DNA of 35,972 bases from a virus (taxonomy: Duplodnaviria; Caudoviricetes), in IMG/VR virus record IMGVR_UViG_3300017646_000189, positions 1 through 35,972 of that record. One strand, 5' to 3'. Position numbers and translations under genes: made by a program. The first letter of the stretch is position 1. Every line of letters starts with the position of its first letter. This document shows, piece by piece, positions 1-35,972 of this stretch. Below the pieces are notes generated by a model. It was not told where the DNA came from and did not search any database. It saw nothing but the letters and a program-made list of their open reading frames with translations.

Positions 1-492
1 GGGGTCCTCGGCCGAGACGACGCTGCCGATCACCCGCATCATCACCGTTCCGGTCCCCGTGCCGTTGATGGTCAGGTAAAGGTGCGGGGCAGAATAAACG
101 GTGCTGGCGGTTTGGGTGAAATACCTCCGAACGGCGGCTTTTCGGTTGGACAAGGCCGATAGCGGCACGGCCGCCGACAAAAGGCGACCGCCGCCCCTCG
201 CGGCGTCGAGCGTGCGGACGTCGATGGTCACGCTGCCCGGATTGCCGCCGCGGTGATCGAAAAACACGATCTCGTTGAGGACATACTTGCCCTGCGCCCA
301 GATCGGCACGACCAGATTGGCCGGGTCGCTGCTGGCGAGGTCGATGAGGGCGCCGCCGATGGCATCGACCGAGACGAGGTGCCCGCCGTCCCGGCTCAGC
401 CGCAGCCGGCCGGATGTGGTCAGCCGGGACTGACGGGTTGCCGTCTGGGCGGCCGCGATGCCGCCGCGCGAGGCTCGGGTGATGAAACTCAT
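1..492 (-). CDS. Hypothetical tail-region protein, partial (runs off the left edge; missing from the ORF track)
   Basis: ATG at 492 overlaps the upstream TGA (ATGA). The frame is open for 164 codons to position 1: MSFITRASRGGIAAAQTATRQSRLTTSGRLRLSRDGG...VIGSVVSAEDP. Confidence 0.75.
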   Translation of the reverse strand, partial: MSFITRASRGGIAAAQTATRQSRLTTSGRLRLSRDGGHLVSVDAIGGALIDLASSDPANLVVPIWAQGKYVLNEIVFFDHRGGNPGSVTIDVRTLDAARGGGRLLSAAVPLSALSNRKAAVRRYFTQTASTVYSAPHLYLTINGTGTGTVMMRVIGSVVSAEDP

Positions 493-2267
493 GGCGTCAC
501 CGTCTGGTAGCGTTGGATCAGGAGCCCGGCCGCCTGCAGGCGGGCCCGGACAGGTTCGTATTTCAGCTTGGCGAGAGGGACCCCTGACACGACAGACTCG
601 ACGGCCATGTGCCCGACCGCCTCGGCCACCGCGCACAGGAACGGCTCCAGCCGGATGGCCTGGAAGGCCAGCTCGCTCGATGAGACGCCCCAGCAGACCG
701 CGAGGTTGTCGCAGGTGCCGACCGGAGCCACGACCGCGCGCATGGGAATGCCGAACGTCGAGTAATTATCGGCACGCACCTCGTCGCCGTCCGCGTCGAT
801 GAAGGGCTGCACCTCGGGCGAGCCCTCGATCTCGTTGCCGCCATAGGGCAGCGCCCAGATCGACTTGGCCTTGCTGTCCATGAAATACGCCCCGCAGGCG
901 ATCTGGTCGGGCCAGTTGGTGCGATAGGCCACGTTGCGATAGGTGACGGTCGCCTGGCCGATCAGCCGGCGCCCCTCGCGCTCGTAAAGCTCGGAAGGCC
1001 AGCTGGGCATCAGGATGTAATCGGATTGCCATTCGTCGGCGCAGAGGCCGAACTGGGCAAAGCGTCCCCGAACGGCCTCGGAAACCCGCGGATCGTTCTG
1101 GAACGTGTAGAGGCGGCCGGCCTCGCGATAGGCGAGCTGTTCGCGGATCTCGTGCCGGCGCCGATCCGAATCGGTCAGCGTGAATTCCCAGGACATCGAG
1201 CCCCGAATGTCGCTGCCGTTGGTCAGGAACTTGCCGGGGAACTGTTCCAGCTGCGCATAGCTGTCGGCATAGTTGGCCCAGCCGATCTGCCGCTGCAGCG
1301 TGGTCAACTGGTCCCACGTGTCGGCCAGCGCGACCTGCGCCTTCGCCTCGTCGTAGAAGCCGCAGCGCCGCAGCGGGCTGAACGCATAGCTGCGGGTCAG
1401 GATGCTCATGCCGTGCCCCTGGGAGTTCTGTGGGGCGTTGCCGATGATCACCTCGTCGTCAAAATCGCTGGCAACATATCCCGGCGGCTGCGGGAAGCCG
1501 ATATTGTTCGGCCCGGCCTCGTTGGTGATGCAGTTGCGATAGCCCGTCGCCATCAGCCGCCGATCCGCCTGCCCGAAATGCTCCAGCGGCGTCCATCCGG
1601 CATATTTCAGCAGATCGCCATCGGCATCCACGGCCGGCACCACAGAGGTGAAATTGCTGTGGTAGGGATAGAGCACGCCGGCATAGGGCCATTCGTGGTA
1701 TTCGTCGGCGTCCTCGCGGCCGATCCGGTGCGGCACGCTGGCCTTGAGCACCAGCCCGCTGTTGTAGGACGCGTCGAGGAACGCCGTGGCCTCATAGCTG
1801 TCGCCCTCGGCCGGGGCGCCCGACAGCCAGGTGCAGGGCTCGGTGCGCACCACGGTGATGCGCGTGGCCCGCTCGTCGGTCGAGGACGCCACCTGTCCGT
1901 TGACCTGCCGCACCTCGTTGCGCTTGACCTCGACAATCGTCTCGCGCAGCCGCAGGGTGATGTTCGGCTCGGCGGCGATCATGTCGGTCAGCACGCCGAG
2001 CGCCTGGTGCGGCTCGAAGTTCCAGGCCAGCCGGGAATGGGCATTGAAGCCGGTCTGGGCGACGATGGCCGAGGTGAACTCATCCACCACGCCGCGCCAG
2101 TTCTTGAAGTCCAGGGGCGGGTCGCCGATCCCGAGGCCGCCGGTCACCATGCCGCCGATCCCATTCTCGGGGGCCTGGATCACCACGGTCAGGCCGGCAC
2201 GGGCGCAGACGATGGCGGCGAAGATCCCGGCCGGCGTCGCGCCGTGAACGAAAACGTCAGTCTGCAT
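489..2267 (-). CDS. FAD-dependent oxidoreductase-like protein (FAD_oxidored/PF12831-like) in the tail module
   Basis: N-terminal Rossmann motif DVFVHGATPAGIFAAIVCARAG, plus IGGMVTGGLG, FEPH, GRE, LYEREGRRLIG and IRLEP motifs. TGATG-coupled to the upstream fibre gene. Confidence 0.8.
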   Translation of the reverse strand: MQTDVFVHGATPAGIFAAIVCARAGLTVVIQAPENGIGGMVTGGLGIGDPPLDFKNWRGVVDEFTSAIVAQTGFNAHSRLAWNFEPHQALGVLTDMIAAEPNITLRLRETIVEVKRNEVRQVNGQVASSTDERATRITVVRTEPCTWLSGAPAEGDSYEATAFLDASYNSGLVLKASVPHRIGREDADEYHEWPYAGVLYPYHSNFTSVVPAVDADGDLLKYAGWTPLEHFGQADRRLMATGYRNCITNEAGPNNIGFPQPPGYVASDFDDEVIIGNAPQNSQGHGMSILTRSYAFSPLRRCGFYDEAKAQVALADTWDQLTTLQRQIGWANYADSYAQLEQFPGKFLTNGSDIRGSMSWEFTLTDSDRRRHEIREQLAYREAGRLYTFQNDPRVSEAVRGRFAQFGLCADEWQSDYILMPSWPSELYEREGRRLIGQATVTYRNVAYRTNWPDQIACGAYFMDSKAKSIWALPYGGNEIEGSPEVQPFIDADGDEVRADNYSTFGIPMRAVVAPVGTCDNLAVCWGVSSSELAFQAIRLEPFLCAVAEAVGHMAVESVVSGVPLAKLKYEPVRARLQAAGLLIQRYQTVTP

Positions 2268-4036
2268 CAGAGCGCCTCGATCTGCTTGAAGTATCGCGAC
2301 ATGGCGGCCTGGGCGGCCAGCATCTGCACCGAATTGAGCGAGCGACCGAGCATCGCGGCCCGCACGGTGCCGGCGAAAAACTTGCTCACGCCGCCGTTGC
2401 TGTTGGTCGCGCCCATAAAGGCCGGCCGGTTGGGCAGGAAGTTGATGGCCTCGCGCATCTTCACCTCGCCCGAGGCGCCGGGGCCATACATGGTGTAGCG
2501 ATCCAGCGCCGAGCGGGAGACCCCGACGAAACCGATATCCGCCAGGTTCTCGAGCAGGTCGGTGGCGGAACTGGTCATCCAGCCGACGCCCGCAACCGTG
2601 GTGGTGAAGCGGGTCGGGTGAAGCTCGAACCCGCCATCCCCCAGCGCGGCCCGCTGCGTGCCGATGGGCAAGCGCGTGGTCCAGACCGCGGCGGCAACGG
2701 AGGACGGGGCGCCGCCGCCGATGAACGTATTCAGGTTGACGCTGGTGTTGTGGTAATCGTCCACGCCGTCATAGACAAAGCCCTGCTTGGCCGAGAAGGC
2801 CGGTGCGCTGCCGCCGACCGTCATGACATTGGACCCGGACCAGTTGACCAGCGCCGCGCTTTCCGCATGGGCTGCGGTGACGAAGAGACCGCCCATGCGC
2901 GACAGGATGCCTTCGCGCCGCAGCGCCGAGTAGAGCCGGCGATAGGCGTCCTGCCAGGGCAGGTTCGGCATCGGCGCGCCTGCCGAGACCATGCGGCTGA
3001 TGAGCCCCTGAAAATCCGTCTCCCAGTTCGGGTTCGGCTCATGCAGCGGGACCGAGAACGTGCCTGCCACATCCGCCGACGCGGTGGCGATGACATAGAT
3101 CGGCGTCGCCGGGATGGTGTCGAGGTCCAGCGCATCGCCCGGGCCGAGCGGCAGCACGCCGGCATCCGTGACTGTCACCGGGGCGATCCCGAAGGCCAGG
3201 CCGACGGTCGCAATGTCGCTCTTGTTCACCAGTTTCAGATCCGTCACCGGGCCGGCGGCCACCAGAACGGCAGCGGAAGTGGTCGCCGTCGCGGCGAGGG
3301 CATAGGTCGTCATCGGTTGCTCCTGTTGAGATGCGCCGGTTTCGATGGCCGCGAGGCGGTCCACGAGATATTGCAGGGTCTGGGAATTCAGCCTTGCCGT
3401 GGCCGCGGCCTCCTGGGCCCGCTCGTCGGCAAGGGTGGCAAGGATCCGGTTGTCAGCATCGGCCGCGCGCATCTCCGCGTGGATGCCATCGATGGCGGCC
3501 AGCAGGTCGGACCGGGACACGTCGTTGAGGATGCGCCAATGCCCCGAGGCGCCGCCGACCAGCCGCCGCAGGATCAGGACGCGGTTCGGCTGGATATACC
3601 CGGCTGGCAGCTCATTGCCGCTGTTGTCCAGCACGCGCCGCGTGGTGTCGCCGGAAACCGCCAGCGTGACGTTGCCGGTATTGGCGGCGGTGGGGACCAG
3701 GATCGCGGCCGTCTGGTTCGTGATCGTCACCCCCGACGCCACCGCGAGCGGATGCAGGTCGGCGGTGATCGCGTCGCCAGTCCCGGCTACGTTGACCAGC
3801 GGCACCAGGCTGGAGATGCCGAGCAGCGTCAGGATATCCTCCAGCGCCGACGGGTCGCCCATGGTCTGGGCGAGGGTGACCAGAAGCGCGCGCAACTCGG
3901 CCTTGATCAGGTCATGCACCCCGGAACGGGGATCACCGATAGGCGGGGGATGTCCAACCGGTTCATTCGGCTGGCCGTCCCCCGTGTAACGCTCGAAGTC
4001 ACGAAGGACGCGGTTGATATCGTCTACTATAGGCAT
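2267..4036 (-). CDS. Tail fibre / receptor-binding protein with C-terminal LamG/ConA-like region
   Basis: Lies after the tail tip gene. Likely start is MPIVDD at 4036. Has an N-terminal anchor region, a coiled-coil-like middle and a C-terminal FVYDGVDDY...FFAGTVRAAMLGRSL lectin-like pattern. Confidence 0.65.
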   Translation of the reverse strand: MPIVDDINRVLRDFERYTGDGQPNEPVGHPPPIGDPRSGVHDLIKAELRALLVTLAQTMGDPSALEDILTLLGISSLVPLVNVAGTGDAITADLHPLAVASGVTITNQTAAILVPTAANTGNVTLAVSGDTTRRVLDNSGNELPAGYIQPNRVLILRRLVGGASGHWRILNDVSRSDLLAAIDGIHAEMRAADADNRILATLADERAQEAAATARLNSQTLQYLVDRLAAIETGASQQEQPMTTYALAATATTSAAVLVAAGPVTDLKLVNKSDIATVGLAFGIAPVTVTDAGVLPLGPGDALDLDTIPATPIYVIATASADVAGTFSVPLHEPNPNWETDFQGLISRMVSAGAPMPNLPWQDAYRRLYSALRREGILSRMGGLFVTAAHAESAALVNWSGSNVMTVGGSAPAFSAKQGFVYDGVDDYHNTSVNLNTFIGGGAPSSVAAAVWTTRLPIGTQRAALGDGGFELHPTRFTTTVAGVGWMTSSATDLLENLADIGFVGVSRSALDRYTMYGPGASGEVKMREAINFLPNRPAFMGATNSNGGVSKFFAGTVRAAMLGRSLNSVQMLAAQAAMSRYFKQIEAL

Positions 4037-4049
4037 GCCGCCCCCATGC

Positions 4050-4069
4050 AAAAGCCCGCCGAAAGGCGG
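4050..4069 (-). terminator. Putative intrinsic terminator between tail tip and tail fibre genes
   Basis: Minus strand reads CCGCC-TTTC-GGCGG-GCTTTT. Confidence 0.45.
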
Positions 4070-4092
4070 TCGGATCGAAGAATTTCGGAACG

Positions 4093-6159
4093 TCAGAACG
4101 TGACGTAGACAGGCCCCGCCGGGGCGGATGGAACGCCGGACGCGTTGATGGTCACCGCCCAGTAATATTGCGCACTGGGCGGAGGCCCGATGATCGAGAA
4201 CTGGTCGTTATATCCGGCCGGTTGCCCCTCCAGGCCGTCCACCGTCGCAATCAGGTCGGCGGTTTCGAAGTCGTTCGAAATGTTCCGCCAGATCTGGGTC
4301 CGGTAGAAGTTCGCCGTTGGGTTGATCCAGCTGAGATTGGCAGTGCGACCGCTGCCCGCCCCGGCGAAATCGCTCGGCGGATCGGGGACAACGGGATTGG
4401 CGGTCACGGTGATCACGCCGGCCAGCACCCATTCCCCGCCCCGACGCCAGCGAACGCGAACCGTATAGGTCTCGCCGTCATCCAGGACGCCAGATTCCGC
4501 CCGGTAATTGTCGGCAACCATCTCGATCCAGGTCGGCTGAGGATCGGGCCACGGCCCGACTGCCGTATAGGTGCCTTTCGCCAGCTGGGCGCGCAGTTCC
4601 AGATCGTTCCGGCCCGGATCGTTCACCCGCACCGCCAGCCGCACGCCGCGAACGCCCCCCGAGACGTTGACGATTTCCTGCGTCAGGCTGATGCCGGACA
4701 GCGGCGGCAGGCCGCGAACAGGAATGACCAGCTCATCGATCCCGGGCGGCAGCGGCTTCTCTTCGGTCGCGGCGTTCCAGCCATAGGGGTTCTCGATGCT
4801 CGCCACCCCGATTTCGCAGGTCGCGGTCGGGATGTCGAAGCTGTGGCTGGTCACCTCGAACACGCCATCGAGGCCGTATTCCGGCGCCGCGACGCGGATT
4901 GTGTGGATGCCGTCGCCCTTGGGGAACCGGGCCTTCATGCCCACCAGGTTGGTGCGGATGGTGCCGATCTGCGCCCTGCGGTCCTTTGCGAACTTGATCT
5001 TCATGAGCCGCTGCAGCTGTCCGCTGGCGGGGCACATGTCATTGTCGAAAGGCTCGATGCGCTCCTCCTGCGTCGCAAGCGCGGCCTCGTCCCGAAGCTC
5101 GCCCACCTCGGTCGGCTGATAGGCATGGGCGGGGCTGACGAAGGATCCCTTGAGGATGTTGTAATCGGTGAACGGGTCGAAACCGTCCTGCATCTCGATG
5201 GACAGGATGTCGTCAGACGTGATCGTCACGTCCGGCTCCGACCATGCCCCGCCAAGAATGCCGATCTGCCCCTCAGCCGTTTCGTAGATTTGGCCGTCGC
5301 AGGTCGCCAGCATCCGCGCCGTCACATCCTTGAGCGCATCGTCCAGGCTGTAGAACCCGCATAGCCGGTAACGCGGCTCCGTCCCGCCGGCCGCCAGGGG
5401 TACAGCTTCGGCGCAAAGGTCCGCGAATGTCTGCCAGGATGCCGTGTCGAGCCGAGCCGCGGGGATGTTCCAGCCATCGGGATGCGTCAGGAGATCGCGG
5501 ATGCACAGCCCGGCATTTTCGGAATAGACCATGTTCCCGGCCATGTTCCGGACGCGCGAGGCGCGCACCTCGGCCTGCACCGCGGTATAGGCCCCCTTCG
5601 GATAGATCTTCTGGAAATCCTCGTCCGGCGGGTCGCCGAGGATGACGTAGAAGGTCGCCTGTCCTTGCAGGCGATGATCCGACGTCCAGAGGGCCGAAAA
5701 GCCCGACAGGTTCGGCGCCGGCTCGCTGCTGTAATCGCCGCCGGCGCCGGCCCCATCCCTGAAGCGCAGCCAGGTGTATTGGTCGCGCCGGTTCTGGCCG
5801 TCGAGTTCGACCGGCTCGCCATCGACCCAGAACCGGATCAGGCCGTCAACCTGGCCGTGATGCATGACGATCACCTGATGCAGGCGGCCGTCGTCGGCCT
5901 CGAAAAGCGCGCGCTGGCCGCCCAGCAGATTGCGGCCATAGGCCCGGATGCGCGGCGCATCGGTCTGGCTCAGCGTCGCCTGCACCTGCTGGCGCGGCAT
6001 CTTCGGCTGGGTCAGCGCCGATCCGGCCACGGCCCAGAGCGCACCCTTCCCGGCGGCGATGATCGCCGCCGACACGGCCGGAGAGAGGCCGAAAACCGTG
6101 ACGGAGCCCCACGCTGCCCCTGCGGGCAGCATGGCAATGATAGCCGAGAAGATTGCCAT
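4093..6159 (-). CDS. Tail tip / central tail (host specificity) protein with C-terminal FN3-like region
   Basis: PRIRAYGR...GG motif, YSENAGLCIRDLL, YRLCG and MLATCDG motifs typical of siphophage tip proteins. ATG at 6159 overlaps the upstream TAA. Confidence 0.8.
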   Translation of the reverse strand: MAIFSAIIAMLPAGAAWGSVTVFGLSPAVSAAIIAAGKGALWAVAGSALTQPKMPRQQVQATLSQTDAPRIRAYGRNLLGGQRALFEADDGRLHQVIVMHHGQVDGLIRFWVDGEPVELDGQNRRDQYTWLRFRDGAGAGGDYSSEPAPNLSGFSALWTSDHRLQGQATFYVILGDPPDEDFQKIYPKGAYTAVQAEVRASRVRNMAGNMVYSENAGLCIRDLLTHPDGWNIPAARLDTASWQTFADLCAEAVPLAAGGTEPRYRLCGFYSLDDALKDVTARMLATCDGQIYETAEGQIGILGGAWSEPDVTITSDDILSIEMQDGFDPFTDYNILKGSFVSPAHAYQPTEVGELRDEAALATQEERIEPFDNDMCPASGQLQRLMKIKFAKDRRAQIGTIRTNLVGMKARFPKGDGIHTIRVAAPEYGLDGVFEVTSHSFDIPTATCEIGVASIENPYGWNAATEEKPLPPGIDELVIPVRGLPPLSGISLTQEIVNVSGGVRGVRLAVRVNDPGRNDLELRAQLAKGTYTAVGPWPDPQPTWIEMVADNYRAESGVLDDGETYTVRVRWRRGGEWVLAGVITVTANPVVPDPPSDFAGAGSGRTANLSWINPTANFYRTQIWRNISNDFETADLIATVDGLEGQPAGYNDQFSIIGPPPSAQYYWAVTINASGVPSAPAGPVYVTF

Positions 6160-6554
6160 TATTTGACCCAAGCCCTTTCGGTCAGGCGGTAGCCGAAGCG
6201 CGACAGGTCCAGCCCGTCCGCGCCGGTGGACAGCTGGATGAGCCTGGCGCCGTGCGCCCGCGCCCAGCCTTCGAAAGCCCTCAACAGGGCCAGCCCCGAG
6301 CGGTCCCGCGAGAACCAGCCGTGCTCAACCGCAATCGGCTCCGGATTGATGATCGTCGGCCGCAGCGAGCCGGCGATGAAACCGCCATCCGTGACGAAAA
6401 CCACTCCGCGCTGATCGGCCAGCAACCCGGCGACCGTTCGCGCCGTCCATGCCCGGTCAACGAGGACGGGGCCCTGAACGGCCGAGCGCAGATCCTCGAT
6501 CATGTCCACGATGCGCAGCACGTCGGCTGCGGCAGCCCGCCTCACCCGCGCCAT
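6159..6554 (-). CDS. GNAT-family acetyltransferase-like protein (131 aa)
   Basis: MARVRRAAAADV...GLALLRAFEGWARAHGARLIQLS...RFGY matches the GNAT pattern. The likely start (6554) is inside ORF 6159..7289. Confidence 0.75.
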   Translation of the reverse strand: MARVRRAAAADVLRIVDMIEDLRSAVQGPVLVDRAWTARTVAGLLADQRGVVFVTDGGFIAGSLRPTIINPEPIAVEHGWFSRDRSGLALLRAFEGWARAHGARLIQLSTGADGLDLSRFGYRLTERAWVK

Positions 6555-7156
6555 TTCGTCTCGTATCCGTTGGCATAAAGCGGCAACCGCTCCAGGCCGC
6601 GGTCGCCGGGATAGCGCGCCTTCTGGTCGGAATCGGTCCAGCGGCCGCGCGGCGCGGCATTGCGCCGGAAGAACAGCCCTTCGCATTCCACGCGGATCGT
6701 CCGCTGGGTCGGCCCGCTCGCTGCCCAAGGCATGCGCTGCATGGTGCCGCTGTAGAGCGCCATGGGTGAGCCGACGGGATCGCCTGACGCGATCTCGCCG
6801 CCGCCCGGGGTGAAGGCCGCCATGGTGACATTGGCAAAAAGCTGCAGGTAGACGGTCACGGGCCGGTCGCGCACCCGGCTCTTCGCCGCGAGGGCCAGAC
6901 CCAGCATCTCGGGCGTCGCCGCGACCTCGAAGGTCACCTGCTCGGCAGATACCTGATATGTGGAGCTGATCGGGCTGACATTGATCAGGTCCCCCAGCCC
7001 CTGCCAGGTCTGTCCATTGACGGAAAGATCGCCGAAGCCGGTCCACCAGCGTTTCGGCGCATCGAGGAAGTCCATATGGACCAGGACCGCCTGTCCGATC
7101 CGGCCCGAGCGCAACACCTCGTCCGGGATCGCCAACAGGTCTTCGCGCGCGCCCAT
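6542..7156 (-). CDS. Minor tail / hub-type protein (204 aa)
   Basis: RWWTGFGDL...WQGLG and WTDSDQKARYPGDRG motifs of alphaproteobacterial siphophage tail genes. TGATG overlap at 7156. Confidence 0.7.
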   Translation of the reverse strand: MGAREDLLAIPDEVLRSGRIGQAVLVHMDFLDAPKRWWTGFGDLSVNGQTWQGLGDLINVSPISSTYQVSAEQVTFEVAATPEMLGLALAAKSRVRDRPVTVYLQLFANVTMAAFTPGGGEIASGDPVGSPMALYSGTMQRMPWAASGPTQRTIRVECEGLFFRRNAAPRGRWTDSDQKARYPGDRGLERLPLYANGYETKWRG

Positions 7157-7827
7157 CAGATCGCCTCTTGGAAGTTGACCTGAACGACGGGGAGCACGTC
7201 CAGGGACTGGTCGAACACCCCTTCGCTTTCGGTCGTGAACCGCATCTTGCAGACCGGCTTCTCGATCTCGACCCGCGTGCCGGCCGCAACCGCGACCCGA
7301 AGCGGCGGCTGGAACATCAGGCGATGGGCGCCCGGGGCGGGCTGCCAACATGCCTGCACGCGGTGCAGCCTTTCGCCGATGCTGAAGAACTGCCCGGGCC
7401 GGAGGCCGGTGGTATCGTTCAATGTCACATCGATCTCGGTCGCACGCAGCGGCGCAGCGGCCGCGACGACGACGCGATCAATATCCGTGCTGGCGAAGCC
7501 GAAATGATCCCACGTCTGTGCGCCGCGCAGGTTAGCGACATCGCAGAACGCCAGGTGATGACCGTCCCGGTCACGCGGCCGCCACCGATAGCGCGCCGGC
7601 ACGAGCGTCGTGCCGACCATGCCTTCCATCTGGGCCAGGAACGCCTGCCATTGCAGCTGCGCCGCCTCGCGCCGGATCGCGAACGAACAGGTCGCCATCC
7701 ACCGGCCCCGCATCGTCGGCACGATGGTCTCGGTCCCGCTGATGCTTTCCTGCGGTTCAAGGCTCATGCCGACCGGCCAGAACTGCACGGCCTGCCAGAG
7801 CAGGCGATGGGGGAACGTCGCCTGCAT
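7156..7827 (-). CDS. Distal tail protein-like
   Basis: Immediately follows the tape measure gene with a TGATG overlap. Contains LRPGQFFSIGERLHRV and FQPPLR motifs. Confidence 0.65.
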   Translation of the reverse strand: MQATFPHRLLWQAVQFWPVGMSLEPQESISGTETIVPTMRGRWMATCSFAIRREAAQLQWQAFLAQMEGMVGTTLVPARYRWRPRDRDGHHLAFCDVANLRGAQTWDHFGFASTDIDRVVVAAAAPLRATEIDVTLNDTTGLRPGQFFSIGERLHRVQACWQPAPGAHRLMFQPPLRVAVAAGTRVEIEKPVCKMRFTTESEGVFDQSLDVLPVVQVNFQEAI

Positions 7828-10772
7828 CAGGCCCTCCGCCGTTGATGATCGGACAGGACGGCCGGCACCTGCGCCAGGATCTGGCGGCCGGCGCGGGCGA
7901 TCTTCGCGTCAAGCTCGCGGTCGCCAGTGGTGCCGCGCAGATCGATGGACAGGCTGACGGTGGTGTTGCCGCCGGAAGATCCCTGCCCGCCGCGCAATGC
8001 GGCCTGCGCCTGCGCCACGCTGAGGATGCGCCCGTTGACCGCTGGAACGAAAGGCTCTGGGCCCTTCTCGCCGACCACATAGGCCTTGCCGGCCTGGACG
8101 GGGCCGCCGGCCGCGCGAAAGCCGCCGAAGATCTTGCCCAGCACATTGCTGAGGACGCCGCCGCCACCGCCGCCGGTCGCGCTGAACTGGTCGACCAATG
8201 CGGCCCGGATGCCGGAGCGGAGGATGTCGGCCGCGATCTGCTTGAAAACCTGCGCCAGACCGTCGCGAAGGCTTTCCCCGGCCACCAGCGCGCCTGCGAA
8301 GGCGTCGGCGATGCCGTCGATAGCCTGCTCGAACTGCTGCTGCGCGATCTCTGCTCTCGAAAGCTGATCGGCCAGATGGCCGATATGCACGGCCTGTTCG
8401 GCGATGTTCTTGCTGGTCTTTTCGTCAATCAGGATGCCGGCCTTCTTGGCGGCGTCGAGCATGGCCCACTCGGAACGCAGACGGGCGGTTTCCTCGACGG
8501 ACTTCCCGACCAGGACGAGCTGGCGTTCCAGGTTCTCGATTTCCGCCCCGGCGTCCTCGAAAATATCGGTGACGGTTTTGCCGCCTTTCGAGCGGCCACC
8601 GCCTGCCTTCGTTCGCCCGCCGCCGCCAGATGCCCTCTCGGCCTTGCCCTCGGCCGCGCGGCGCGCGTCTGCAGCGGCCTGTTCGATGGCAAGCTGCCTC
8701 GCCTGTTCCTCGGTGATGACCGCTTGGGAGGAGGCGGCATCTTTCATGATTTGCGCCGTGCGCTTCTCGATATCCTGCTGTTCCCGGCTTAGAGCATTGC
8801 GCCGACGCTGCTCGTCCAGAAATGCTTGGGTGGCTGCGCCCTCTTTCTCAAGCGAGGTATCGCCATCGGATGCAGCGCCGCCGCCGGTAACGACGCGCAA
8901 CGCGACGGTGGCCGCGACAGCCTCAGCGCGAAGCGCCCCGAGCCGGCCGATCACCGCATCGATTGCGGCTATCGCGCCTTTGAAGCTTGGGTTTTCGGCA
9001 CCCAACGCAGCAATGGCCGCGCGGGCATCCTCGGCAGATTCCTCGCCGTCTACGAACTTCTGGATAATGCGATCCATCGACGCCACAATATCTGCGTCGA
9101 GTTGGCCTGTATCAGCCATCCGATCAAGATGCTCTCGCAACCGGATTAGTTGCTCATTAGCCGCCTCAATGCTGGGAGACGCGCCCATCATTGTTAGGGC
9201 TGCCTCGGTCGCAATGGCCGCACGCGCAACATTGTCCAGCTCTCGAAGCAAGTCCTGCGCTGGCTCGTCTAGCTTTTTCCGCGATATATCCGACAGACCA
9301 TCCAGCAATTGCGCAGCGGAGATATTAGTTTTCTGATATTCTGTTGCGAGTTCTCTAGCTGTTTGTAGCGCTGAAAGGCTTTCGCGGGACAATGCAGAGA
9401 ACATGAACCAGCGTTCCTGCTTATTAATATCTCCAATTATTCTCCCAATGTCACTGAAATCGCCAAACACTTGAGAACTGAACGAATATTCACCCCGAAG
9501 GTTATTAAGACCTCTTTTCAGGCGCTCAATGCGTTCCAGTTGATCTTCGGTTCCAATACCGTCAGCAGCCTCGGCAACTTCCTTAAGCGCGCTGGCGGCA
9601 TCAGGCGAATAAAGACCCATGTCCCGCAGCTCTTCGCGCAGCGCCCGGCTGCGCTCTTCCGCCCTTGCTGCCGCGTCGGAATAAAGGAAAACTCCGCCGG
9701 CAAGCAGTCCGCCGATGGCCATGCCCAGCGGCCCCGCCGCCGCGCTCAACCCCCCGATTGCGGCTCCGACACCGGCCATGGAGGTGGCAGCGCGCAGCGC
9801 TGCGCCGAACTTGACCAGCACCCCGGTGGCGGCGCCGAGATTGGCGATCATGCCGCTGATCGACCTGCCAAGCATACCTGCCGCCAGCACGGCGGCCAGT
9901 TTCAGGCCGGCATCGGCCACGGTGTCGAAATTGTCGGCGATGATCGTCAACGCCTCGCCGATCCGCCCGGACATGCCGACCGCGTCATCCGCACGGCCGA
10001 CATATTCCAGCAGCGCATTGTTCAGGAGCATGAAGCCGTCCTGAATGGTCGCGGGCATTTCCGCAGCCTCCGCTCGCAGCTTCTCCATCTCCTTCGAGAT
10101 GCCGAGGATCTCCTTTCTGCCGATCTTCCCTTCCTGGCCCAGCTTGCGCAGCTCCATGGTCGTCACACCCATGGAATCGGCCAGGGCTTGCGACACCCGA
10201 CCGCCGGACTCGATCACCGTATTGAGGTTGTCGCCCTGCAGAGAGCCCAATGCCATGGCCTTCGACAGGGCACTCATGACACGCTCGGCGGTCTGGCCCT
10301 TGGCGCCGGACACGACCAGGGCGTTGTTCAGGCTTTCCACGAAATCCAGCTGGCGATCTGTCGAAACGCCGAGTTCGGTCAGCGTGGTCGAGAAAGCCAG
10401 GTATCCCTCGGCGGTCTGGCTGAGGTCGGAATAGGTGCGGCGGGCCATCTCGCTGACCCGCTGCATGACCTCATTCCCTTTTTCCATGCTGCCGGCCGCC
10501 AAGTTCACGCGGCTGGTCAGATCAGTCCACTGCCCGGTCATGCGGATCAGTTCCCGGCCGCCCAGGGCGGCCGCGATGCCAGTAAAGGGCGCAATCAGCG
10601 ACTTGGCAGCCCGCGAGCCGATGCCGTCCAGATTGCGCTGCATCGCCAGGAAACGCTTCTCGATGTCGCGCGCTTGCCGGTTCGTCACGCCAACGGCCTT
10701 GCGCATTTCGCGCTCATAGCCCTTGATGTCAGCAGAGAGCTGGACAACCAGCTTTTCGAGATCGGTTGCCAT
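7827..10772 (-). CDS. Tape measure protein (981 aa)
   Basis: MATDLEKLVVQLSAD N-terminus, tape-measure domain (ALSKAMALGSLQGDNLNTV), Ala/Gly hydrophobic segment, and C-terminal GFRAAGGPVQAGKAYVVGEKGPEPFVP. Confidence 0.95.
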   Translation of the reverse strand: MATDLEKLVVQLSADIKGYEREMRKAVGVTNRQARDIEKRFLAMQRNLDGIGSRAAKSLIAPFTGIAAALGGRELIRMTGQWTDLTSRVNLAAGSMEKGNEVMQRVSEMARRTYSDLSQTAEGYLAFSTTLTELGVSTDRQLDFVESLNNALVVSGAKGQTAERVMSALSKAMALGSLQGDNLNTVIESGGRVSQALADSMGVTTMELRKLGQEGKIGRKEILGISKEMEKLRAEAAEMPATIQDGFMLLNNALLEYVGRADDAVGMSGRIGEALTIIADNFDTVADAGLKLAAVLAAGMLGRSISGMIANLGAATGVLVKFGAALRAATSMAGVGAAIGGLSAAAGPLGMAIGGLLAGGVFLYSDAAARAEERSRALREELRDMGLYSPDAASALKEVAEAADGIGTEDQLERIERLKRGLNNLRGEYSFSSQVFGDFSDIGRIIGDINKQERWFMFSALSRESLSALQTARELATEYQKTNISAAQLLDGLSDISRKKLDEPAQDLLRELDNVARAAIATEAALTMMGASPSIEAANEQLIRLREHLDRMADTGQLDADIVASMDRIIQKFVDGEESAEDARAAIAALGAENPSFKGAIAAIDAVIGRLGALRAEAVAATVALRVVTGGGAASDGDTSLEKEGAATQAFLDEQRRRNALSREQQDIEKRTAQIMKDAASSQAVITEEQARQLAIEQAAADARRAAEGKAERASGGGGRTKAGGGRSKGGKTVTDIFEDAGAEIENLERQLVLVGKSVEETARLRSEWAMLDAAKKAGILIDEKTSKNIAEQAVHIGHLADQLSRAEIAQQQFEQAIDGIADAFAGALVAGESLRDGLAQVFKQIAADILRSGIRAALVDQFSATGGGGGGVLSNVLGKIFGGFRAAGGPVQAGKAYVVGEKGPEPFVPAVNGRILSVAQAQAALRGGQGSSGGNTTVSLSIDLRGTTGDRELDAKIARAGRQILAQVPAVLSDHQRRRA

Positions 10773-10790
10773 TAAGGACCTCTGAACACC

Positions 10791-10952
10791 ATGAAGATAT
10801 TGAATGCCGTCGCCGCGATCTGCGTTATTCTATATGTCGCAGACCATTTCGCCCGAGAGATATACGTCGGCTACAAAGCGCGGATGATTGAGCAGCAAAT
10901 GCGATCCGAGGATCTACGCAAGGAGCTGAAAGGGATGGGGCTTCTTCGTTAA
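10791..10952 (+). CDS. 53-aa putative single-pass membrane protein, antisense moron (candidate superinfection exclusion / TMP mimic)
   Basis: MKILNAVAAICVILYVADHFAREIYVGYKARMIEQQMRSEDLRKELKGMGLLR*. AAGGA lies upstream at 10774-10778. It nearly fills the gap between the chaperone and TMP genes and has lower GC than its flanks. Too short for the ORF track. Confidence 0.7.
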   Translation: MKILNAVAAICVILYVADHFAREIYVGYKARMIEQQMRSEDLRKELKGMGLLR

Positions 10953-11197
10953 CCCATCCTCTCCATGATCCCTTGCCAAAGATCATCCTCGTCCTGCTGC
11001 GACATGGGCTGATGCTCCTCCGAGGTGTTGGCGGCGATCCAGCCTGCAACGGCGGCGCTGAACTCCCACCAGCTGCATCGCTTCACCTCGGAGGGGCTCA
11101 TGCCGGCGGCGAGCCCGTTTCCGAAGACGTCCGCGAACCTGATCTTGCCCCGCGGGAGCGGTTCGCGGTCTTCTTCCTTCCCGCCCCGGGCTTTTTT
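10949..11197 (-). CDS. C-terminal extension of the tail assembly chaperone (gpGT-like), reached by -1 frameshift
   Basis: Slippery A AAA AAG at 11197-11191. The -1 frame reads KARGGKEEDREPLPRGKIRFADVFGNGLAAGMSPSEVKRCSWWEFSAAVAGWIAANT...MERMG* with its stop at 10949. Confidence 0.8.
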   Translation of the reverse strand, partial: KKARGGKEEDREPLPRGKIRFADVFGNGLAAGMSPSEVKRCSWWEFSAAVAGWIAANTSEEHQPMSQQDEDDLWQGIMERMG

Positions 11198-11553
11198 GGC
11201 TCATCATCCGGCGCGCCGGCCAGCGCCACGCCAAGGACCGCATAGGCCGTCTGGATGTTTTCGTTCAGCTGGCCCGGCCCGACATAGGCCCGGACCTTTT
11301 TCATGGCCTCCACCGCTGGCATGCCCCCGCCGATGAGGCCCAGCCGGATCGGCTCGATGACATAGCTGGCATTGGCGTCCTTGGGCGGAGCGAACCCGGC
11401 CGCCCGGGCCAGCAGCGCGGCCTCCAGCGCCCATTGGATATACCAGGGGCCCGCATCGCATTTCTCTTGCAGCTCGGCGAGATGTTCGATCTTGAGGGCG
11501 AACTTATATGTTCCGTCCGCCCAATCGAGGATGGTTTCAGCGGAACGGGTCAT
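11098..11553 (-). CDS. Tail assembly chaperone (gpG-like, GTA-gp10-like)
   Basis: Lies between the tube and TMP genes. WADGTYKFALKIEHLAELQEKCDAGP and IRLGLIGGGM motifs. Confidence 0.85.
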   Translation of the reverse strand: MTRSAETILDWADGTYKFALKIEHLAELQEKCDAGPWYIQWALEAALLARAAGFAPPKDANASYVIEPIRLGLIGGGMPAVEAMKKVRAYVGPGQLNENIQTAYAVLGVALAGAPDDEPKKPGAGRKKTANRSRGARSGSRTSSETGSPPA

Positions 11554-12008
11554 TACACACCCGGCGCCACGGTGCGGTCATATTCGATCTCGCCATCCGA
11601 CTGCATGGTGACGGACACCTGCACCCGCTCACCGTTCGAGCCGGTGATCTCGAAGCTTTCGAGGTGGAAGTTGCCGGTGTAGATGTCGGAATCTCCGTCG
11701 GGATACTCCAGCTCGACCTCGCATTCGATGCTGTCGCTGCTGGCCAAGGCCGCCTCCCAGGTCGGAACCGCGGATTTCGCGAGAACGCCCGAGCCGCTGA
11801 TGGTGGCGGACATGCTCTGCACATCGCGCACCGACCACGCCGGCGCATCGGGATCGTCACAGTCCGGGATCGGCACGTCGTTCAGCGTCTTGTTGCGGCT
11901 GAACGACTTGGATGTGAACCCGCAGGGCGCGACGAACTGCGGCGGATCGCCCCCATCCGACAAGCGGACGAAGAACTTGCCGAACTTCACGGTAACCGGT
12001 TTTGCCAT
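11553..12008 (-). CDS. Major tail tube protein
   Basis: Start MAKPVTV at 12008. FVAPCGFTSKSF, IPDCDDPDAPAW, ISGSGV and SDGEI motifs. Confidence 0.9.
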   Translation of the reverse strand: MAKPVTVKFGKFFVRLSDGGDPPQFVAPCGFTSKSFSRNKTLNDVPIPDCDDPDAPAWSVRDVQSMSATISGSGVLAKSAVPTWEAALASSDSIECEVELEYPDGDSDIYTGNFHLESFEITGSNGERVQVSVTMQSDGEIEYDRTVAPGV

Positions 12009-12022
12009 GATTGGCCTCCATG

Positions 12023-12047
12023 AAAGGAAAGCCCGCACGACGCGGGC
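12023..12047 (-). terminator. Putative intrinsic terminator upstream of the tail tube gene
   Basis: Minus strand reads GCCCGC-GTCGT-GCGGGC-TTTCCTTT. Confidence 0.4.
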
Positions 12048-12082
12048 AGGATGACGGCCTCATGGCCGGGTTTCGATTGCCG

Positions 12083-12562
12083 TTATTGGCCGGCGGCCAC
12101 CTGACGGGCAGCGTCGCGGACAGCCTTGCGGACCTTGCGGCCTGCGGCCTTCCTGTTCGCGCGCCAGGAAACATAGAAGAACGGCTGCGCAGGCATGCTG
12201 CGGGTGCCGAATTCGACCCATCGGGCATAATAGGCATCGTCAGGACCACGGGACTTGTCGCGTGATCCGGCGTAGATCGTGATCGTCAGGTCGCCGCCGA
12301 CGCCTGCGCCCTTCAACGTCGCAACGACCATGGAGCCCTTCGGGGCCTGCCCCCAGGTCCAGCCGATGCTATCGCGCAGAGCGCCTGCGCGGCGGCGGGC
12401 ATCGGGCTCCTTGAGCACGGGGACGAGGCTTTTCATCATGGCGACGGTCTCTTCCGCCGCCTCGGCCATCTTGCTGCGGATCTGCTCTTTCGCGACCTCA
12501 GGAAGCCGTTCCAGCTTCCTCTGCAGCCTCGCCAGCCCCAGCACCGTCGTTCCTCGCGCCAT
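12083..12562 (-). CDS. HK97 gp10-family neck/tail component
   Basis: Start MARGTTVLG at 12562. GALRDSI and YYARWVEFGTRSMPAQPFF motifs. Confidence 0.9.
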   Translation of the reverse strand: MARGTTVLGLARLQRKLERLPEVAKEQIRSKMAEAAEETVAMMKSLVPVLKEPDARRRAGALRDSIGWTWGQAPKGSMVVATLKGAGVGGDLTITIYAGSRDKSRGPDDAYYARWVEFGTRSMPAQPFFYVSWRANRKAAGRKVRKAVRDAARQVAAGQ

Positions 12563-12728
12563 CGCGCCTCTCCTTTGCTGGATCGGTAGACCGTGCAGCC
12601 GCGCCCGCCTGAACGGCGGCAGCGGCACAGCGGCGTGTCACGTTCAGCCGCATTCCTGGGCTGTAGCGGATCGACACATGGGCGGTCGGCCGCCAGCGGA
12701 ATGTCCGGGAAAACTCGACCCAGGGCAT
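12498..12728 (-). CDS. Small hypothetical phage protein
   Basis: MPWVEFSRTFRWRPTAHVSIRYSPGM. TGATG-coupled to the upstream gene and fills the gap in the head-tail cluster. Confidence 0.6.
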   Translation of the reverse strand: MPWVEFSRTFRWRPTAHVSIRYSPGMRLNVTRRCAAAAVQAGAAARSTDPAKERRDGARNDGAGAGEAAEEAGTAS

Positions 12729-13138
12729 CAGCTGTCCTCCTCGATATCTGCCTCGACCTGCACCACGCCATGCACCGACACGCCGTCGGGATCATCCATG
12801 ACGCGAACCAGCGTCACGCGCAGCGGGTGCATGGTCAGCGCGTCGGTGTCGGCCCAGCCTTTCAGTGCCGCGGCCACATCATCGGTCAGATCCTCGCAGA
12901 CCCCCTTGTCCACATCGCCCGTCTCGTCGCGGGCGCTGTCCCAGATATCGACCTGCACGGTGGTCAACCGGGCCTCGATGCATTCCGCGTCGTCGTCGAT
13001 ACCGTAACTCGCGCCCATGGTGACATAGGGCACGGGCGTATCTTCGACCGCCTTGTCATAGACCCGGCCCTCGAATGCGGGCACCTGATCGATGATCCGA
13101 TCCATGATCAACCGCCGGAGGATGCGGCCCGCCCTCAT
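12728..13138 (-). CDS. Tail terminator (DUF3168 family)
   Basis: GRVYD...PYVTMG, VQVDIWD and DPDGVSVHGVV motifs. Confidence 0.9.
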   Translation of the reverse strand: MRAGRILRRLIMDRIIDQVPAFEGRVYDKAVEDTPVPYVTMGASYGIDDDAECIEARLTTVQVDIWDSARDETGDVDKGVCEDLTDDVAAALKGWADTDALTMHPLRVTLVRVMDDPDGVSVHGVVQVEADIEEDS

Positions 13139-13464
13139 GGCTGAGCCTCGACCAGCATGTCAAAGCAGGAGGCGTCCTTATCTTCGCGGGGATGCTCCTT
13201 CAGGTCATAGAGCCGATTCGCGATCCGGACCCGCCATTTCGCATTCACCTCGCGCGCTCGCGCGCTGGTGTGGATAGTGACGATGGCAGGCGTTCGCGCG
13301 GCCAGCCTCGCCTGCATGACCTGTTCTCCGCCGCGCAGGGGCAGAACCTTGGCCCATGCCCGAAACCGCTCCTCCCAGGACTGGACGATGCGGCCATCCG
13401 CATTGCGCTGCTGGACGGGCTCCAGAAAGGCCACGATCCGGTTGAAATCGCCGGCGGGGATCAT
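13135..13464 (-). CDS. Head closure / head-tail adaptor
   Basis: Start MIPAGDFNRIVAF at 13464. W...WAKVLPLRGGEQVMQARL motif. Confidence 0.85.
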   Translation of the reverse strand: MIPAGDFNRIVAFLEPVQQRNADGRIVQSWEERFRAWAKVLPLRGGEQVMQARLAARTPAIVTIHTSARAREVNAKWRVRIANRLYDLKEHPREDKDASCFDMLVEAQP

Positions 13465-13465
13465 G

Positions 13466-14008
13466 TCACACCCAATGAACCTTGAGAGGGGAAAGCAGCG
13501 AGCGGACGGCGAAGGGCAGCGTGTCGAAGCGGGCATCCACCGCGACCGCTTCGCGGTTGCGATACCAATGACCGATCAGAAGCAACATCGCAGTCCTGAT
13601 CGCCGGCCAGACATCCTCGGGGGTCGAGGCCGTGAAGGTGATTTCGACCGCGCGGCCGGGGGGTGCCGTGATGATCACCTCTGTCCAGATGCCGTAGTCC
13701 ATGCGCCGAATCTCGGCCTCCTGGGGATCGCCCGCTTCGTCCCGCCATACGGCCGCAGTATCGCCTACCCCGGGGAACGGCAGCCGGATGCACCCGCCGC
13801 TGCACCCGTCCGCATATGTCAGGCGCCATTCCTGCGGCTGGATGCAGCGCCCGAGCACGCCGCGGATACCGTCAATATGGGCCATGGCGGTGTCGCCCAG
13901 GGCGTCGATAAGCTCATCCTCGTCATCGTGAAGGACACGGAGATGGGCCTTGATCTGCTCGCGCGTCATAAAAACGCCTTCCGGGCCGCTGATCCGCTCA
14001 AGTTTCAC
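13466..14008 (-). CDS. Head-tail connector (gp6-like)
   Basis: IKAHLRVLHDDEDELI and AMLLLIGHWYRNREAV motifs. Confidence 0.9.
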   Translation of the reverse strand: MKLERISGPEGVFMTREQIKAHLRVLHDDEDELIDALGDTAMAHIDGIRGVLGRCIQPQEWRLTYADGCSGGCIRLPFPGVGDTAAVWRDEAGDPQEAEIRRMDYGIWTEVIITAPPGRAVEITFTASTPEDVWPAIRTAMLLLIGHWYRNREAVAVDARFDTLPFAVRSLLSPLKVHWV

Positions 14009-14208
14009 GACTTCGCCTTGTTGTCGGGAACGGTTTTCGCCTTGTTCGGATGCGCGGGCGCCGCCTTGTTCGGAACGCTTTTTGCCGCCTTCTCGGCCAG
14101 AACGCCGGAACGCAGCAGATGAGCGACCGAGGACTTATCCGCCTCGCGCGTTTCCCCGGCGACATAGAACCGATCACCGTAATGCTCCCGCAGAACGTCG
14201 AACTTCAT
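14005..14208 (-). CDS. Small protein downstream of the capsid gene
   Basis: Strong RBS (GGAGG) and position after the capsid gene. C-terminal NKA repeats. Confidence 0.75.
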   Translation of the reverse strand: MKFDVLREHYGDRFYVAGETREADKSSVAHLLRSGVLAEKAAKSVPNKAAPAHPNKAKTVPDNKAKS

Positions 14209-14229
14209 GGAAACCTCCTATGGTGGCGC

Positions 14230-14249
14230 GGGGCGGCATTTGCCGCCCC
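14230..14249 (-). terminator. Hairpin after the major capsid gene
   Basis: GGGGCGGCA-TT-TGCCGCCCC inverted repeat, with no clear U-tract. Confidence 0.3.
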
Positions 14250-14268
14250 ACGGATGTCATCACCGGGA

Positions 14269-15486
14269 TCAGGGCTCTTCCGGCTCCGCCGGCATGATGT
14301 CGCCGTAGATGAAGGCCTCGGGCCGGTAGACCGCCAGCGCGATCCGCTCTTCGGCGAGCAGGGTCAGCAGGTTCTTCGTGAAATCGTCGTTCTCGAAGCC
14401 CGCTTCGACGCGCGAATCCCAGAGGTCGAACACCTCGGCGCCCATCTGGAAGGCGCCGGTCAGGAACTTGCCCTGCGCCATGGCGGGCGTCTCCACCACC
14501 GGCAGGCGCCAGAGGCTGGCAGGCGCATCGCCCTGGGGTTGGCCGATGATGTGGCGGCCGATCTCGTCCTTGGTCAGCTCGATGACTGCCCAGTCGATGG
14601 GATTGAGCACATGGCCCGTCGCCGGATAGAGCGCCAGCGCCGCCTGGAGCTGGGCGATGCGGAGCGTATCGATCACAGTCAGCCCGGCAGTCGGAATTCC
14701 CGCCGGCACGGCATAGGCACTCGCCTGGGGAATGATCCCATGCAGGTTCTGGCCGGTGCCGTCGCCATGCAGCAGCTGGGTCTCCTCGACAAAGGCCAGG
14801 CCCCAGAGCAGGCGATTGTCGATGTGCGAACGCAGCTGCGACACGTCGCTGAGCGCCTGCTTGGAAACCTTCATCCAGTGGGCAATGACCTTGGCCGAGG
14901 TCGAGATCAGTTCCATCTGGATGTCGGATTCCGGCTTCTTGACCGTCTCCGCCGTCGGTGCCGCGTTGTTGCGGAAGCCGACCTCGCGAATGTATTCGAT
15001 CGCAGCGTTGTCGATGCGGCCCTGGGTGATGAGGTCGCGAACCACCAGACGCTGACGGGGCAGTTCCAACACGCCCGGCAACCGGGTGCGATCGGTTGCG
15101 GCACCCACAGAGCCCGGCGCATTGGTGGCCGAGGTGGTGATCGTCGCCTTGACCGCGAGATCCGACTTGCCCTGGCGCGGCCGGCCGTCTGCCCAGGACT
15201 TGAAGCCCTCGCTTTCGACGAACTGCTCACCGATGGATTTGGTCGACGCACCGTCGCCGCCATCGGCGCGGGCCATCTTCTGAGCCAGTTCGGTGACCTG
15301 GCCGGCAAGTTCGTTCATCTTGACGAGTGCCTCATCGGCATCGCCCTTCACTTTTTCGGTCAGGGCCTCGCCGGCCTTGACGCGGCCGAGCGCATCCTCG
15401 GCGATGGCCTTGACCTTCTCGATCGCCGCATCCTGTGCAGCCTTGAACTCCGCCGCGAGCTGCTCGGGCGTCTTATGTTCCGACAT
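14269..15486 (-). CDS. Major capsid protein, HK97 family
   Basis: N-terminal coiled-coil delta domain. AETVKKPES, KVIAHW, QLLHGDG and LLAEERIALAVYRPEAF motifs. Confidence 0.97.
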   Translation of the reverse strand: MSEHKTPEQLAAEFKAAQDAAIEKVKAIAEDALGRVKAGEALTEKVKGDADEALVKMNELAGQVTELAQKMARADGGDGASTKSIGEQFVESEGFKSWADGRPRQGKSDLAVKATITTSATNAPGSVGAATDRTRLPGVLELPRQRLVVRDLITQGRIDNAAIEYIREVGFRNNAAPTAETVKKPESDIQMELISTSAKVIAHWMKVSKQALSDVSQLRSHIDNRLLWGLAFVEETQLLHGDGTGQNLHGIIPQASAYAVPAGIPTAGLTVIDTLRIAQLQAALALYPATGHVLNPIDWAVIELTKDEIGRHIIGQPQGDAPASLWRLPVVETPAMAQGKFLTGAFQMGAEVFDLWDSRVEAGFENDDFTKNLLTLLAEERIALAVYRPEAFIYGDIMPAEPEEP

Positions 15487-15517
15487 GGGGAACCTCCAGC
15501 AATGATAGGGATGGGCC

Positions 15518-16201
15518 TCAGCCCGTCAGCGCCTGCAAGAAAGCAAGCTGATCCGCCGCTCTGTCAGGTTCCCCCTGACCTTTCAGGTGGACGCGCGCGG
15601 CACGCTCCGCCTGCGAGTTCGAGAGGCCGAAGGCCCCCTTCAGCAGATCCTCGAACTCCCGCTCAGTCAGCCGGTCCCCGGCCTTGAGCTTTTCTGCAAC
15701 CTCCAGCACCCGCCGTTCGGATTTCACCGCGGCGATGGTGGCGTTCTCGTTGGCGCCGATGCTGACGATCGACACCTCCCGCAAATCCAGCTTCGTGAGC
15801 GTCCAGACATCGCGATCCTCGTCCACCTCATAGCCCTGGATGCGGTAACCGATGGAAAGCCCGTCGATATCGCCGGCCTTCAGAAGCTCATAGGCCTCGC
15901 GCGCCCGCTGCACGCCCATGTTCAGCTGGCCGGTCACCAGCAGCCCCTTGCCGTCCTCCGCCGCCTTCAGCCATTTCCCGATCGGTTCTCGCGGATCATG
16001 CTGCCAGAACATCTTGGGCATGGTGCCGCGCGACGAATGGCTGGCGAGGCTCTCGGAAAACGCACCGGGCGCGATAATGTCGCCATAGCTGTCCGGTTCG
16101 CCGCCGAATGTGCTGGCATAGCCTTCGAACTGTCCCTTTTCGCCCAGCGACTTGATGTCGAGGAGCGCAGCGCCTTGCTTGACCTGCATGTCAGACCTCA
16201 T
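15518..16201 (-). CDS. HK97-family prohead protease
   Basis: FEGYASTF, MFWQHD, GLSIGY and LREVSIVSIGAN motifs. Confidence 0.95.
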   Translation of the reverse strand: MRSDMQVKQGAALLDIKSLGEKGQFEGYASTFGGEPDSYGDIIAPGAFSESLASHSSRGTMPKMFWQHDPREPIGKWLKAAEDGKGLLVTGQLNMGVQRAREAYELLKAGDIDGLSIGYRIQGYEVDEDRDVWTLTKLDLREVSIVSIGANENATIAAVKSERRVLEVAEKLKAGDRLTEREFEDLLKGAFGLSNSQAERAARVHLKGQGEPDRAADQLAFLQALTG

Positions 16202-17426
16202 TGACCTTGCCGCCCTGGATCAGCGCTTCGAGATCCGTAATGGGCACGTTCTGTTTCTGGATGCGCGGCACGTCGCCGCCCTCGACCGCGGGCAGGTTCT
16301 CCTTCGCCCGAACCTCGTTGATCGTCAGCCAGCCGTCGTTCAGGCCGGATTTGTAGAAGGCCGCGCGACCCGCACTGTCGCCGCGCAACAGCCCTTCGAG
16401 ATTGAACTCGATCATCAGCCCCCGACGACGCTCGGCATCGGTCAGCAGCTGCTTGGCCAAGGCCATCTCGATGCGCTTGAGGCGCCGGCGCAGGGTGAAC
16501 TTCTGGAACAGCAGCACCTGCTGCTCAACACCCGTCGGCCAGGACGTTGTGGCAGAGCTATGCTGGATCATCACCGGCGGGACACCGAAGAACCGGCATA
16601 TCTCCTCGATCGAGAACCCCCGCGATTCGAGCATCTGCGCGTCTTCCGGGGTCAGGCTGAAGCTCTGCCATTTGACCCCGCCCTCCGCCACGAAGGGCTT
16701 GCCGGCGTTGGCAGCGCCGGTGAACTCGGCGACCATGTATTCCCGGGCGATCTTCCGGTTTTCGTCCGACAGCCATTCATCGAACTGCAAGGCGCCGGAC
16801 GGTTTCAGCCCGTTTCGGAACATCGCCGCCGCCGTGGCATTGGCGGCCATGGCCAGCGAAAACGTCGAGCGTGCGAAGGCGAGCGTGGACATTCCGCCCA
16901 GCGGATCGCCCCCGGGACCGCGAATATGCAGCACATCCGCCTCGGTGAGGTCGTATTGCTTGCGATCCTGGGTCCAGCGATACCGCAAGGCGCCGCCGGT
17001 CTCGCGCCTGACCGTGACGGCGTCCGGCCGCACCGGGGTGAGGGCGACGATCCTGCCGCCGAGACGATCGATGCGGGCATAGGCATTGCCCCACAACTCG
17101 ACCGCCATGGTCATGAAATCCCAGAAATCCAGCGCCGTCTGGTCGAAGTTCGGACTGTCATGCAAGACTGAATAGAGCGGGTGATCCCGCATCACGGTCC
17201 TCTGCCCATCCTCGCCCAGGACAAAGACCTGTAGCGGAAGCGAGCTGATCGTGCCGGAGAGCAGGTTGACGCAGCCCCAGACCGCCGAAAGCGCCATGCT
17301 GGACCGGGCCGAGACTGGCACGCCCGCATCCATGACACCCGGCTGCGGCTGGAAGTCGGTATGGCTGGTCAGGTCCAGAGGCTTCTTGCCATCCGGCAGG
17401 CCGAACATCTTGCGCAGGAGCTTCAT
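16191..17426 (-). CDS. Portal protein, HK97 family
   Basis: Start MKLLRKMFG at 17426 (ATGA overlap with TerL). SAVWGCVNLLS, LWGNAY, EICRFFGVPP and TINEVRAKENL motifs. Confidence 0.95.
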   Translation of the reverse strand: MKLLRKMFGLPDGKKPLDLTSHTDFQPQPGVMDAGVPVSARSSMALSAVWGCVNLLSGTISSLPLQVFVLGEDGQRTVMRDHPLYSVLHDSPNFDQTALDFWDFMTMAVELWGNAYARIDRLGGRIVALTPVRPDAVTVRRETGGALRYRWTQDRKQYDLTEADVLHIRGPGGDPLGGMSTLAFARSTFSLAMAANATAAAMFRNGLKPSGALQFDEWLSDENRKIAREYMVAEFTGAANAGKPFVAEGGVKWQSFSLTPEDAQMLESRGFSIEEICRFFGVPPVMIQHSSATTSWPTGVEQQVLLFQKFTLRRRLKRIEMALAKQLLTDAERRRGLMIEFNLEGLLRGDSAGRAAFYKSGLNDGWLTINEVRAKENLPAVEGGDVPRIQKQNVPITDLEALIQGGKVNEV

Positions 17427-19240
17427 GCCGACACCAGGCTCTGGAAGTAGGAGTTCTTCCGCCGTCGCTGCTCTTCCTTTGGCGCCCTGCAGAGCGCCAC
17501 CCCGACCGACATGGCAAGGGAAACCATACCGTCGATCCGGCCGAAGGCGTTCGGCTTGTCGAACATCCGGTGCCCGGTGCGGTTCTCCGCATAGACGACG
17601 CTGGCCGCCATGCTGTCGAGGAGCGGGTTCTGATCGATCAAGATTCGCTCCTCGTATATTGCCGCTTCGAGCTTGTTGATGCTGTCGGGCATCCACAGGT
17701 AGATTTCCTGCTGCCCTTCGGGTGCCTTCGGGTCCTTTTCGAGGATCCGCTTCTGGAAGCCCTGCGGGTGGATTTCCGCCGGTATGACCGCGCCGATGTC
17801 GGTCAGATGCTCCTGGAGCCGCTCCAGGCCGTATTGGTCGCAGCCGATCACCTGCGGGGCGAATTCGGCGTTGATCCGGGCGATGGCATCGGCCAGCCAG
17901 GCATATTTCAGCCGGTCTCCGGGAACCGCCTCGATGAACCCGGCGCGCACCCAATCGTCATAGGGCGTCTGATCCATGGCCGCGCGATCGGCGAGCGTGT
18001 CTTTCGGCGTCCAGAACCAGGTGTGCGAGAGGAACCGCTCAGCGTCCCTGGTGGCATCGAGCAGCCAGGTCAGGGTGAGCGCGGAGAAGTCCCGCGTCTG
18101 GCTGAGGTCGAGACCGCCGAAGCACGGATAACCGGCGTCGACCATTTCGCGCAGATCAACCTTTCCCTGGCATTTCAGCCAGGATTCCCGCTTGATCGCC
18201 GCGGTCTGCGCCTGCGTCCACTCGCAGAAGTGCAGCCGGGCGATGCCGTTGCGCTTGCCAGGCATCTTCTTGGCCTGCTCGACCTGCGCCGCCAGCCATT
18301 CCTTGGTGATCGTCACGTCCAGGAGCGGGTTGGCCTTGACCCAGCAGGACGGGTCATTCTCCCAATCGTCGCCATCATCGAGCGAGCAGACGAAAGCGAA
18401 TGTCGAATCGTCTTCGACGATGCCGGCCGCGACGCGCACCGCGTGCTGGTGCTCCTCCCAGCAGATCGACTTGCGATCCGAGCCGCTGTTGGTCGCCATG
18501 CAGAGCAACGGCTGCATGCGGAACTTGAAACCGCGCTCCAGCATGTCGATGGTGTCGCGGCTCGGGTGCTCGTGCACTTCGTCGCAGAGCGCACCATGCG
18601 GACGCGGCCCGGATTGACCGCCCGATTTGGCCTCGTTGGCGATCGGCTTGAAGAACCGCGTGCCGCCGTCCTTGCCCTTGTAGCTCAGCTGCCAGACCGG
18701 GTTCTGTCCATGCGGGGTAATCCGGCTGCTGAGCCGCGGGGACTGTTCCACCATGGCGACGGCATCCTGGAACAGGATCCGCGCCTGGTCCTTCTTGGCT
18801 GCCGCCGAGTAGACCTCGGCCCGCGCCTCTCCATCCGCGACCATCAGATAAAGGCCGATGCCGCCGAGCATCGGGCTCTTGCCGTTGCCCTTTCCCTCTT
18901 CGTCGTAGAAGCGGCGAAACCGCCGCAGGCCGGTGGCCTTGTGCTTCCAGCCGAAGAGCGATCCGACGCGGAAAGCCTGACTGGGATGGAGCACGAACGG
19001 CCGCCCTTCGAACTGTCCGCCGTTCAGGCGCAGGTTGCGTGCGAACCAGGCGATCACCTTCTTGGCGGCGGCCACATCCCACAGCAGGCCGCGGCCCGGG
19101 CCTTCGACCAGATCCCGCAGATGGCGGGCGGCCGCGTCCCGGATGTGCGGGCCGGCGACGATCTTGCCATCCGCGACATCCTGCGCCCAGGCGGTAACCG
19201 GATCGGCCGCATAGCGGTCCGCGTCAGGTGAAGTCGTCAT
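17423..19240 (-). CDS. terL: Terminase large subunit
   Basis: Walker A GKGNGKS, Walker B LCDEVH, nuclease GGLDLS and RIDG. Likely start is MTTSPD at 19240. Confidence 0.97.
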   Translation of the reverse strand: MTTSPDADRYAADPVTAWAQDVADGKIVAGPHIRDAAARHLRDLVEGPGRGLLWDVAAAKKVIAWFARNLRLNGGQFEGRPFVLHPSQAFRVGSLFGWKHKATGLRRFRRFYDEEGKGNGKSPMLGGIGLYLMVADGEARAEVYSAAAKKDQARILFQDAVAMVEQSPRLSSRITPHGQNPVWQLSYKGKDGGTRFFKPIANEAKSGGQSGPRPHGALCDEVHEHPSRDTIDMLERGFKFRMQPLLCMATNSGSDRKSICWEEHQHAVRVAAGIVEDDSTFAFVCSLDDGDDWENDPSCWVKANPLLDVTITKEWLAAQVEQAKKMPGKRNGIARLHFCEWTQAQTAAIKRESWLKCQGKVDLREMVDAGYPCFGGLDLSQTRDFSALTLTWLLDATRDAERFLSHTWFWTPKDTLADRAAMDQTPYDDWVRAGFIEAVPGDRLKYAWLADAIARINAEFAPQVIGCDQYGLERLQEHLTDIGAVIPAEIHPQGFQKRILEKDPKAPEGQQEIYLWMPDSINKLEAAIYEERILIDQNPLLDSMAASVVYAENRTGHRMFDKPNAFGRIDGMVSLAMSVGVALCRAPKEEQRRRKNSYFQSLVSA

Positions 19241-19697
19241 CACCTTCGCCGAAGCTGAAGCCGAGCTGCCCTTGCGCACCAAGGGCACGTTCCGCCGCCG
19301 GCGTCATGCCGAAATCGCTGGCCAGCGCGCGAATCTGCCGCCAGGTCTCGTTCAGCTGCGCGACCTCCGGCCGCGATTTGACCTGATCGCCGTTGCGCGT
19401 TTTCGCGGTATAGGTCTCGCCCAGTTCTGCAAGCAGAATCTGGTAATCCTCATAGCGCACGATCGAGCGGCAGAGCTGGACGAACATGAAGATGTTCACC
19501 TCGTTCAGCCTGTCCTTGGTCGGATGGCAGAGCGGCGGCGCCAGGCGGTCGTAAACCCAACGCTCCTTGTCCAGCAGCCCTTCCGGCCGAAGCTGGGCGG
19601 CGCGGGCGAGCGCACGGGCCTGGAGATTGTGGCCCGCATCGCCATCTTCCCGCATCGGGATGACAGCGCTTTCGGCTGGCCGTCTTCCTCTTGCCAT
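19224..19697 (-). CDS. terS: Terminase small subunit, P27 family
   Basis: MARGRRP N-terminus and P...LASDFGMTPAAE motif, directly upstream of terL. Confidence 0.92.
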   Translation of the reverse strand: MARGRRPAESAVIPMREDGDAGHNLQARALARAAQLRPEGLLDKERWVYDRLAPPLCHPTKDRLNEVNIFMFVQLCRSIVRYEDYQILLAELGETYTAKTRNGDQVKSRPEVAQLNETWRQIRALASDFGMTPAAERALGAQGQLGFSFGEGDDDFT

Positions 19698-19719
19698 AAC
19701 CTCTTCCTACCTTGGGCTT

Positions 19720-19805
19720 TTTCTATCCAATTCCAGCTTTGCGCACAGAAACCTTGGCCGCCGGTCCCCGCCGCCGAGGCCCCCAACTTTCGACCCACCC
19801 CCCTC
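19720..19805 (-). other. Probable cos (packaging/cohesive end) region
   Basis: Non-coding stretch between HNH and terS with GGGGGGTGGGTCGAAAGT...GGGGACCGGCG. This is where cos sits in HK97-like HNH/P27 phages. The exact cut site cannot be determined. Confidence 0.5.
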
Positions 19806-19871
19806 TGTGGTGACCCCCGGGACCGGCCTGCCCGAAAACCGGGCATTTCGGTTCGGATCGCACCCTCGCGG

Positions 19872-20228
19872 TCATCGGTTCGCCGGGTGGGCCGGATCGA
19901 GGGGCCAGCCGTCCGGGCCGCGGGCATTCGAGAACCCTCTGACCTCCTCCCGCTGCTTGACGATGTCGTGGTGGTCCGGGCAAAGGGTCTGCCAATTGCT
20001 CCGGTCCCAGAACAGATCGAGGTCGCCGCGATGGGGGACAACGTGGTCCACCACAAGAAAGCGCCGACGCGGATCGGGCTGCGGTTCGCCCGTCGCCTTG
20101 AGCGCGCCGTCGTTCAGGACGCCACGCTGGCGACACAGCCTGCAGAGAGGCTCGCATTGCAGATGCGCCAGCCGCGCCTTTCGCCATCGCGCCGTCTTGT
20201 AGAGCGCGAAGCGTGACATGAGCGACAC
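19872..20228 (-). CDS. HNH endonuclease (packaging-associated, HK97 gp74-like)
   Basis: PLCRLC, VVDHVVPHRGD and NWQTLCPDHH motifs, upstream of terS. Confidence 0.92.
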   Translation of the reverse strand: MSLMSRFALYKTARWRKARLAHLQCEPLCRLCRQRGVLNDGALKATGEPQPDPRRRFLVVDHVVPHRGDLDLFWDRSNWQTLCPDHHDIVKQREEVRGFSNARGPDGWPLDPAHPANR

Positions 20229-20317
20229 CCTCTGCCTGATGATCGACCAGCCGTCCCGCCGCTACAGCTGGCCATGCGATGATCGCGCCTGTCGGCGGGC
20301 GCGCTCGGGTATCCCGG

Positions 20318-20358
20318 AAACAGAAGCGCCCGCGAGGGATGATGATCCCTGCGGGCGC
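20318..20358 (-). terminator. Strong terminator in the late leader (tR'-like)
   Basis: 14-bp stem with a 1-nt bulge: GCGCCCGCAGGGAT-CATC-ATCCCTCGCGGGCGC, followed by TTCTGTTT. Confidence 0.65.
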
Positions 20359-20370
20359 AATTCTGGATGA

Positions 20371-20408
20371 TGTCAATATATATGCGATGCGGTGTCATAA
20401 GACGTCAA
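20371..20408 (-). promoter_or_regulatory. Putative late promoter
   Basis: Minus strand has TTGACG (20408-20403) with an AT-rich CATATATA about 18 nt downstream, and a second TTGACA at 20376-20371. Confidence 0.45.
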
Positions 20409-21148
20409 GATGTTTTGTGCACACCCGCATCAGGATAGCCTTGCATCCGATCAAGACAGGCCGCCAGAGCCTCGATCAATGCCGAGATATTACGGCCGGT
20501 CTTGCTCCAGCCATGCTGCCTAAGGACCGCCTCGAATGTCTCGCCATGCAGGCAGATCGCATCGACCAGCACGCGATCAAGGATCGGCTTGGCATCAGGT
20601 CCGCCACGCTTCGATGGCCGGACCCTCCGCACCGCCATGGCGACGCCAGCGCCGATCCTGCGCCGCATCAGGGCAATCTGCTCGCCCTCGGCGATGAAGG
20701 CATCCATGAACTCGCCGCCGCCGCTGGGGCCGGAACCCCGCCTCGCCTCAAGGCTGGCGCAGCGCATGCCGCCCGCATCGTGACGCTCGACAAGATCGCG
20801 ATAGAGCCGCGCGACGTTGACCTGTCCCTTGCTGAACGGAGACCTGCCCGGGTTACCATCCCTATCCTTCCGCTTCGCCGCGATCCGCTCCAGCACGTCG
20901 AAGATGTCGGCCGCCCGCGCGGCGCTGAACCCGCGCCAGCCGATGCGTTCGACCTTGTAGCCGCTCTCGGCCTTTTCGTCGGGCATCACGACATGCGGCA
21001 TGAACGCCACCTGCGGCCCGCGGGCCGGGGCAACGGGGATCGCCGGACCGCACCCCTCGACCGGAGTTGCGCGGGACAGGATGGCATCGAGCCGGGCCCG
21101 CTCGGCTGCTGCGCGGCCCGCGACCATTTCCCGATATTCCTTCGTCAT
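20405..21148 (-). CDS. Putative late-gene regulator (Q-position, DUF6456-like C-terminus)
   Basis: Start MTKEY at 21148 (ATGA overlap). C-terminal LVDAICLHGETFEAVLRQHGWS...LAACLDRM helix-turn-helix-like region. It is the last gene before the late operon. Confidence 0.55.
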   Translation of the reverse strand: MTKEYREMVAGRAAAERARLDAILSRATPVEGCGPAIPVAPARGPQVAFMPHVVMPDEKAESGYKVERIGWRGFSAARAADIFDVLERIAAKRKDRDGNPGRSPFSKGQVNVARLYRDLVERHDAGGMRCASLEARRGSGPSGGGEFMDAFIAEGEQIALMRRRIGAGVAMAVRRVRPSKRGGPDAKPILDRVLVDAICLHGETFEAVLRQHGWSKTGRNISALIEALAACLDRMQGYPDAGVHKTS

Positions 21149-21714
21149 GCCGCTTGTCCTTCCACCGGTGCCGACTGGATCGCCTCGACCTCGGCCAGGT
21201 CCTCGTGCCAATGCGCCAGCCAGGCGCGATCCTCGGCACTCGCCCGCCCGGCCTCGATGTTCTCGCGGACTATGTTGCGCCGGCGCCTGTTGCTCTCGGC
21301 CTCATCCTTCAGGCCCGAGATGAAATACTTCGTCGGCGGCGGCCCGATCTTCTTGGCGATCTGGTAGAGCTCGACCGCCCAGCCCTCGGCCATAGCCTGC
21401 CGGCCCATGGCCGAGCGGATCAGGCTGCGCGCATAGTCGCACTCGCGCGGCGGCGGCAGTTGCAGCGTCGTCGCCCAATGCTTGATCAGGCCCTCGGCCG
21501 GCCAGATGCCTTTCACCGCGTGGCGCACAATCAGATCGTGCATGCCCCGCAGGTTCTCGTCAGACATATAGGCCAACCAGCCCCGCAGCCGCGCCAGCAT
21601 CTTCTCATGCTTCTCGGCGGTCATGCCGCGCTGTGCCTTCAACCCCGCCAGAGGTTCCAGCAACAGCGCATCCACCCGCGCCTCGGCTTCCGCCCTTGCC
21701 CCTGTCATCGCCAT
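21145..21714 (-). CDS. Hypothetical replication-module protein
   Basis: Coupled ORF directly downstream of the initiator and origin, with good codon usage. Confidence 0.7.
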   Translation of the reverse strand: MAMTGARAEAEARVDALLLEPLAGLKAQRGMTAEKHEKMLARLRGWLAYMSDENLRGMHDLIVRHAVKGIWPAEGLIKHWATTLQLPPPRECDYARSLIRSAMGRQAMAEGWAVELYQIAKKIGPPPTKYFISGLKDEAESNRRRRNIVRENIEAGRASAEDRAWLAHWHEDLAEVEAIQSAPVEGQAA

Positions 21715-21738
21715 TGTCGTTTTCCCCAGCCTGCTGAG

Positions 21739-21747
21739 TTATCCACA
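21739..21747 (+). promoter_or_regulatory. Perfect DnaA box
   Basis: TTATCCACA, about 80 bp from the iteron-like repeats. Confidence 0.65.
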
Positions 21748-21824
21748 AGCCGCACCGGTTCAGTGTCCGGGGATTGGCCTGTGTCTTTTCCTTTTCATGT
21801 CTCTGTCTATGTCCCTGTCGTGCA

Positions 21825-21896
21825 GGACAGTCCGAGATTGTCCGAGACTGTCTGAAACTGTCCTTCGGACAATTCAGGACAGTCTGGAGACGGTCC
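21825..21896. repeat. Iteron-like 10-bp repeats (putative phage origin)
   Basis: Tandem tccgagattg/tccgagactg/tctgaaactg, followed by inverted copies ggacaattca/ggacagtctg, at the 3' end of the initiator gene. Confidence 0.6.
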
Positions 21897-22512
21897 CGCC
21901 GGGCCCCTTGCCAGCCAACATGAAGGAGTGATCGGCCCAGGCGCTGATCGCGCGCTCAAGCCATGATGCCGACCGATATTCGCAGCCTTCCTTCTGCAGC
22001 CACTCATCGATCCAGCGGACAGCCGCGTCATTGGCGGCCAGATCCTTGTGATAGCCCGAGACCGTGATGCGCAGCCGCTGGAGGCGCTTCGCCGCGTTGG
22101 CGGCCTCGTTCTTGGCCCGGTTGTCCTCGCGCCGGGCGATGGCGTCCTGCAGCGACCGCAGCACCATCGGATGCGCAAGCCTGATCTCGCTGCCGCACTT
22201 CACCGGATACCACTTGTGCAGCGGACCATATTCCAGCCGGCAGAGCTGCTGGAAATGGGAATGATCGACCATCAGCAGCCGGGCCAGCAGTTCCAGATCA
22301 TTCGGCAGGGTGCCGACCGGCGCCTGGTCATATGCGATGTTGATCAGGTCGAAGAACAGGGCCCGGCATTCGGGCGTGCCGCGCAGCCGCATATCGCTGT
22401 TCAGCCAGCGCCGGCGCTCCCACGCCATGAAATAATGGCTGTCGAGGCGATCCTCGACCGTGAGAGGGTATTGCTCCATCTCGCCGGTGGGCACGGCATG
22501 CAAGTGTCTCAT
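21874..22512 (-). CDS. Putative replication initiator (DUF1376/YdaU-like N-terminus)
   Basis: Start MRHLHAV at 22512. RWLNSD...RALFFDLINIAYDQAPVGTLPND...LARL pattern, with adjacent iterons. Confidence 0.6.
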   Translation of the reverse strand: MRHLHAVPTGEMEQYPLTVEDRLDSHYFMAWERRRWLNSDMRLRGTPECRALFFDLINIAYDQAPVGTLPNDLELLARLLMVDHSHFQQLCRLEYGPLHKWYPVKCGSEIRLAHPMVLRSLQDAIARREDNRAKNEAANAAKRLQRLRITVSGYHKDLAANDAAVRWIDEWLQKEGCEYRSASWLERAISAWADHSFMLAGKGPGGTVSRLS

Positions 22513-22796
22513 GCCGCACCGCCTTCCGCGGCGATCTCGCCGCCGCAGGCCGCATAACCGGCGAGATCCACCCAGTTGTCGGCATGGGCCGGGTTGGTGG
22601 CGGCCCGCACCAGCTTGAGCCCGGCCATGTAGAGCGCCACATCGAGCGCGGAGCGCGGCCGGTCGCCGCGCGCGGCATCGAGGGCGCTCCAGACCTGCGC
22701 GATGGCGGCAAAGCCATCCTCGGCCTTGCCATGGGTGGCAGCGCGGTCGCGGGTCACATACTCGCCCGCGGTGGACAGGATTTCGGTGCGGATCAC
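22509..22796 (-). CDS. DUF6378-like protein
   Basis: DRAATHG...FAAIAQVWS...DVALYMAGLKLVR...DNWVDLAGYAACG. Confidence 0.8.
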   Translation of the reverse strand: MIRTEILSTAGEYVTRDRAATHGKAEDGFAAIAQVWSALDAARGDRPRSALDVALYMAGLKLVRAATNPAHADNWVDLAGYAACGGEIAAEGGAA

Positions 22797-22975
22797 GATT
22801 TGTCCCTCTCGATCCGTTGATGTTCAGGCCGACCGACGATCTTTTCGGCGAGATTCCGCAGGGCGGCATGCGCAGTCTGCGGCGTCATCGCCAGCAGGGC
22901 GGCGAGGAAGATCATGACCCCGTCACGGATGCCGGCGCGGTATGCGTTCTGATGCCGAATGCGGTGCTTGCTCAC
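22793..22975 (-). CDS. Hypothetical protein
   Basis: GTGA overlaps with neighbours at both ends. Confidence 0.6.
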   Translation of the reverse strand: MSKHRIRHQNAYRAGIRDGVMIFLAALLAMTPQTAHAALRNLAEKIVGRPEHQRIERDKS

Positions 22976-23673
22976 AGCAGCACCCCCTGATGCAGCCCCT
23001 GGCCGTCCTCGCGGTTCATGAACCGGAAAGCCGGCTCACCGCCCTGCCAGGCCCGATCCCAGACGAACCAGGCATTGCGCTGCGGCGGCGAGCCTTCGCC
23101 GGTGAAATCCAGTTTCCAGCGCATCAGGTAGCAGTAGGAGAAGGGCTGGGCATCCAGCAGCGCGCCGAGCCCGTTGGCCCGAGCCGCCGGCCAGTCCCAG
23201 GACAGCAGCAGCGCCAGGTAATCCCAGCCCGGCATGTCCAGCGTATGGCGCAGCCAGCGGCCATGCCCGTCCCGGGCATTGATCTCGCAGAACGGCGGAT
23301 TGGTGATGATCGCCCGCGCCGGGCTCTGGCCGAACGAATAGAAATCAGCCACGACCGCGTCATCGCAACCGCGGTCGATCAGGTCGGAGGCATGGCAGTC
23401 GAGACCGAAGGCCCGTATCTCGCGCACCAGGGCCCCATCGCCGCAGGCCGGCTCCCAGACCCCGCCGCATTCGCGAATCCGTTGGCCGTCACGGGCCAGC
23501 AGGCCGCGCACCGCCTCGGGCTGGCCCGTCGGATAGAAATCCTCGGCCCGGCGAACCTCGACACGCGGCCGGACGTGGACCGGGGCCTCAGGCATCAGCG
23601 GCAGCGGCTCCTTGACCGTCGCACGCTGGCCGCTGATGGCCCGGAAAAGCGGCTTGGCGGAGGGCGCGGTCAT
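22972..23673 (-). CDS. Orphan SAM-dependent amino-DNA methyltransferase
   Basis: DFYPT, WEPACGDG (SAM binding) and IITNPPF (catalytic) motifs. Confidence 0.85.
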   Translation of the reverse strand: MTAPSAKPLFRAISGQRATVKEPLPLMPEAPVHVRPRVEVRRAEDFYPTGQPEAVRGLLARDGQRIRECGGVWEPACGDGALVREIRAFGLDCHASDLIDRGCDDAVVADFYSFGQSPARAIITNPPFCEINARDGHGRWLRHTLDMPGWDYLALLLSWDWPAARANGLGALLDAQPFSYCYLMRWKLDFTGEGSPPQRNAWFVWDRAWQGGEPAFRFMNREDGQGLHQGVLL

Positions 23674-23695
23674 GCTTCCACCGTCGATTTTTCAC

Positions 23696-23741
23696 ACACA
23701 CCTTTATTGACGGCCAGAATAACAGTGTGTATATAAATTCC
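23696..23741 (+). promoter_or_regulatory. brnTA promoter with overlapping inverted-repeat operator
   Basis: TTGACG (23707)-17 nt-TATATA (23730). Inverted repeat ACACACCTTTATT-N9-AATAACAGTGTGT (11/13 match). Confidence 0.65.
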
Positions 23742-24008
23742 ATGAAGCTGGATTGGGACGAACAGAAGCGCGAACGCACCCTGCAAGAGCGGGGGCTGGA
23801 CTTCGCATCGGTCGCGCAGGCGGACTGGGATGTCGCGCTGACGGTCGAAGACAGCCGCACCGACTACGGCGAGACCCGCTTCGTCAGCCTCGTTCCCATC
23901 GAAAACCGGCTTTGCGTGGTGGCCTGGTGCTGGCGCGGCGAAACGCTGCGCGTCATCAGCCTGCGCAAGGCCAATGCACGGGAAAGGAAACGCTATGAAG
24001 AAACGTGA
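23742..24008 (+). CDS. brnT: BrnT family ribonuclease toxin
   Basis: MKLDWDEQKRERTLQERGLDF...DYGETRF...RVISLRKANARERKRY. Confidence 0.95.
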   Translation: MKLDWDEQKRERTLQERGLDFASVAQADWDVALTVEDSRTDYGETRFVSLVPIENRLCVVAWCWRGETLRVISLRKANARERKRYEET

Positions 24009-24213
24009 ACCCCTGATCGGCAAGGACGGCGAGGTCCGGGAACTGGACGACACGTTTTTCGCCACGGCGAAGCGCGGCCGCCCGGCCATGCCTGCCGCCG
24101 AGCGGAAAGTGCGCATGAACCTGATGATCGAGCCCGAGATTGCCGCCCAGCTCGACAAGCTCGACAACAAGAGTGCCTTCGTGAACGAGGTGCTGCGCAA
24201 GGCGCTGGGGTAA
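23995..24213 (+). CDS. brnA: BrnA family antitoxin
   Basis: Overlaps the brnT 3' end. ELDDTFF...RGRP...K and C-terminal VNEVLRKA ribbon-helix-helix-like motif. Confidence 0.9.
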   Translation: MKKREPLIGKDGEVRELDDTFFATAKRGRPAMPAAERKVRMNLMIEPEIAAQLDKLDNKSAFVNEVLRKALG

Positions 24214-24223
24214 CCGGCAGCGA

Positions 24224-24739
24224 TCATTCCGCACCTCCGACACCGGCCCGCGCGTCCGCCTGCATGATCTTGACCAGCAGATACTGCGAATAGCGCGGTG
24301 TCATGCCCTGGGACAAATGCCGGCGCAGGTGCGCTTCCGAAACGCCCATGGCCAGCGCCGCCGCGCGGATCGACGGAAAATCGCGGCCGTGGATCCGCAC
24401 CGGTTTGGAATTGTGCCGGGTCCAGCGCCGAGGCGCCTTCGCGCTCAGCCCCGCGCGGTCCGCGTCACCGCGCTGGCGCAGCTGGTGGCCGATCGAAGTC
24501 GGAGCGATGCCCAGAGCGGCCGCAGCCATCGAGATCGACGGATAGACCTTGCCGCGCACCCGGACCGGAACGCAGGACGGATGATGCGGGCGATGCTGAA
24601 CCTTGCCCTCGCGCAGACGGCGACGCCAGTCGGCCTGGCGCTCAATCTCGGCGGCGCGGCAGGCGTCGCAGCGGCATCTGTAATACTGATAGCCGCGAGA
24701 CGTGCCATGCGGGATGCTGTCGGAGGGCGAGGAGGTCAT
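24224..24739 (-). CDS. Putative DNA-binding protein (Zn-finger-like plus two NUMOD1-like HTH repeats)
   Basis: HGT...YRCRCDACR, then repeats PVRVRGKVYPSISMAAAALGI and PVRIHGRDFPSIRAAALAMGV. Start at 24739. Confidence 0.7.
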   Translation of the reverse strand: MTSSPSDSIPHGTSRGYQYYRCRCDACRAAEIERQADWRRRLREGKVQHRPHHPSCVPVRVRGKVYPSISMAAAALGIAPTSIGHQLRQRGDADRAGLSAKAPRRWTRHNSKPVRIHGRDFPSIRAAALAMGVSEAHLRRHLSQGMTPRYSQYLLVKIMQADARAGVGGAE

Positions 24740-24888
24740 TGCTTCCGCGCCCCCTTGATCTTGTGGAAAAACTTTTCCGACTGCGACTTGAACCGGGCAA
24801 CCGCGGCGGAGGATGCCCCCGCCAGCCGCACGGCCCGCCGGTGACGGGCCGCATAATACCGCTGGGCGATGCGCCACCAGATCCGCAT
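24736..24888 (-). CDS. Small basic hypothetical protein (50 aa)
   Basis: MRIWWRIAQRYY...KSEKFF-like C-terminus (SQSEKFFHKIKGARKQ), coupled by overlaps at both ends. Confidence 0.55.
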   Translation of the reverse strand: MRIWWRIAQRYYAARHRRAVRLAGASSAAVARFKSQSEKFFHKIKGARKQ

Positions 24889-25241
24889 CACTGCACCTCC
24901 GGATCGATGACCTGAAACACGGACTCGGCGCCGACCAGCGCGATCACCTTCAGCACATAGCGGAAATGCGGGGCGTTCTCGCGGCGCAGCCAGTTGCGAA
25001 CCGTGCGCGGCGTCACCGGACGGCTGTCCGAGGTCAGCACATCCGCCGCAAGCTCGGCCAGTTCGTTCTCGCTCCGCGCCTCGGGGAAGGCCCGCCAGAG
25101 CAGCCCGGCGAACCAGGCGCGCTCGGCCTCCTCGGCGCCGCATTTTCGGAAAGACATTTCAGATGATCCTGTGCTGTTGTGTCCCCGTGCAGACGGACGA
25201 TCACCAGAACGGAAAGAGGGCGCGGGATGATGAACAGTCAT
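24888..25241 (-). CDS. HTH protein in the CII position
   Basis: ELAELAADVL...VTPRTVRNWLRRE helix-turn-helix, following cro with an ATGA overlap. Alternative start at 25157. Confidence 0.65.
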   Translation of the reverse strand: MTVHHPAPSFRSGDRPSARGHNSTGSSEMSFRKCGAEEAERAWFAGLLWRAFPEARSENELAELAADVLTSDSRPVTPRTVRNWLRRENAPHFRYVLKVIALVGAESVFQVIDPEVQ

Positions 25242-25465
25242 GCCGCGTCCTCGGAGGTGGGGGGAGGGTTGAAGAGATCAGCCAAGTCTGGCCGCACTGC
25301 ATCGACCGAAAGGCCAAGGGCGTTTGCAAACGCGAGTGCTCTATCCGTGCCGATACGCCGCTTGCCTCGCTCAATGAGACTCAGCATGCCCCGGGAAATG
25401 CCAGCGGCTTCGCAGATCTGCGCCCTAGAGAGGCCGTTGGTCTTAATGTGCGCGGTCAGGTCCAT
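25238..25465 (-). CDS. cro: Cro-like XRE repressor
   Basis: LSRAQICEAAGISRGMLSLIERGKR HTH and VRPDLA C-terminus, divergent from cI. Confidence 0.85.
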   Translation of the reverse strand: MDLTAHIKTNGLSRAQICEAAGISRGMLSLIERGKRRIGTDRALAFANALGLSVDAVRPDLADLFNPPPTSEDAA

Positions 25466-25471
25466 GCCCCT

Positions 25472-25521
25472 GTTTTACATAGTGTGAATTTTACATCAAG
25501 TGAATTTTCACACTGTGTTTC
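25472..25521. promoter_or_regulatory. OR operator array and cro promoter
   Basis: TTTACATAGTGTGAA (25474), TTTACATCAAGTGAA (25490) and a weaker TTCACACTGTGTTTC (25507). Minus strand reads TTGATG-16 nt-TAAAAC just before the cro ATG. Confidence 0.75.
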
Positions 25522-25558
25522 TGGCCGGGCGCGGCCGGGGCATGCGATGCCTCGCTTC

Positions 25559-26185
25559 ATGAGATTTCGACTCAGAGAGCTGCGCGACGCAAACGGCCTG
25601 ACCCAGGAGCAGATGGCCGAGCGCCTCGGCATATCCGTCTCTCTCTACAACGGTCTGGAGAACGGTAAGCGGCGTATGAATGCTGACTACATAGAGGGCG
25701 CAGCTGGGATTTTCCGGATCCCCCCATCAGAACTGATCGCGGACGATCCGTATCCAATTGCCGTCGCAGGCCAGGTTGGTGCCGGCGCACAGGTGCCGCT
25801 TGAGGACCCCTACCCGAAAGGCGACGGAATTTTCCGAGTTGCCGCCCCGGCGCAGCTGCTGCGACACGGCCCGCCGCGCGGGATCGTTGCGGTCGAGGTC
25901 GAAGGCGATTCCATGGTGCCGATGTATCAGCCGGGCGACGTGCTTTTCTACACGCGCGCCACCCATGAGGGCATCCCGGAGGAGGACATCGGTCGCCCCT
26001 GCATCGTCGAGGACGCAGAGGGCAATGCCTGGGTCAAGCAGGTGAAGCGCGGCGATGAGCCCGGCCTGTTCCACCTGATCAGCCTGAACCCGACCTCGGA
26101 GACCAGACACAACCAGCGCATCAAGTGGGCGGCAAGGGTCAGGCTGGCGCTGCCCGGCGAGATGGTGGAAAGAATACCCAGTTAA
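25559..26185 (+). CDS. cI: CI-like repressor (XRE HTH plus S24 peptidase)
   Basis: LRELRDANGLTQEQMAERLGIS HTH, VGAG cleavage site, VEGDSM catalytic Ser and WVKQV catalytic Lys. Confidence 0.95.
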   Translation: MRFRLRELRDANGLTQEQMAERLGISVSLYNGLENGKRRMNADYIEGAAGIFRIPPSELIADDPYPIAVAGQVGAGAQVPLEDPYPKGDGIFRVAAPAQLLRHGPPRGIVAVEVEGDSMVPMYQPGDVLFYTRATHEGIPEEDIGRPCIVEDAEGNAWVKQVKRGDEPGLFHLISLNPTSETRHNQRIKWAARVRLALPGEMVERIPS

Positions 26186-26209
26186 ACAATTGAAATAATT
26201 GAGTGAAAA

Positions 26210-27148
26210 TTGCCAGTTAGTAAATTTCCCTACAAAGGTAGATACGAAGGCTCTGACTTCACGATTGACGAGGTGATCTCCTCGCTGGCGGCGCAGCGCC
26301 TGTTGATCAAGCAAGCGGTGGGATTCCTCGAAGCACTTGACCCCAACTACGATCCGCAGAAAGTAGTGATACGGGTCCTCTCCATTGAGGAGGGGTCGCT
26401 GATCTGGGACCTACTCATCGAAATATGGGGAACTTACCAGAAGGAACTAACTGAACAGGTAACCGGCAGCATCGAAAAGGCAACGGGTGTGGATATACCG
26501 GAGGCATATGAACCCTTGGTAGCCATTGCCGTCATGGCCGTTGTCTACTGGGGCTTACGGTATGCATATGACCGGGTAGCAAGACGTAAAGAAAAGAAGG
26601 GCGATGAACCGCCAAAGCCTTCGATCCACATTGAGGGAAACTACAATACGGTGATCCAGCTTGTGGCTGACAAGGTGGAGAGCGCCCCTGAGTGGGTGGA
26701 TAGTGTGCTCAACGAAAAACTTTACCCCGACCGCATCAAAGTTGTTAAGGCGGCCACGGATTTTGTGCGCCCGGCCAAGCACAGGGATGCATCTATATCC
26801 GTAGAAAACGCACCAGATGTCCCAGCACAAGCTATAGCCGAGGTGCCTTCCGATTCCGAACTGAGCCAGACGTCGGAACCTGTATTCACACCACTTGAAG
26901 ACGCCACAATGCTCATCCGAGGTACTGATCGCGATAGTCACCAGGCAGGCTGGCGTGGGTTGATTGAGGATGATGAGCGGTTTCCAAAGCGTCTACCGAT
27001 CCGGCTTTCGCCGACAATCGACCCAGAGGAGCTAGCGGATCTGCCAAAAATCAGGGTAACAGGCACAGTGGAGGGCGAGAGGTTCTTCGACGGCACCTAT
27101 GTGCCTCGACGTGTGCACCTTTATTCTTATACCCCAGATTCGGACTAA
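26210..27148 (+). CDS. Low-GC accessory protein downstream of cI, one predicted hydrophobic helix
   Basis: 312-aa ORF with atypical codons and a LVAIAVMAVVYWGL segment. It starts 24 bp after the cI stop. Confidence 0.8.
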   Translation: MPVSKFPYKGRYEGSDFTIDEVISSLAAQRLLIKQAVGFLEALDPNYDPQKVVIRVLSIEEGSLIWDLLIEIWGTYQKELTEQVTGSIEKATGVDIPEAYEPLVAIAVMAVVYWGLRYAYDRVARRKEKKGDEPPKPSIHIEGNYNTVIQLVADKVESAPEWVDSVLNEKLYPDRIKVVKAATDFVRPAKHRDASISVENAPDVPAQAIAEVPSDSELSQTSEPVFTPLEDATMLIRGTDRDSHQAGWRGLIEDDERFPKRLPIRLSPTIDPEELADLPKIRVTGTVEGERFFDGTYVPRRVHLYSYTPDSD

Positions 27149-27174
27149 CCATCTATCCAAACCCAAGATCCAAT

Positions 27175-27196
27175 GCCCGCCCTCGGCGGGCTTTTT
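27175..27196 (+). terminator. Intrinsic terminator of the cI operon
   Basis: GCCCGCC-CTC-GGCGGGC-TTTTT. Confidence 0.85.
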
Positions 27197-27269
27197 CATG
27201 CGCCGCGGCCCGGCGCCGGCGGGTGCGCATCCTCGCCCACCCTGCGGGCAGGATAATGTCAGTATGAAT

Positions 27270-27320
27270 TTTACACAATGTGAAAATCAAGCTTGACCTG
27301 AAATTCACACTATGTAAATT
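27270..27320 (+). promoter_or_regulatory. OL operators and early-left promoter
   Basis: TTTACACAATGTGAA (27270) and TTCACACTATGTAAA (27304). TTGACC (27293)-16 nt-TAAATT (27315). 27301-27318 is the exact reverse complement of 25474-25491. Confidence 0.8.
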
Positions 27321-27356
27321 TCCCCCATCGGCACCCCGCCGAATGGGAGACCTCTG

Positions 27357-27617
27357 GTGACGACCCTCAAGACCGAGACGCAGGCGGCCGAGGTTTCGGC
27401 TGCTGGTGATCTGATTGTTCGTTTTCGCGATGGGCAGGAGCTCATGATCCGCAACGTCAGCGCGAAAGACGCCGACACCCTGTTCGGCCACTTGGCCAAC
27501 ATGCCCATGGACGGGATTTCGAACTGCTTTGCAGCCATTCGTCAGCCCGAGCGGTCTGTGGCCATCAACCTCGTTGATGTGTCCGCCGTCCGGTTCAAGC
27601 CTCAGGGTGCAGCATGA
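27357..27617 (+). CDS. Hypothetical early protein
   Basis: GGGAGA RBS and GTG start. First gene after the promoter. Confidence 0.7.
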   Translation: MTTLKTETQAAEVSAAGDLIVRFRDGQELMIRNVSAKDADTLFGHLANMPMDGISNCFAAIRQPERSVAINLVDVSAVRFKPQGAA

Positions 27618-28000
27618 CCCCCGCTCGCAATCATTTCTCGGTCGAGGGTGCGCGTCGGCGGCGGGTCGAGGCCGAGGCGGATGAGATCGCCATGCGGGCC
27701 GTGCATCGGCGGCAGGATGGCGTTCCCGTTCATGACTTTGCGCCTGACGGTGATCCCTTCGTGATCTACGGGATTCCCGAGGCTGATGGCCGAGGTTCCG
27801 AGCGTCGGCCGATCGCCTGGGGCGTGGTGTTCCTCTGGATCGGGGTTCTGGTGCTGGTGTTCGCCGGGATGGGGCTCGGCCTGCTGGTCGGCCGTCTGGA
27901 CGGTCAGGCGATGCTGGACCTTCTGTCACCCACGGCCGTGCAGGCGCGCGAGGCGGGCTGGGTCGCTTTATCGGAGGGCTCGGCGAGGCTTTTGCCATGA
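27614..28000 (+). CDS. Hypothetical membrane protein
   Basis: ATGA overlaps and TM segment IAWGVVFLWIGVLVLVFAGMGLGLLV. Confidence 0.7.
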   Translation: MTPARNHFSVEGARRRRVEAEADEIAMRAVHRRQDGVPVHDFAPDGDPFVIYGIPEADGRGSERRPIAWGVVFLWIGVLVLVFAGMGLGLLVGRLDGQAMLDLLSPTAVQAREAGWVALSEGSARLLP

Positions 28001-28221
28001 GCAAGCCTGTAGAGATGATGCCGCGCGCTTTCGCCGGGGGCATGCCGGTGATGATGGCGGATTATCTGCGCGCCATCGAGTTGTGCCAGCGCGTGCTGGC
28101 CGAGGTTCCGGCCATCGGCAACACGCCCCTGGCCTGCGAGATCCGCGAGCTGCTGGCCGACGCGCGGCGGCCGCTGAATGAACGAGGGGTTCCGCCCCTC
28201 GCCCGAGATGGGTGCCGTTGA
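27997..28221 (+). CDS. Hypothetical protein
   Basis: ATGA overlap and GC3-rich codons. Confidence 0.6.
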   Translation: MSKPVEMMPRAFAGGMPVMMADYLRAIELCQRVLAEVPAIGNTPLACEIRELLADARRPLNERGVPPLARDGCR

Positions 28222-28345
28222 TCGCTTGTCGCACCCTCACTGGCTGGCCGCTCTGGCTTGAGTTCCTCCCTCCCGTGTCCGGAGCGGCCAGCATCTTTCC
28301 TTTCACACCGCGCCCGGCGGTTCCGGGCTTTGCAGAGGAGATGCC

Positions 28346-28546
28346 ATGAACCGCCTTTTGAAATGGCTCCGCCACGATCACCTTCCGCCGCATTTGCAGG
28401 CGGTGGTGAAGCCCATCGACGCGCTGGCGCGGGAGATGGACGGCGCGCTCGCCGAGGGTGCCGAGAAGACCGCCGGCATGCGCAAGCTGGTCGAGGCCAA
28501 GGATTGCTTCGTCCGCGCGCGGATCGAGCAGGACGAGGAGGCCTGA
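28346..28546 (+). CDS. Small helical-hairpin phage protein (possible Acb2/Tad1-like fold)
   Basis: GAGGAG RBS. HLPPHLQAVVKP...EKTAGMRKLVEAKDCFVRA motif. Confidence 0.75.
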   Translation: MNRLLKWLRHDHLPPHLQAVVKPIDALAREMDGALAEGAEKTAGMRKLVEAKDCFVRARIEQDEEA

Positions 28547-28549
28547 GGT

Positions 28550-28876
28550 ATGGCCGCGCATGAACTCAACTTCCTCGAATTCATCCAGAGCTTCCGCCGC
28601 GGCGAGCTTCTGGAGACCGGCGACCAGAAGCTTTCCGAACTGGTCGCCGCCATTCGCGAAACCGGCGGCAATGGCAGCCTCACCTTCAAGGCCAGCTTCA
28701 AGACGAACAAGGCGGGCCAGATCGAGGTGGTGCCGGAAATCACCATCAAGAAGCCGAGCCGCAGCATGGGCACCGGGATCTATTTCGCGTCCGATTCCGA
28801 CCGCCTGACCCGCCGTGACCCCAACCAGATGGATTTCGAAGACGAGCTCGAGCGCCGACGCTCGATGAACGACTGA
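28550..28876 (+). CDS. YfdP-like protein (partner of DUF2303)
   Basis: LSELVAAIRETGGNGSLT and LTRRDPNQM motifs, directly upstream of DUF2303. Confidence 0.7.
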   Translation: MAAHELNFLEFIQSFRRGELLETGDQKLSELVAAIRETGGNGSLTFKASFKTNKAGQIEVVPEITIKKPSRSMGTGIYFASDSDRLTRRDPNQMDFEDELERRRSMND

Positions 28877-28903
28877 TCCGTCTATCACGCCAGAGGAGAC
28901 ACC

Positions 28904-29761
28904 ATGGCACAGAAAACCGACCCCAACGACCCCGGTGCGATCTATCTGCCGGCGGACCCGGTCAGCACCCTTGAGACTGTCCTGAATGCGGCGCGCATTG
29001 CGTCGCCGGTGATCGACGGCCCAGACGGACGCACCTGGGCGGCGCTGCCGGAGCGCATCAAGCTGCATGATATCAGCGACCCGAACCGTTTGCCGTCGCG
29101 CGTGCGGCAGGCAGTGACCGTCGATGATCGCGCCTCACTTTCCGCCTACGCCAACCGCTACAAGTCCGACCGCTCGATCATCATCGCGGATTTCGACGCG
29201 CTGACGATCTCGGCCCGGCTGGACTGGCACGATCACAACCAGGGCGAGGCCTTCCCGGCGGCCGGGCACAATGCCCATGCCGTGATCCTCGCCCTGCGGC
29301 CGTCCGAGGAATTCTCCCGCTGGGACGAGATGGAGGGCAAGATCCATCCGCAGGCGGATTTTGCGCGGTTCCTGGAAGAGAACAGCGTCGATATCGGCTA
29401 TCCCGAAGCCGCGACCATGATCGAGATCAGCCGCGATTTCGAGGCGACGGTGGGGCAAGTCTACAAGTCCGCCGTGCGCCTGGACAACGGCGACCGCAAG
29501 CTGGTGTTCGAGAGCGACACGAAGGTCCAGAACGGGGTGATCATCCCTGAGAAGTTCACCGTCTCGATCCCGATCTACAACGGCGAGGAGCCCGAGGAGC
29601 TGACCTGCCTGTTTCGCTGGCGCGCTTTGGGCGGCGGCGCGGTCGGGCTGGGGTTCCAGTGGCACCGGGTCGAATACCAGCGCCGCGCGCATTTCACCCA
29701 GATCGCCACCACGGCCAGCGAGGAGACCGGCCTGCCGATCTACATGGGCCGCTTCGCCTGA
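28904..29761 (+). CDS. DUF2303 (YfdQ) family protein
   Basis: SLSAYANRY, LDWH, QADFARFLEEN, SAVRLDNG and IPEKFTVSIPIY motifs. Confidence 0.9.
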   Translation: MAQKTDPNDPGAIYLPADPVSTLETVLNAARIASPVIDGPDGRTWAALPERIKLHDISDPNRLPSRVRQAVTVDDRASLSAYANRYKSDRSIIIADFDALTISARLDWHDHNQGEAFPAAGHNAHAVILALRPSEEFSRWDEMEGKIHPQADFARFLEENSVDIGYPEAATMIEISRDFEATVGQVYKSAVRLDNGDRKLVFESDTKVQNGVIIPEKFTVSIPIYNGEEPEELTCLFRWRALGGGAVGLGFQWHRVEYQRRAHFTQIATTASEETGLPIYMGRFA

Positions 29762-29824
29762 CCTGACCCTTCCGGTGCGCAGCGCCGCGGCGCTGCCATC
29801 CCGAATGGTCAGAGGAGCGGAACA

Positions 29825-30040
29825 ATGTCCGACAAGGAAGATATGACCGAGGCGGCGTTCATCGAGCGCTTCGTCAATCACATGGTGCTGGTCGGCGGCA
29901 CCGAGTTCGCCGACGGTTCATCCATCGAGGAATACGCCCGGGAGGTCGCACCGACCTATTGGGCTGAGCCCGATCAGCGCGAGGACGGGCCGGAAGCCTG
30001 CGCCGACGCGGATATGGATTGCTGGGAGTATGCGGAATGA
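29825..30040 (+). CDS. Small acidic hypothetical protein
   Basis: GAGGAG RBS and PEACADADMDCW C-terminus. Confidence 0.75.
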   Translation: MSDKEDMTEAAFIERFVNHMVLVGGTEFADGSSIEEYAREVAPTYWAEPDQREDGPEACADADMDCWEYAE

Positions 30041-30453
30041 CCAGCGACATCGTATCCGTCGAGATCGGCCGCAGCACCTGGCAGGGACCGGCCGAGGAAG
30101 CGCCGCGGCGGGCAATGCCGACCCACGACGATAGCGATGATTGCTATATGGAGGGTTTCAACGCTGGTTTCGGCGAGGCGATGCTGGCGCAGGACGTTAC
30201 CGAGAAATTTCTGCGCACGAATCTGGCAAAGGCACAGCAGGAGATCGCCGGGATGCGGGCCCTGCTGCTGGCGGGCTGCGAGCTTCTGGAGGTCGAGGCC
30301 GAGGGTCTGCGCGACGGTATCAGCATCAATGGGGTCATGTGCCCTTGTCCCGAGGATCAGGCCACCGTCGAGGCCATCCGCGAGATGGAGGACTGGATCG
30401 CCAGCGTTAAGGCCACCCTGCGTGCGTTGCCGGAGGGCCGGACGGATGTCTGA
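30037..30453 (+). CDS. Hypothetical protein
   Basis: ATGA-coupled start at 30037. Confidence 0.6.
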   Translation: MTSDIVSVEIGRSTWQGPAEEAPRRAMPTHDDSDDCYMEGFNAGFGEAMLAQDVTEKFLRTNLAKAQQEIAGMRALLLAGCELLEVEAEGLRDGISINGVMCPCPEDQATVEAIREMEDWIASVKATLRALPEGRTDV

Positions 30454-30613
30454 TCGCTGGATCAAGCAGCCCGGCCCGGGCCAGATGCGCGGCGAGGGCG
30501 AATGGGTCGAATACCTCGGCACAGACGAGGAATGGGAATGGCTGCGCGGCACCGGTTTCCTGCCGACCGCCGAGGGCGAGAAGCCGATGGAATGCGAGGT
30601 AGGCGATGGGTGA
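30446..30613 (+). CDS. Small hypothetical protein (55 aa)
   Basis: GGAGG RBS, MSDRWIKQPG start, overlapping both neighbours. Confidence 0.55.
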   Translation: MSDRWIKQPGPGQMRGEGEWVEYLGTDEEWEWLRGTGFLPTAEGEKPMECEVGDG

Positions 30614-30797
30614 CCGGCTCAAACGCATGCTGCGCATGCTTATCGATGGCCTGACCACGGCGCTGGCGATCACCTTGATCTATGTGGTCCTCCATCTGAT
30701 GCGAGCGGCGTTCGGCTTCTGGCCGACCACCATCGCGGGCGTCACGGCCATCGCGGTCTGCCTGTGGGTCGCGGCTGGGGAGGAAGACCATGGCTGA
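30606..30797 (+). CDS. Small two-TM membrane protein
   Basis: GAGGT RBS and two hydrophobic segments. Confidence 0.65.
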   Translation: MGDRLKRMLRMLIDGLTTALAITLIYVVLHLMRAAFGFWPTTIAGVTAIAVCLWVAAGEEDHG

Positions 30798-31038
30798 CCG
30801 TCACGACGAAGAGACGATCAAGAAGCGCATCGAAGCGCTCGTGGTGACCGCTAGCCTCAACGCCAGGAACCAGGGCGGCAATGCTGCAACCGCAGCCGCT
30901 GACCTGATGTGCGCATTCGTCCTGATCACGATGCGCTCGGGCGGCAGGCCTGAGGCCGCGATCGAGGCCATGGCACGGCACGCCATCGCCGCCTGCACCG
31001 ACTTCTGGGGAAACAAGGGGAGAAAGCTCGATGCCTAA
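30790..31038 (+). CDS. Hypothetical protein
   Basis: GGAGG RBS, part of a chain of overlapping ORFs. Confidence 0.65.
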   Translation: MADRHDEETIKKRIEALVVTASLNARNQGGNAATAAADLMCAFVLITMRSGGRPEAAIEAMARHAIAACTDFWGNKGRKLDA

Positions 31039-31351
31039 GCACCGCATCGATCCGCAACTGGTGCAATCCACCATTGCCGACCTGCGTCAGCGCCTGGATG
31101 CTCTGCCGATGATCGGTGACAACGCCGCAGATTGGGCGGATCAGCACCGCCAGCACCGCGCAGCCGCCGAGGCCCTCGCCGACCATCTGCGCGCCACCTA
31201 CGGCGCCCGGATCCACGACAAGGCGTGGACCAACACCATCCGCATGCACGGCATCAGCTCGAGCGGAACGGCGGGCCTGCAACAGGCCTTCCGCAATTGG
31301 ATAGCCGCCGCCGAGCGCAGGCTGACCACCATCGAAGGAGTCACGTCATGA
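31031..31351 (+). CDS. Hypothetical protein
   Basis: Part of a chain of overlapping ORFs with GC3-rich codons. Confidence 0.65.
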   Translation: MPKHRIDPQLVQSTIADLRQRLDALPMIGDNAADWADQHRQHRAAAEALADHLRATYGARIHDKAWTNTIRMHGISSSGTAGLQQAFRNWIAAAERRLTTIEGVTS

Positions 31352-31587
31352 AAAACAAGCTCGGAGATCTGAACAACCACTTGTTCGCCCAGTTGGAACG
31401 CTTGGCCGACGAGTCCTTGACACCCGAGCAGATCGAACAGGAGGCGAAGCGCGCGGATGCGATCGTTTCCGTCGCCGATCGCATCGTCGGCAATGCTGAT
31501 CTGCAGCTGAAGGCGGCGAAGCTGTTTGCCGAACATGGCCAAGGCATCCTGCCGATGCTGCCCAAGATCGGAGCAAGCGAGCCATGA
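31348..31587 (+). CDS. Conserved phage protein (MKNKLGDLNNHLFAQLERL type)
   Basis: AAGGAG RBS and ATGA overlap. This motif is commonly found just upstream of HNH_3 genes in prophages. Confidence 0.8.
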   Translation: MKNKLGDLNNHLFAQLERLADESLTPEQIEQEAKRADAIVSVADRIVGNADLQLKAAKLFAEHGQGILPMLPKIGASEP

Positions 31588-32228
31588 AGGGTCGCGCCAT
31601 TGTCTACGAACCCGAGGAGCTGGCCTGGATCGAGGCGCACAAGGAACTGCCGCGAGCGGAAGCCTATACCCTGTTCTGCGCCCGCTTCATGCGGCAGGAT
31701 GTCTCGCTCTCGAATTTCAAAGCCCTCTGCAAGCGCAACGGATGGCTGACCGGGCGCACCGGGCAGTTCGTTCCCGGCCAGGTATCGCATAACAAGGGCA
31801 AGCCGATGCCTGACCATGTCAGGGCCAAGGTCATGGCGACGACCTTCAAGCCGGGGAGCAGGCCTCACACCTGGCGCGGGCCAGGACATGAATCTATCGA
31901 CCCCAAGGACGGCTACGTCTGGATCATCGTAGCGGAAACCAATCCTCACACGGGCGCCGACACCCGCCGGGTCATGAAACACCGATACCTCTGGGAACAA
32001 GAGAATGGTCCGATCCCGGCCGGCCATGCCCTGAAATGCCTGGACGGCGACAGGACCAATACCGACCCGAGCAACTGGGAGGCCGTGCCCCGCGCGATGC
32101 TGCCGCGGCTAGCCGGCGCCAAGAAGGGAGTGCCCTATGACAGCGCGCCCGCCGAGCTGCGCCCCGCCATCATGGCGACGGCGAAGCTGGAGCACCGGGT
32201 GCGTCAAGTCAGGAAGGGGAAAGCCTGA
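31584..32228 (+). CDS. HNH endonuclease (HNH_3-like)
   Basis: GQFVPGQVSHNKG, KDGYV and KHRYLWEQENGPIPAGH...DGDRTN...NW motifs. Confidence 0.85.
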   Translation: MKGRAIVYEPEELAWIEAHKELPRAEAYTLFCARFMRQDVSLSNFKALCKRNGWLTGRTGQFVPGQVSHNKGKPMPDHVRAKVMATTFKPGSRPHTWRGPGHESIDPKDGYVWIIVAETNPHTGADTRRVMKHRYLWEQENGPIPAGHALKCLDGDRTNTDPSNWEAVPRAMLPRLAGAKKGVPYDSAPAELRPAIMATAKLEHRVRQVRKGKA

Positions 32229-32503
32229 TGGGCAAACAGGGAATCAACACCATCTGGCTGCTCATGGCCCAGTACGAAGGCCGGGCGATGATCGGCGCCG
32301 ATGTGGTGTGCCGGGATTTCTTCGCACCGCTCACGCTGCCGGTCTTCCTGCGCAAGGTCTCGACCGGCGAGATTCCACTGCCTCTTGTCCGGATGGAGAG
32401 CAGCCAGAAGGGCGCGAAGATGGTGCATCTGTCGGACCTTGCGGCCTACATCGATGCGCGGGCGGAATCGGCCCGGAAAGAAGCCAGAGCGCTCGGCCGA
32501 TAG
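32228..32503 (+). CDS. Pyocin activator PrtN-family protein (probable excisionase/directionality factor)
   Basis: NTIWLLMAQY...VCRDFF...GEIPLP...SQKGAKMVHLSDLAAYID. It is the last gene before the att site. Confidence 0.9.
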   Translation: MGKQGINTIWLLMAQYEGRAMIGADVVCRDFFAPLTLPVFLRKVSTGEIPLPLVRMESSQKGAKMVHLSDLAAYIDARAESARKEARALGR

Positions 32504-32585
32504 GGCGCTCTTGCTAAAAATTTTGCTTAAATTTCCAAGCCGCCATTAGCGATATGATTTTCCGTCGCTTTCTGACTTGTTCCGA

Positions 32586-32656
32586 CAGTCCATCATCGGC
32601 GCAACGGACAGCCGCGCGCTATTGTTTTTACGGATGAAATTGTCCGTTTCAGCCAT
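32586..32656 (-). pseudogene. dusA: Displaced 5' fragment of dusA containing the att core
   Basis: MAETDNFIRKNNSARLSVAPMMD, then C instead of the conserved WTD. Identity with the DusA N-terminus breaks at GACTG (32586). Confidence 0.85.
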
Positions 32657-32773
32657 TTTCAACACTGGTCGGGCCGTCTGATCCTGCCTTGTTTTTACTG
32701 GTTTGGTCCGGTTCTCGTCTTTGCTTTGCCTGGGATTGGCAAGGTTCGCAGAGACCTGAGCACATCCGACAGG

Positions 32774-33320
32774 ACCATCACCGAGCGCCGCCTCAAGGAC
32801 AGCACCGTCGTCTATACCGCACAGGTCCGGATAATGCGAGACGGCAGAAGGGCCTCCGCGTCCTTCGAAAGCCGACCCGCCGGGTAGGCCTGGTTGGAGG
32901 CCGGAAGAAGACGGCCGGCTTCGAGAAGAAGGAGGGCGCGCGGGCTGGCGGCGCCACCCTGGCGGATGCGATCCACCAAACGGATCGGCAAGGCGAAGGC
33001 CCAAATGCTGAAGTCGTGCAGACGATGGGCCACAATCACGAGCGGATCTTCCCTACACCACCCTGCGGCAAGCGCGACATTCGCCGGGGGGCCAGCTTCT
33101 CGGCATTGAGGATCTGCATTTACACGACCAGCGCCATGGGGGCGTGTCGCGGCTGTCCAAGATGGAAAAACGATGCGGCAGGCCGCAAGCTTCTCGGACC
33201 CTCGGAATTGGCCAGGCTCGCAGAGATATATTTGCGGGCGACTGGCGACAAATGGACCGTCTGGGCACGGTTCGACAAAATCGCGCCGCCTGAGGACGTG
33301 AAGAAACAAGCGCATGAATA
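32774..33320 (+). pseudogene. Decayed tyrosine integrase (dusA-associated type)
   Basis: Fragments in shifting frames: TITERRLKDSTVVYTAQVRIMRDG, an in-frame TAG, ATLADAI, IGKAKAQML, ERIFP, LGIEDLHLHDQRHGGVSRL and LRATGDKW. About 550 bp, so it has a large internal deletion. Confidence 0.85.
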
Positions 33321-33549
33321 GCTCTCGGTCGAAATGCAAAAGCTCCCCATCCTGCGGGGCTTTCTGCCGTTTATATGCAGGCCGCTTCTTTCGCCCCGCC
33401 CGCGCCGCTTTCCGAGCTTTTCCGCAACCTGACTAAAAGGACAAGTTGAGTCCCATGGAGCTTAAAGCAACACCCTCCAAGGCGGGTGAGCAGAACAATT
33501 TTTCTCTCATTACGCCAAGCGGATCGGTAACTTACACGAGGAGAGTGCA

Positions 33550-34689
33550 GTGCCTGATACAACCGTAAACCTCATGTGGATCGGCAATCGTCAACCATTG
33601 CTTGATCCAACCCCCGGCAGCAATATCAGTCAGACCCAAGCCAACCAGATCGTCGGCTGGATGGCCGAAGGCAAGGATGAAATCAAGCCGGTAGAATTGA
33701 CCGGGGATTACTATACCAGCGGTGGCAATCATTTTAAGACGACCTATCAGGGCACCGCTCAACAGCCGACCAGCCAGTTTTCCTATACTGATCCCGCTGG
33801 CGACCCGCAAAGCGGGGTCACGATAACGACCTTCGTAAGCGCCCGCTTTGCGATCACCGTGCATGATGAAGACGGCAATCCTTCCGTGGTGCAGCAGAAC
33901 GGCGTCCTCATTCAGATGAGCAACGGTGATCTGTTCTTTCGCCCATCGGCGAGCACCGTGAACGATTGGGACAGCATCACGCGATTCTCAAAGGTCGAGG
34001 TCTTGTCGGCCACGCCGATCGACAACACCGTAGCCACCATCGGCTTCAACGCCGACATATTTGAAACGGACATCGTCTGTTTCGTTCGCGGCACCTTGAT
34101 CGAATGCGCCGATGGCTCGCGGCCGATCGAAAGTCTCAAGGTGGGAGATCTGGTTCAGACGCTGGATAACGGCCATCAGCCCCTCCGCTGGATCGGGTCG
34201 GTGAAACTCGGCGCCTCGGCGCTGAAGGCGACGCCGAAGCTGCTGCCCATCCGCATCAAGGCCGGTGCCTTGGGGACGGAAACCCCGTCCTCGGACCTTC
34301 TGGTGTCGCCCCAGCACCGGGTTCTTGTCCGGTCGAAAGTGGCCCTGAAGATGTTCGGTGCTACCGAGGTGCTGGTCGCGGCCAAGCAGCTTTTGCAGAT
34401 CGAGGGCGTCGATGTCGCCGAGGACCTGCACGAGGTCGAATATTTCCATCTGCTTTTCGACCGGCACGAGGTGGTGACATCGAACGGCGCGCCGACCGAA
34501 TCGCTCTATACCGGGGCGCAGGCGCTTCAGTCGGTGGGCCAGGCGGCGCGGGAGGAGATCTTCACCCTGTTCCCCGAGCTTCGCGAAAAGGAGTTCGTGC
34601 CGCAGCCCGCACGACCGTTGCCTTCGGGCCGCAAGGCCCGGAAGCTGACGGTCCGTCACATCGAGCACCATCGCCCGCTGGTCTGCTGA
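33550..34689 (+). CDS. Hint-domain protein (Hint_2, bacterial intein-like type B)
   Basis: VCFVRGTLI, IESLKVGDLV, LLVSPQHRV and YFHLLFDRHEVVTSNGAPTES motifs. GAGGAG RBS. Confidence 0.92.
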   Translation: MPDTTVNLMWIGNRQPLLDPTPGSNISQTQANQIVGWMAEGKDEIKPVELTGDYYTSGGNHFKTTYQGTAQQPTSQFSYTDPAGDPQSGVTITTFVSARFAITVHDEDGNPSVVQQNGVLIQMSNGDLFFRPSASTVNDWDSITRFSKVEVLSATPIDNTVATIGFNADIFETDIVCFVRGTLIECADGSRPIESLKVGDLVQTLDNGHQPLRWIGSVKLGASALKATPKLLPIRIKAGALGTETPSSDLLVSPQHRVLVRSKVALKMFGATEVLVAAKQLLQIEGVDVAEDLHEVEYFHLLFDRHEVVTSNGAPTESLYTGAQALQSVGQAAREEIFTLFPELREKEFVPQPARPLPSGRKARKLTVRHIEHHRPLVC

Positions 34690-35222
34690 TCGGCGCGCAG
34701 AGCTGCCGCGCGGCCACGGAGAAATCCGTGGCCCTTTGCTGTCCCGCCGCAGGGCGCTGCAGATCGCTCGATTCAATTGCCGATGCTAACCAAGACCGCA
34801 GGTTGCCGCATGGCGCGCTCTCGGCAATATGCCATCGTGGTCAAACGGCGGTGTGGTTGACCCCTCTGATCGGGCGGGCCCTCGGGTCCGCCCGCTGCAG
34901 TTTCAGCGCCCGGCGCGCTTGATTGCCGCTCCGATCTGTCGGCCGGGGTCGAAGGCGGCCTTCCCGTCTTCGGCCGCCCTTGCCAAGGGCTTTTCTTGAC
35001 TTCCGGATTGTCTCTTGGAAGCCGCTCTCACATCGCTTTCTTACTTGTTCCGCCAGTCCTTCGGCGCCACGGACAGCCGCGCCACCCGTTCCAGAACCTT
35101 GCCGGCAGTTCGGCCGAAGCCATGGGCCGCACCCTTTACCGCTGACCGCCTCCGGTCCTTGCATCGCAAGGCGGTCGCTATGGCAGGCAATGGCAGTGCG
35201 GCCAAGCCCGCAGCGGTCCGGC

Positions 35223-35972
35223 CTATCCCATGTTGCGGGTCATGACCGGACCGGCCCCGGCGCCCGGCCGCAGGAACAGCAGGGCGCCGTCCGTTGCGCT
35301 GCCCCTGGCGGGTTCGAAATGCCGCTCCCATTCGCTGCCCGGATCGTCGAGGGCCAGGACCGCGCCGCGCCGGGCCACCTCTTCCAGGAAGCGCCGCCCC
35401 GCGCCGCGGTCCAGGACCTGCCGCACCGCCGGATGGCGCAGCGCGGCGGCAAGGCGCCGGTTGCAGCGCGGCATGCCGTCGGCCAGATGGGTGTCGTGGC
35501 GCAGGTCCAACAGGGCGATGCGCCACAGCAGCGGCAGCAGCGCGACGTCCAGGTTGGCCAGCGGCGGGTTCGGGTCGCCGTCCGGCAGCGCATGTTCGAT
35601 CCGCGCCAGCCGGTTGCGCAGGTCATGCACCGCGATGTCCAGATCGCGCAGGTTCCGCGCCGCGATCACCGCCGCAAGGGCGCCCTGCGCGCGCAAGGCA
35701 CCGCCCATGATCTCGCGGTGGCTGGCGCGCAGCTCGGGGTTGGCGGGATGCAGGCGCCGGTCGGGATGCAGGTCCTCGATCAGCTCGATCATGGCGAGCC
35801 CGTCCTCGATCGCCATCACCACGCCGTTCGCCTGCTCGACCACCAGCCGAGCCCGCGCTCCGACCAGCCAGTTGATCCTTTGCCCCCGCAGGACCAGCGC
35901 CAGCGCCGCACGTTGCGCGACCGGGCAGCCCTCGGGACCGATGATCCTGAAACCGGGACATTTCTGCCGCAT
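35223..35972 (-). CDS. Glutathione S-transferase-like protein (divergent)
   Basis: CPVAQRAALAL, EDGLAMIELIEDLHP and LANLDVALLPLLWR resemble GST N- and C-domain motifs. The start is at the window edge. Confidence 0.5.
   Translation of the reverse strand: MRQKCPGFRIIGPEGCPVAQRAALALVLRGQRINWLVGARARLVVEQANGVVMAIEDGLAMIELIEDLHPDRRLHPANPELRASHREIMGGALRAQGALAAVIAARNLRDLDIAVHDLRNRLARIEHALPDGDPNPPLANLDVALLPLLWRIALLDLRHDTHLADGMPRCNRRLAAALRHPAVRQVLDRGAGRRFLEEVARRGAVLALDDPGSEWERHFEPARGSATDGALLFLRPGAGAGPVMTRNMG

Follow-up and report, generated by a model that had tools for sequence, protein, structure and literature searches.

A small antisense membrane protein beside a siphophage tape measure gene: a candidate exclusion moron and putative decoy of a tape measure helix

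Introduction

In a Paracoccus prophage, a 53-aa open reading frame (P0001) lies antisense to the gene for the tape measure protein (TMP), and the C-terminal half of the small protein resembles a helix of that TMP. Does this resemblance have a function, and which one? The question bears on how siphophage TMPs cross the inner membrane and on how exclusion proteins of the gp15 type stop them. Our analysis of the whole stretch of 35,972 nucleotides (the window) followed up an earlier note, made from the letters alone, which had proposed a lysogen-expressed TMP decoy. We give an even chance to the reading that P0001 is a gp15-like superinfection-exclusion moron and a putative TMP decoy.

Results

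The antisense ORF and its slot

7827-10772, minus strand: tape measure protein (TMP), 981 aa; PHROG 339 (E 3e-72), Pfam TMP_3
10657-10956, no strand: exchanged cassette (ORF and TMP 5' end, with the presumed promoter), 99-100% identical to relative L009
10791-10952, plus strand: antisense moron ORF P0001, 53 aa; homologues P0002-P0008
10797-10853, plus strand: hydrophobic membrane anchor, residues 3-21, hydropathy 1.92
10872-10946, plus strand: TMP-like segment, residues 28-52, from the alignment to the TMP family
10949-11101, minus strand: chaperone -1 frameshift extension; slippery heptamer at 11197-11191
11098-11553, minus strand: tail assembly chaperone, a role assigned from position

The geometry described in the earlier note was reproduced: the starts of the TMP gene and P0001 are 18 bp apart, and the stop of the 53-aa ORF overlaps that of the chaperone extension in TTAA. 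The GC content of P0001 is 50%, compared with 63-64% in its neighbours (63% in the TMP gene), and its ribosome-binding site is weak. P0001 is inserted between conserved genes and is absent or replaced in relatives, as expected of a moron: in L011, L012, L013 and many more, the chaperone-TMP slot is either without an antisense gene or occupied by a different one, and in many relatives the antisense genes found there encode unrelated proteins of the membrane or secreted type. The near flanks of the cassette at 10657-10956 are only 85-94% identical to L009, which marks a recent exchange of the cassette.

The protein was predicted by AlphaFold to form one continuous helix (residues 2-48), which together with the hydropathy is the basis of its predicted location in the inner membrane. 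Its family is small, with members 45-98% identical, and includes a transcribed copy, 98% identical, from Paracoccus denitrificans DSM 413. The TMP-like motif is conserved, as the decoy proposal had called for, both in a TMP sub-lineage and in 7 of the 8 ORF-family sequences, although only about four of the motif-bearing ORF sequences are independent; in 7 of the 8 the chain stops directly after the motif, and homologues at 45-69% identity keep the length, the start and the protein motif. One sequence (L018, labelled a Hyphomonas MAG) was left out because its sequence is interrupted by stretches of N and its copy is scrambled.

P0001 had no match in PHROGs, Pfam or PADLOC or among GenBank phages, and no likeness to defence models. 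Its best score against the ESM Atlas was 0.76, a lead at most, and its matches among PDB sequences were coiled-coil-like or weak. A search for longer or fused forms returned none of 7997 candidates at E<=10, which is weak evidence. The lone extra family match in 401 genomes was a frame opposite a TetR-like gene and was dropped. Assignment as a lipoprotein was likewise rejected, since the cysteine is not conserved (C11 is serine in 3 of 8 sequences).

Another explanation is that P0001 belongs to the common run of envelope morons and that its TMP-like tail records no more than its origin: a piece of TMP would once have been joined to a common slot anchor and would serve as a scaffold, and the protein would work without mimicry, perhaps in exclusion too. 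Envelope genes unrelated to one another accumulate in this slot; among 724 antisense ORFs there were HMM matches to L149, L151-L154, L157 and L165 (E 0.003-0.02), and this L149/L151-type slot family has a related anchor and different, longer C-terminal domains with paired cysteines. Furthermore, the homologue P0005 keeps the anchor but not the motif. However, ORF homologues that differ by 35-50% keep the same residues as the TMPs, and therefore a common constraint is indicated rather than decay; the ending of the protein directly after the motif also argues against a mere trace. We regard this explanation as unlikely, though worth keeping in view.

The match to a tape measure helix

9684-9740, minus strand: TMP residues 345-363, membrane segment predicted from hydropathy
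9609-9683, minus strand: matched TMP helix, residues 364-388, directly after the hydrophobic stretch

Residues 345-363 form the sole run of 19 residues in the TMP with a hydropathy above 1.6, and the helix that follows, residues 364-388, is conserved in one sub-lineage of alphaproteobacterial TMPs. Residues 28-52 of P0001 pair with it gap-free (Y28 opposite Y364), and most of the residues shared with the TMP family (Y28, R38, S39, L42, R43, E45, L46, G50 and L51) lie on one helix face. The TMP is probably a mosaic, because the segment 9201-9600 has a GC content of 0.50 and is about 57% identical to L009; the AlphaFold model of TMP residues 251-490 was of low confidence (pLDDT 48.5).

At TMP residues 374-387 (nt 9653-9612) we recovered the 14-mer match described before, with 9/14 residues identical and with the codon differences then listed. 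Only 26/42 nucleotides are identical, and 5 of the 10 same-residue codons; a recent DNA duplication of the TMP helix was thus rejected in favour of a protein-level copy, in agreement with the earlier note. A second resemblance claimed there, between ORF residues 12-23 and TMP residues 361-372, was not supported: it amounts to 4/12 identical residues, lies 13 residues off register with the main match and scored -0.8 to 1.0 bits with the TMP-segment HMM.

The earlier note had asked that the match exceed shuffled sequences, and here the level of comparison matters. The own-pair Smith-Waterman score of 43 was reached by 41/5000 ORF shuffles and 46/5000 TMP shuffles, so that P0001 against its own TMP, taken alone, is a weak match (p ~0.01). 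In contrast, family against family the match is far beyond chance (hhalign E 1.5e-5, probability 79%). With a TMP-family profile, 5/6 ORF homologues scored 36.6-43.4, whereas none of 186,853 natural 27-mers exceeded 26.5. A profile built without P0001 gave 28.7-52.0 for 9/9 TMPs; the control maximum was 23.3, and none of 42 other TMPs went above 19.7. When 155 Paracoccus genomes were searched with the ORF HMM (E<=0.05), 3 of the 4 non-self matches were the site of TMP helix 364-388. Over the 25 residues, ORF-TMP identities are up to 11-12, equal to those among distant ORF homologues (P0004: 8-12).

Could the match be coincidental, through convergence or chance? Besides the p value of the single pair, several points favour this: very many windows were screened before this match was picked out; a charged amphipathic helix with a terminal glycine cap is a common pattern; a similar stretch was found in a non-TMP frame of genome G097; and six-frame chance matches in 155-401 genomes scored 13.7-18.4 bits, a level no lower than that of the true pairs (7.5-19.6 bits). 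Against it, none of 573 natural control proteins reached 43 for P0001 or 50 for any homologue, while ORF-TMP cross pairs reach 56-60; the match falls exactly after the only strongly hydrophobic stretch of the TMP; and none of the other 724 x 122 slot comparisons scores better. We therefore consider coincidence quite improbable. A point against the decoy reading is that the ORF copy in G001 was missed (E<=0.05) when the search was reversed and a TMP-segment HMM was used as the query. The matches of this HMM in G104, G009, G881 and G718 were rejected as not being small membrane ORFs, and a motif-like ORF in L179 was rejected because a longer slot gene covers it in a different frame.

Two checks that the earlier note proposed turned out negative. 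It had asked whether each such ORF best matches its own TMP; P0001 scores 43 with its own TMP and 56-58 with those of relatives, and P0002 scores 54 with its own and 58 with the best TMP; these are the only two ORF-TMP pairs with gene context, which covers none of P0003-P0008. Mimicry is also not general to the slot, as no other among 724 antisense ORFs, collected from 126 loci, equals P0001 in its match to a TMP. The weakness of the own pair relative to non-cognate pairs, the lack of the motif in P0005 and the lack of a TMP match in other slot genes were counted against the decoy reading.

Transcription

10737-11150, plus strand: approximate antisense transcript, mapped from L017 with a 7522-nt offset
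11150-11168, plus strand: terminator-like hairpin near the RNA fade, at chance level (1 found, 0.9 expected)

A promoter inside the TMP 5' end had been predicted, and strong transcription starting there was found in a strain with a 98%-identical copy. RNA depth over the ORF copy was 430-610 in one direction, compared with 0-62 over TMP and flanks (3 runs from 2 studies); 2 of the 5 runs (X19, X21) had no reads of the stretch, and the direction is the ORF sense only if the library is of the usual stranded type. A further 14 RNA runs, in which the stretch occurs within contigs, are outside this count. The 5' edge, extrapolated from the depth ramp, lies near TMP codon 12, and the RNA fades over the chaperone extension. 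No sigma-70 consensus site was found and the promoter hexamers could not be fixed; a synonymous bias is present at TMP codons 12, 14 and 15, for which a translation-start bias could equally account. RNA was high on the ORF copy while the adjoining late genes were low, and on the 98%-identical copy P0001 thus forms its own transcription unit, active with the late genes quiet.

Such an RNA could itself be the working product, damping leaky tail expression, with the peptide incidental. It covers the TMP ribosome-binding site and first codons and the chaperone extension, from a start near codon 12. Nevertheless, homologues with 45-69% identity still share the length, the start codon position and the protein motif, and many unrelated protein genes occupy the same slot; we hold this to be very improbable, and an antisense RNA effect may be a side function. 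Equally remote, in our estimate, is a decoy that helps the phage by soaking up a host TMP-sensing defence, for instance a SNIPE-like membrane protein. TMP-binding membrane defences do exist, according to the part of the literature available, but high RNA with low late-gene RNA fits lysogeny, when disarming a host defence would harm the prophage, and no expression is possible before the phage's own DNA has entered.

Discussion

How P0001 may act

P0001 would likely act as a decoy and block DNA injection by related phages. Behind its predicted inner-membrane anchor, the protein carries a copy of the helix that comes after the predicted membrane segment of the TMP. We infer an N-in/C-out topology, and the copied helix would therefore lie at the periplasmic side of this membrane, the place at which an incoming TMP would present the same helix once its residues 345-363 insert. 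The decoy might then replace a TMP subunit in pairing with the incoming TMP, so that the channel is not formed, a step that we think possible but on balance doubtful; alternatively, and with less probability, it would occupy the host inner-membrane partner of the TMP helix. The targets would be phages with L009/L011/L023/L024-type TMPs. More generally, a common anchor joined to a copy of a TMP juxtamembrane helix may act as a dominant-negative subunit of the injection channel, in cassettes that are swapped and aimed at the TMP type of rivals; we advance this tentatively, as somewhat short of an even chance.

The earlier note had also considered disruption of tail assembly, which fits poorly with a helix that is likely periplasmic. 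In its explicit form, a cytoplasmic helix would capture the invader's tail chaperone or newly made TMP, as a Tab-like blocker silenced by late transcription on induction. The antisense layout here would permit such silencing, and Tab, in the part of its source available, is a minus-strand, prophage-expressed product that targets the TMP. In contrast, a C-terminus in the periplasm is suggested by Lys at position 2, by the acidic residues past the anchor and by the paired cysteines of the L149/L151-type family, the slot lacks an anti-factor gene, and the defence models showed no similarity. This blocker is, in our judgement, rather improbable. If P0001 is instead an injection decoy, its periplasmic helix would not touch cytoplasmic tail assembly, and therefore no anti-factor would be needed on induction.

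A natural copy of 25 residues of a TMP helix would point to the part of the TMP that matters and is a ready candidate inhibitor. If the decoy reading is true, exclusion by a dominant-negative copy of a TMP helix would be a new mechanism, and the siphophage injection channel would depend on that helix as one of its functional parts. The system is testable in a laboratory organism, with the copy in DSM 413 and, as candidate targets, related prophages that share the TMP helix and differ in their slot genes.

Comparison with known systems

No TMP mimic of this kind was found in print. HK97 gp15, as the available text describes it, is expressed from the prophage and blocks injection in a tail-dependent manner (PMC3594210, PMC10883804). 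Like P0001, it is encoded directly ahead of the TMP gene, with the chaperone frameshift gene on the other side, has about 60 aa, and consists of an N-terminal membrane helix and a charged helix; unlike P0001, it is encoded on the sense strand. P0001 as a gp15 homologue was rejected, as gp15 has no sequence similarity to the ORF family (scores 18-22, p 0.35-0.82). Against its own TMP, gp15 has a weak best match (score 37, reached by 92/2000 shuffles) at residues 787-813, far from the membrane segment.

Ltp of TP-J34, Sie2009 and P22 SieA are prophage membrane proteins that block injection, and escape maps to the TMP for Ltp and to ejection proteins for SieA (PMC10883804); in contrast to P0001, no target copy is described for them in the sections available, and Ltp is a lipoprotein whereas P0001 has no conserved cysteine. 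T4 Imm is described, in the accessible portion of its source, as a small inner-membrane exclusion protein that blocks genome entry, binds the TMP and disturbs the contact between a helical bundle and the membrane segment (bioRxiv 10.64898/2026.03.06.709160). It thus acts at the TMP beside the membrane segment, as P0001 putatively would, but it has several helices and belongs to a lytic myovirus, and the word "mimic" does not occur in the text.

[quoted passage not shown] Tab lies between terminase genes together with anti-Tab, whereas P0001 is a single gene in the chaperone-TMP slot. Finally, prophage P-FimU, as far as the available text goes, is a look-alike protein used for prophage defence in phage-versus-phage competition, as P0001 putatively would be; P-FimU imitates a pilus subunit of the host and prevents adsorption, whereas the P0001 tail resembles a phage protein (PMC12952977).

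Genome context of the antisense ORF

In the 36-kb window, the minus strand encodes terminase, portal, protease, major head, tail tube, tape measure protein (TMP), distal tail and central fibre, and the plus strand a repressor; the window is therefore that of a temperate siphophage. Locus L017, whose record bears the title Paracoccus denitrificans DSM 413, has an ORF copy with 98% identity next to the same TMP start, which makes it very likely that the host is Paracoccus. The features concerned are:

7827-10772 (-), TMP, 981 aa
10791-10952 (+), antisense ORF, 53 aa
489-2267 (-), FAD-dependent oxidoreductase domain (PF12831, E 3e-51), directly behind the tail fibre genes
26210-27148 (+), low GC (0.52-0.56), function unassigned, PHROG 4506, right behind the repressor; candidate lysogen-expressed accessory gene
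33550-34689 (+), Hint_2 domain protein (PF13403) by the right end, which may be host flank

The ORF, its 18-bp gap to the TMP start and its TTAA stop overlap were all re-found as the earlier note had described them, and the gene that converges on it extends the tail chaperone by a -1 frameshift.

In related prophages, the slot between this extension and the TMP start is occupied by unrelated antisense genes, whose products are membrane or secreted proteins, or by toxin-antitoxin-like genes, or is empty. The antisense slot genes of five loci (L035, L036, L047, L048 and L050) are presumably toxin-antitoxin-like parts (HigB/RelE/AbrB-like), and in four others (L160, L166, L180 and L193) a membrane protein whose two pairs of cysteines resemble a zinc ribbon recurs, antisense, upstream of TMP. 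The hydrophobic N-terminal anchor of the ORF (residues 3-21) is akin to the anchor of a second family found in the slot, whose domains are longer and contain paired cysteines (E 0.003-0.02 in a comparison of 724 ORFs):

L149, L151-L154, L157, L165, L142: 96-104 aa, encoded antisense no more than 370 nt upstream of TMP

The C-terminal domains of these L149-type proteins are variable, and the group looks like a modular anchor-plus-payload family.

Similarity between the ORF and TMP

It had been proposed that the ORF C-terminus imitates TMP 374-387, and the 9/14 match was reproduced; the best alignment has no gaps and places ORF Y28 opposite TMP Y364. Taken alone, the window's own match is modest, its score of 43 being equalled or exceeded in 41 of 5000 shuffles of the ORF and in 46 of 5000 of TMP. 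A second resemblance, between ORF 12-23 and TMP 361-372, did not hold up (13 residues off the main register, 4/12 identities, not significant). The codons were identical at only 2-7 of 7-12 same-residue positions, in agreement with the view that this is no recent DNA copy.

At the family level, the ORF tail (residues 28-52) matches, judged by sequence comparison, the juxtamembrane helix of TMP at 364-388 closely enough to be a copy rather than a chance likeness; that TMP segment is kept in a TMP sub-lineage and comes right after TMP 345-363, the sole TMP window with hydropathy >1.6. The natural control comprised 573 predicted proteins (201,751 residues), selected by their codon bias in 40 stretches of a single genome of the genus Paracoccus; against the ORF all stayed below 43 and against the homologs below 50, while ORF-TMP cross pairs reached 56-60. 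When the ORF profile was run on 74 further TMPs, the top nine scores all fell at the 364-388 site and 5/74 exceeded the control maximum, and a profile built without the window's ORF gave nine TMPs 28.7-52.0 against a control maximum of 23.3. Conversely, the TMP profile scored five ORF homologs at 36.6-43.4 (control maximum 26.5; homolog P0005, 7.9), and the two families were aligned by hhalign with E 1.5e-5. The columns common to both are Y28, R38, S39, L42, R43, E45, L46, G50 and L51. At E<=0.05, the ORF HMM had five matches in 155 Paracoccus genomes (its own sequence, three at the TMP 364-388 site and one in a non-TMP frame), and when 724 antisense ORFs from 126 loci were compared with 122 TMPs, at least 13 matches had E<=0.05 among the best five targets per query, 8 of them, including the best, from the ORF.

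Chance as the source of the likeness is improbable given these controls, although six-frame chance matches (13.7-18.4 bits) are level with true ORF-TMP pairs (7.5-19.6 bits); the case stands on adjacency, on position and on the columns in common. The independent ORF-family sequences with the motif number only ~4, and a reciprocal HMM search with the TMP segment did not return the ORF in genome G001. Motif conservation, which the earlier note had expected, was found in most of the family, but P0005 has the anchor without the motif; that the tail is a relic, TMP-like without mimicry, is rather unlikely.

Contrary to expectation, the ORF does not fit its own TMP best (43 versus 56-58 for other TMPs), and homolog P0002 scores 58 with the TMP of L024, a related locus, versus 54 with its own. 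That relatives' TMPs are fitted better is in keeping with a defence against rivals; a recent swap accounts for it equally well. On the sequence evidence the ORF cassette has moved recently, because identity to the related locus L009, 99-100% across the ORF and the initial 100 nt of TMP, drops to 85-94% in the near flanks and to 70-77% at the TMP helix matched by the ORF. Right behind that helix, the TMP segment at 9201-9600 (GC 0.50, ~57% identity to L009) is probably a swapped module.

Homologs and transcription

Searches yielded 7 more ORF-family sequences with 45-98% identity to the ORF, 6 of which are 53-57 aa long and of the same build. Expression, which had been predicted for the lysogen, was supported at the RNA level by runs X22, X23 and X24 (two studies) on L017; X19 and X21 had no reads of the stretch. 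One-direction depth over and just behind the ORF was 575 and 473 in X22 and 428 and 439 in X24 (raw reads), versus 24-62 and 0-10, respectively, over TMP. First mates of the ORF-covering reads are minus strand, and if the libraries are of the usual stranded type, as we assume, the RNA is plus strand, in the ORF sense. The ORF is a real, transcribed antisense moron, whose function we infer. That the antisense RNA by itself is the working product seems very improbable beside the conserved protein columns. In X24, a weak opposite-direction signal (28-40 versus 1-13 deeper in TMP) covers the ORF and the TMP 5' end (L017:3012-3415).

In 19-nt bins of the three runs, depth climbs from background in bin 3217-3235 to a peak of 535-614. 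The transcript 5' edge extrapolates to ~L017:3215 (window ~10737), within TMP codon 12 and ~54 nt ahead of the ORF start codon, as expected of a promoter inside the TMP 5' end; no promoter consensus was found. Beside the edge, TMP codons 12, 14 and 15 show synonymous bias (T-ending 46/76 and 48/74, C-ending 62/74; tally of window 10730-10772 and 76 TMP 5' ends), and many slot genes begin 10-60 nt from the TMP start. Therefore, an antisense promoter common to slot genes may be built into TMP.

Structure and possible mode of action

The AlphaFold model of the ORF is a single helix (residues 2-48, pLDDT 85.8), and most residues shared with TMP fall within ~140 degrees of the helix wheel. An N-in, C-out topology is suggested by the basic residue at 2, the acidic residues past the anchor and the cysteine pairs of the related family; it would place the copied helix at the periplasmic face of the inner membrane, and TMP 364-388 would arrive at that same face if TMP 345-363 inserts during injection. 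Because of this location and the shared residues on one helix face, we favor a decoy, which might, tentatively, pair with the incoming TMP and halt channel formation or, less probably, take up a host partner of the TMP helix. A decoy directed against host defence is hardly likely.

Comparison with known systems

In the titles and abstract openings searched, none of the exclusion proteins was presented as copying TMP. The defence by P-FimU, in the accessible part of its report (PMC12952977), also relies on a look-alike, but its target is a host part. Comparison with Tab of JBD26, as far as the available text describes it (PMC10884400), led us to reject the ORF as a Tab, and a Tab-like blocker of assembly is quite unlikely. 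Portions of other reports link lambda TMP residues 300-400 to ManYZ use (PMC13190303) and describe T4 Imm as a TMP binder that perturbs how the bundle contacts the membrane segment (bioRxiv 10.64898/2026.03.06.709160).

The HK97 exclusion moron gp15 lies on the opposite strand relative to the ORF and is not a homolog, and no clear TMP copy was found in gp15 when it was compared with its own HK97 TMP. By eye, HK97 TMP ~450-480 (with L196:1204-1392) has a charged helix past a hydrophobic stretch, faintly like the gp15 tail, but the local alignment favored a different site. In slot and build, however, gp15 is the same as the ORF in the available parts of its reports (PMC3594210; PMC10883804), and by this analogy the ORF likely works in the manner of gp15.
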